Origin: a virus
Taxonomy: Duplodnaviria > Caudoviricetes
IMG/VR virus record: IMGVR_UViG_3300032290_000887
Location: 1-32,878 of that record
Reading direction: 5' to 3' (one strand)
DNA: 32,878 nt
Shown: positions 1 through 32,878 of the stretch, piece by piece
How positions within the stretch are numbered: position 1 is the stretch's first letter
Layout: each line of letters opens with the position of its first letter
Translations under genes and position numbers: made by a program
Notes under the pieces: generated by a model
What the model saw: the letters and a program-made list of their open reading frames with translations, nothing else
The model's database searches: none
Told to the model about the DNA's origin: nothing

Positions 1-331
1 CATCAAGCACTTTATATGGTGAATGATCCCTCAATTCTTCTTTGATTTTATGTAATACTTCAAAGATAGAAGCCCAATCATGGCCAGAAGCTTCACGGTT
101 TTTCTTACGGAGTCCTTTGTAATAAGGAAAGATATCACGGCGCCAATAATTCCTATTGTCGCAGGCAATGACAACTTCCGGGCCATGTGATTCTTTAAAC
201 TTCTTCACATAGGTGCGTATAGTATTGAGGATCATATGGCGAACCAAAACTTCGTCAACGGGAGTTTTAGAAGAACCAATTTGTTCCATCAAGTTAGCAA
301 TTGCTACCTGATTATAATCGAAAATAATCAT
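1..331 (-). CDS. rnh: T4-type RNase H / 5'-3' flap exonuclease, N-terminal part (runs off the window)
   Basis: Manual translation from ATG at 331: MIIFDYNQVAIANL...VRHMILNTIRTYVKKF...VVIACDNRNYWRRDIFPYYKGLRKK, typical of T4 RNase H motifs. Confidence 0.9.
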   Translation of the reverse strand, partial: MIIFDYNQVAIANLMEQIGSSKTPVDEVLVRHMILNTIRTYVKKFKESHGPEVVIACDNRNYWRRDIFPYYKGLRKKNREASGHDWASIFEVLHKIKEELRDHSPYKVLD

Positions 332-344
332 AATGATCCTAGTT

Positions 345-1427
345 TTATTTTATAACTTTCAATAGTATTGTATCACGGTTCAGACGGCCGTTGAGGCAAG
401 ATTCTTTCGCCCTCACCGATTCAATAACATTACGCAAGAACACCTTAGACCCTTTTACAACTTCAGGCAATATTGCCTCTGGTTTTCGCAAGGTCTTTTG
501 CACAGATTTCATTTCACTAAAATTGAGCAAACTTGTTCCTTTGATACTAAACCCACTAGCATCTAGAGCATGATAAACACCTAGTTTCCTAGTTTTAACA
601 TTAAACACCCATAGCTGTGTTGCACCAATAAGTGTCTTAGGCAACTCCGACTTCAATTTCAATTCATCATTAGATTCACAGAATTGGACTTTTGCAACCA
701 ATTGGTCGGCAGATACAGCCTTACGCTTACGAGGTTTTCTTGTAAGTTTGGATGCTTCACTTAATTTCATAGAATCGGTGATAATTAAATCACAGTATGC
801 CACCATCTTTTTCAATTCTGATTTACTGAAATTGGAATAACCTTCTTTCAATAAAGAATCATCGGTGCTCAATACTTCATCAAATTCAGCTCTACGTTTA
901 CGGAAGATTTCAATCAGGCGAGTAGCGTGCATTGCCTTAACCCTATCGTGCATAATGCCGAATGGTGAGGTTTGCTTGGAGAATCCGCTAGTAATGTAAT
1001 CATCAATAGCACCCTCCAACTCTCCTGCGACTTCAGAGACTTTTTCCGCTAGTCGGTCTTGTATAGTCACTACTGGAACTTTCTTCGTGTCCTCGACTGT
1101 TTTGGATTCATCCAGAGACATTAACTCGGCAACGGTTTGTTTGAGATTACCGACCGTGGCTTCAGGCAAGATTGTACCACTGGTAACGATACGACACAAG
1201 AAACCTATTGTGACATAGGTCTTGCTAGTATCCAATTTACCTTGGATTTTATGCTTCTTAGCATAGTCGGCAATATACTTAGCCGCAGTTTTGGCATCTT
1301 TGTTTGATTGATACCAATTCAAAGCGCCAGCAATCTCACTTTGAGATTCCAATTTCTCATACTTAGGTTCAGCTGACTTGCCTAAAATGCGGTCAATCTC
1401 CGCCGAGTTTTTTGTTTGCCTTGCCAT
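345..1427 (-). CDS. Hypothetical phage protein (360 aa)
   Basis: Long ORF directly upstream of rnh; no recognisable catalytic motif. Confidence 0.8.
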   Translation of the reverse strand: MARQTKNSAEIDRILGKSAEPKYEKLESQSEIAGALNWYQSNKDAKTAAKYIADYAKKHKIQGKLDTSKTYVTIGFLCRIVTSGTILPEATVGNLKQTVAELMSLDESKTVEDTKKVPVVTIQDRLAEKVSEVAGELEGAIDDYITSGFSKQTSPFGIMHDRVKAMHATRLIEIFRKRRAEFDEVLSTDDSLLKEGYSNFSKSELKKMVAYCDLIITDSMKLSEASKLTRKPRKRKAVSADQLVAKVQFCESNDELKLKSELPKTLIGATQLWVFNVKTRKLGVYHALDASGFSIKGTSLLNFSEMKSVQKTLRKPEAILPEVVKGSKVFLRNVIESVRAKESCLNGRLNRDTILLKVIK

Positions 1428-1710
1428 TCAATAATTCCTCATAAGTATATTTGCCATAGGAATCTATGAACATAATACCATTTACCGTTTCTTGTACCGT
1501 TTTACTTATGTACTTAGCCGCCTTTAAAACCGACTTAGCATCAGGAAACACGGCACATTTACCAAACATTTCATTTAGTACAACCGGATTTAAATCGTAG
1601 GCCATCGTATCATCATTAAATGAACCGTAGAGGTAAATATAATTATCTTCAGAATAGGTAACTCGGTAACCGTCTTTTGTGATTAGAATATAAACGCCAT
1701 CTTCCATCAT
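1393..1710 (-). CDS. Hypothetical protein
   Basis: ORF overlapping both neighbours, operon-like packing. Confidence 0.7.
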   Translation of the reverse strand: MMEDGVYILITKDGYRVTYSEDNYIYLYGSFNDDTMAYDLNPVVLNEMFGKCAVFPDAKSVLKAAKYISKTVQETVNGIMFIDSYGKYTYEELLNGKANKKLGGD

Positions 1711-1922
1711 CGCTCCAGAGTCACATAATCTCCGAAGTACTTATCGAAAACAGCTACTAAATTCTCATAATCGCCTGCCATCATTTCCTCACGGATTTGG
1801 GTAGAATCCAAATCCAATTGGCGTGCAAATTTTGTGGCATAGCCAATTAAGGCAAATGCATTCCCATCAGGGCCGGTCAGGTCAATCACTTTTTCGTAAA
1901 CATCTTTCTTTTGACGGATCAT
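1707..1922 (-). CDS. Hypothetical phage protein (IDLTGPDGNAF motif)
   Basis: Tightly packed ORF with a motif recurrent in small phage proteins. Confidence 0.75.
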   Translation of the reverse strand: MIRQKKDVYEKVIDLTGPDGNAFALIGYATKFARQLDLDSTQIREEMMAGDYENLVAVFDKYFGDYVTLER

Positions 1923-2107
1923 CAGTTTTTCTCCATAATATATTTGATAACATCTTTCGATTCTTGCATATCTGAAGCCGATAAAGCTTCTTCAACCATT
2001 TCTATTTGCATTTCATGTAATTCACCTACGAACTTCATTAACTGCTCTCCGTTCAATCTTATAAACCGGATCATCCGTGGTTTTTGCGGGTCATCTTCGG
2101 GATACAT
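1922..2107 (-). CDS. Hypothetical protein
   Basis: AAGGAGA RBS before ATG; first gene after promoter 2133-2161. Confidence 0.7.
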   Translation of the reverse strand: MYPEDDPQKPRMIRFIRLNGEQLMKFVGELHEMQIEMVEEALSASDMQESKDVIKYIMEKN

Positions 2108-2132
2108 AGTTTCTCCTTGATTTTACTGTACC

Positions 2133-2161
2133 AGTATATCACAATACTGTATTTTATACAA
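2133..2161 (-). promoter_or_regulatory. sigma70-like promoter with upstream TGTTG-N8-CAACA box (2178-2195)
   Basis: TTGTAT-N17-TATACT on the minus strand. Confidence 0.6.
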
Positions 2162-2224
2162 GACAATTTTTGGATAGTGTTGTTTTTATGCAACAGTACT
2201 ATTTACTCTATAAAACCATCCTAC

Positions 2225-2232
2225 TATAAATA
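2225..2232 (+). promoter_or_regulatory. T4-type late promoter
   Basis: Exact TATAAATA about 47 nt upstream of the + strand cluster. Confidence 0.7.
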
Positions 2233-2278
2233 GGTAGTATTGTCAAGACATTTTTTTGTCAAAAATAAGAGGTAATAT

Positions 2279-2557
2279 ATGGATTTTTTTAAATTAGTAG
2301 CAGAAGTAGGTTTTCCCATTGCCGCAGCTTGTGCTGGTGGGTACTTTATCTTTCTGACCCTGAAATTTATTCTGGCAGGTGTTATGAGTTCCGTTCAAGG
2401 TCTATCTGGTATCATTACAGCTTTAGATAATCGTGTAAAAACCATGAACCATGATGTTATCAGAATTGATATGGTCGTATCAAATGCTTTAGGATTAAAA
2501 CCTGATGTAAACAGGATTTCCAGAGCAGATGGTAAAAATGATGCTCGGAGAGATTGA
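2279..2557 (+). CDS. Small membrane protein, paralogue of 2711..3034
   Basis: GAGG RBS; N-terminal GFPIAAA hydrophobic segment followed by an amphipathic helix. Confidence 0.8.
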   Translation: MDFFKLVAEVGFPIAAACAGGYFIFLTLKFILAGVMSSVQGLSGIITALDNRVKTMNHDVIRIDMVVSNALGLKPDVNRISRADGKNDARRD

Positions 2558-2724
2558 TGTTATTTTTTGATTATACTTTTATGTTATTGCAGGATGGTAG
2601 TGTTAGGATGGATGAAGAATTATTAGCAGAAAAACTTCATGTGAAAGATGGTGACAAATTCGTTATTGAGATTGTTGACAACGTAATCACATTTAGAAAA
2701 CTAAAAGAAAATGGACATAGCTGA
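2557..2724 (+). CDS. Small protein, possibly AbrB/MazE-like (55 aa; not in ORF track)
   Basis: TGATG coupling; MLFFDYTFMLLQDGSVRMDEELLAEKLHVKDGDKFVIEIVDNVITFRKLKENGHS has an AbrB-like G.V....L...L....GD pattern. Confidence 0.6.
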   Translation: MLFFDYTFMLLQDGSVRMDEELLAEKLHVKDGDKFVIEIVDNVITFRKLKENGHS

Positions 2725-3034
2725 ACTAATTAACAAATATGGATTTCCAATTGTAGCTGCAGGCGGTATGGGTTACATGATATTTTTTGTGTGGACTTGG
2801 GCTACTAAAGAAGTTAAGCCTGTATTAAAAGAAGCAAATACGGTTCTAATCGCTTTGATTGACCGTATCCGTATGCTTGATAATGACTTGATTAGATTAA
2901 ATCAAAAAGTTGATGTTGTACTACACCTGCGTGGTAAAACGATTGACCGTGAACGTATGAAAGCTGAAGAAAAAATCAATAAAATCCATGATGACGATGA
3001 TGATAATAAAACTGCTGCAGCAGGTGAAGGATAA
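2711..3034 (+). CDS. Small membrane protein with helical C-terminus, paralogue of 2279..2557
   Basis: Shares GFPI.AA.G.GY.IF and I.AL..R......D.IR with 2279..2557. Confidence 0.8.
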   Translation: MDIAELINKYGFPIVAAGGMGYMIFFVWTWATKEVKPVLKEANTVLIALIDRIRMLDNDLIRLNQKVDVVLHLRGKTIDRERMKAEEKINKIHDDDDDNKTAAAGEG

Positions 3035-3037
3035 TTT

Positions 3038-3262
3038 ATGAAAAGAATATTACTAGCATTAGCGGTTGTGACAACACTATCAGGGTGTATAGTTACTGAT
3101 CCATATTATGTACAAGCTCAGCCTGTATATGTGCAACCAACACCGGTCTACATTCCACCTCCAGTCTATTATAGACCACACCCGCCACCACCTAGGTGTT
3201 ATTGGTCATATCATTGGGATCCATATTATCGTATGAATCGCAGCACTAGAGTTTGTAGATAA
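3038..3262 (+). CDS. Pro/Tyr-rich lipoprotein
   Basis: Signal peptide with LSGC lipobox; Pro-rich mature part. Confidence 0.75.
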   Translation: MKRILLALAVVTTLSGCIVTDPYYVQAQPVYVQPTPVYIPPPVYYRPHPPPPRCYWSYHWDPYYRMNRSTRVCR

Positions 3263-5272
3263 TTACTTACTAGTTGCTCTGAATGTACCATCCCAATCTT
3301 TAGGTGCAATCCCAGAACCAACTCTCTCCAACATTGCTTCATAATAATCTGTCATTTCTGGATTAGCTTTCTGACAAGGTTCTATCAAATCACAAGCAGC
3401 TGCCCAATGACCTGAATAGTAATTTTGTAAAAACTCTTTGTGTTGTTTTGTTTCTTTAGAGAGGGTGTATATTTTTACACCTTCTTTTTTGCCTTTCACC
3501 GCAATACAATCCAACTCCATTACATCATACTCATCTTTAACCTGTTCTGCGGTTATTGGTCCTAAAACCATTTTAACGCCATAAGGTTTACTCTGTCCTT
3601 CTAATCTCGAAGCCAGATTGACAGAATCCCCAAGACAAGTATAATCAAAGCGTTGATTGCTACCCATGTTGCCGACAACAACGATGCCAGTATTAATACC
3701 AAGACCCATGCCAAAGGCAGGTATACCTTCCGCAACAACCTCTTTATTAAATTCATCTAAACTCTCCATCATTTCTAATGCGGTTTTAACAGCCATCTTG
3801 GCGTGGTTCTTTTCATCAAGTGGTGCATTCCAGAATGCCATCTGAGCATCACCAATGTACTTGTCTAGTGTTCCGTTGTTCTCAATAATCTTTGCAGTCA
3901 TTGCTGTCATGTAACGATTCATAATCTTGGTTAGACCTTGAACATCAACACCATAGTGTTCTGATATTGCGGTGAAACCACGAACATCGGTAAACATAAT
4001 AGATAACTCTCTACTCTCACCACCTAATTGTAATAACTCTGGATTCTTTTGCAACTTCTCAACCATTGCAGGACTGAGGTATGTGCCAAACTGTTTTTTG
4101 ATTTGTTGTTTCTGTAAAAACTCACTTACAAACTTAACGCCATAAGCGTGAAGGATGACAAGAATAAGAGTAACCACAGGCATTGTGATATCCACGAGGT
4201 AGTTGTATCCATTGAATAGGTAATAAGACCCACCAATGCAACCCAAAATAATAAGTACGGAAGAAAGAAGGCCAGCATAAACATACCTTGTTAAAAATAA
4301 TAGTACTAGACAAAGTACCAATGTGTATAGTAACTCAGCTCCTTCAGCCCAATCTGGACGCTGAATAATTGTTTCACCAACCAATGTATCTAGTACAGCC
4401 GCTTGAAGATAATGTGGATAGATTGCTCCTGAAGCTGTTGCGATAGGATTGTTAAGACCTTTTGCTGTGAGTCCAACGATGACAATTCCGCCGTTAAATT
4501 CTTTTGGTAGATTTGATACTGAGTGCTCAATTGGCTTGGAACTCCAATCAACCCAAATTCTACCAACTTGGTCTGTTGTGATTTTTCCAAATTTAGGTAT
4601 TCTGACCGCTTCGATTCCGTATTCGGTGATTTTAATTTGGAAACTTGGGTCATCTGATGCCACTCGGAGCGTTTCAAGACTGATGCTTGGATATAGCAAG
4701 CCTCCAGACTGTACAACCATTGGCACTCTTCTGGTGACGCCATCAATTTCTGGTAAGGTGTTAACAATACCAATACCAGCAGCATTTTCGTTAAAAGGTT
4801 TAATGTTTGGTTGTATACTTTCATAATTAATTCCTGAATTGCCTTCTCCAATTACTGAGACACCTGGTCTAAATGGAGGAAAAGGGTTGATTAGTTTTTC
4901 ATTACTTGCTGTCTGTGGTAAAACAACAGGAAACTTTTTAAGTGTCTCCGTTAATTTATCATCTTGACCAAAACGGTCAGGCTCAGGCATATAGACGTTA
5001 AAGACAACCAGCCCAGCACCACGAGAATACAAATCAGTAACCAATTTGGCATACTCGCCTCTTGGGAACGGGAACTGGCCTTTGCTTCGAATAGTTTCGT
5101 CATCAATGTTTATAACGTGTACCAATTTTGATACAGAGGTTTCCTTTGAGGTTATTAGTTGGTCGAAGTATCTTAAACGGACACTTTCAACAAAATTCCC
5201 ATCGTTAACACGAACAACCAAACATAATAGTAATGTGATGAGTGCTGTCCATGGATTGAGTAGTTTTTTCAT
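3263..5272 (-). CDS. CHASE2-domain class III adenylate cyclase
   Basis: N-terminal TM, CHASE2 motifs (INIDDETI..GQFPFPR, EIDGVTRRVP), several TM helices, cyclase motifs FTDVRGFT, DKYIGDAQM, GINTG, DYTCLGDSVNLASRLEG; Lys/Thr specificity residues point to ATP. Confidence 0.95.
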   Translation of the reverse strand: MKKLLNPWTALITLLLCLVVRVNDGNFVESVRLRYFDQLITSKETSVSKLVHVINIDDETIRSKGQFPFPRGEYAKLVTDLYSRGAGLVVFNVYMPEPDRFGQDDKLTETLKKFPVVLPQTASNEKLINPFPPFRPGVSVIGEGNSGINYESIQPNIKPFNENAAGIGIVNTLPEIDGVTRRVPMVVQSGGLLYPSISLETLRVASDDPSFQIKITEYGIEAVRIPKFGKITTDQVGRIWVDWSSKPIEHSVSNLPKEFNGGIVIVGLTAKGLNNPIATASGAIYPHYLQAAVLDTLVGETIIQRPDWAEGAELLYTLVLCLVLLFLTRYVYAGLLSSVLIILGCIGGSYYLFNGYNYLVDITMPVVTLILVILHAYGVKFVSEFLQKQQIKKQFGTYLSPAMVEKLQKNPELLQLGGESRELSIMFTDVRGFTAISEHYGVDVQGLTKIMNRYMTAMTAKIIENNGTLDKYIGDAQMAFWNAPLDEKNHAKMAVKTALEMMESLDEFNKEVVAEGIPAFGMGLGINTGIVVVGNMGSNQRFDYTCLGDSVNLASRLEGQSKPYGVKMVLGPITAEQVKDEYDVMELDCIAVKGKKEGVKIYTLSKETKQHKEFLQNYYSGHWAAACDLIEPCQKANPEMTDYYEAMLERVGSGIAPKDWDGTFRATSK

Positions 5273-6372
5273 TTTTGATTTATTGTGATTGTTGTGGTGC
5301 CGCCACTATTGATTTTTTGATATACAGCTGAACCATCTTGTGAAATGTTTAACTGTAAATTGGCTTCTTGGCTCACAGAAACTTGTGCAGTATGTGACCC
5401 AATTTTATATAGAGTTAATTTTCCTGTATCATCAACACCATACTTCAAACCCGAGGCCTCACTATAACCCGGAAGCATTGTACCTTGTGCAAGCATAGAT
5501 TCTTGAGATTGAGCTAATGCTTTTGTACTATCATCAAGAAGGTTTGTTAAAAGGTTACCATCGAGAAAGTTGATATCTAGTGCATTGAATTTAGCCAACT
5601 CATTTACATCTAGAGCATTGTATTTGAGAAAATCTTTATTAAGAAAATTTACATCCAATGCTGTCTGTGTGGTTGTGTCACTTCTATTATTGTCAGATTT
5701 CACCTCTTTAGGTGGTGCAATAATCAGAAGGTTGTTTATGTTTGCTTGGTCAATCGTAACAATGACCGGAGCCGATGGTGAAGAACTTAAAGAAGATACG
5801 AGCGTTGTTTGATATGCCGTATCCATGAAAACAGTACCGGCATCATTTGATACCTGAATCGCACCCGTCACACAACCTCTATTGTCGCATGATGGTAATA
5901 GCATGATTAAACTACGGCCTAATTCATCAACCGTCATGGAAAAGTCAGTACCCCTAACTGCAACGGTAGCAGTAGGGGTCTGAATATTTACTTGCTGTGG
6001 ATCATTTTTTGCAATTTGACCGCTTGCATATCTAGCTGTACCCAATACCACTTTCATGGCAAGTTTACCAGAACCCTTTTTAGGGTCATACACAAAGCTA
6101 TCAATCACCAATTTGGATTGTTCGGTGATATTTACGGTTGTGGCATCCTCAAAAACTAATTTAGCTTTTGATTTAGCCGTAACAATCGTATCATTCATTT
6201 CTATTGTCGAATTAATTTTACCATCAATCGACTTCTTATCTCTAACAATTTCGGTTGGACCGGTTTGTTCTGAGATTTTACCAACAGCCGCAAAACTAGT
6301 TTGACTGGTTAATAGAAATGTTATTACTGCTGCCTGTAGAATTAACAGTAACGGTCTTTGCAGTAGTTCCAC
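5269..6372 (-). CDS. Secreted FecR-domain protein
   Basis: Signal peptide; D.I.T.....L.F.D......S.L and TPTATVAVRGTDF motifs; start overlaps the upstream curlin-like gene. Confidence 0.85.
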   Translation of the reverse strand: MELLQRPLLLILQAAVITFLLTSQTSFAAVGKISEQTGPTEIVRDKKSIDGKINSTIEMNDTIVTAKSKAKLVFEDATTVNITEQSKLVIDSFVYDPKKGSGKLAMKVVLGTARYASGQIAKNDPQQVNIQTPTATVAVRGTDFSMTVDELGRSLIMLLPSCDNRGCVTGAIQVSNDAGTVFMDTAYQTTLVSSLSSSPSAPVIVTIDQANINNLLIIAPPKEVKSDNNRSDTTTQTALDVNFLNKDFLKYNALDVNELAKFNALDINFLDGNLLTNLLDDSTKALAQSQESMLAQGTMLPGYSEASGLKYGVDDTGKLTLYKIGSHTAQVSVSQEANLQLNISQDGSAVYQKINSGGTTTITINQK

Positions 6373-6889
6373 TTTGAGTCACTCCAATTGTGTTAGTATC
6401 ACCAGTAGCTGTAACATTCACGGTTGAAGCACCCACATTGGTACTTGTATGAGTGATTGTATTTGTGCTACCAACAACATTAATTTCACTATAATGATTT
6501 GCACCTGTACCCAAATTTTGAGTAATGATGTTAGCATCACCATTAACAACTTGTTTAATTGTTGATCCAGAACAAGAGGCTGATCCTAATGTTCCACAAT
6601 TAATTGTCTGAATGTTATTACTTCCTGTTGTATCAACAAGAACTTCAGCCGCAGCACCATTCACAACCATAATCAATTCATTACCAGTACCAATTTGATT
6701 GATACTAACTACATTTGATCCACCACCAATAAAAACTGGTGTTGCGGAATCACCTACTTTGTTTCCTGAACCATCTTGTATGATGGTAATTGTTGATGCG
6801 TCACCTACTTGGTCTATATAAACTTCATTTGAATGCACATTTGTCAAACCAAGCACCGCCATAATAAAGACGATAGCTTTTAGTTTCAT
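6296..6889 (-). CDS. Curlin-like (CsgA/CsgB-type) repeat secreted protein
   Basis: Signal peptide; repeated I.Q.G..N units rich in Gly/Asn/Thr/Ser; adjacent to csgG. Confidence 0.75.
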   Translation of the reverse strand: MKLKAIVFIMAVLGLTNVHSNEVYIDQVGDASTITIIQDGSGNKVGDSATPVFIGGGSNVVSINQIGTGNELIMVVNGAAAEVLVDTTGSNNIQTINCGTLGSASCSGSTIKQVVNGDANIITQNLGTGANHYSEINVVGSTNTITHTSTNVGASTVNVTATGDTNTIGVTQSGTTAKTVTVNSTGSSNNISINQSN

Positions 6890-6910
6890 TTTATTTCCTT
6901 TTTTGTTTTA

Positions 6911-7681
6911 CTACTTAATGAATCTCCATAATCCCTTCTTTTCACCTTCCATAATCATTTCATATACTGCCTGTTCGATTGCTACTCTAACAGCATATGT
7001 TGTTGGTTCATTTGCAGCACTACCCAATTCCAATTCTAAAGCTGATGTGCCAGTATCTAAAAATTGTAAAACACCTAAACTATATGCGGTACTATAAATT
7101 GTTTTTGATATAGAATTAGATAAAAGTATTTCACCTGAACTGACACTTATCAACCTTAGAGATACAACAACTTCATCTACTCTATATTGTTGATTTCCAC
7201 CAATGCCAAGATACCTTGCACCAGCACCACCACTTCTGATATTAGTATCATAACCAATAATACCACCTTCAATCATAATACCAGCAATCGTTAAAGGCTT
7301 TAATGGTTTAGCTTGTTTGCCTTCATACACTTCACGTTGATTGCGGATTAATTGTCTTTCTTTAATAAGGTTGTCTAACCCAACTCTCTCAACAACCTTA
7401 AACCAATTCTTTGAGTCTTGTAATGCTTTAATTAAAAATGTCTCTGCACCTTGTGTAACGGCTTTACTGAATAGTGCTAACTTCTCATTAGGTTTATTCT
7501 GACCAGTCTTATCAATAAAACCATATACAGCAATCGTCATTGGCGGGCCGTCTAACAATGGTAGTTTGTCTGCCAATGTTTTCTTTGGTTCAATCTTAAC
7601 AGGTTCTTCTTGCACTATTTCTAATTGTGTACTAGCACATCCAGATAATAACGCAAGAAGAATGACAAAAAGGTATTTCAT
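6911..7681 (-). CDS. csgG: Curli secretion channel CsgG (outer-membrane lipoprotein)
   Basis: LSGC lipobox; AVYGFIDKTGQ, FSKAVTQGA, WFKVVERVGLDNLIKERQLIR, EGGIIGYDTN. Confidence 0.95.
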   Translation of the reverse strand: MKYLFVILLALLSGCASTQLEIVQEEPVKIEPKKTLADKLPLLDGPPMTIAVYGFIDKTGQNKPNEKLALFSKAVTQGAETFLIKALQDSKNWFKVVERVGLDNLIKERQLIRNQREVYEGKQAKPLKPLTIAGIMIEGGIIGYDTNIRSGGAGARYLGIGGNQQYRVDEVVVSLRLISVSSGEILLSNSISKTIYSTAYSLGVLQFLDTGTSALELELGSAANEPTTYAVRVAIEQAVYEMIMEGEKKGLWRFIK

Positions 7682-8140
7682 CTAAAATGCAAACCCTGAA
7701 ACTGGAACTGTAATATCTGTACGATTACCATTCGTTTCTAATATTGTAAGGGTTACATCACTTCCTGTTTTCACCCAAGAGATTGTTGTCCCTTGAAAAT
7801 CCATTGTTCCATTGGACTTACCACCTTCTGCGAACATTTGGTCGGCTAGTTGTTTTGATAGTTGTGCATAAATCCTTGATTCAACATTGACCAAGAATTT
7901 TGCTATGTTAGTATTTTTGGCGTCACGCTCAGCTTTATCAATAGCTGATTGTTTCTCATCTTTTATTTTTTGTTGGCGTTGTTTTTCCAACTGTTCTATT
8001 GTGAGGACGTGCGAAGAATATCCCATACCGTTAAAGGCTGGGCTATTAAATTGATGAACTAATTCGCTTGCAATTGCGGGCGATGCCGCTTGAAATATAG
8101 AATAACAAAGGACACTAATGAACTTAGTATGTATCCTCAT
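7682..8140 (-). CDS. csgF: Curli assembly component CsgF
   Basis: Signal peptide, then ELVHQFNSPAFNG (CsgF F.NP.FGG-type N-terminus); immediately upstream of csgG. Confidence 0.85.
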   Translation of the reverse strand: MRIHTKFISVLCYSIFQAASPAIASELVHQFNSPAFNGMGYSSHVLTIEQLEKQRQQKIKDEKQSAIDKAERDAKNTNIAKFLVNVESRIYAQLSKQLADQMFAEGGKSNGTMDFQGTTISWVKTGSDVTLTILETNGNRTDITVPVSGFAF

Positions 8141-8148
8141 GGTACACC

Positions 8149-8156
8149 TATTTATG
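8149..8156 (-). promoter_or_regulatory. Possible late-promoter variant for the csg operon
   Basis: CATAAATA (one mismatch to TATAAATA) just upstream of csgF. Confidence 0.35.
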
Positions 8157-8190
8157 CGCTTGCACTTTTAGGGTACATCTATGCAGTTTT

Positions 8191-8265
8191 TGGTACTCCC
8201 GATTGGATTCGAACCAACGACCAAGAAATTATGAGTTTCCTGCTCTACCTTTGAGCTACAGGAGT
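8191..8265 (-). tRNA. tRNA-Met or Ile2 (CAT)
   Basis: Cloverleaf, loop CT-CAT-AA, TTCGAAT, encoded CCA. Confidence 0.9.
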
Positions 8266-8270
8266 ATAAC

Positions 8271-8355
8271 TGGTGCGAGTGGAGGGACTTGAACCCTCAT
8301 TCCTTTCGGAGACAAATTTTAAGTCTGTTGCATATACCAATTTCGCCACACTCGC
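8271..8355 (-). tRNA. tRNA-Leu (TAA)
   Basis: Cloverleaf with long variable arm, CCA. Confidence 0.92.
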
Positions 8356-8360
8356 ATTAC

Positions 8361-8435
8361 TGGTACCCCCAGCAGGAATCGAACCCACATTAAGGGAGTA
8401 GAAATCCCTTGCATTATCCATTATACTATGGGGGC
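8361..8435 (-). tRNA. tRNA-Arg (TCT)
   Basis: AGGGA-TTTCTAC-TCCCT anticodon arm, CCA. Confidence 0.92.
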
Positions 8436-8447
8436 ATTAATTTATTT

Positions 8448-8532
8448 TGGTGCCTCGGGTCGGACTCGAACCGACACGGATTTCTCCACTGGCTTCTAAG
8501 ACCAGCGCATCTACCAATTACACCACCAAGGC
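8448..8532 (-). tRNA. tRNA-Leu (TAG)
   Basis: Long variable arm, CT-TAG-AA loop, CCA. Confidence 0.92.
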
Positions 8533-8533
8533 T

Positions 8534-8764
8534 TTACCTACGCATCTTCCAAGTGTATTCTTCACCACTTGGGAGTTTTCCATCTTCTACTGAATCAACA
8601 CCCATCTTACCAACTTGATTTGGATTCTCACCAACCATGGTAACATAAGCACGACCAATATTACGCAAATGATTGGCTTGTGTTAACGCTTCAACCATTT
8701 CAATATAATCTTCACTACACGCTTGACCGTTAGGACAAGTCCAATACACTTTATACATAATCAC
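8534..8764 (-). CDS. Hypothetical protein within the tRNA array
   Basis: ORF fills the gap between tRNA-Phe and tRNA-Leu. Confidence 0.7.
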   Translation of the reverse strand: MIMYKVYWTCPNGQACSEDYIEMVEALTQANHLRNIGRAYVTMVGENPNQVGKMGVDSVEDGKLPSGEEYTWKMRR

Positions 8765-8777
8765 CTTATATAAAACT

Positions 8778-8853
8778 TGGTGCTGCCCACAGGAATCGAA
8801 CCTGTTTCAACGGTTCTTCAAACCGCCGCTATGACCACATCAGCTAGAGCAGC
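8778..8853 (-). tRNA. tRNA-Phe (GAA)
   Basis: Cloverleaf, TT-GAA-GA loop, CCA. Confidence 0.9.
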
Positions 8854-8859
8854 ATAACT

Positions 8860-8934
8860 TGGTACATCGTGTAGGGATTGAACCTACGACCTACGCCTTG
8901 TAAGGGCGCCGCACTACCGCTGTGCTAACGATGC
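8860..8934 (-). tRNA. tRNA-Val (TAC)
   Basis: Cloverleaf, CT-TAC-AA loop, CCA. Confidence 0.92.
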
Positions 8935-8946
8935 ATTAATTCACTT

Positions 8947-9020
8947 TGGGGTGACTACTGGGAGTTGAACCCAGACTAGCAGAATCACAAACTGCGTTGC
9001 TACCGTTACAACATAGTCAC
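8947..9020 (-). tRNA. tRNA-His (GTG)
   Basis: Cloverleaf, C73 discriminator, CCA; position -1 is T rather than G. Confidence 0.9.
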
Positions 9021-9075
9021 ACCAAAATGAATTAACATTTTGGACTTGGTGTTGCGTACACCAAATAAAACGATA

Positions 9076-10482
9076 TTAGACCTTGTATCGGTCAGACATA
9101 ATGGCTTTCAACATAATAGCTTCTGGAGTAAACTCTGAAGTATCTGCTGCAAGAATTGCTTTAACGATTGAAGGACTGAACCCTGAAACCAAAGCAACAC
9201 CTGATTCATCATGCTTAACAGGTACGTTATCTGATGAATTGATATTCCAAAAAACAACTTTAGGAACTTCATAACCATTTGAGGTGAATTGACGAGCAAT
9301 CATCTCCATGGCCGAATCATCATGTTCTACACAAGCATTGAATTGCATATCAGACAGAATCAACAGCATTGATGGCATATCTTCCTGTGGTACTTTGCCT
9401 TTTACAGCAACATTTAAAATCTTCATCATGGCTTTCACCAAGTCAGTAGACATACCCCATTCGGATCTAACCATTTGATCCATCTTCTGAATGACATTAC
9501 CTTTTAGGTTAAGCAATTGCGGATCACTTGAGAATGTTAAAAAGGTGTCTTTGAAAACTCCTTTGTTCTTATCTGCAAGGTATAAACCAAGAGATACAGA
9601 AACATCCATACATGATACTGAACTGTTACGACCAGCAGGGCATGACATAGAACCAGAAACGTCAACTAAAGGTAATACATTCGCATCACCAACAAAATTC
9701 TCTAAAGCATCCCATTGGGCTACAATGTGGTCTTTTTCGGTTTTGTTGAATGAACCGTATGCTACGCCTTTCAATACATCATAAGGGAATACTGCACCAG
9801 CATTCACCTTAACTTTTGGATCGGTACCTTTAACCAATTCAGCCACATACTCCGCAAACTTTTCAGTATTACGGTAGAATGCTTTCTTATAGCGGGTTGC
9901 CGCCAAAGAAGGCACATGGCTGAAATTGATGTTATCCCAATCCTTAGCACACATTTGAGATTCTACCACTTTAGTCATTTCAACCAAAGACTTACGATAG
10001 AACTTAGGTGTCATGCCGAAGAACTCACGGATTTCACGAGCAACTTCACCTTTGCGGGGTGTCCATTTTGCCGCCAATCCGTTTTTAGCTCTCAGAGCAT
10101 CACCAAGCAAAGTATATGCTTGTGACTTCAATTCAGAAGTCTGGAAAACAAATAGGTCATCCCAACGACCAACTTCAGGTACTTTCCCAAGCAGCTTCAT
10201 TGCCAAATCAGGACGATTGTTTTCCAAATACTTCAGAATCTGGCGAAACAACTCACGTTCGCCAGCGCCACCACGAACATCACGAGACCATAAGGCAACT
10301 CGCAATGCTAATTCTTCATCCTGCACCAAAGCAGAAACGAAGTCAGCTGTGATATCTTTACCACGGCTGGCACCGATTTTATAGAACAAATCAACTACAG
10401 CATTAGCTGTTGATTTGCGAGCTTTCATACCATTGTCGGTACGAGCTTCTTGATTTTGAACTGCGTTTACAAATGAATTCAT
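9076..10482 (-). CDS. Ro60/TROVE-related protein with C-terminal vWA domain (DUF2828-like)
   Basis: RDVRGGAGER, GRWDDL and LAAKWTPR motifs; MIDAS DVSGSMS; ILSDMQF; VVFWN; LVSGFSP. Confidence 0.85.
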   Translation of the reverse strand: MNSFVNAVQNQEARTDNGMKARKSTANAVVDLFYKIGASRGKDITADFVSALVQDEELALRVALWSRDVRGGAGERELFRQILKYLENNRPDLAMKLLGKVPEVGRWDDLFVFQTSELKSQAYTLLGDALRAKNGLAAKWTPRKGEVAREIREFFGMTPKFYRKSLVEMTKVVESQMCAKDWDNINFSHVPSLAATRYKKAFYRNTEKFAEYVAELVKGTDPKVKVNAGAVFPYDVLKGVAYGSFNKTEKDHIVAQWDALENFVGDANVLPLVDVSGSMSCPAGRNSSVSCMDVSVSLGLYLADKNKGVFKDTFLTFSSDPQLLNLKGNVIQKMDQMVRSEWGMSTDLVKAMMKILNVAVKGKVPQEDMPSMLLILSDMQFNACVEHDDSAMEMIARQFTSNGYEVPKVVFWNINSSDNVPVKHDESGVALVSGFSPSIVKAILAADTSEFTPEAIMLKAIMSDRYKV

Positions 10483-10503
10483 AATATTACTTCCTCAATT
10501 TAA

Positions 10504-10554
10504 CAGGTTAACTTTTTCAAGTTGGCTTTGAATTTTATTGCTGAACTTAACCTA
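10504..10554 (-). ncRNA. CAGCAA hairpin RNA, copy A (directly 5' of the Ro60-like gene)
   Basis: AGGTTAA/TTAACCT stem enclosing GTTCAGCAA...AAAAAG. Confidence 0.6.
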
Positions 10555-10561
10555 AAAACAA

Positions 10562-10657
10562 CAGGATGGTTTCTACTTTTTGATTAGAGTGAGAAAATCG
10601 AAACTCACTATCCGATGGCGATTTTACCCGCCGAGTAGTTTTGCTGCAGCCATCCTA
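10562..10657 (-). ncRNA. CAGCAA hairpin RNA, copy B
   Basis: AGGATGG/CCATCCT stem enclosing CTGCAGCAA, internal hairpins, AAAAAG. Confidence 0.65.
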
Positions 10658-10662
10658 AACCT

Positions 10663-10736
10663 TGGAGCGAGATATCAGAATCGAACTGATAACAACAGAT
10701 TGGAAATCTATAGTTTTACCATTAAACTAATCTCGC
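10663..10736 (-). tRNA. tRNA-Gly (TCC)
   Basis: Cloverleaf, U73, CCA. Confidence 0.92.
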
Positions 10737-10745
10737 CTACTTAAA

Positions 10746-11222
10746 CTATGCTGCTTTATCTAATACGAATTTTAAACGATCCGCAGCGAAAGATGCGGCA
10801 AACGCTTGAGGTTTTACCAGAGGGATAACATTACACATACCTCTGATGTACCCAACTGCCTCATTGATAACGCATGAGCTACCGTGCATTTCATCGGGAT
10901 TAATATCCAAATGTACCTCAACATCACGGTCTTCCAAAACGTCTTTCAACTTCAAATACAATTCGGCAATTTTGTATACCTCATTCATTAATCGCATTCT
11001 TGGTTTGTCTTTTCTTTGATCCCAATCTCTTTCAGTTTGGACTTCACCAAAGATTTTACAACCATTCTTACCATTAATATGTACTACAATAGCCAATGTG
11101 TAATCAGCATACCAATCTTCACCAATGAGGAAACGAGCAGAGTCCGCACCGATATAAATCTTAGTCTCAGGGCTTTGTGCCTCGATAAACTCTTTCACTT
11201 CATTAATGTCAATCTTACGCAT
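10746..11222 (-). CDS. RNase H-like YkuK (DUF458) family protein
   Basis: IYIGADS, AIVVH, RLMNEV, VEVHLDIN, AASFAADR motifs. Confidence 0.8.
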   Translation of the reverse strand: MRKIDINEVKEFIEAQSPETKIYIGADSARFLIGEDWYADYTLAIVVHINGKNGCKIFGEVQTERDWDQRKDKPRMRLMNEVYKIAELYLKLKDVLEDRDVEVHLDINPDEMHGSSCVINEAVGYIRGMCNVIPLVKPQAFAASFAADRLKFVLDKAA

Positions 11223-11245
11223 GATTACTACTCCTTTAAAAAACT

Positions 11246-11319
11246 TGGAGCGGGTAGAGAGAATCGAACTCTCAAATACACCTTGGCAAGGTGTCAGGTT
11301 ACCTTTACATCATACCCGC
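11246..11319 (-). tRNA. tRNA-Gly (GCC)
   Basis: Cloverleaf, CCA. Confidence 0.92.
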
Positions 11320-11325
11320 ATAACT

Positions 11326-11400
11326 TGGCACCGCCCGAAGGATTCGAACCCTCACCAGCTGATTTGGAGTCAGTTGTGCTGCCGTTGACACTAGAGCGAT
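11326..11400 (-). tRNA. tRNA-Trp (CCA)
   Basis: CT-CCA-AA loop, G73, CCA. Confidence 0.92.
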
Positions 11401-11409
11401 AATAAACAA

Positions 11410-11472
11410 CAGGATAGATTTTAACTTTTCAAATTAGAAGTTTGATGTTTTAAATTTGCTGTTACTATCCTA
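11410..11472 (-). ncRNA. CAGCAA hairpin RNA, copy C
   Basis: AGGATAG/CTATCCT stem (compensatory change) enclosing TAACAGCAA...GAAAAG. Confidence 0.65.
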
Positions 11473-11476
11473 AAAC

Positions 11477-11553
11477 TGGTACAGAGTATTGGGCTTGAAC
11501 CAATGACCTACGCCTTATCAAGACGTTGCTACTACCAACTGAGCTAACTCTGC
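11477..11553 (-). tRNA. tRNA-Ile (GAT)
   Basis: Cloverleaf, CCA. Confidence 0.92.
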
Positions 11554-11562
11554 ATTAATACT

Positions 11563-11637
11563 TGGCAGGTCCTGAGGGAATCAAACCCCCACTTTTTCGT
11601 TCGTAGCGAAATGTAATATTCATTTTACTAAGGACCT
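11563..11637 (-). tRNA. tRNA-Arg (ACG)
   Basis: TTTCG-CTACGAA-CGAAA arm, CCA; slightly atypical D and T loops. Confidence 0.85.
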
Positions 11638-11643
11638 AAAACT

Positions 11644-11720
11644 TGGTGGTGAAAGTAGGATTCGAACCTACGACCGTTACCGTATGAAGGTACTGCTCTA
11701 CCAAACTAAGCTACATCACC
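11644..11720 (-). tRNA. tRNA-Met (CAT)
   Basis: Cloverleaf, TT-CAT-AC loop, CCA. Confidence 0.9.
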
Positions 11721-11724
11721 ATAA

Positions 11725-11799
11725 TGGTGGACCGTGAGAGAATCGAACTCTCAATTTCTGGTTGCAAACCAGATGTGTTCCCATTAGCACTAACAGCCC
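11725..11799 (-). tRNA. tRNA-Ala (TGC)
   Basis: G3:U70 identity pair, CCA. Confidence 0.93.
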
Positions 11800-11804
11800 G
11801 AAAC

Positions 11805-11880
11805 TGGTCTGAGTACAAGGATTCGAACCTTGGACGCCTGGTCCCAAACCAGGTATGTTACCAGACTACACTATACTCAG
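11805..11880 (-). tRNA. tRNA-Pro (TGG)
   Basis: C1-G72, TT-TGG-GA loop, CCA. Confidence 0.93.
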
Positions 11881-11891
11881 ATATAAAACAA

Positions 11892-11947
11892 CAGGATGGA
11901 ATTTTCTTTTTATCAATAAAAGTTTTTTTGTTGCTGTTACCATCCTA
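11892..11947 (-). ncRNA. CAGCAA hairpin RNA, copy D
   Basis: AGGATGG/CCATCCT stem enclosing TAACAGCAA...AAAAAG. Confidence 0.65.
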
Positions 11948-11952
11948 AAACT

Positions 11953-12036
11953 TGGTGCGTCAGGTAGGGATCGAACCTACTTGTCCTAAAACCACGGGGT
12001 TACAGCCCGCTGCCCTGCCATTAGAGCATCCAACGC
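11953..12036 (-). tRNA. tRNA-Tyr (GTA)
   Basis: Long variable arm, CT-GTA-AC loop, CCA. Confidence 0.9.
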
Positions 12037-12044
12037 ATTAAAAC

Positions 12045-12121
12045 TGGCTGCCTCGGGTGGGCTCGAACCACCGACATCCTGATTAACAGTCAGGCGCAAC
12101 TACCAACTGTGCTACAAGGCA
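12045..12121 (-). tRNA. tRNA-Asn (GTT)
   Basis: Cloverleaf, G73, CCA. Confidence 0.93.
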
Positions 12122-12128
12122 ATAAAAC

Positions 12129-12205
12129 TGGTTGCGGAGTGATGGATTCGAACCACCGACCTACAGCTTATGAGGCTGCCGGGATGACCTCTTCCCTAAC
12201 CCGCA
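12129..12205 (-). tRNA. tRNA-Met (CAT), initiator-like
   Basis: TGCGGG...CCGCA-ACCA acceptor resembles tRNA-fMet; one bulged nt in the acceptor stem. Confidence 0.85.
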
Positions 12206-12214
12206 ATTAAAACT

Positions 12215-12331
12215 TGGTGTCGCACTCAGGATTCGAACCTGAACCACTTCCTTTTCGATGGAATTTTGGTATGCTGTTTATATTCTTGTCAGAATACGTT
12301 AATAAGTGTGCTACCATTACACTAATGCGAC
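12215..12331 (-). ncRNA. tRNA-like RNA with the anticodon arm replaced by a ~55-nt insert
   Basis: Acceptor GTCGCAT/GTGCGAC-A-CCA, D arm TAGTGTAATGGTAGCAC, T arm TCAGG-TTCGAAT-CCTGA; 117 nt. Confidence 0.8.
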
Positions 12332-12340
12332 ATTAAAACT

Positions 12341-12414
12341 TGGTGCCCCTACACAGAATCGAACTGCAAACTCCGGATTACAAAACCAGCGTTATACCAT
12401 TTAACTATAAGGGC
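12341..12414 (-). tRNA. tRNA-Thr (TGT)
   Basis: Cloverleaf, CCA. Confidence 0.92.
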
Positions 12415-12420
12415 GAAACT

Positions 12421-12495
12421 TGGCGACTCGTGGGAGAATCGAACTCCCGTAAGAGGATAGACAATCCTCTGTAATGACCATTATACTAACGAGCC
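12421..12495 (-). tRNA. tRNA-Asp (GTC)
   Basis: Cloverleaf, G73, CCA. Confidence 0.93.
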
Positions 12496-12496
12496 A

Positions 12497-12572
12497 TCAT
12501 ATTGAAGTACACTTGTGATTTATGCGCCGAATCGGATCTCTGAGAAAGGAGAACAAATGTACTTCAATATGA
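12497..12572. repeat. ATATTGAA long-stem hairpin, copy 1
   Basis: TCATATTGAAGTACA...TGTACTTCAATATGA inverted repeat filling the Lys-Asp spacer. Confidence 0.75.
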
Positions 12573-12576
12573 CAAC

Positions 12577-12650
12577 TGGTGGGGGCACAGAGAATCGAAC
12601 TCTGATAGACCGGTTAAAAGCCGGATATTCTACCTTTGAATTATACCCCC
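12577..12650 (-). tRNA. tRNA-Lys (TTT)
   Basis: Cloverleaf, CCA. Confidence 0.92.
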
Positions 12651-12708
12651 AAAAGTTTGTCACTCTTGTCACTATCCATGACAATACTCCTATAAAAAAC
12701 AAACAATA

Positions 12709-12783
12709 TGGTACACCGTATGGGTTACGATCCCATCTAGCCACCTTGAAAGGGTGGTGACCTCACCAGAAGTCTAACGGTGC
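12709..12783 (-). tRNA. tRNA-Glu (TTC)
   Basis: CCACC-CTTTCAA-GGTGG arm, CCA; atypical T loop ATCGTAA. Confidence 0.85.
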
Positions 12784-12803
12784 ATTAAAATTTACTACTT
12801 CAA

Positions 12804-12816
12804 TTTTTAAAGAACA
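12804..12816 (-). promoter_or_regulatory. boxA antitermination element
   Basis: TGTTCTTTAAAAA (rrn boxA consensus TGCTCTTTAACAA) between the promoter and tRNA-Glu. Confidence 0.7.
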
Positions 12817-12842
12817 TTTACTGCATTTCTTACTATGTGTCC

Positions 12843-12870
12843 ATTATACATGAACCACTCAATAAGTCAA
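12843..12870 (-). promoter_or_regulatory. sigma70-type promoter internal to the tRNA array; TGTTG-N6-CAACA variant at 12884-12899
   Basis: TTGACT-N16-TATAAT. Confidence 0.85.
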
Positions 12871-12914
12871 CAACTATTTTCATTGTTGCCTAAACAACAC
12901 TAAGACTACCTTAC

Positions 12915-12992
12915 TGGAAGTGCGAGTCAGATTTGAACTGACGATTTTACGGACTTGCAAACCGTTGCTTTTGACCACTCAGCCATCGCACT
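12915..12992 (-). tRNA. tRNA-Cys (GCA)
   Basis: U73, TT-GCA-AG loop, CCA. Confidence 0.9.
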
Positions 12993-13000
12993 ATTAAAAA

Positions 13001-13087
13001 TGGCGGGTAGTATAGGATTCGAACCTATGCACCTTTACGGTGGACGGCTTAGCAAGCCGCTGCCTTCGACCACTCAGCCAACTACCC
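13001..13087 (-). tRNA. tRNA-Ser (GCT)
   Basis: Long variable arm, G73, CCA. Confidence 0.93.
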
Positions 13088-13678
13088 ATTTCCGTTACTA
13101 AAACCTACCTTACCGCCTTGTGCTTCAATTCTCTTAATTACATCTTCAAAAAGAATCGGTGCAAAATCTGTCTGTTCTACGCATACACAATGATAACGTG
13201 GATCAATTTCCGTTTCGCTGTAGATAATTTCTCCAGTCGGATAATTAATACCTTTCGCCTTCATAACACGATTCGTATGGAGGTGTCCATGAATGTTTAC
13301 ACCAAATCTTCCAAGATTTTCTGGATGAAGTGGAATATGGCTAAGAATCATTCCGTTCATTACATGATAAGCACGAAGCTCTCTGAAATGTTCACGATAT
13401 TCATCATCTTTAAAAATATCATGGTTACCACGAATCAGTACTTTGTCACCATTAAGTCTACGCATAATACCAAGGCTTTTGCGTTTCATCACTACATCGC
13501 CAAGATGATATACTTTGTCGTTCTTTCCTACTCTTTCATTCCAGAGTTTGACCATTGCTTCATCCATTTCATCAGGATCAGTCCATGGTCTAATCTTAAC
13601 TCCGGTATCTTGGTGTGTAAAACGACATACACCAGCATGACCGAAATGTGTATCACTTACAAGAAATACAGCCGGCAT
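13082..13678 (-). CDS. Calcineurin-like metallophosphoesterase
   Basis: SDTHFGH, HLGD, GNHD, SHIP and HGHLH motifs. Confidence 0.92.
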   Translation of the reverse strand: MPAVFLVSDTHFGHAGVCRFTHQDTGVKIRPWTDPDEMDEAMVKLWNERVGKNDKVYHLGDVVMKRKSLGIMRRLNGDKVLIRGNHDIFKDDEYREHFRELRAYHVMNGMILSHIPLHPENLGRFGVNIHGHLHTNRVMKAKGINYPTGEIIYSETEIDPRYHCVCVEQTDFAPILFEDVIKRIEAQGGKVGFSNGNG

Positions 13679-13688
13679 AATCTTCTCC

Positions 13689-14156
13689 TTATCTTATTCT
13701 TCCATCAACAACTTTCTGAATTTGATTATGTGGTACACCAGTAATATGAATACCTGGAGACTTTTGACCTCTACCACTTTCATCAAAATAATTTATAAAA
13801 CTTACACCAAATCTTTCAAAGTTAACATTCGTTGTATGATAAGCACCAATCGTAATTACATGATTTGGTTTTCTCATCTTTTTAGAATGTACTTCTTTTA
13901 ATACCTGTCGTATCGTCTCAGCACCTAGACTGAAACCATATAACTCATACGGTTTGTTAATTTCACCAATTAACTTTACTGCCTGTTTATTCTGGTCTGC
14001 ATTGTATATTACCCAACACATATTGTGGTAATATGCATACTCAATAAATATCACTTCATCAAACATTCTATTTGCACCACGAAACCCAAAAATGTAGGTA
14101 TCACAAGCAAACACATTCATTGAAACAAACAACAACAAGAATAATAATTTTTTCAT
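13689..14156 (-). CDS. Secreted alpha/beta-hydrolase-like protein
   Basis: True start MKKLLFLLLF at 14156 (the track extension runs through tRNAs); signal peptide; GFSLG nucleophile elbow. Confidence 0.65.
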   Translation of the reverse strand: MKKLLFLLLFVSMNVFACDTYIFGFRGANRMFDEVIFIEYAYYHNMCWVIYNADQNKQAVKLIGEINKPYELYGFSLGAETIRQVLKEVHSKKMRKPNHVITIGAYHTTNVNFERFGVSFINYFDESGRGQKSPGIHITGVPHNQIQKVVDGRIR

Positions 14157-14169
14157 AACTTTACTTATA

Positions 14170-14262
14170 TGGCGGGCGGCAGAGGAGTCGAACCCCATCC
14201 CCATTACAGAGAACCTGGTTTTCAAGGCCAGTCGCAGGACCATCCCCGCTGCATTACCACCC
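14170..14262 (-). tRNA. tRNA-Ser (TGA) with 8/4 fold
   Basis: CT-TGA-AA loop, long variable arm, G73, CCA; 8-bp acceptor and 4-bp T stem. Confidence 0.85.
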
Positions 14263-14336
14263 ATATTGAAATACACTTCTGATTCTGTTCGGTAAAACAG
14301 AATGTTGGCTAGCCTACCTGAAATGTACTTCAATAT
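14263..14336. repeat. ATATTGAA long-stem hairpin, copy 2
   Basis: ATATTGAAATACA...TGTACTTCAATAT exactly fills the Gln-Ser spacer. Confidence 0.75.
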
Positions 14337-14412
14337 TGGCAGGGGGTACTGGATTCGAACCAGTGCTGTCGATTTCAAAGACCGATACCTTAGGCCACTA
14401 GGTGAACCCCCA
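14337..14412 (-). tRNA. tRNA-Gln (TTG)
   Basis: CT-TTG-AA loop, G73, CCA, U1:U72 mismatch. Confidence 0.9.
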
Positions 14413-14428
14413 ACAAAAACTGCATAAA

Positions 14429-14440
14429 TTTTTAAAGAGC
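14429..14440 (-). promoter_or_regulatory. boxA antitermination element
   Basis: GCTCTTTAAAAA just 3' of the attenuator terminator. Confidence 0.7.
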
Positions 14441-14443
14441 GGT

Positions 14444-14482
14444 AAAACAAAAAACCCTAGAAACTTTCGTTTACTAGGGTTT
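14444..14482 (-). terminator. Intrinsic terminator of the attenuator upstream of the tRNA array
   Basis: AAACCCTAG...CTAGGGTTT stem followed by TTTGTTTT; 5' arm can alternatively pair with GGGTTTGTG at 14518-14526. Confidence 0.85.
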
Positions 14483-14509
14483 GTGATGAATTAGATTTTA
14501 TCTAATATA

Positions 14510-14638
14510 CTACGATACACAAACCCCATTTGATCCAATAAAGCCGCTATTCTCATTTTTTGATGAGCGATAATCGGCCGGCCATGTCGCTAAGGACTGG
14601 CAAGGAGATATTGAGAGTGTATGTATAGTTTTCATCAT
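14510..14638 (-). CDS. Putative attenuator leader peptide (42 aa)
   Basis: MMKTIHTLSISPCQSLATWPADYRSSKNENSGFIGSNGVCVS; starts 6 nt after the -10 box and ends over the antiterminator strand. Confidence 0.65.
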   Translation of the reverse strand: MMKTIHTLSISPCQSLATWPADYRSSKNENSGFIGSNGVCVS

Positions 14639-14644
14639 AGTCCT

Positions 14645-14673
14645 AGTATATATGCTTTTTGTTCTGTAGTCAA
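14645..14673 (-). promoter_or_regulatory. sigma70-type promoter at the head of the tRNA array
   Basis: TTGACT-N17-TATACT. Confidence 0.8.
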
Positions 14674-14704
14674 GCACTTTTTTCACTATTACCTAAAAAT
14701 ATTT

Positions 14705-14992
14705 TCACTTTACTATTGTATTCTTATCTTTAACAACTTCACCATTCGGATGAATATAGGCAACAAAGCCATCTTCATCTTTGAATGCTACTCCTTCCCA
14801 AAAATACTCTTTTTTCTTAAAATGAGCAATCTGTTCTTCGGTAAATTCAGATACATCCATTCGCATTTCACCTAAGTGCTCTTGCCAATTGTCATCGGCT
14901 ACATTAGCGATACGGAATGCTTCATCTTTATTTTCGGCCTCGACCACATGAACCATACGGAAGACACCGATGCTTTCAACAATGTATTTCAT
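14705..14992 (-). CDS. Hypothetical protein
   Basis: AAGGA RBS, operon packing. Confidence 0.75.
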   Translation of the reverse strand: MKYIVESIGVFRMVHVVEAENKDEAFRIANVADDNWQEHLGEMRMDVSEFTEEQIAHFKKKEYFWEGVAFKDEDGFVAYIHPNGEVVKDKNTIVK

Positions 14993-14994
14993 AA

Positions 14995-15222
14995 TTATCC
15001 TTTAACAGAAATTTTCACTCGCATAAACCATGCTAAAACAATAACTGCACACCAAGTACTGAAAGTATAAGGAATCTCCAGAATTGGGAATAACGTATTT
15101 AATGCCCAAACGACAAAAAGCGGGCCTAAAGTAAAAATTGCAACAACCAGCATGATAGCAACTAACCCGCCAGCTGCTAGCATAGCGTTTTCCTTGAGTT
15201 TATCCGACATTTTCATCTCCAA
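14995..15222 (-). CDS. Small membrane protein
   Basis: Two hydrophobic segments; exact start uncertain. Confidence 0.7.
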   Translation of the reverse strand: MEMKMSDKLKENAMLAAGGLVAIMLVVAIFTLGPLFVVWALNTLFPILEIPYTFSTWCAVIVLAWFMRVKISVKG

Positions 15223-15499
15223 TCGAAAATTCTAGCTTGGAAAGTGAGTCCCAGCGAAAACTTCGCCAGCCTTCAGCTTCAACATCGTACACAGGTTGTG
15301 CTTCATCTGAATATTTTCGTGTTCCAGCACTTTCCGTTGACTTTTCAGACTTAGGAATTCGTGCTTCCGACAAAGTAGCGACCATTTCACGCTGCGTTCC
15401 GTCTTTTTTCGTAAAAGTCAGCGTTACAACTTCACTTTTTAACAAATCTCTCAACCAATTTCTTGTTTCAGCATCAGTAAAATCAAATTTTGCACTCAT
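15200..15499 (-). CDS. WYL_2 / Sm-like SH3 beta-barrel protein
   Basis: FTKKDGTQREMVATL and VYDVEAEGWRSFRWD motifs. Confidence 0.75.
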   Translation of the reverse strand: MSAKFDFTDAETRNWLRDLLKSEVVTLTFTKKDGTQREMVATLSEARIPKSEKSTESAGTRKYSDEAQPVYDVEAEGWRSFRWDSLSKLEFSIGDENVG

Positions 15500-15502
15500 T
15501 TT

Positions 15503-15889
15503 TCAATTCTCCGCAATTTCTTTAGCATAATTTTTCAGTTTTAATAGTGTAACACGACTTAGAGTACGTTTGAGGTAATCATCGACCCATTTATAGCTGT
15601 TTTCCGTCTTTCTAACAAAGCATCCATACACATTTGCACGGATCAAGCCGTGAACATATGCCTCTGGATCACTAAAAATCGCCTCAAAGTGGTCATCAAA
15701 TTCTGGTTCACCATTTTCACTCTGTTTAAAGAATATAACATGGTACATATCACCAAATTTTGAGCCACCAACTTTTTCACCTTTATCGAAATCATCCAAA
15801 AAATCAAAATAGGACAATTTCAGAGAACCTTCATCGTTTCCCGGCATCAGGTAAAAACCATCAAATTGGGTCGCATTAGGTTCCGACAT
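15503..15889 (-). CDS. Hypothetical protein
   Basis: Likely start MSEP after AAGGA; the track's longer start overlaps another gene. Confidence 0.7.
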   Translation of the reverse strand: MSEPNATQFDGFYLMPGNDEGSLKLSYFDFLDDFDKGEKVGGSKFGDMYHVIFFKQSENGEPEFDDHFEAIFSDPEAYVHGLIRANVYGCFVRKTENSYKWVDDYLKRTLSRVTLLKLKNYAKEIAEN

Positions 15890-16016
15890 AAACATCCTTT
15901 TGTACGGTACGCTTGCTGCGGTTACGGTCATAGACCTTCTTTGAAACCGCAACCCGCATACGGTACTTGGGTGTTCTCAAATCCTTTGCGATAAGGTTAC
16001 GCTTAGTGCAACTCAT
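15876..16016 (-). CDS. Small basic protein, ArfA-like (46 aa; not in ORF track)
   Basis: AAAGGA RBS; MSCTKRNLIAKDLRTPKYRMRVAVSKKVYDRNRSKRTVQKDVYVGT. Confidence 0.65.
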   Translation of the reverse strand: MSCTKRNLIAKDLRTPKYRMRVAVSKKVYDRNRSKRTVQKDVYVGT

Positions 16017-16171
16017 TTAAATTCCTTTAACGAACCTGCCCTACGGGCACCAAAAAACATTAGTAGAAGGCCAACAGCCGAAATTCCATAAAAAATCAAA
16101 TCAGAACCACCTTCAATACTGGAGGCGACAAACACGATTAAAAATCCCAAAAGAAAAGTAGCTATGCCCAT
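16013..16171 (-). CDS. Small two-TM membrane protein (52 aa; not in ORF track)
   Basis: MGIATFLLGFLIVFVASS...AVGLLLMFFGARR; start and stop overlap both neighbours. Confidence 0.6.
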   Translation of the reverse strand: MGIATFLLGFLIVFVASSIEGGSDLIFYGISAVGLLLMFFGARRAGSLKEFK

Positions 16172-16326
16172 CAGAAATTATCATCCGAAACAACATCAGA
16201 ATAATCCAAAACGTCAAATACCCACTCAACAGGTATGCCTAACTTCCGAGCTATCATCAGAGGAGTATTGTCGGAATCTTCCAACAAAATCTGAATATCG
16301 GTAAAAACATCTTTCATTACAGCCAT
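16171..16326 (-). CDS. Small hypothetical protein, possible HTH
   Basis: Start MAVMKD; TPLMIARKLGIPVEWV. Confidence 0.6.
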   Translation of the reverse strand: MAVMKDVFTDIQILLEDSDNTPLMIARKLGIPVEWVFDVLDYSDVVSDDNF

Positions 16327-16327
16327 T

Positions 16328-16594
16328 TTAAATCCTTGACAAATTAATAACACGACCTGGATAATCGTTGTGAAATACCGCAACAGGGCAATACACGATT
16401 TTACCAAATCGACCTTTATCTTCAGCATCCGACCATGAGTCTTTGGTCACAATGATTTTATAGGCATTGTAGCCTTGCTCGTTGGTGATTTCCAAAATTT
16501 CACCTTCAACGAAACAATCTTCACGACCAACCATAGGTTTAAAATCGTAAGAGCGAATAACATCACGGACTTCAAATTTTTCTGCTTTCAACAT
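16328..16594 (-). CDS. Hypothetical protein
   Basis: GAAAGGA RBS in the promoter leader; start MLKAEKF. Confidence 0.75.
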   Translation of the reverse strand: MLKAEKFEVRDVIRSYDFKPMVGREDCFVEGEILEITNEQGYNAYKIIVTKDSWSDAEDKGRFGKIVYCPVAVFHNDYPGRVINLSRI

Positions 16595-16623
16595 TTTCTT
16601 TCCTTTCTCATTCAACAGGATCC

Positions 16624-16651
16624 ATTATACATGAACTGGCGATGGTGTCAA
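16624..16651 (-). promoter_or_regulatory. Early promoter cassette; box at 16679-16696
   Basis: TTGACA-N16-TATAAT, then GGATCCTGTTGAATGAGAAAGGA leader. Confidence 0.88.
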
Positions 16652-16913
16652 GGGGCTGTGCAAAAATACAACACTTTATGTTGCTAAAAAACAACACTAG
16701 AAATTTAAATATTTACTTGCAATAAGAGCGAGAACCAAAACAAAGCCAAATAATAAAATTGGTGCAATGATAACGCAACCTATTGCAAGTAAAATACTAA
16801 TCATAATATAAAAAATACATAAACTAAAAAGCAATTAATAGCTGCATAAACAGCACCCATTAATAAAATGGTTGCTATGTCATATACGAGTCTAGGCATT
16901 ATTTTTCCTAAAT

Positions 16914-17396
16914 TTAAAACCTGTAAGTGCCGACTCGACCAGCACCGGCAGGCGGTGGTGTATTCCCATAACTAGCCGGGACAATCATGGTATTCTGAAT
17001 CGGTGTAGTGCTAACAGGTGTTGGTTGGTGTATGTATGCAATATTGCCAGGAACGCCGTAGTATTCACTTTGCGGTTGTGGGTAATATCCATTTTGTTGT
17101 GGTGGGGGCGGATAATATCCGGGTGGATATTTTGGTGCATGATAACCGCCTGGAGGATCCACAGGGTCGCAATGAACATTGATTGGAATTAAAACACGGC
17201 CGCCAGAATTGATTTTCTGAGCCACATATTCCACATTCGGTCGCATATTCTCCCTTGTACATTCCCTTGAGGCCTGTACAATTTCTTTCCGATGCATAGC
17301 TTCCGGGCCATCATAGCCAGACAACTTATGGACAGGCGGAGAAGAACAACCTGAAAGGGCGACAACACCAGAGACAACTAACAGTTTAAATTTCAT
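16914..17396 (-). CDS. Lipoprotein with Pro/Tyr/Gln-rich tail
   Basis: MKFKLLVVSGVVALSGC lipobox. Confidence 0.75.
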   Translation of the reverse strand: MKFKLLVVSGVVALSGCSSPPVHKLSGYDGPEAMHRKEIVQASRECTRENMRPNVEYVAQKINSGGRVLIPINVHCDPVDPPGGYHAPKYPPGYYPPPPQQNGYYPQPQSEYYGVPGNIAYIHQPTPVSTTPIQNTMIVPASYGNTPPPAGAGRVGTYRF

Positions 17397-17398
17397 TT

Positions 17399-17695
17399 TC
17401 AACTCCATGTACGGTGACGTTCCGCCACCCATTCGTTACCATCATATTCTTCAATGTACCAATCTACATCATCGGGAATTTCCACGATTTTTAAATCAGC
17501 ACAGGCACCGTTGGCAGCATCTCCTAATTCCTCAACAATCCGAATCAAAGCCGCATCATTACGGGAGATATCACGGTCATAAAAACCAGCATTAGGCCAT
17601 TCAATACCTTTCAATTCCAGGTAACGAGCAATTCCTGATTCCGACAAACTAAAACCACCATAGCAATTATTAATTACAACTTTCACAATATTCAC
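17399..17695 (-). CDS. Hypothetical phage protein
   Basis: N.CYGGFSLS and IVEIPDDVDWYIEEYDG.E pattern. Confidence 0.75.
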   Translation of the reverse strand: MNIVKVVINNCYGGFSLSESGIARYLELKGIEWPNAGFYDRDISRNDAALIRIVEELGDAANGACADLKIVEIPDDVDWYIEEYDGNEWVAERHRTWS

Positions 17696-18007
17696 CTAAA
17701 AAGTATTAAGAGTAGGTTCCAATTCCGCAATCAACTCACGTTCCCGTTGATGAGCGGGTTTTCGACCACGAACAATTTCCAAAACTTCGTACCGATAATC
17801 AGCCTCGATATTGTCACGGAGAAAACAACAGAAAGACCAATCCTTGTCTTCCTTCATGGCACGGCTAACGTGCTTCTGCCAGCGAACCTTAACTGACCGA
17901 ACAAACGCTTGACCCTGTGCAACGGTTAGACCGATGTACGAGTCTCCAGTATTTTCGCAAATAACACGATATAATACATGGTTACGGTCGGATCGTTTTT
18001 TTCTCAT
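17696..18007 (-). CDS. Small GIY-YIG family nuclease
   Basis: VLY...SYIGLT, RWQKH, ERELI...PTLN. Confidence 0.75.
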   Translation of the reverse strand: MRKKRSDRNHVLYRVICENTGDSYIGLTVAQGQAFVRSVKVRWQKHVSRAMKEDKDWSFCCFLRDNIEADYRYEVLEIVRGRKPAHQRERELIAELEPTLNTF

Positions 18008-18034
18008 AAAGATTCCTTTCTCATTACAGGATCC

Positions 18035-18062
18035 ATTATACATGAGCCACTAGTAATGTCAA
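18035..18062 (-). promoter_or_regulatory. Early promoter cassette; box at 18078-18095
   Basis: TTGACA-N16-TATAAT. Confidence 0.88.
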
Positions 18063-18085
18063 GCATTATTTTGAGAGTGTTGTTT

Positions 18086-18310
18086 TTAAGCAACATATAA
18101 TCCAACCAAGTAAATTGCTAATAATACTGAATTAATCAATATTAAGGAATATTCTTTCCATTTAATGGCAACGATTAACCATGATAATGCTCCAATATTA
18201 AAGAATATAATATTATAGGGATCCATTTTAAAACTGGTTAATAAGGCACCGATAATTGTGGTGAAAGTGGCAAACCACTTAATATAAAATATAGCATCTT
18301 TTTTCATCAT
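18086..18310 (-). CDS. Small three-TM membrane protein
   Basis: Hydrophobic ORF directly after a promoter. Confidence 0.7.
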   Translation of the reverse strand: MMKKDAIFYIKWFATFTTIIGALLTSFKMDPYNIIFFNIGALSWLIVAIKWKEYSLILINSVLLAIYLVGLYVA

Positions 18311-18316
18311 GGTTCC

Positions 18317-18344
18317 ATTATACATGAACCATGCCCAAAGTCAA
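18317..18344 (-). promoter_or_regulatory. Early promoter cassette; box at 18361-18378
   Basis: TTGACT-N16-TATAAT. Confidence 0.88.
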
Positions 18345-18347
18345 GGT

Positions 18348-18581
18348 TTATTTGGAGAGTTGTTGCGTGGAAACAACACTATCATCCGACCATCTGATCC
18401 TAAAGAGGGTCATCGAAAAAGAGTACTCGAAATCCAACCATGGGTAGTAGGAATCGTGTTCCTGAATTTCAGTACCTTGTTCTTTCAACCATGCTTTGAA
18501 TTCTTCATTGTCAGCATTCTTGTTTTCCAACCACCAAGTGGCTGCATTGACATAGTAGGGTTCAACAGGAAGTCTGTACAT
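18348..18581 (-). CDS. Hypothetical protein
   Basis: Operon-packed ORF. Confidence 0.65.
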   Translation of the reverse strand: MYRLPVEPYYVNAATWWLENKNADNEEFKAWLKEQGTEIQEHDSYYPWLDFEYSFSMTLFRIRWSDDSVVSTQQLSK

Positions 18582-18584
18582 ACA

Positions 18585-19040
18585 TCACCATGAGGAACTG
18601 TAGTAGAAATTAATATTGTAATCTTTAACCTGAGGTAAATCAAGGAGAACATCCAGACGTTCCACAGTATACTTCAAGTCCTCTAAGTACCATTCATCAA
18701 CCTCTGTGGAACCAAAGAAGAAGCCAGATTGTGGAGGAAGTAGCTCATCTGCTCTACTAGGATCAACCAAAACCTTATTACAGGTATCTCGCAATTCTGC
18801 CAAGGTTTCAGTATCAACAGAATACTCAGCGCAGTTATCCACACCATCTTGGATTTTACTTACGAACCAACGGTGAATAGCATTTGCCTTGCGCCAGTAC
18901 ATAGCCTCAAAACTAACCTGCTCAACTTCACCAGAGAAACCAAAATCAATTGCTGAAACTAATTCACGCAGCTTAGCGTCCTCAGGATTATACTTTGAGA
19001 GGTACCGCTTGGCTGTCAAGTACATATCTAAACCCATCAT
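18585..19040 (-). CDS. Hypothetical phage protein (MGLDMY...YWRKANAIH...YYSSSW type)
   Basis: Recurrent phage-protein pattern; GGAG RBS. Confidence 0.8.
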   Translation of the reverse strand: MMGLDMYLTAKRYLSKYNPEDAKLRELVSAIDFGFSGEVEQVSFEAMYWRKANAIHRWFVSKIQDGVDNCAEYSVDTETLAELRDTCNKVLVDPSRADELLPPQSGFFFGSTEVDEWYLEDLKYTVERLDVLLDLPQVKDYNINFYYSSSW

Positions 19041-19360
19041 TCACTCCTAATATCAATAACTTCAATAGACCCATGCCCTTCGATATCTTTCTTAAAGGAC
19101 TCTAGTACACCGCTTGCATAACCACTTAGACCAAACGAATTCTTACCACACTTGTAAACGCTACCAGAATGGTTGATAAACTCATAATGATCCTCATGCT
19201 CAATCGTTTCAGTAATCCCGGAACTTAACTTCCAAGAATCACTTCCAAGATAACCACCGTACCATGAAGCCATCACCTTGCGGTTAACTTCTCCATCATT
19301 AGTTCTAAACTCCACAACGATCCATCCATCGGGAGTATATGTTCTATCACTCATCATCAT
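19037..19360 (-). CDS. Hypothetical phage protein
   Basis: WYGGYLGSDSWKLSSGI...SGSVYKC pattern. Confidence 0.75.
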   Translation of the reverse strand: MMMSDRTYTPDGWIVVEFRTNDGEVNRKVMASWYGGYLGSDSWKLSSGITETIEHEDHYEFINHSGSVYKCGKNSFGLSGYASGVLESFKKDIEGHGSIEVIDIRSE

Positions 19361-19515
19361 TCTCCTGTTCCCAAACCATTAAATAGACCGAATGTAATTT
19401 CCTATCGGGGAAATGGTTTTTATAATTTTCCATTACATCTTCCAAATCTTCACCACCGAATAAATCAAAATCACCTTCATCAGAGCGACAACCATAAATT
19501 TTATCACCCATCATT

Positions 19516-19830
19516 TCACCTATCTAATTGACTCAACGCTTCACAGATACAAGAATCTGCACAGGACATTTGATCTTCAATATCCGTCAGACCAGCTTCA
19601 CAGGCCTCATGGTATACATCAGAAAGTAAATTCTGTGCTTGGTCAAGCTTATCAATCATGCCCTCACGATCATAGGAGATTTCCGAAGGCTGCCAATTCA
19701 CACACAACTCAAGCATACGAGCTCTCAAATCTAGAATCGTTTTCTCTTGTTCCTGCATAACCTTAGCATATCGTTTAACGATAGTTTTAAGGGACTCAAC
19801 TTCACTTACTAAATGGTGTGCATCACTCAT
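19516..19830 (-). CDS. Hypothetical coiled-coil protein
   Basis: TAATG coupling to the upstream gene. Confidence 0.65.
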   Translation of the reverse strand: MSDAHHLVSEVESLKTIVKRYAKVMQEQEKTILDLRARMLELCVNWQPSEISYDREGMIDKLDQAQNLLSDVYHEACEAGLTDIEDQMSCADSCICEALSQLDR

Positions 19831-20636
19831 TATTTACTCCCAATGTTAACCATGCCACGGAAATCAGCAGGAACAACAACAGTATTCACTTTACCGTTCT
19901 TGATGCCTTCTGAGATATTCAGCATAGCCTGTGCCTGCATATAGGCGATAGAAGCTGCCGATTGGTTAGTCAATGCTGCCATACGGCGAGATTCAGCTTC
20001 TGCGGTTTTAACTTCAACTTCTTTCTGTAGCAATTCATTCTTAGAGCGAACCAATTCGTTTGCAGAGACCACAACAGAATCAGCAGGAGTCAATGCACGA
20101 ATAAGAACCTGTGAAACGGTAATAGAACCACCAAGGTTTTCATCTTGCAATGTCTTAGCAATAATATCCTTCATGTCCTGTTCCATCAGAGCACGATTAT
20201 CATTCATGGTCAGAGCATCATACTTACGAGCCGCTTTGTATGCAGCATTCCGTGCAGTCTGAGCAACATAGTTATACATCAGGTATGTGTCACCACTTTT
20301 GTCGGTAGCATGGAAACTACGGTTCTTGGAGACGTACAACTCACTTACCTGAGAGGGGTTGATATTGTAAACGATAGTCACATCCATATCTTTCATGGTA
20401 GAGTTATCTTTTGCCAAAGGAGTCATATCATCAACCTTAACCGAAACATCACGGATAGGGAATGTTAGTACGTCACCGATTAAAGTCTGATTGAAGGAAC
20501 CAGGCATTAATTCGCCGGGCTTCACCTGCTTATCAAACCCAACACGGACACCAACTTCACCTGTTTCAATACGGGTACAACCAACAGTAGTGGCCACAAG
20601 ACCGGCAATAACAGCAAGTTTAAAATTACGATTCAT
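19830..20636 (-). CDS. SPFH/band 7 (prohibitin-like) membrane protein
   Basis: Signal/lipobox-like N-terminus, IETGEVGVRV, helical AE-rich C-terminus. Confidence 0.85.
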   Translation of the reverse strand: MNRNFKLAVIAGLVATTVGCTRIETGEVGVRVGFDKQVKPGELMPGSFNQTLIGDVLTFPIRDVSVKVDDMTPLAKDNSTMKDMDVTIVYNINPSQVSELYVSKNRSFHATDKSGDTYLMYNYVAQTARNAAYKAARKYDALTMNDNRALMEQDMKDIIAKTLQDENLGGSITVSQVLIRALTPADSVVVSANELVRSKNELLQKEVEVKTAEAESRRMAALTNQSAASIAYMQAQAMLNISEGIKNGKVNTVVVPADFRGMVNIGSK

Positions 20637-20823
20637 AAAATCCTCAAAATAAAATAACGAAAAATGTTAATACAGTAATAGTCAGTACAGTACATAGGAT
20701 ACTATAAGACACAAGTTTTGTCAAGCGCCACCGTTGTTTATTTGTGGCAGACCTGAATGCAAGTATGCCGAAATAGAAGGCAAAGAATAGCACATGGAAC
20801 GCTAATAGGAATCTAATCATTTT

Positions 20824-21009
20824 CTAAATCCTATATGTTGTGGTAGCTTTGTTACCTGTCTTGGGGTCAACGAATTCAATATCAACACCTTTTTTAAGTT
20901 CCTGATATAGTCGTTTACCAGCATCATCACATGACTGGCAAAGTTTGAAAGTTCCCAGTACCATGATGTAATTACCGTTATGTGGCTTTCTACAATTTAT
21001 ACAATTCAT
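20824..21009 (-). CDS. Small CxxC zinc-finger protein
   Basis: CINC...CQSC. Confidence 0.55.
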   Translation of the reverse strand: MNCINCRKPHNGNYIMVLGTFKLCQSCDDAGKRLYQELKKGVDIEFVDPKTGNKATTTYRI

Positions 21010-21257
21010 TACTCAACTCCATAATCACGCTTAATCAAGTAGCGTATATAATCAATGTCACCAGAACCATCATTAATGGTTTGCAGGATATCTTGGACAA
21101 TCAGTTCACCGAACAACGCAAGGTCTCCATCAGTACCTGGTTCTTTTGTATGAACCACAGTAACATCATTTCCAGTTCTTTCAAATTTAATAAAATAACC
21201 AGCTTGTTCAGCCAGTGCTGCTAATCTACCGTTCATTTTACTCTCCTGTTCCACCAA
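21009..21257 (-). CDS. Hypothetical protein
   Basis: Operon-packed; true start probably MNGRL. Confidence 0.6.
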   Translation of the reverse strand: MVEQESKMNGRLAALAEQAGYFIKFERTGNDVTVVHTKEPGTDGDLALFGELIVQDILQTINDGSGDIDYIRYLIKRDYGVE

Positions 21258-21460
21258 TGTTTTGCAGACTCAATAGCCTCGTCCCTAATGCTATATGTGC
21301 CTTTCTTTTCTGACCACGTTTCGTCATCAAATTTTCGTGATGTAGCGCCACACTCACAAACGACATACCACTTTCCTGGATAATATCCCCATGACCCACT
21401 ATCACTTTTCAATATTGGTTGTTTACCATCGAATGGGCAGGGTAATATGTCACGGTTCAT
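21233..21460 (-). CDS. Lar (restriction alleviation)-like zinc-ribbon protein
   Basis: LPCPF.G...VVCECGA...A...WNRR pattern. Confidence 0.6.
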   Translation of the reverse strand: MNRDILPCPFDGKQPILKSDSGSWGYYPGKWYVVCECGATSRKFDDETWSEKKGTYSIRDEAIESAKHWWNRRVK

Positions 21461-21684
21461 TTTTTCTTTCTCTTTTCATCTTCGGTTGATTTTGAACCAC
21501 TTGAACCACTCACAACAGGCGCTGGGGCAACAGGTGTTGGTTTAGGTGCAGTGACAGATGTTTTACCAGCCGATGATGCACGAGCTCCGCCGCCTCCGCC
21601 GCCACCACCACGACCACCGCCTCCTTTTGCCAAGGTATCTGCGTTAATGACAAGTGCTAGTAATATTGTTGCCAAGTATTTCAT
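21457..21684 (-). CDS. Secreted Gly-rich low-complexity protein
   Basis: Signal peptide followed by AKGGGGRGGGG. Confidence 0.6.
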   Translation of the reverse strand: MKYLATILLALVINADTLAKGGGGRGGGGGGGGARASSAGKTSVTAPKPTPVAPAPVVSGSSGSKSTEDEKRKKK

Positions 21685-21844
21685 TCTTCATCCTCATAAT
21701 GTTCATCTTCAGGGTGACCCTGATCCGGGCCAGTATAATGTGGGTTACGTTCCCATGTATCATAATCGGAAAGAACCCATTGCTGGTCTGCTCTATCTTG
21801 ACCAACAATCCAAACCCACTCACGAACTGCTTCTCGCATAAAAC

Positions 21845-22117
21845 TCATTTTAACATCCTTTTAAACACGGGAACCAAACGGCGCCGTAGACGCTCTTGGC
21901 GAGCTTCCGAATTATTACGCCAATCTACAGTATTGCGCCAACTATAACAATCGTAGTATTCATTATTAGAATACTCTGCATAAAACTTAGCAGCCTGGTG
22001 TGCTGATTTAAATCGTTTGGTATACAGATATTCTTTATTGAGGTAATAATCTTTCAATTGCCAATTAATTACAATTTGTTTAACACTCTCAACTTTAACA
22101 GGAAGTCGTTCATTCAT
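21845..22117 (-). CDS. Hypothetical protein
   Basis: GGAGG RBS; ATGA overlap. Confidence 0.65.
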   Translation of the reverse strand: MNERLPVKVESVKQIVINWQLKDYYLNKEYLYTKRFKSAHQAAKFYAEYSNNEYYDCYSWRNTVDWRNNSEARQERLRRRLVPVFKRMLK

Positions 22118-22341
22118 TTCTGTTCCTCCATAGACCTAACGAATGCTGCGAATTGCTCAAGGTTCAGGTTCTCCTTCAACTCTCTGGCAGCTGTTAATGC
22201 TCTCATAGCTAAACAATCATCCAAATGGTCAAACTCAATATCAGCACCACAACAGGCCATATAGTCAACACCATACTGGTCAGTAGCTCTGCATTCCGTA
22301 TACTCTTTAAGTGCTGCTACGATTAAGTCCAGTTGTTTCAC
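22114..22341 (-). CDS. Hypothetical protein
   Basis: Operon-packed ORF. Confidence 0.6.
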   Translation of the reverse strand: MKQLDLIVAALKEYTECRATDQYGVDYMACCGADIEFDHLDDCLAMRALTAARELKENLNLEQFAAFVRSMEEQK

Positions 22342-22664
22342 TTTAAGACCTCTGCTGATTTGAGCTCACCAGTTTCACCGTCAAAAGTCAAACGTAAGTT
22401 AGGGTGGATATTAAACCTCCAACCAGGTACATTGACCGTTGCTTCATGTACATAATTTGGTTTTGGTTCTGGCTTAACACGGTACTCAACTTCATTATCC
22501 CAAACAGGGTAAGCTACATCCCTCCATTCACCAAGCTTGCTTTTAAACTGAATCGTCTTACATTCTGCCCATGCTACGATACATTCATAATGTGGATGTT
22601 TCATGTTATTCTTCCCAAACGGCTGATTTCTTTTTAACTGAAATTTTATGTTTAGCTTCTTCAA
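22338..22664 (-). CDS. Hypothetical protein (true start probably MKHPH, near 22604)
   Basis: HPHY.CI.AWAE...IQ...W...P.W....YRVKP phage pattern. Confidence 0.6.
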   Translation of the reverse strand: MKKLNIKFQLKRNQPFGKNNMKHPHYECIVAWAECKTIQFKSKLGEWRDVAYPVWDNEVEYRVKPEPKPNYVHEATVNVPGWRFNIHPNLRLTFDGETGELKSAEVLK

Positions 22665-22791
22665 GAGTTTTATAAGTCGTTCCTATATTAAACCAGAAAG
22701 GACTAAACCAAGTCCGGCATTGTATAGAGTAACCACAATAGATATCAGGGATAACTCTATAGCGTGTTCTAAAGATACGTTTTAACATCAC
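22606..22791 (-). CDS. Hypothetical protein
   Basis: AAGGA RBS. Confidence 0.55.
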   Translation of the reverse strand: MMLKRIFRTRYRVIPDIYCGYSIQCRTWFSPFWFNIGTTYKTLEEAKHKISVKKKSAVWEE

Positions 22792-22945
22792 TTTAATTCC
22801 TTTAAGTTTTTAAGTTTACAATGTCCCACAGCATCCTTTGCAAATGCACTAACCTTAGGACACCAATCGTTAAATTTTGCCAATGGGGAATCCTTAGGGT
22901 GTCCCGCATTATGATGGTGTATACAACCACGACAATGCTTGGTCA

Positions 22946-23422
22946 TTATAACTTCAAGTCCTGTAGAGTAGCGGCAATGATGGTTTGAAACAATTCAGGG
23001 TTACTTACACAGGCACTCTGAGCATGATTGATAATACTCAACCTAGTTTGAAAGTCAGCTAACTGCTTTTCTTGGCGAGCTGCTTTCTTTTTGGGTTCCA
23101 GAATACGAGTTCCATGTAGAGTATTTCCCCGATGGGAAGTCCACTCTAGGTTTGATAATGCATTATTAAGTTTATCTCCATCCTTATGGTTCACAATAGG
23201 ATGCTTCTTGGGATTCTTCAGGAAAGTAATTGCGACTAGTCGGTGCAACTGGAACGATTTAGTCACTCCTTTAGAATTTGAAAGATTAACATTACAGTAT
23301 CCACTACCAGAGTAACCTTCAATAATTGTTTCCTTTCCTTTCTTATAGGAAATCAATCGACCATCAGTAGTGACAGCATAATCAGAATAACCTGGGACTT
23401 TCTTGGTAACGATTTTAGACAT
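22946..23422 (-). CDS. NUMOD4/HNH homing endonuclease-like protein
   Basis: VPGYSDYAVTTDGR, LHRLVAITF, VNHKDGDKLNNALSNLEWTS. Confidence 0.88.
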   Translation of the reverse strand: MSKIVTKKVPGYSDYAVTTDGRLISYKKGKETIIEGYSGSGYCNVNLSNSKGVTKSFQLHRLVAITFLKNPKKHPIVNHKDGDKLNNALSNLEWTSHRGNTLHGTRILEPKKKAARQEKQLADFQTRLSIINHAQSACVSNPELFQTIIAATLQDLKL

Positions 23423-23423
23423 T

Positions 23424-23543
23424 TTAAACCTCAAAGTAATCAGAATAGAGTTCCACCAAGCGCTCGCTAGGAAGACCAGAGAGCATATCGGTGGTGAAAC
23501 CGGGAACAAAACTAAGAACCTCAATCAATTCAGGGCGAGTCAT
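23424..23543 (-). CDS. Small hypothetical protein (39 aa; not in ORF track)
   Basis: GGAG RBS; MTRPELIEVLSFVPGFTTDMLSGLPSERLVELYSDYFEV. Confidence 0.55.
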   Translation of the reverse strand: MTRPELIEVLSFVPGFTTDMLSGLPSERLVELYSDYFEV

Positions 23544-23545
23544 AA

Positions 23546-23830
23546 TCAATCTCCGTAATAACCGTAATCTTCATCGGTACCATAACCGGCAGAAGCCATA
23601 CCAGAATCAAAGTCACCATCCATCGAATCATCAAAGTCCGAATCAGACAGCTCATCAGTATCAATGTCCATGGAATCCATGTAATCATTGAAACCGGTAT
23701 CATAAGCAATCGTATCCATCTCCCTCAGAATATCAGAGGGGTAGAAATCAATACCACCAATAACGACAGGGCCAGATTCATCTAGCATTTGGTTGTAGGC
23801 ATCATAAGCCTGTTCCATTGTTTTAATCAT
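23546..23830 (-). CDS. Highly acidic protein
   Basis: Asp-rich C-terminus ending DGDFDSGMASAGYGTDEDYGYYGD. Confidence 0.7.
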   Translation of the reverse strand: MIKTMEQAYDAYNQMLDESGPVVIGGIDFYPSDILREMDTIAYDTGFNDYMDSMDIDTDELSDSDFDDSMDGDFDSGMASAGYGTDEDYGYYGD

Positions 23831-23929
23831 ACAATGCTCGCTAAAAAGAGGTAAGAGACAAAGAAGGCCACAGTACAGAGTACCAGGCAAATAACATCTT
23901 CCACAAAACTGTATTTCATAATCTTTCCT

Positions 23930-24136
23930 TTAATTACTGCACAAGTAGCAATCACCGTCTTCGGCATCAACATCAACGACCTGGTACCAGACATATTTAA
24001 AACCATTAAAACCATAGACAGGCGATGCCTTGATGAAGTCACAGCGATCATTTGCCTGTGCTTCGGTTGGGTATACACCCAAGATGACACCTTCTCCGTT
24101 CTCAAATTCACCACGGACAATATGTATTAACTGCAT
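23930..24136 (-). CDS. Hypothetical protein
   Basis: AAGGA RBS after a promoter. Confidence 0.7.
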   Translation of the reverse strand: MQLIHIVRGEFENGEGVILGVYPTEAQANDRCDFIKASPVYGFNGFKYVWYQVVDVDAEDGDCYLCSN

Positions 24137-24174
24137 ATAACTTCCTTATTAACTTTATCAACTCAACAGGATCC

Positions 24175-24202
24175 ATTATACACGAACCAGTGGTGGTGTC
24201 AA
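24175..24202 (-). promoter_or_regulatory. Early promoter cassette; box at 24210-24227
   Basis: TTGACA-N16-TATAAT. Confidence 0.88.
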
Positions 24203-24421
24203 GCTAGACTGTTGTATTAAAGCAACAAAATCAAAGGCATATTCATGGCCTACCAGAGACACCTCAACCTTGCCATTGTAGTCCTTAAACAACTTGGAGA
24301 ACACCTGGCGAGCATCAGGTTCACTTGCAATAACAAACAAGGTACCATTCACAAAGTAAGCCTGACGATCCTGTTTAAGAACCTTTGCCACTTTATCTAA
24401 TACGATTTTCTCGAAAGCCAT
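24176..24421 (-). CDS. Hypothetical protein
   Basis: GGAGG RBS; C-terminus reads through the promoter cassette. Confidence 0.65.
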   Translation of the reverse strand: MAFEKIVLDKVAKVLKQDRQAYFVNGTLFVIASEPDARQVFSKLFKDYNGKVEVSLVGHEYAFDFVALIQQSSLTPPLVRV

Positions 24422-24795
24422 TATGCAGCCTCCAGTAAATATTGATAGGGTAGACCCAAACAGAAGCAGAGGTAGCTCATATCAGAGCCACAGTCCTCTG
24501 CTTCAGCGATCCAACGAATAGCCGTGGTGCGGTCTTTAGCACCGATAGCAATGAGGTCGGCGATACGAGCCTCAAAGCGAACAACAGCAGCTGCCTCTTG
24601 GGCATCCCGCATCGCTGCATTTTCCTTGCAGATACGAGCCAGCACTTCAAACTCACGGTCGAAGTCCTCTAGAGACCAGCTAGAGGTGTCAATATGGCGA
24701 GGGCGGAACCCATTAGCCTCCTTGTAGAAGTCCGAAAACTCGCAGGCAGCCTGCTCAAGGGGAGACAACTCAGACCAGCTCTTAAATTCATTCAT
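24421..24795 (-). CDS. Hypothetical phage protein (SD.YK.A.G.RPR motif)
   Basis: AAGGA RBS after a promoter. Confidence 0.78.
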   Translation of the reverse strand: MNEFKSWSELSPLEQAACEFSDFYKEANGFRPRHIDTSSWSLEDFDREFEVLARICKENAAMRDAQEAAAVVRFEARIADLIAIGAKDRTTAIRWIAEAEDCGSDMSYLCFCLGLPYQYLLEAA

Positions 24796-24834
24796 TTGTA
24801 ATTCCTTAATAACTTTATCAACTCAACAGAATCC

Positions 24835-24862
24835 ATTATACACTAACCATTGCCGGTGTCAA
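24835..24862 (-). promoter_or_regulatory. Early promoter cassette; box at 24902-24919
   Basis: TTGACA-N16-TATAAT. Confidence 0.88.
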
Positions 24863-24980
24863 GCATTTTAGGCAAAACTCTAGCATTTGTTGCTTTTTTA
24901 TTGTTGTTTTTTTGCAACAGCACTAGTGCTAAAGAGGGTGAGTATCCGCCACGTCCATCCCCTTTCGTTCGACAGGTACC

Positions 24981-25008
24981 ATTATACTCGGTACCTGCCT
25001 GGAGTCAA
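24981..25008 (-). promoter_or_regulatory. Early promoter cassette; box at 25025-25042; no normal gene downstream
   Basis: TTGACT-N16-TATAAT. Confidence 0.85.
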
Positions 25009-25174
25009 GGAATATCTCAAAAAATGTTGCTAGGATACAACAGCTTCGTGCAGTTTGTCCATGACATTACTAACCTGTTCCAAGACTCGGGTTCAGAAGA
25101 GTCTTGGAACTCGACCAGAGCGCTCCAAATCAAGTCCAATTCATCTTCCGTCATGGTGATAGTGAAGGTTCTGC

Positions 25175-25399
25175 TCATAATGTCACCGGTGATTGTTTTA
25201 CAACAGGCATAACAGGGTGAGACCGAACAAAGTACAGAGTACAGTCCTCAGAGTTATCCTGTTCCATCTGCCTAGCTACCAACTCAGCATTACCACGGTC
25301 AGCAAAGGCATACCGAACCTGCTCTGCATACTCGCCCCCATCATCTAGAGGTGAATTGTCCATGGTATACCGCAGCATTACAAGGTGAATTTCATTCAT
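25175..25399 (-). CDS. Hypothetical protein
   Basis: AAGGA RBS. Confidence 0.65.
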   Translation of the reverse strand: MNEIHLVMLRYTMDNSPLDDGGEYAEQVRYAFADRGNAELVARQMEQDNSEDCTLYFVRSHPVMPVVKQSPVTL

Positions 25400-25401
25400 C
25401 T

Positions 25402-25566
25402 TTATTCCTTTTGCTCAATGCAAGCTTGAATTTTTTCAATGATACCCATATAAGCACAACTTAGGTTATAGTCCTCTTCGGAATTACCTAGGTTATCGGT
25501 ATAGGATTCAAGTGCTTCCAGAATTAAATTTAAATCCCGACCTACATAGAATTCCACTTTATCCAT
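25402..25566 (-). CDS. Hypothetical protein
   Basis: AAGGAG RBS; start MDKVEF. Confidence 0.65.
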   Translation of the reverse strand: MDKVEFYVGRDLNLILEALESYTDNLGNSEEDYNLSCAYMGIIEKIQACIEQKE

Positions 25567-25581
25567 TTCAACTCCTTTGGT

Positions 25582-25674
25582 TACCATATTGAAACACACT
25601 ACCCCGACACATTCTCTCCGGAATAGGCTTACCACGCCGTGGACTCACTATCTGAAGTGTGTTTCAATATGGTA
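25582..25674. repeat. ATATTGAA long-stem hairpin, copy 3
   Basis: 19-bp perfect stem TACCATATTGAAACACACT/AGTGTGTTTCAATATGGTA. Confidence 0.8.
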
Positions 25675-25790
25675 TCTCTACCATACCACCACAACCGGTT
25701 GTGGTTTACGACTATCTGATGCTCCAGGGCTCATACTGGTGCTTCTAGCCGTAAGTGAGCAATCTAAACCATTTTAACTCCTTTGTTTAC

Positions 25791-25869
25791 CATATTGAAG
25801 TACACTATCCAGAGAGCTTGACTCGCCCCTCCAACTATTTACGAGAATGGCCTAGTGTACTTCAATATG
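25791..25869. repeat. ATATTGAA long-stem hairpin, copy 4
   Basis: 17-bp perfect stem CATATTGAAGTACACTA/TAGTGTACTTCAATATG. Confidence 0.8.
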
Positions 25870-25908
25870 AGGTCTGGTATACAACCGCCAGACCTTGCGG
25901 TCAACAAC

Positions 25909-26208
25909 TTACGCAGCGAGCAAGTCAGGCATAACCATCTTAGTCACAACGACCTTAGAAGGCTTCTTAACTGCTTTGCGAACAGCTTTGAGCCCGACAG
26001 GTTTAGCCATCAACTTATCGAGGCGTGCCTGCGCCTTAGCGATAGCGTTAGCACGCTTCACAGTAGCGAGGTCAGCCTTGACCTGTTTAGTGAGGGACTT
26101 CTCAGCACGAGCCTGAGCGGCGAGGTACTTTACACGAGCCTTCATCTCAACAAGAGCGGCACGAGCGGCGACCAATTCGGTCTGGGAGGGGGTGAGGACT
26201 TTTGACAT
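25909..26208 (-). CDS. Very basic Lys/Ala-rich helical protein
   Basis: AAGGA RBS; start MSKVLTP. Confidence 0.75.
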   Translation of the reverse strand: MSKVLTPSQTELVAARAALVEMKARVKYLAAQARAEKSLTKQVKADLATVKRANAIAKAQARLDKLMAKPVGLKAVRKAVKKPSKVVVTKMVMPDLLAA

Positions 26209-26254
26209 TTTTACTTCCTTAAAAAAGAGAATCAATTAACTTACTACAGGAACC

Positions 26255-26282
26255 ATTATACACGAACCACTACCGAAGTCAA
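26255..26282 (-). promoter_or_regulatory. Early promoter cassette; box at 26297-26314
   Basis: TTGACT-N16-TATAAT. Confidence 0.88.
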
Positions 26283-26289
26283 GCACTAA

Positions 26290-26493
26290 TTAGCTTTGTT
26301 GTATTTCTGCAACATTGAACGGTACTGGAAACTTCACAGCATGACGAGCAACCACCTGCTCATCGGTCATGCAAGCAACATTCAGGGAGTGGTCGCCAGT
26401 AGCGCCACTTATCAAATCATACACCATCTTACGGCGCATTTCAGCACTCAGAGGAGCTGTCCTCTCAGTCACCAAGAAATCATCTAAACTCAT
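26290..26493 (-). CDS. Hypothetical protein
   Basis: GAAAGGA RBS after a promoter. Confidence 0.7.
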   Translation of the reverse strand: MSLDDFLVTERTAPLSAEMRRKMVYDLISGATGDHSLNVACMTDEQVVARHAVKFPVPFNVAEIQQS

Positions 26494-26523
26494 TTTTACT
26501 TCCTTTCTTATTCAACAGGATCC

Positions 26524-26551
26524 ATTATACACGAATGGGCAACGGTGTCAA
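26524..26551 (-). promoter_or_regulatory. Early promoter cassette; box at 26567-26584
   Basis: TTGACA-N16-TATAAT. Confidence 0.88.
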
Positions 26552-26573
26552 GCTTTTTCCGTAATCTGTTGCT

Positions 26574-26837
26574 TTAATACAACATATTGGCACGGATGGT
26601 ATCACGAGCCATCCGCATAGTTTTGGCATGAATTGCCTGTACCCTTTGAGTGCATATACCATGCTCTTTTGCCAACTCAACAAAGGTCATGCCGTGAACC
26701 TCACGACCAACTATGATATCAAGCGCACGAGCAGCGAGCTCTTTAGTGAATTGGTGGTCATGCGGCCCACGATGGTAGACTATACGTTGATATACCAATC
26801 CAAGAGCTTTCTTTTGGTCTATGATATCATCAAGCAT
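26574..26837 (-). CDS. sigma70 region-4-like HTH protein
   Basis: GMTFVELAKEHGICTQRVQAIHAKTMR matches the T..E.A...G....RV..I..KA.R pattern. Confidence 0.65.
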   Translation of the reverse strand: MLDDIIDQKKALGLVYQRIVYHRGPHDHQFTKELAARALDIIVGREVHGMTFVELAKEHGICTQRVQAIHAKTMRMARDTIRANMLY

Positions 26838-26838
26838 A

Positions 26839-27153
26839 CTACACCCCCACCCAGCGGACAGAACCGAAATTAAACTTGGGATCTAGAATGTTACCACGAG
26901 CGAAGTTGGTGGCAGGTGCCTTGTAGGACTTAGCCATCAAGATATCACCAACCTTAAACTTAGGTGTAGGTTTAGCCACGATGAATGAGTGGACAGAACC
27001 TTTGATGACCACTTTAAGGTACTTACTGCCAGCCATCACGACCACACCCTCATTGAACCGCTTCACCATCTCTTGGCGTACGGTAGTCATCTCGCTGAAG
27101 TCAGCATAACTCGCCTTAATGGCCTCTAGGTACTTCTGAATCTGTTCTTTCAT
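26839..27153 (-). CDS. Hypothetical phage protein
   Basis: GSKYLKV..SVHSFI..GDIL.A.S.KAPA....RGNI pattern. Confidence 0.78.
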   Translation of the reverse strand: MKEQIQKYLEAIKASYADFSEMTTVRQEMVKRFNEGVVVMAGSKYLKVVIKGSVHSFIVAKPTPKFKVGDILMAKSYKAPATNFARGNILDPKFNFGSVRWVGV

Positions 27154-27165
27154 GTTAATGCCTCT

Positions 27166-27372
27166 CTAGTCTTTATTGAAGGGTGCATAACCCTTAGGGA
27201 ACCGCAACCCTGTATTTGGGTCACACAGCTCACTCAGGTCTAACTGAGCGTAGCAGTCTTGCAAGGTCTGACAGCATTGCAGTAACTCAATATCAGTCAG
27301 CAGACCAGTACTGTACTGGCTAACAATCTCGAGCAGCTCTTTGTGCAGCTCATCGTTGTGAAATCGACTCAT
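27166..27372 (-). CDS. Hypothetical protein
   Basis: GGAG RBS; start MSRFHN. Confidence 0.7.
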   Translation of the reverse strand: MSRFHNDELHKELLEIVSQYSTGLLTDIELLQCCQTLQDCYAQLDLSELCDPNTGLRFPKGYAPFNKD

Positions 27373-27402
27373 TAAAACTCCATAAACATCTAATGAACCT
27401 CC

Positions 27403-27430
27403 ATTATACATGGTTTGAGGCAGGAGTCAA
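27403..27430 (-). promoter_or_regulatory. Early promoter cassette; box at 27457-27474
   Basis: TTGACT-N16-TATAAT. Confidence 0.88.
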
Positions 27431-27541
27431 GCGCTGGCGCTAAGGTAATGGTGGGTTGTTGCTCCACAGCAACAGTTGACATAACGTCCGTTATACGTCT
27501 CCAAGGCTGTTGCGTGGAGGCAACACCGGCAATGGTGGCTC

Positions 27542-27569
27542 TTGACTTTGGGACTGGTTGGCGTATAAT
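27542..27569 (+). promoter_or_regulatory. Divergent + strand promoter cassette; box at 27508-27525
   Basis: TTGACT-N16-TATAAT. Confidence 0.85.
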
Positions 27570-27617
27570 GGTTGGTGTCGAAGGTAACGGGGTGGACATG
27601 GCGGCTGCTCGTTAATA

Positions 27618-27893
27618 TCAGAGTCTATAACCATCGTCATCATCGTCCAAATTCGGTATATCCACCCAATAATCGTCCGCCTTTAGAGATATTAAACTGG
27701 TATGCACGGTCGCCTGCCTCGCAATCGCCTCAGGAGTCAGATTATAATCCGTTGCGACCTCTCGCATGGCCTCTCGCATTCTCTCTGTGGGTTCTCGGTC
27801 GGTACTCGCACAGGATTGTGAGCAATATGGCCCACGTTTCCGGTGTTTTTTCTCGCAAAATTTGCAGTTCTTTTCTTTATAGATTCCAGGCAT
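27618..27893 (-). CDS. Small zinc-finger protein
   Basis: CKFC...YCSQSC. Confidence 0.7.
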   Translation of the reverse strand: MPGIYKEKNCKFCEKKHRKRGPYCSQSCASTDREPTERMREAMREVATDYNLTPEAIARQATVHTSLISLKADDYWVDIPNLDDDDDGYRL

Positions 27894-27990
27894 TTTATGT
27901 CAGGTCGGTTACTACCTAATCCGCAGTATAATATTCTGTGGATTCTATGGTTTGCGGCATATTATACTGTATCACTAGATTCCTAATCTC

Positions 27991-28341
27991 TTATATACTC
28001 TTATTTGTTCTTGCAATTTTGGTTTTCTTTCGCTCAAGATATGTTAGTTCCATATGACAATTAGCACAAAGTATTCTACACTTGCGCCATTCTTCTATCA
28101 TTGTTCTTAATAGAATTTTTGGATTAGTAAGTTGCCACATTCCGCCAGTTTTCATTGTTTCGTGATGGCCATTTTTTGTTATAGGATTTTTAGTAGTAGG
28201 ATCAATGTGGTCGAAACACAATGCCCTAGGATGTTTGTTATATCCACATATTGCACATCCGTTCTTAACTTTCCAATAATCTGACCAATGTTGCCTTCTT
28301 GACCTGAGCCATTTTTGAGTTTTTTTAACTATGGTTTTCAT
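27991..28341 (-). CDS. HNH-like zinc-binding endonuclease
   Basis: CAICG...LCFDHIDP...KCRILCANCH. Confidence 0.8.
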   Translation of the reverse strand: MKTIVKKTQKWLRSRRQHWSDYWKVKNGCAICGYNKHPRALCFDHIDPTTKNPITKNGHHETMKTGGMWQLTNPKILLRTMIEEWRKCRILCANCHMELTYLERKKTKIARTNKSI

Positions 28342-28462
28342 TTATTAATCTCTTTCAATACTTGTTTGTTTATATACTCGGCTATCTCTACTGAGGTATT
28401 CTCTATTAGCTTCTCTGTATTAACTGGCGGACAGGTATGGATTTTATGGCATCGTGGGCATA

Positions 28463-28783
28463 TCATTTAAATTCTTCAATCATTTCTGCATACGCTTTCT
28501 TAATGATATCGGCATAGGCCTTCTCTACCTCATGCTTACCATACTTTTGTTCTGATAATATTCTAATAAGTAAATCTTGCTCTCTTACTCTGGCTTCTAA
28601 TTCTTTCAGTCGGTTCTGAGCGGCCTCAGCCTTTTTATATGATTCATATGAGGTCTTAATATATGGGTATAATGAGAGCATTCTATTACACAAGGTATTC
28701 CGTTCTTTGAAATGGTCACGTTGCTTCTGTAGCTTTAATATCTTTTTCTTCAGGCGGCCTATGGTTACGGATTCTTCTGTCAT
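28463..28783 (-). CDS. Hypothetical coiled-coil protein
   Basis: GGAG RBS; ATGA overlap. Confidence 0.65.
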   Translation of the reverse strand: MTEESVTIGRLKKKILKLQKQRDHFKERNTLCNRMLSLYPYIKTSYESYKKAEAAQNRLKELEARVREQDLLIRILSEQKYGKHEVEKAYADIIKKAYAEMIEEFK

Positions 28784-29001
28784 TTTATCTCCGTATGCGT
28801 GGTCTCACCATACCTAGTACTGGAAACCCACTGGCGATTACATACTGCACATGATACATTGGTCGTGGTTACATTACCATCGGGATTCAGGTTGTTACCG
28901 TTCTTATCGTACTGCGGTTCAAAATACATGGCAGTGGTCGTGGCTATACCGCCTCTGAATATACATTCTTTTTCACATCCTGGATTTGGATTATCAAACA
29001 T
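28780..29001 (-). CDS. Hypothetical protein (YDKNG.NLNPDGN motif)
   Basis: Cys-containing small phage ORF. Confidence 0.7.
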   Translation of the reverse strand: MFDNPNPGCEKECIFRGGIATTTAMYFEPQYDKNGNNLNPDGNVTTTNVSCAVCNRQWVSSTRYGETTHTEIK

Positions 29002-29262
29002 TCTCTACTATCTCCACGGGTGGTAATTGTTCTCTCTGACTCTTTATATTGTCCATTATACTCTTTATCTCACCCGTAATTGGGTTATCATGTGGCATAT
29101 AGCAATATATTCTATTCAATAGTCTTAATAGGTTGTTCGGATCCATCATCTAATTCCTCATACCAAATACACTCATCGGTGTGTATTAATCCTTTACCAA
29201 AAATATAATCTGGTGCACCACAACAGGCACAATATCCGCTTATAGCATTTGGATCATTATTA

Positions 29263-29526
29263 TCAGTCGTTTCCACATATATCCTTTGAAGTCTTTGTTC
29301 TATTACCCCTTGCTCTGATTTCTTTCACGCAATAACCTGCACCATCCGAACCAGTAACATTGTCACCCATTATTCTGTCAGCTATGTCATCACACAACGC
29401 AGCACACGCCTCACGCTCGTCTTGGCGCACAAGCTCGGCAAAGCGTTCAAGTTCTGAATCTTCCCAAATTAAATTCGGGTTTGATTGCTTGGCTTGTCGT
29501 ACTAACTCTTTTAATCGTTCGTTCAT
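29263..29526 (-). CDS. Hypothetical protein (LERFAELVR..EREACA motif)
   Basis: Recurrent small phage-protein pattern. Confidence 0.7.
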   Translation of the reverse strand: MNERLKELVRQAKQSNPNLIWEDSELERFAELVRQDEREACAALCDDIADRIMGDNVTGSDGAGYCVKEIRARGNRTKTSKDICGND

Positions 29527-29732
29527 TTCTTATCTCTCAATTTACCAATAAACCCTAGATTCTTACCGCATTGACGGCATATTGCATCACATTTTTGTGT
29601 CTCATTATACCCACCGTCATGCTTACACCTTGATTCTTTGTACCATTGTACGACACTAACGACTATAATTGCGGTAATAGTTAACACTATCACCACCAAG
29701 GTCAATATATCACCAATTGTATAGATAAACAT
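29523..29732 (-). CDS. Membrane-anchored small Cys protein
   Basis: N-terminal TM followed by CKH...CRQCG. Confidence 0.65.
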   Translation of the reverse strand: MFIYTIGDILTLVVIVLTITAIIVVSVVQWYKESRCKHDGGYNETQKCDAICRQCGKNLGFIGKLRDKK

Positions 29733-29758
29733 TTAATAGAATCCATTTTGAATTAAAC

Positions 29759-30022
29759 TCATAATAAATCTCCAACGATGTTACTATATTTTTTAAGTTT
29801 CTCTAGTTTACGGGACATGGCCAGTTCTATGCCTGTCTCAGATATAAACCCCTGTTCTTCCAATAATACCACAAGACATAGAAAATCACCAATCTCCTGT
29901 TCAAGGTTTAATCGGTTATTGCCATTATCACCAAACCTACGGTATTTGGATACTGCCTGAATTACCTCGGCTGCCTCTTCTTGAAGTATGCCAAGGGTCT
30001 CCATTAATTTACTATTGCTCAT
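29759..30022 (-). CDS. MazG-like nucleotide pyrophosphohydrolase
   Basis: QEEAAEVIQAVSK...LEQEIGDF acidic metal-binding motif. Confidence 0.8.
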   Translation of the reverse strand: MSNSKLMETLGILQEEAAEVIQAVSKYRRFGDNGNNRLNLEQEIGDFLCLVVLLEEQGFISETGIELAMSRKLEKLKKYSNIVGDLL

Positions 30023-30176
30023 TTAATGTTACACACAGCCCTAATCTCTGATGCATCAAAACCTGCCATCATACCGGCAACGGTGCATTTATATTGAGCG
30101 TGAGTGTGATATGCCGCAACACCAATCATCATAGCAATAAATAATAGGCCTGTGATACAGGCTAAAATTCCTTCTT

Positions 30177-30479
30177 TCATTTTACTTCTCCATTGTTAAT
30201 ATCATAAATCTGCCATGCACCAGCATTTTTGAGCATTATACTAGTCGGTTGAACACCCAATCCTTTATTTCTGTGTTTGATTATCTGTATCAATGAATTG
30301 ATTTGGTTGAGGTCAGGTCTGTCCTTGTATGTACCAAGGTAAAACCCTTCAATGGTTTCCAACCCACGCAATTGAATAACATCACTCACGAACACATATT
30401 CGTTCTTATTGTATCCCATCTTGTGTATGTGTTGGTTATATTCTCGCACATTACCTGCAACAACGAATTTCATTAACAA
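30177..30479 (-). CDS. Hypothetical protein
   Basis: Operon-packed ORF. Confidence 0.65.
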   Translation of the reverse strand: MLMKFVVAGNVREYNQHIHKMGYNKNEYVFVSDVIQLRGLETIEGFYLGTYKDRPDLNQINSLIQIIKHRNKGLGVQPTSIMLKNAGAWQIYDINNGEVK

Positions 30480-30751
30480 CCACCTCCGCCGCCTTTTTTA
30501 ACCACCTTGATATCGCCGCCATAACTGCCGCCAACTGTTGTATATGGCGTTGGATATGGTGTTGGTTTTCCCCATGACCACATATCAGGTATACTCGGCG
30601 TGACTGGTGATTGTGGGTAGGTTGATGTAACCTTAACGAAACAGGTTTGCAAATGGTCTTTAATCATACGCCATTGCCATTCATTAGGCATATTGCCACC
30701 GTTCATCTCCACGAACCCTTGTAGCCAGTATGTAAATTGGTCGTGGTTCAT
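30473..30751 (-). CDS. Hypothetical protein (F.YWLQGF.E motif)
   Basis: Recurrent phage pattern; ATGA overlap. Confidence 0.7.
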   Translation of the reverse strand: MNHDQFTYWLQGFVEMNGGNMPNEWQWRMIKDHLQTCFVKVTSTYPQSPVTPSIPDMWSWGKPTPYPTPYTTVGGSYGGDIKVVKKGGGGGC

Positions 30752-31017
30752 TCTTCATCCTTTATACATTTCATATATTCACGTTGTTCAAATTTCTGTT
30801 CTTGCATAGTCTTTTCACCCCAGGCCTTACGAGGATTCATGCAAGCGATACAATTTTTATTACCACAACCAAACATAGACCTCTTGGCATACTTGTGGGG
30901 ATTGTCTACCACATTATCAAAACCAAATGTCTTGGCTATCTTAACCTTTCTTACAATCTTTTTAGTCTTTTGTTGTATACGCTCTGAATGTTTGAGTTTA
31001 TCATCTTCTGTACTCAT
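30748..31017 (-). CDS. Basic Cys-containing hypothetical protein
   Basis: CGNKNCIACMNPRK...TMQE. Confidence 0.7.
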   Translation of the reverse strand: MSTEDDKLKHSERIQQKTKKIVRKVKIAKTFGFDNVVDNPHKYAKRSMFGCGNKNCIACMNPRKAWGEKTMQEQKFEQREYMKCIKDEE

Positions 31018-31262
31018 ATGTCATTAATCCTTCTCTCAAAACGCTTAGGTTGCCATGTAATTGTGCCGTCAGGCATCATTCTCAATTCAAACCTCATACG
31101 ACCTGTCACAGCATCAACCTGCCCTTGTTTATAGGCAGGCATATCTTCTTCATATACGATTGATATAATACCCATTATGCAACAACCCATAATAATACCA
31201 ATAGCTAAAACTATCAGTATGGTAATCCTATCAGTCATACCATATGATGCCTGCGATGGCAA
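31014..31262 (-). CDS. Small membrane protein
   Basis: One TM helix; start probably MTDRI. Confidence 0.6.
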   Translation of the reverse strand: MPSQASYGMTDRITILIVLAIGIIMGCCIMGIISIVYEEDMPAYKQGQVDAVTGRMRFELRMMPDGTITWQPKRFERRINDI

Positions 31263-31593
31263 TATATGTTAAACTATGCAATAATTGGTCAAGACCTAAT
31301 AACCACCAAAATTGTTCATGTGTCGTAGGTGCCCAACCCATTTTCTTATTGATGTTCATCTTAGCCCAATCTATATGGTAATGTATTACACAATCTAATG
31401 AGGCAATAATAACGGCAAACAATGGATCAACAAAGAAAACAAGGCACAATAATGTACCGATGCCATGTAGCCCTGCATGGAGTACGCCACCCATGTGTCC
31501 ATATGTGCCCTTGTTCGACCATTGATATTTGTTCTGTAAAGGGAAATCAATAATGAAATGCTTAAGGAATAATAAGGTCAGTATCAATATCAT
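31231..31593 (-). CDS. DUF3307-family membrane protein
   Basis: KHFIIDFPLQ, HAGLH, HYHIDWAK, GLDQLLH. Confidence 0.85.
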   Translation of the reverse strand: MILILTLLFLKHFIIDFPLQNKYQWSNKGTYGHMGGVLHAGLHGIGTLLCLVFFVDPLFAVIIASLDCVIHYHIDWAKMNINKKMGWAPTTHEQFWWLLGLDQLLHSLTYIAIAGIIWYD

Positions 31594-31775
31594 TTCTTAA
31601 TCAACCCCTCAATCATTCTCTGTGTTTTACTCACCAATTGGTCAGCGTGTAATTGATAGGCCAATATCTCATTCAAATCTGCTGTGTCCATTTCACCATC
31701 ATAATCATCACCAAACCATTTTTGAATCTTGTATAGACCGTCTTTCTCTTGTGTAATTTTGTATCTTGTTGTCAT
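31590..31775 (-). CDS. Hypothetical protein
   Basis: ATGA overlaps at both ends. Confidence 0.6.
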   Translation of the reverse strand: MTTRYKITQEKDGLYKIQKWFGDDYDGEMDTADLNEILAYQLHADQLVSKTQRMIEGLIKK

Positions 31776-32389
31776 AATTTTAGCTCAGTAAGTTCACCTG
31801 TGTTACCAATATCACCACGAATAAAAGTATTAAATGCAAGGCTAGTTCTAAGGTTCTTACCTTCTTTCTGTTCAACCATGTGCTGCAACTCAGACGGAAA
31901 CATAACAAGGGCACCAGTGCCGACAGGGAACCACCATGATTCTGAATTGTATAGATTCCATGTGGCTATATCAGGTTTGATTCTCTTGTATGCATCGGAA
32001 CTATAAAACATAATCTTGTCCTTGTCCTTATTAGAATCAAGGTACAATACACCAGAGACCAGACTATTTGGGTGTGCATGGCGATGGTGATATTCACCAG
32101 GCTTTGTATAGTTAATCCATGATTGTGTGATGTATGGTTTAACCTTATCTTTCACACACATAATATTAGTATAGTATTCAGTAACATATTCATCCAATAC
32201 CTTTTTGATATCAGCCATCACAGGTTGATTCAAAATGTAAGTATCGGATGTGTTAACATTACCATTATTCTTTACAGTCTTGGACTGTTGTTGTTTAAAG
32301 AATGCCAATTCTTCTTTAGTGTATGCTCGACCCATTTCACCAAACATAACAGGTGTTGGGAATAGACCATGTATGATGGGTGTAATCAT
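31772..32389 (-). CDS. Putative 2OG-Fe(II) oxygenase (TIGR02466-like)
   Basis: LFPTPV, SWIN, HAHPNSLVSGVLY, FPSELQHMV, RTSLAFN. Confidence 0.88.
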   Translation of the reverse strand: MITPIIHGLFPTPVMFGEMGRAYTKEELAFFKQQQSKTVKNNGNVNTSDTYILNQPVMADIKKVLDEYVTEYYTNIMCVKDKVKPYITQSWINYTKPGEYHHRHAHPNSLVSGVLYLDSNKDKDKIMFYSSDAYKRIKPDIATWNLYNSESWWFPVGTGALVMFPSELQHMVEQKEGKNLRTSLAFNTFIRGDIGNTGELTELKL

Positions 32390-32670
32390 ATAAGTTTCTC
32401 TAATCTAAGTGTTTTGACCTGATTATCAGGTAGAACAAAGGCTCTTGCTCTGAATGATGCTGTACCTGAAAGTATATCTTCAGATTTAGTAAACTCAATA
32501 AGTTTAAGCTCAATCATGCCTTCAGCTATTTTATGTGCAAGTCTTTGTTTGATTTCATTTTCGGTCATGGTTCGACCAATTGTATCATAGTCACGAAGTT
32601 CCCATCGGCAAATTAAGGCCTTGCCGATGAGGTCAAATGATTTGATTTCTATTTGAGGGAGATTGTTCAT
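32386..32670 (-). CDS. Hypothetical protein
   Basis: AGGA RBS; ATGA overlap. Confidence 0.65.
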   Translation of the reverse strand: MNNLPQIEIKSFDLIGKALICRWELRDYDTIGRTMTENEIKQRLAHKIAEGMIELKLIEFTKSEDILSGTASFRARAFVLPDNQVKTLRLEKLI

Positions 32671-32731
32671 AATATAGTCCTAGTATTCATCCATTATATA
32701 CTCACCACATACTTATTGCGGCATATGTGAT

Positions 32732-32756
32732 AAACCCACCGTCAATGGTGGGTTTA
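32732..32756. terminator. Probable intrinsic terminator hairpin
   Basis: AAACCCACC...GGTGGGTTT inverted repeat after a partial ORF ending near 32771. Confidence 0.55.
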
Positions 32757-32878
32757 ATTTGAATAATTGCCTATGCTGACAGTTCTTCTTGTGCGTCTTG
32801 TGAGGTCACAAAGTTAATATACTTTACTGCCTCATCCTCTTCGGTAAAATACCGAACGATGGTCTGTCCGGTATATAA

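Follow-up and report, generated by a model that had tools for sequence, protein, structure and literature searches.

A Putative Ribosome-Controlled Attenuator with a Nearly Complete Amino Acid Leader Upstream of Phage tRNA Arrays

Introduction

The trp, thr and ilv leader attenuators, which share the logic of the his attenuator, carry runs of one to three amino acids and target biosynthetic enzymes. Codon swaps can redirect the his leader to Ser sensing (PMC4046918). The closest known system to the element considered here is the uORF attenuator of whiB7/wblC in Actinobacteria. The M. smegmatis whiB7 uORF contains every amino acid but Cys, and changing its single Trp to Ala removes much of the Trp response, a precedent that one codon can suffice (PMC10274678).

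On the side of the regulated genes, the tRNA-rich region of T5-like phages supplies tRNAs that stand in for host tRNAs cleaved by retron PtuAB, PrrC or PARIS, and their expression level matters. This rescue is ascribed to a strong promoter; the main text contains neither "attenuat" nor "leader," and a sensing element is absent from its description of the counter-defence (PMC11555353). Why phages carry near-complete tRNA sets, and whether these are regulated, is a long-standing question.

The window, i.e., the whole stretch of 32,878 nucleotides analyzed here, is a 14%-complete viral record (IMGVR_UViG_3300032290_000887). Its phage affinities are visible only as indirect matches to Melnitz, HTVC008M, BUCT-ZZ01, and S13. 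A CHASE2 and adenylate/guanylate cyclase gene (3263–5272) is 37% identical to those of Methylophilales phage Melnitz and Pelagibacter phage HTVC008M.

Organization of the Leader Locus

An initial annotation, made from the sequence alone, proposed that an attenuator with an all-20-amino-acid leader peptide precedes the tRNA array. The following elements were located:

14645–14673, minus strand: sigma70-type promoter, TTGACT-N17-TATACT (promoter scan)
14510–14638, minus strand: leader ORF of 42 codons for all 20 amino acids; codons 2–34 predicted as sensing window
14612–14626 (approximate limits), minus strand: 5' segment, possible anti-antiterminator, predicted to pair with the antiterminator in untranslated RNA (MFE folds)
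14517–14528, minus strand: antiterminator strand, GGGGTTTGTG region, codons 37–41 (folds and family covariation)
14475–14485, minus strand: switch segment, either antiterminator partner or terminator 5' arm (folds and cognate pairing)
14444–14482, minus strand: intrinsic terminator, bulged hairpin and U tract (fold)
14430–14440, minus strand: boxA-like sequence (family search anchor)

The physical features named in the initial annotation were recovered. The promoter (14673–14645) is followed 6 nt downstream by the ATG, so the leader transcript is likely leaderless; in the family, the start lies 5–9 nt after the −10 box in 64 of 104 distinct leaders and 25–60 nt after it in 16. The ORF at 14638–14510 uses 33 distinct codons among its 42, eight of the 42 being for Ser, and encodes 20 of 20 amino acids; the complementary nine-base segments GGGTTTGTG (14518–14526) and CACAAACCC (14477–14485) are both as described. 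The hairpin and U tract at 14482–14444 fold with −15.5 kcal/mol over 14440–14490, and the lower GGG/CCC and the U tract are invariant or nearly so across 20 aligned relatives. A simple terminator scanner did not list the hairpin at 14444–14482, probably because it is bulged. Past the terminator lie the boxA-like sequence, which we take to be boxA from the rrn boxA consensus, and tRNA-Gln, at 14412.

Considered alone, the window ORF is only mildly unusual. All 20 amino acids occur in 32 of 3964 stretches of 42 residues from the window's own genes (0.8%) and in 2.1% of stop-free nucleotide shuffles, so that the case rests on its relatives. None of the eight listed RNA runs contained more than 0.20 of the words. 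Four of these runs represent assembled contigs of 90–99%-like relatives, which span the promoter too and have no bearing on termination, strand, or level.

A Family of Leaders Linked to tRNA Genes

Relatives were collected with an antiterminator-motif scan (40 viral loci) and two terminator-plus-boxA scans blind to the ORF and the antiterminator (66 and 91 viral loci), the terminator G run and U tract being part of the search pattern. The leader was defined as the longest ORF of 20–50 codons that starts with ATG and stops 35–75 nt before the terminator G run; a GTG ORF with such a stop took precedence when longer by 8 codons or more. A tRNA lies within 260 nt in 64 of the 83 distinct upstream sequences and is lacking at this distance in 19. 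The check proposed earlier, for a conserved open frame upstream of related tRNA arrays, gave a positive answer: the frame is kept in 59 of the 64 tRNA-linked sequences, and in 73 of 74 in metagenomes.

Breadth follows tRNA linkage. All 20 amino acids are present in 41 of the 64 tRNA-linked sequences and 19 in another 14, while four have fewer and five have no ORF; the 19 sequences without a nearby tRNA include one all-20 leader, located at a contig end. In the ORF-blind terminator-plus-boxA subset, all-20 leaders account for 34 of 54 tRNA-linked sequences vs. 1 of 18 without a nearby tRNA. The 57 distinct peptides of the pooled searches have a median pairwise identity of 31% and form 27 clusters at 60% identity. 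Sixteen of these clusters are all-20, where windows of matched length from 465 phage proteins predict 0.19 and shuffled nucleotides 0.33; at least 19 amino acids are present in 23 (1.5 expected). The clusters share ancestry, merging at 40% identity. The other two frames encode all 20 amino acids in 0 of 54 cases and are interrupted by stops in 49 of 54.

A metagenome scan, which overlaps the viral set, yielded 115 loci, of which six were dropped for too little upstream DNA; 90 are distinct. Fifty-one of its 74 tRNA-linked sequences have all 20 amino acids and nine have 19, and the 22 peptides less than 60% identical to any earlier one include ten with 20 and three with 19. On this comparative evidence, the leader ORF is a member of a conserved, fast-evolving family of about 100 sequences, which nearly always contain 19–20 amino acids.

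Among cultured phages, the sole blastn match of the window leader is tRNA-Gln; the L138 leader in blastn and the peptide in tblastn gave chance matches. Protein-profile searches revealed nothing beyond further family members named "hypothetical," and the leader peptide has no match in Pfam or PHROG. At the gathering threshold, Rfam detects only tRNAs in the window, every match in 14415–14700 being below the cut-off. In the tRNA regions of the cultured phages DLP_6, BUCT-ZZ01, S13, and RHph_I1_18 (six loci, parts of four genomes), no ORF with at least 19 types plus terminator was found before the array, a weak negative since the scan took the longest version of each ORF and failed to detect even the leader of the window (58 codons when read from an upstream GTG).

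Bacterial genomes contain 13 pattern matches, only one of which has a tRNA array downstream. It belongs to the cultured gammaproteobacterium Pleionea sp. CnH1-48 (L218, 1930–3064), where three tandem ORFs of 38–47 codons with 18–19 types, each followed by a terminator, precede a 15-tRNA array. Another locus of this strain (L221, 3847–3001) has two similar leaders with 19 and 17 types, flanked by genes that presumably represent rtcB/rtcA and an extra EF-Tu, as named from motifs. The Pleionea leaders are possible cellular counterparts of the phage leaders in a testable host. In the viral set, L020 (1534–1620, minus strand) has a 28-codon, 18-type leader with the same antiterminator/terminator motif upstream of a tmRNA, labeled as permuted by ARAGORN, and three tRNAs. 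TAAATA motifs near the leader starts of L070, L095, L099, L102, and L108 resemble T4 late promoters, and the leader may also be transcribed late in infection.

Selection on Leader Composition

Thirty-six leaders, chosen among those with at least 19 types, were aligned. No column is invariant. Shuffling within columns leaves on average 1.3 all-20 rows (maximum 7), vs. 28 observed. Between close pairs, single-copy residues changed less often, in 106 of 569 cases vs. 531 of 2036 (odds ratio 0.58 within amino acid type), and in 86 of the 106 changes the amino acid type survives elsewhere in the leader. For example, the sole Arg of the window leader lies in DYR; L048 has DYL at this place and gains an Arg in TPR. 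Leader pN/pS is 0.61, and the leaders differ in the frame in which their antiterminator is translated (GVCV, GFV, or WGLC) without loss of any of the 20 types. Random drift from the window ORF keeps all 20 amino acids in 3–6% of runs at 50% identity. These comparisons indicate that the full amino acid set is maintained by turnover rather than at fixed positions, and that breadth itself is selected.

Codon diversity above shuffled controls, another expectation of the initial annotation, holds for the family, with 30.8 distinct codons per leader vs. 28.4 under synonymous resampling (n = 24), and fails for the window ORF alone, whose 33 distinct codons are not unusual vs. stop-free shuffles (14%). 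In the same 24 leaders, coverage exceeds resampling for Ile-ATA (18 vs. 10.0), Arg-CGN (23 vs. 18.0), Ser-AGY (23 vs. 18.6), and Gly-GGR (23 vs. 14.7), the last excess being inflated because the antiterminator is G-rich; Arg-AGR and Gly-GGY show no excess. The codon-coverage excess hints at sampling at the level of tRNAs.

Structure and Predicted Behavior of the RNA Switch

The leader stop codon lies 49–59 nt before the terminator G run in all 57 peptides, the allowed range being 35–75 nt, and a terminator hairpin is present in all 27 cluster representatives. The expectation that terminator and antiterminator covary was borne out in two ways. Duplexes of the antiterminator with its cognate arm have −17.5 kcal/mol vs. 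−14.2 kcal/mol for non-cognate ones (0 of 20,000 permutations), and the cognate advantage persists when the variable terminator stem is excluded (p = 5e-5, n = 24). In a plain alignment of 20 chosen relatives, 80.9% of cells pair and 12 changed on both sides (0 of 500 shuffles), part of the antiterminator variation being a one-base register shift.

In nascent-RNA folds, with an assumed ribosome footprint of −15/+15, the antiterminator forms in 22–24 of 24 leaders when the A site is at least 10 codons from the stop, and in none of 24 when it is 2–6 codons away; for the window, the model places the switch boundary at codon 34. Single-copy residues make up 0.29–0.36 of positions 9–24 codons from the stop vs. 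0.05–0.13 in the last eight; they thus accumulate at positions where ribosome stalling is predicted to release the antiterminator.

The window's own folds are less clear-cut. At equilibrium with the U tract included, the terminator wins at nearly all stall positions; with the U tract omitted and one ribosome, it wins at codons 12–34. Even in nascent RNA, a single ribosome at codons 18–28 gives an antiterminator probability of only 0.2–0.5. The dominance of the terminator at equilibrium means that the read-through model depends on co-transcriptional folding order or on queued ribosomes. In untranslated RNA of the family, the terminator exceeds 0.5 in 18 of 24 full-length folds and the antiterminator exceeds 0.5 in 22 of 24 nascent ones.

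Amino Acids Likely to Be Sensed

The amino acids available for sensing were counted in codons 2 to −9 of the 32 cluster representatives whose leaders have 19 or more types. This stretch contains C, N, P, Q, R, S, and T in all 32. Upstream of the tail, Cys (32 of 32, 11.6 expected), His (30, 16.2 expected), and Trp (28, 11.6 expected) are over-represented, internal Met (20 of 32, 17.7 expected) is not enriched, and Val (17 of 32, 27.5 expected), Gly (23, 26.9 expected), and Asp (24, 27.4 expected) fall below expectation. Val and Gly often come from the antiterminator sequence itself. After removal of the last eight codons, only five of 32 leaders retain all 20 types. Sensing of all 20 amino acids is thus an overstatement, Val and often Gly and Asp being present only in the masked tail. 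With Val and partly Gly and Asp often outside the sensing window, about 18–19 amino acids would be sensed.

Leaders of restricted composition offer another view of the sensed set. In those with at most 17 types, 0.55 of residues are cognate to the leader's own array vs. 0.28 for other arrays (n = 10, p = 5e-5). One of 11 leaders was dropped from this test for its single tRNA type, L166 was added despite a distance of 1,030 nt to its first tRNA, and contig ends truncate several arrays. For example, L137 has a leader rich in S, R, Q, I, and D ahead of a D, I, Q, R, S, V array, and L166 has one rich in T, A, N, K, and I ahead of an A, I, K, N, T, V array; L019, L123, L273, L237, and L264 also match their own partial arrays. 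The 19-type leaders L160, L156, L194, and L197 do not extend this pattern, as the missing residue does not match the tRNA missing from the array. Leaders of partial arrays, as compared here, mirror their own tRNA subsets, inexactly.

tRNA Array and Internal Promoters

ARAGORN at default settings detects 25 tRNAs in the window; a relaxed run adds a Ser(tga)-like gene at about 14170–14262, giving 26 tRNAs for all 20 amino acids. The array is organized as follows:

12915–14412, minus strand: first segment with tRNA-Gln, Ser(tga)-like, two ORFs including a metallophosphoesterase, Ser(gct), and Cys
12805–12870, minus strand: internal promoter TTGACT-N16-TATAAT (12870–12843) and boxA-like sequence (12815–12805) (promoter scan)
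8191–12783, minus strand: remaining array of 22 tRNA genes, interleaved with DUF2828/DUF7788 RNA-binding protein and RNase H-like genes

The internal promoter and its boxA, unmentioned in the initial annotation, sit after four of the 26 tRNAs. Both tRNA-Ser genes are in the first segment, as noted before; Gln, Ser, Ser, and Cys precede this promoter. It would transcribe the other 22 tRNAs with the attenuator bypassed. The earlier statement that the attenuator gates the array is thus tenable for the four proximal tRNAs and too strong for the majority with their own promoter, where the switch likely acts as a booster and not as the sole gate.

Among the 21 family arrays uncut by contig ends, an internal promoter with boxA is present in seven, and a strict scan finds none in the other 14. 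In 7 of 57 leaders, a second promoter lies directly after the terminator, before the first tRNA. At least 19 amino acids are covered by 17 of the 21 arrays, and in four, three or more amino acids are missing behind all-20 leaders. Some phages likely have the switch as their sole gate; in others, and for the greater part of the window array, it is likely a booster.

Several other features of the arrays were observed. The internal promoter is frequently placed after Gln-Ser-Ser-(Ile)-Cys. In close relatives (L006, L011, L016, L030, L043–L046; runs X1, X2, X4), the terminator is joined straight to the internal promoter by a 1570-base skip relative to window positions 12880–14449, indicating that the promoter position relative to the first tRNAs is mobile. 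Hairpin-like spacer repeats, small structured elements bounded by ATATTGAAGTACATTT ... AAGTGTATTTCAATAT, occur between tRNAs at 14277–14333 and 12502–12572 in the window and also in L047, L049, and L050, where the leader is missing at the position adjoining the shared upstream gene. Four near-consensus promoters within 12844–18344 (18344, 18062, 16651, 12870) have 16-nt spacers vs. 17 nt at the leader promoter and possibly form a distinct phage promoter class. The array-borne proteins at 9076–10482 (DUF2828/DUF7788, phrog_850), 10746–11222 (RNase H-like), and 13082–13678 (metallophosphoesterase) are possibly an RNA repair/processing module co-transcribed with the tRNAs.

Proposed Mechanism and Alternative Explanations

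As the comparison shows, conservation and selection extend to the ORF, its breadth, the position of its stop, and antiterminator pairing. The element is probably a ribosome-controlled transcription attenuator, whose leader samples nearly the whole amino acid set so that slow decoding raises phage tRNA transcription. Translation, stalling, read-through, and feedback we infer, as follows. A ribosome would load on the likely leaderless transcript. On reaching the last eight or so codons it would cover GGGGUUUGUG, and the terminator would form. If it stalled about nine or more codons before the stop because no usable charged tRNA was at hand, the antiterminator would capture the terminator 5' arm first, and the antiterminated RNA polymerase would continue through boxA into the tRNA genes. 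The new tRNAs would relieve the stall, closing a negative feedback loop. In the window phage, the tRNAs for Gln, Ser, Ser, and Cys would have the switch as their only proximal source, and the other 22 would be boosted by it.

Uncharged tRNA, cleaved tRNA, or competition in the course of infection may act as the signal. Extra tRNA would help chiefly when tRNA is limiting, and this, together with the mirrored composition of the restricted leaders, favors tRNA supply over amino acid supply as the variable monitored. A more specific version, which we put forward tentatively and regard as open to considerable doubt, is that the leader audits the tRNA pool of the cell with one codon for nearly all tRNAs that the phage could supply, detects the destruction of any host tRNA by anticodon-nuclease immunity, and switches on replacements as needed, the partial-array and Pleionea leaders belonging to the same class of tRNA-homeostasis attenuators.

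A weighted sensor, responding mainly to Ser/Cys shortage and controlling the first segment (Gln, Ser, Ser, Cys) with a weak secondary response to other residues, would explain why Ser makes up 11.7% of leader residues vs. 6.1% in phage proteins and Cys 4.6% vs. 1.5%, with 4.0 Ser copies in the sensing part. The Ser fraction is also higher when Ser tRNAs head the array (0.127 vs. 0.092 otherwise, n = 15 vs. 9, p = 0.037), and the internal promoter often follows Gln-Ser-Ser-(Ile)-Cys. We consider this reading unlikely, as it leaves unexplained why single His, Trp, Tyr, Glu, and Gln codons are kept through compensation, and as no internal promoter was detected in 14 of the 21 uncut arrays; Ser/Cys weighting is compatible with a broad sensor, as a layer on top of it. 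Selected breadth also speaks against a nonspecific gauge of how fast translation runs or how it is coupled to transcription (ribosome damage, antibiotics, stage of infection), in which breadth would be incidental. Any stall in codons 2–34 is predicted to act alike, and the toiL uORF is able to respond to many ribosome stresses (PMC12121999). Such a gauge is improbable, because it could do without a selected amino acid set, whereas the leaders maintain their breadth and, in front of partial arrays, reflect the tRNAs of their own array.

The remaining alternatives deny the switch itself. If the peptide acted in trans, the terminator would merely end a small gene and the tRNAs would be transcribed from downstream promoters, which do exist; the pN/pS below 1 (0.61) and a semi-conserved W..YR motif would fit such a peptide. 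This is very improbable given the lack of an invariant column among 36 aligned leaders, the three reading frames of the antiterminator nucleotides, the covariation of the antiterminator, and the absence of Pfam or PHROG matches. A chance ORF in a structured non-coding leader might be entertained for the window alone, where the chance of all 20 amino acids is 1–2%; it is hardly credible for the family (16 of 27 clusters vs. 0.19 expected; other frames 0 of 54, with stops in 49 of 54), whose statistics refute it unless the clusters are mis-defined.

If the leader is selected for the whole decoding set, this would show that tRNA arrays are deployed against unpredictable shortage of any tRNA or amino acid, and a broad leader would add a sensing step to the known phage tRNA counter-defence. 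The element of about 250 nt has a sigma70-type promoter, which makes a codon-by-codon reporter in E. coli feasible without phage culture. More generally, it might be used to report starvation or toxins that attack tRNAs.

Comparison with Known Systems

Full-text literature searches, which covered few subscription papers, brought up no leader peptide that controls phage or cellular tRNA genes by attenuation. Within this scope, the arrangement is undescribed, as remarked earlier, with respect to its target; for the near-complete amino acid leader, whiB7 is a precedent (PMC10274678). As judged from sequence, the leader is a real, selected element and probably one of ribosome-mediated attenuation, with a target and design undescribed in the literature covered.

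With the his attenuator (PMC4046918), the leader shares the predicted logic, in which finishing leads to termination and stalling to antitermination. The trp/his-type geometry recognized in the initial annotation applies to the open frame, stop position, covariation, and predicted switch geometry, and does not extend to tandem control codons or target genes. The window leader has 20 types, mostly in one to three copies, and the genes downstream are tRNA genes and phage ORFs rather than amino acid biosynthesis genes. In contrast to the his and trp leaders, the phage leaders contain about 19 residues, mostly single-copy, without amino acid runs, and the Rfam His_leader model gives the window leader 16.4 bits vs. 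a gathering cut-off of 49. The toiL uORF of E. coli topAI is likewise a single uORF with stalls at many positions; it differs by translational repression and Rho termination, antibiotic sensing, and control of a toxin-antitoxin operon (PMC12121999).

Membership in the whiB7/wblC group is not indicated, as a tRNA array is located downstream instead, leader Ala is 4.5% vs. a 6.0% background, and no Rfam, Pfam, or PHROG match points to homology. The whiB7/wblC uORF is cellular, targets a transcription factor, and varies in breadth by species, with conserved Ala enrichment (PMC10274678). The phage leader differs in being phage-borne, in having breadth as a conserved trait, and in having tRNA genes as its output.
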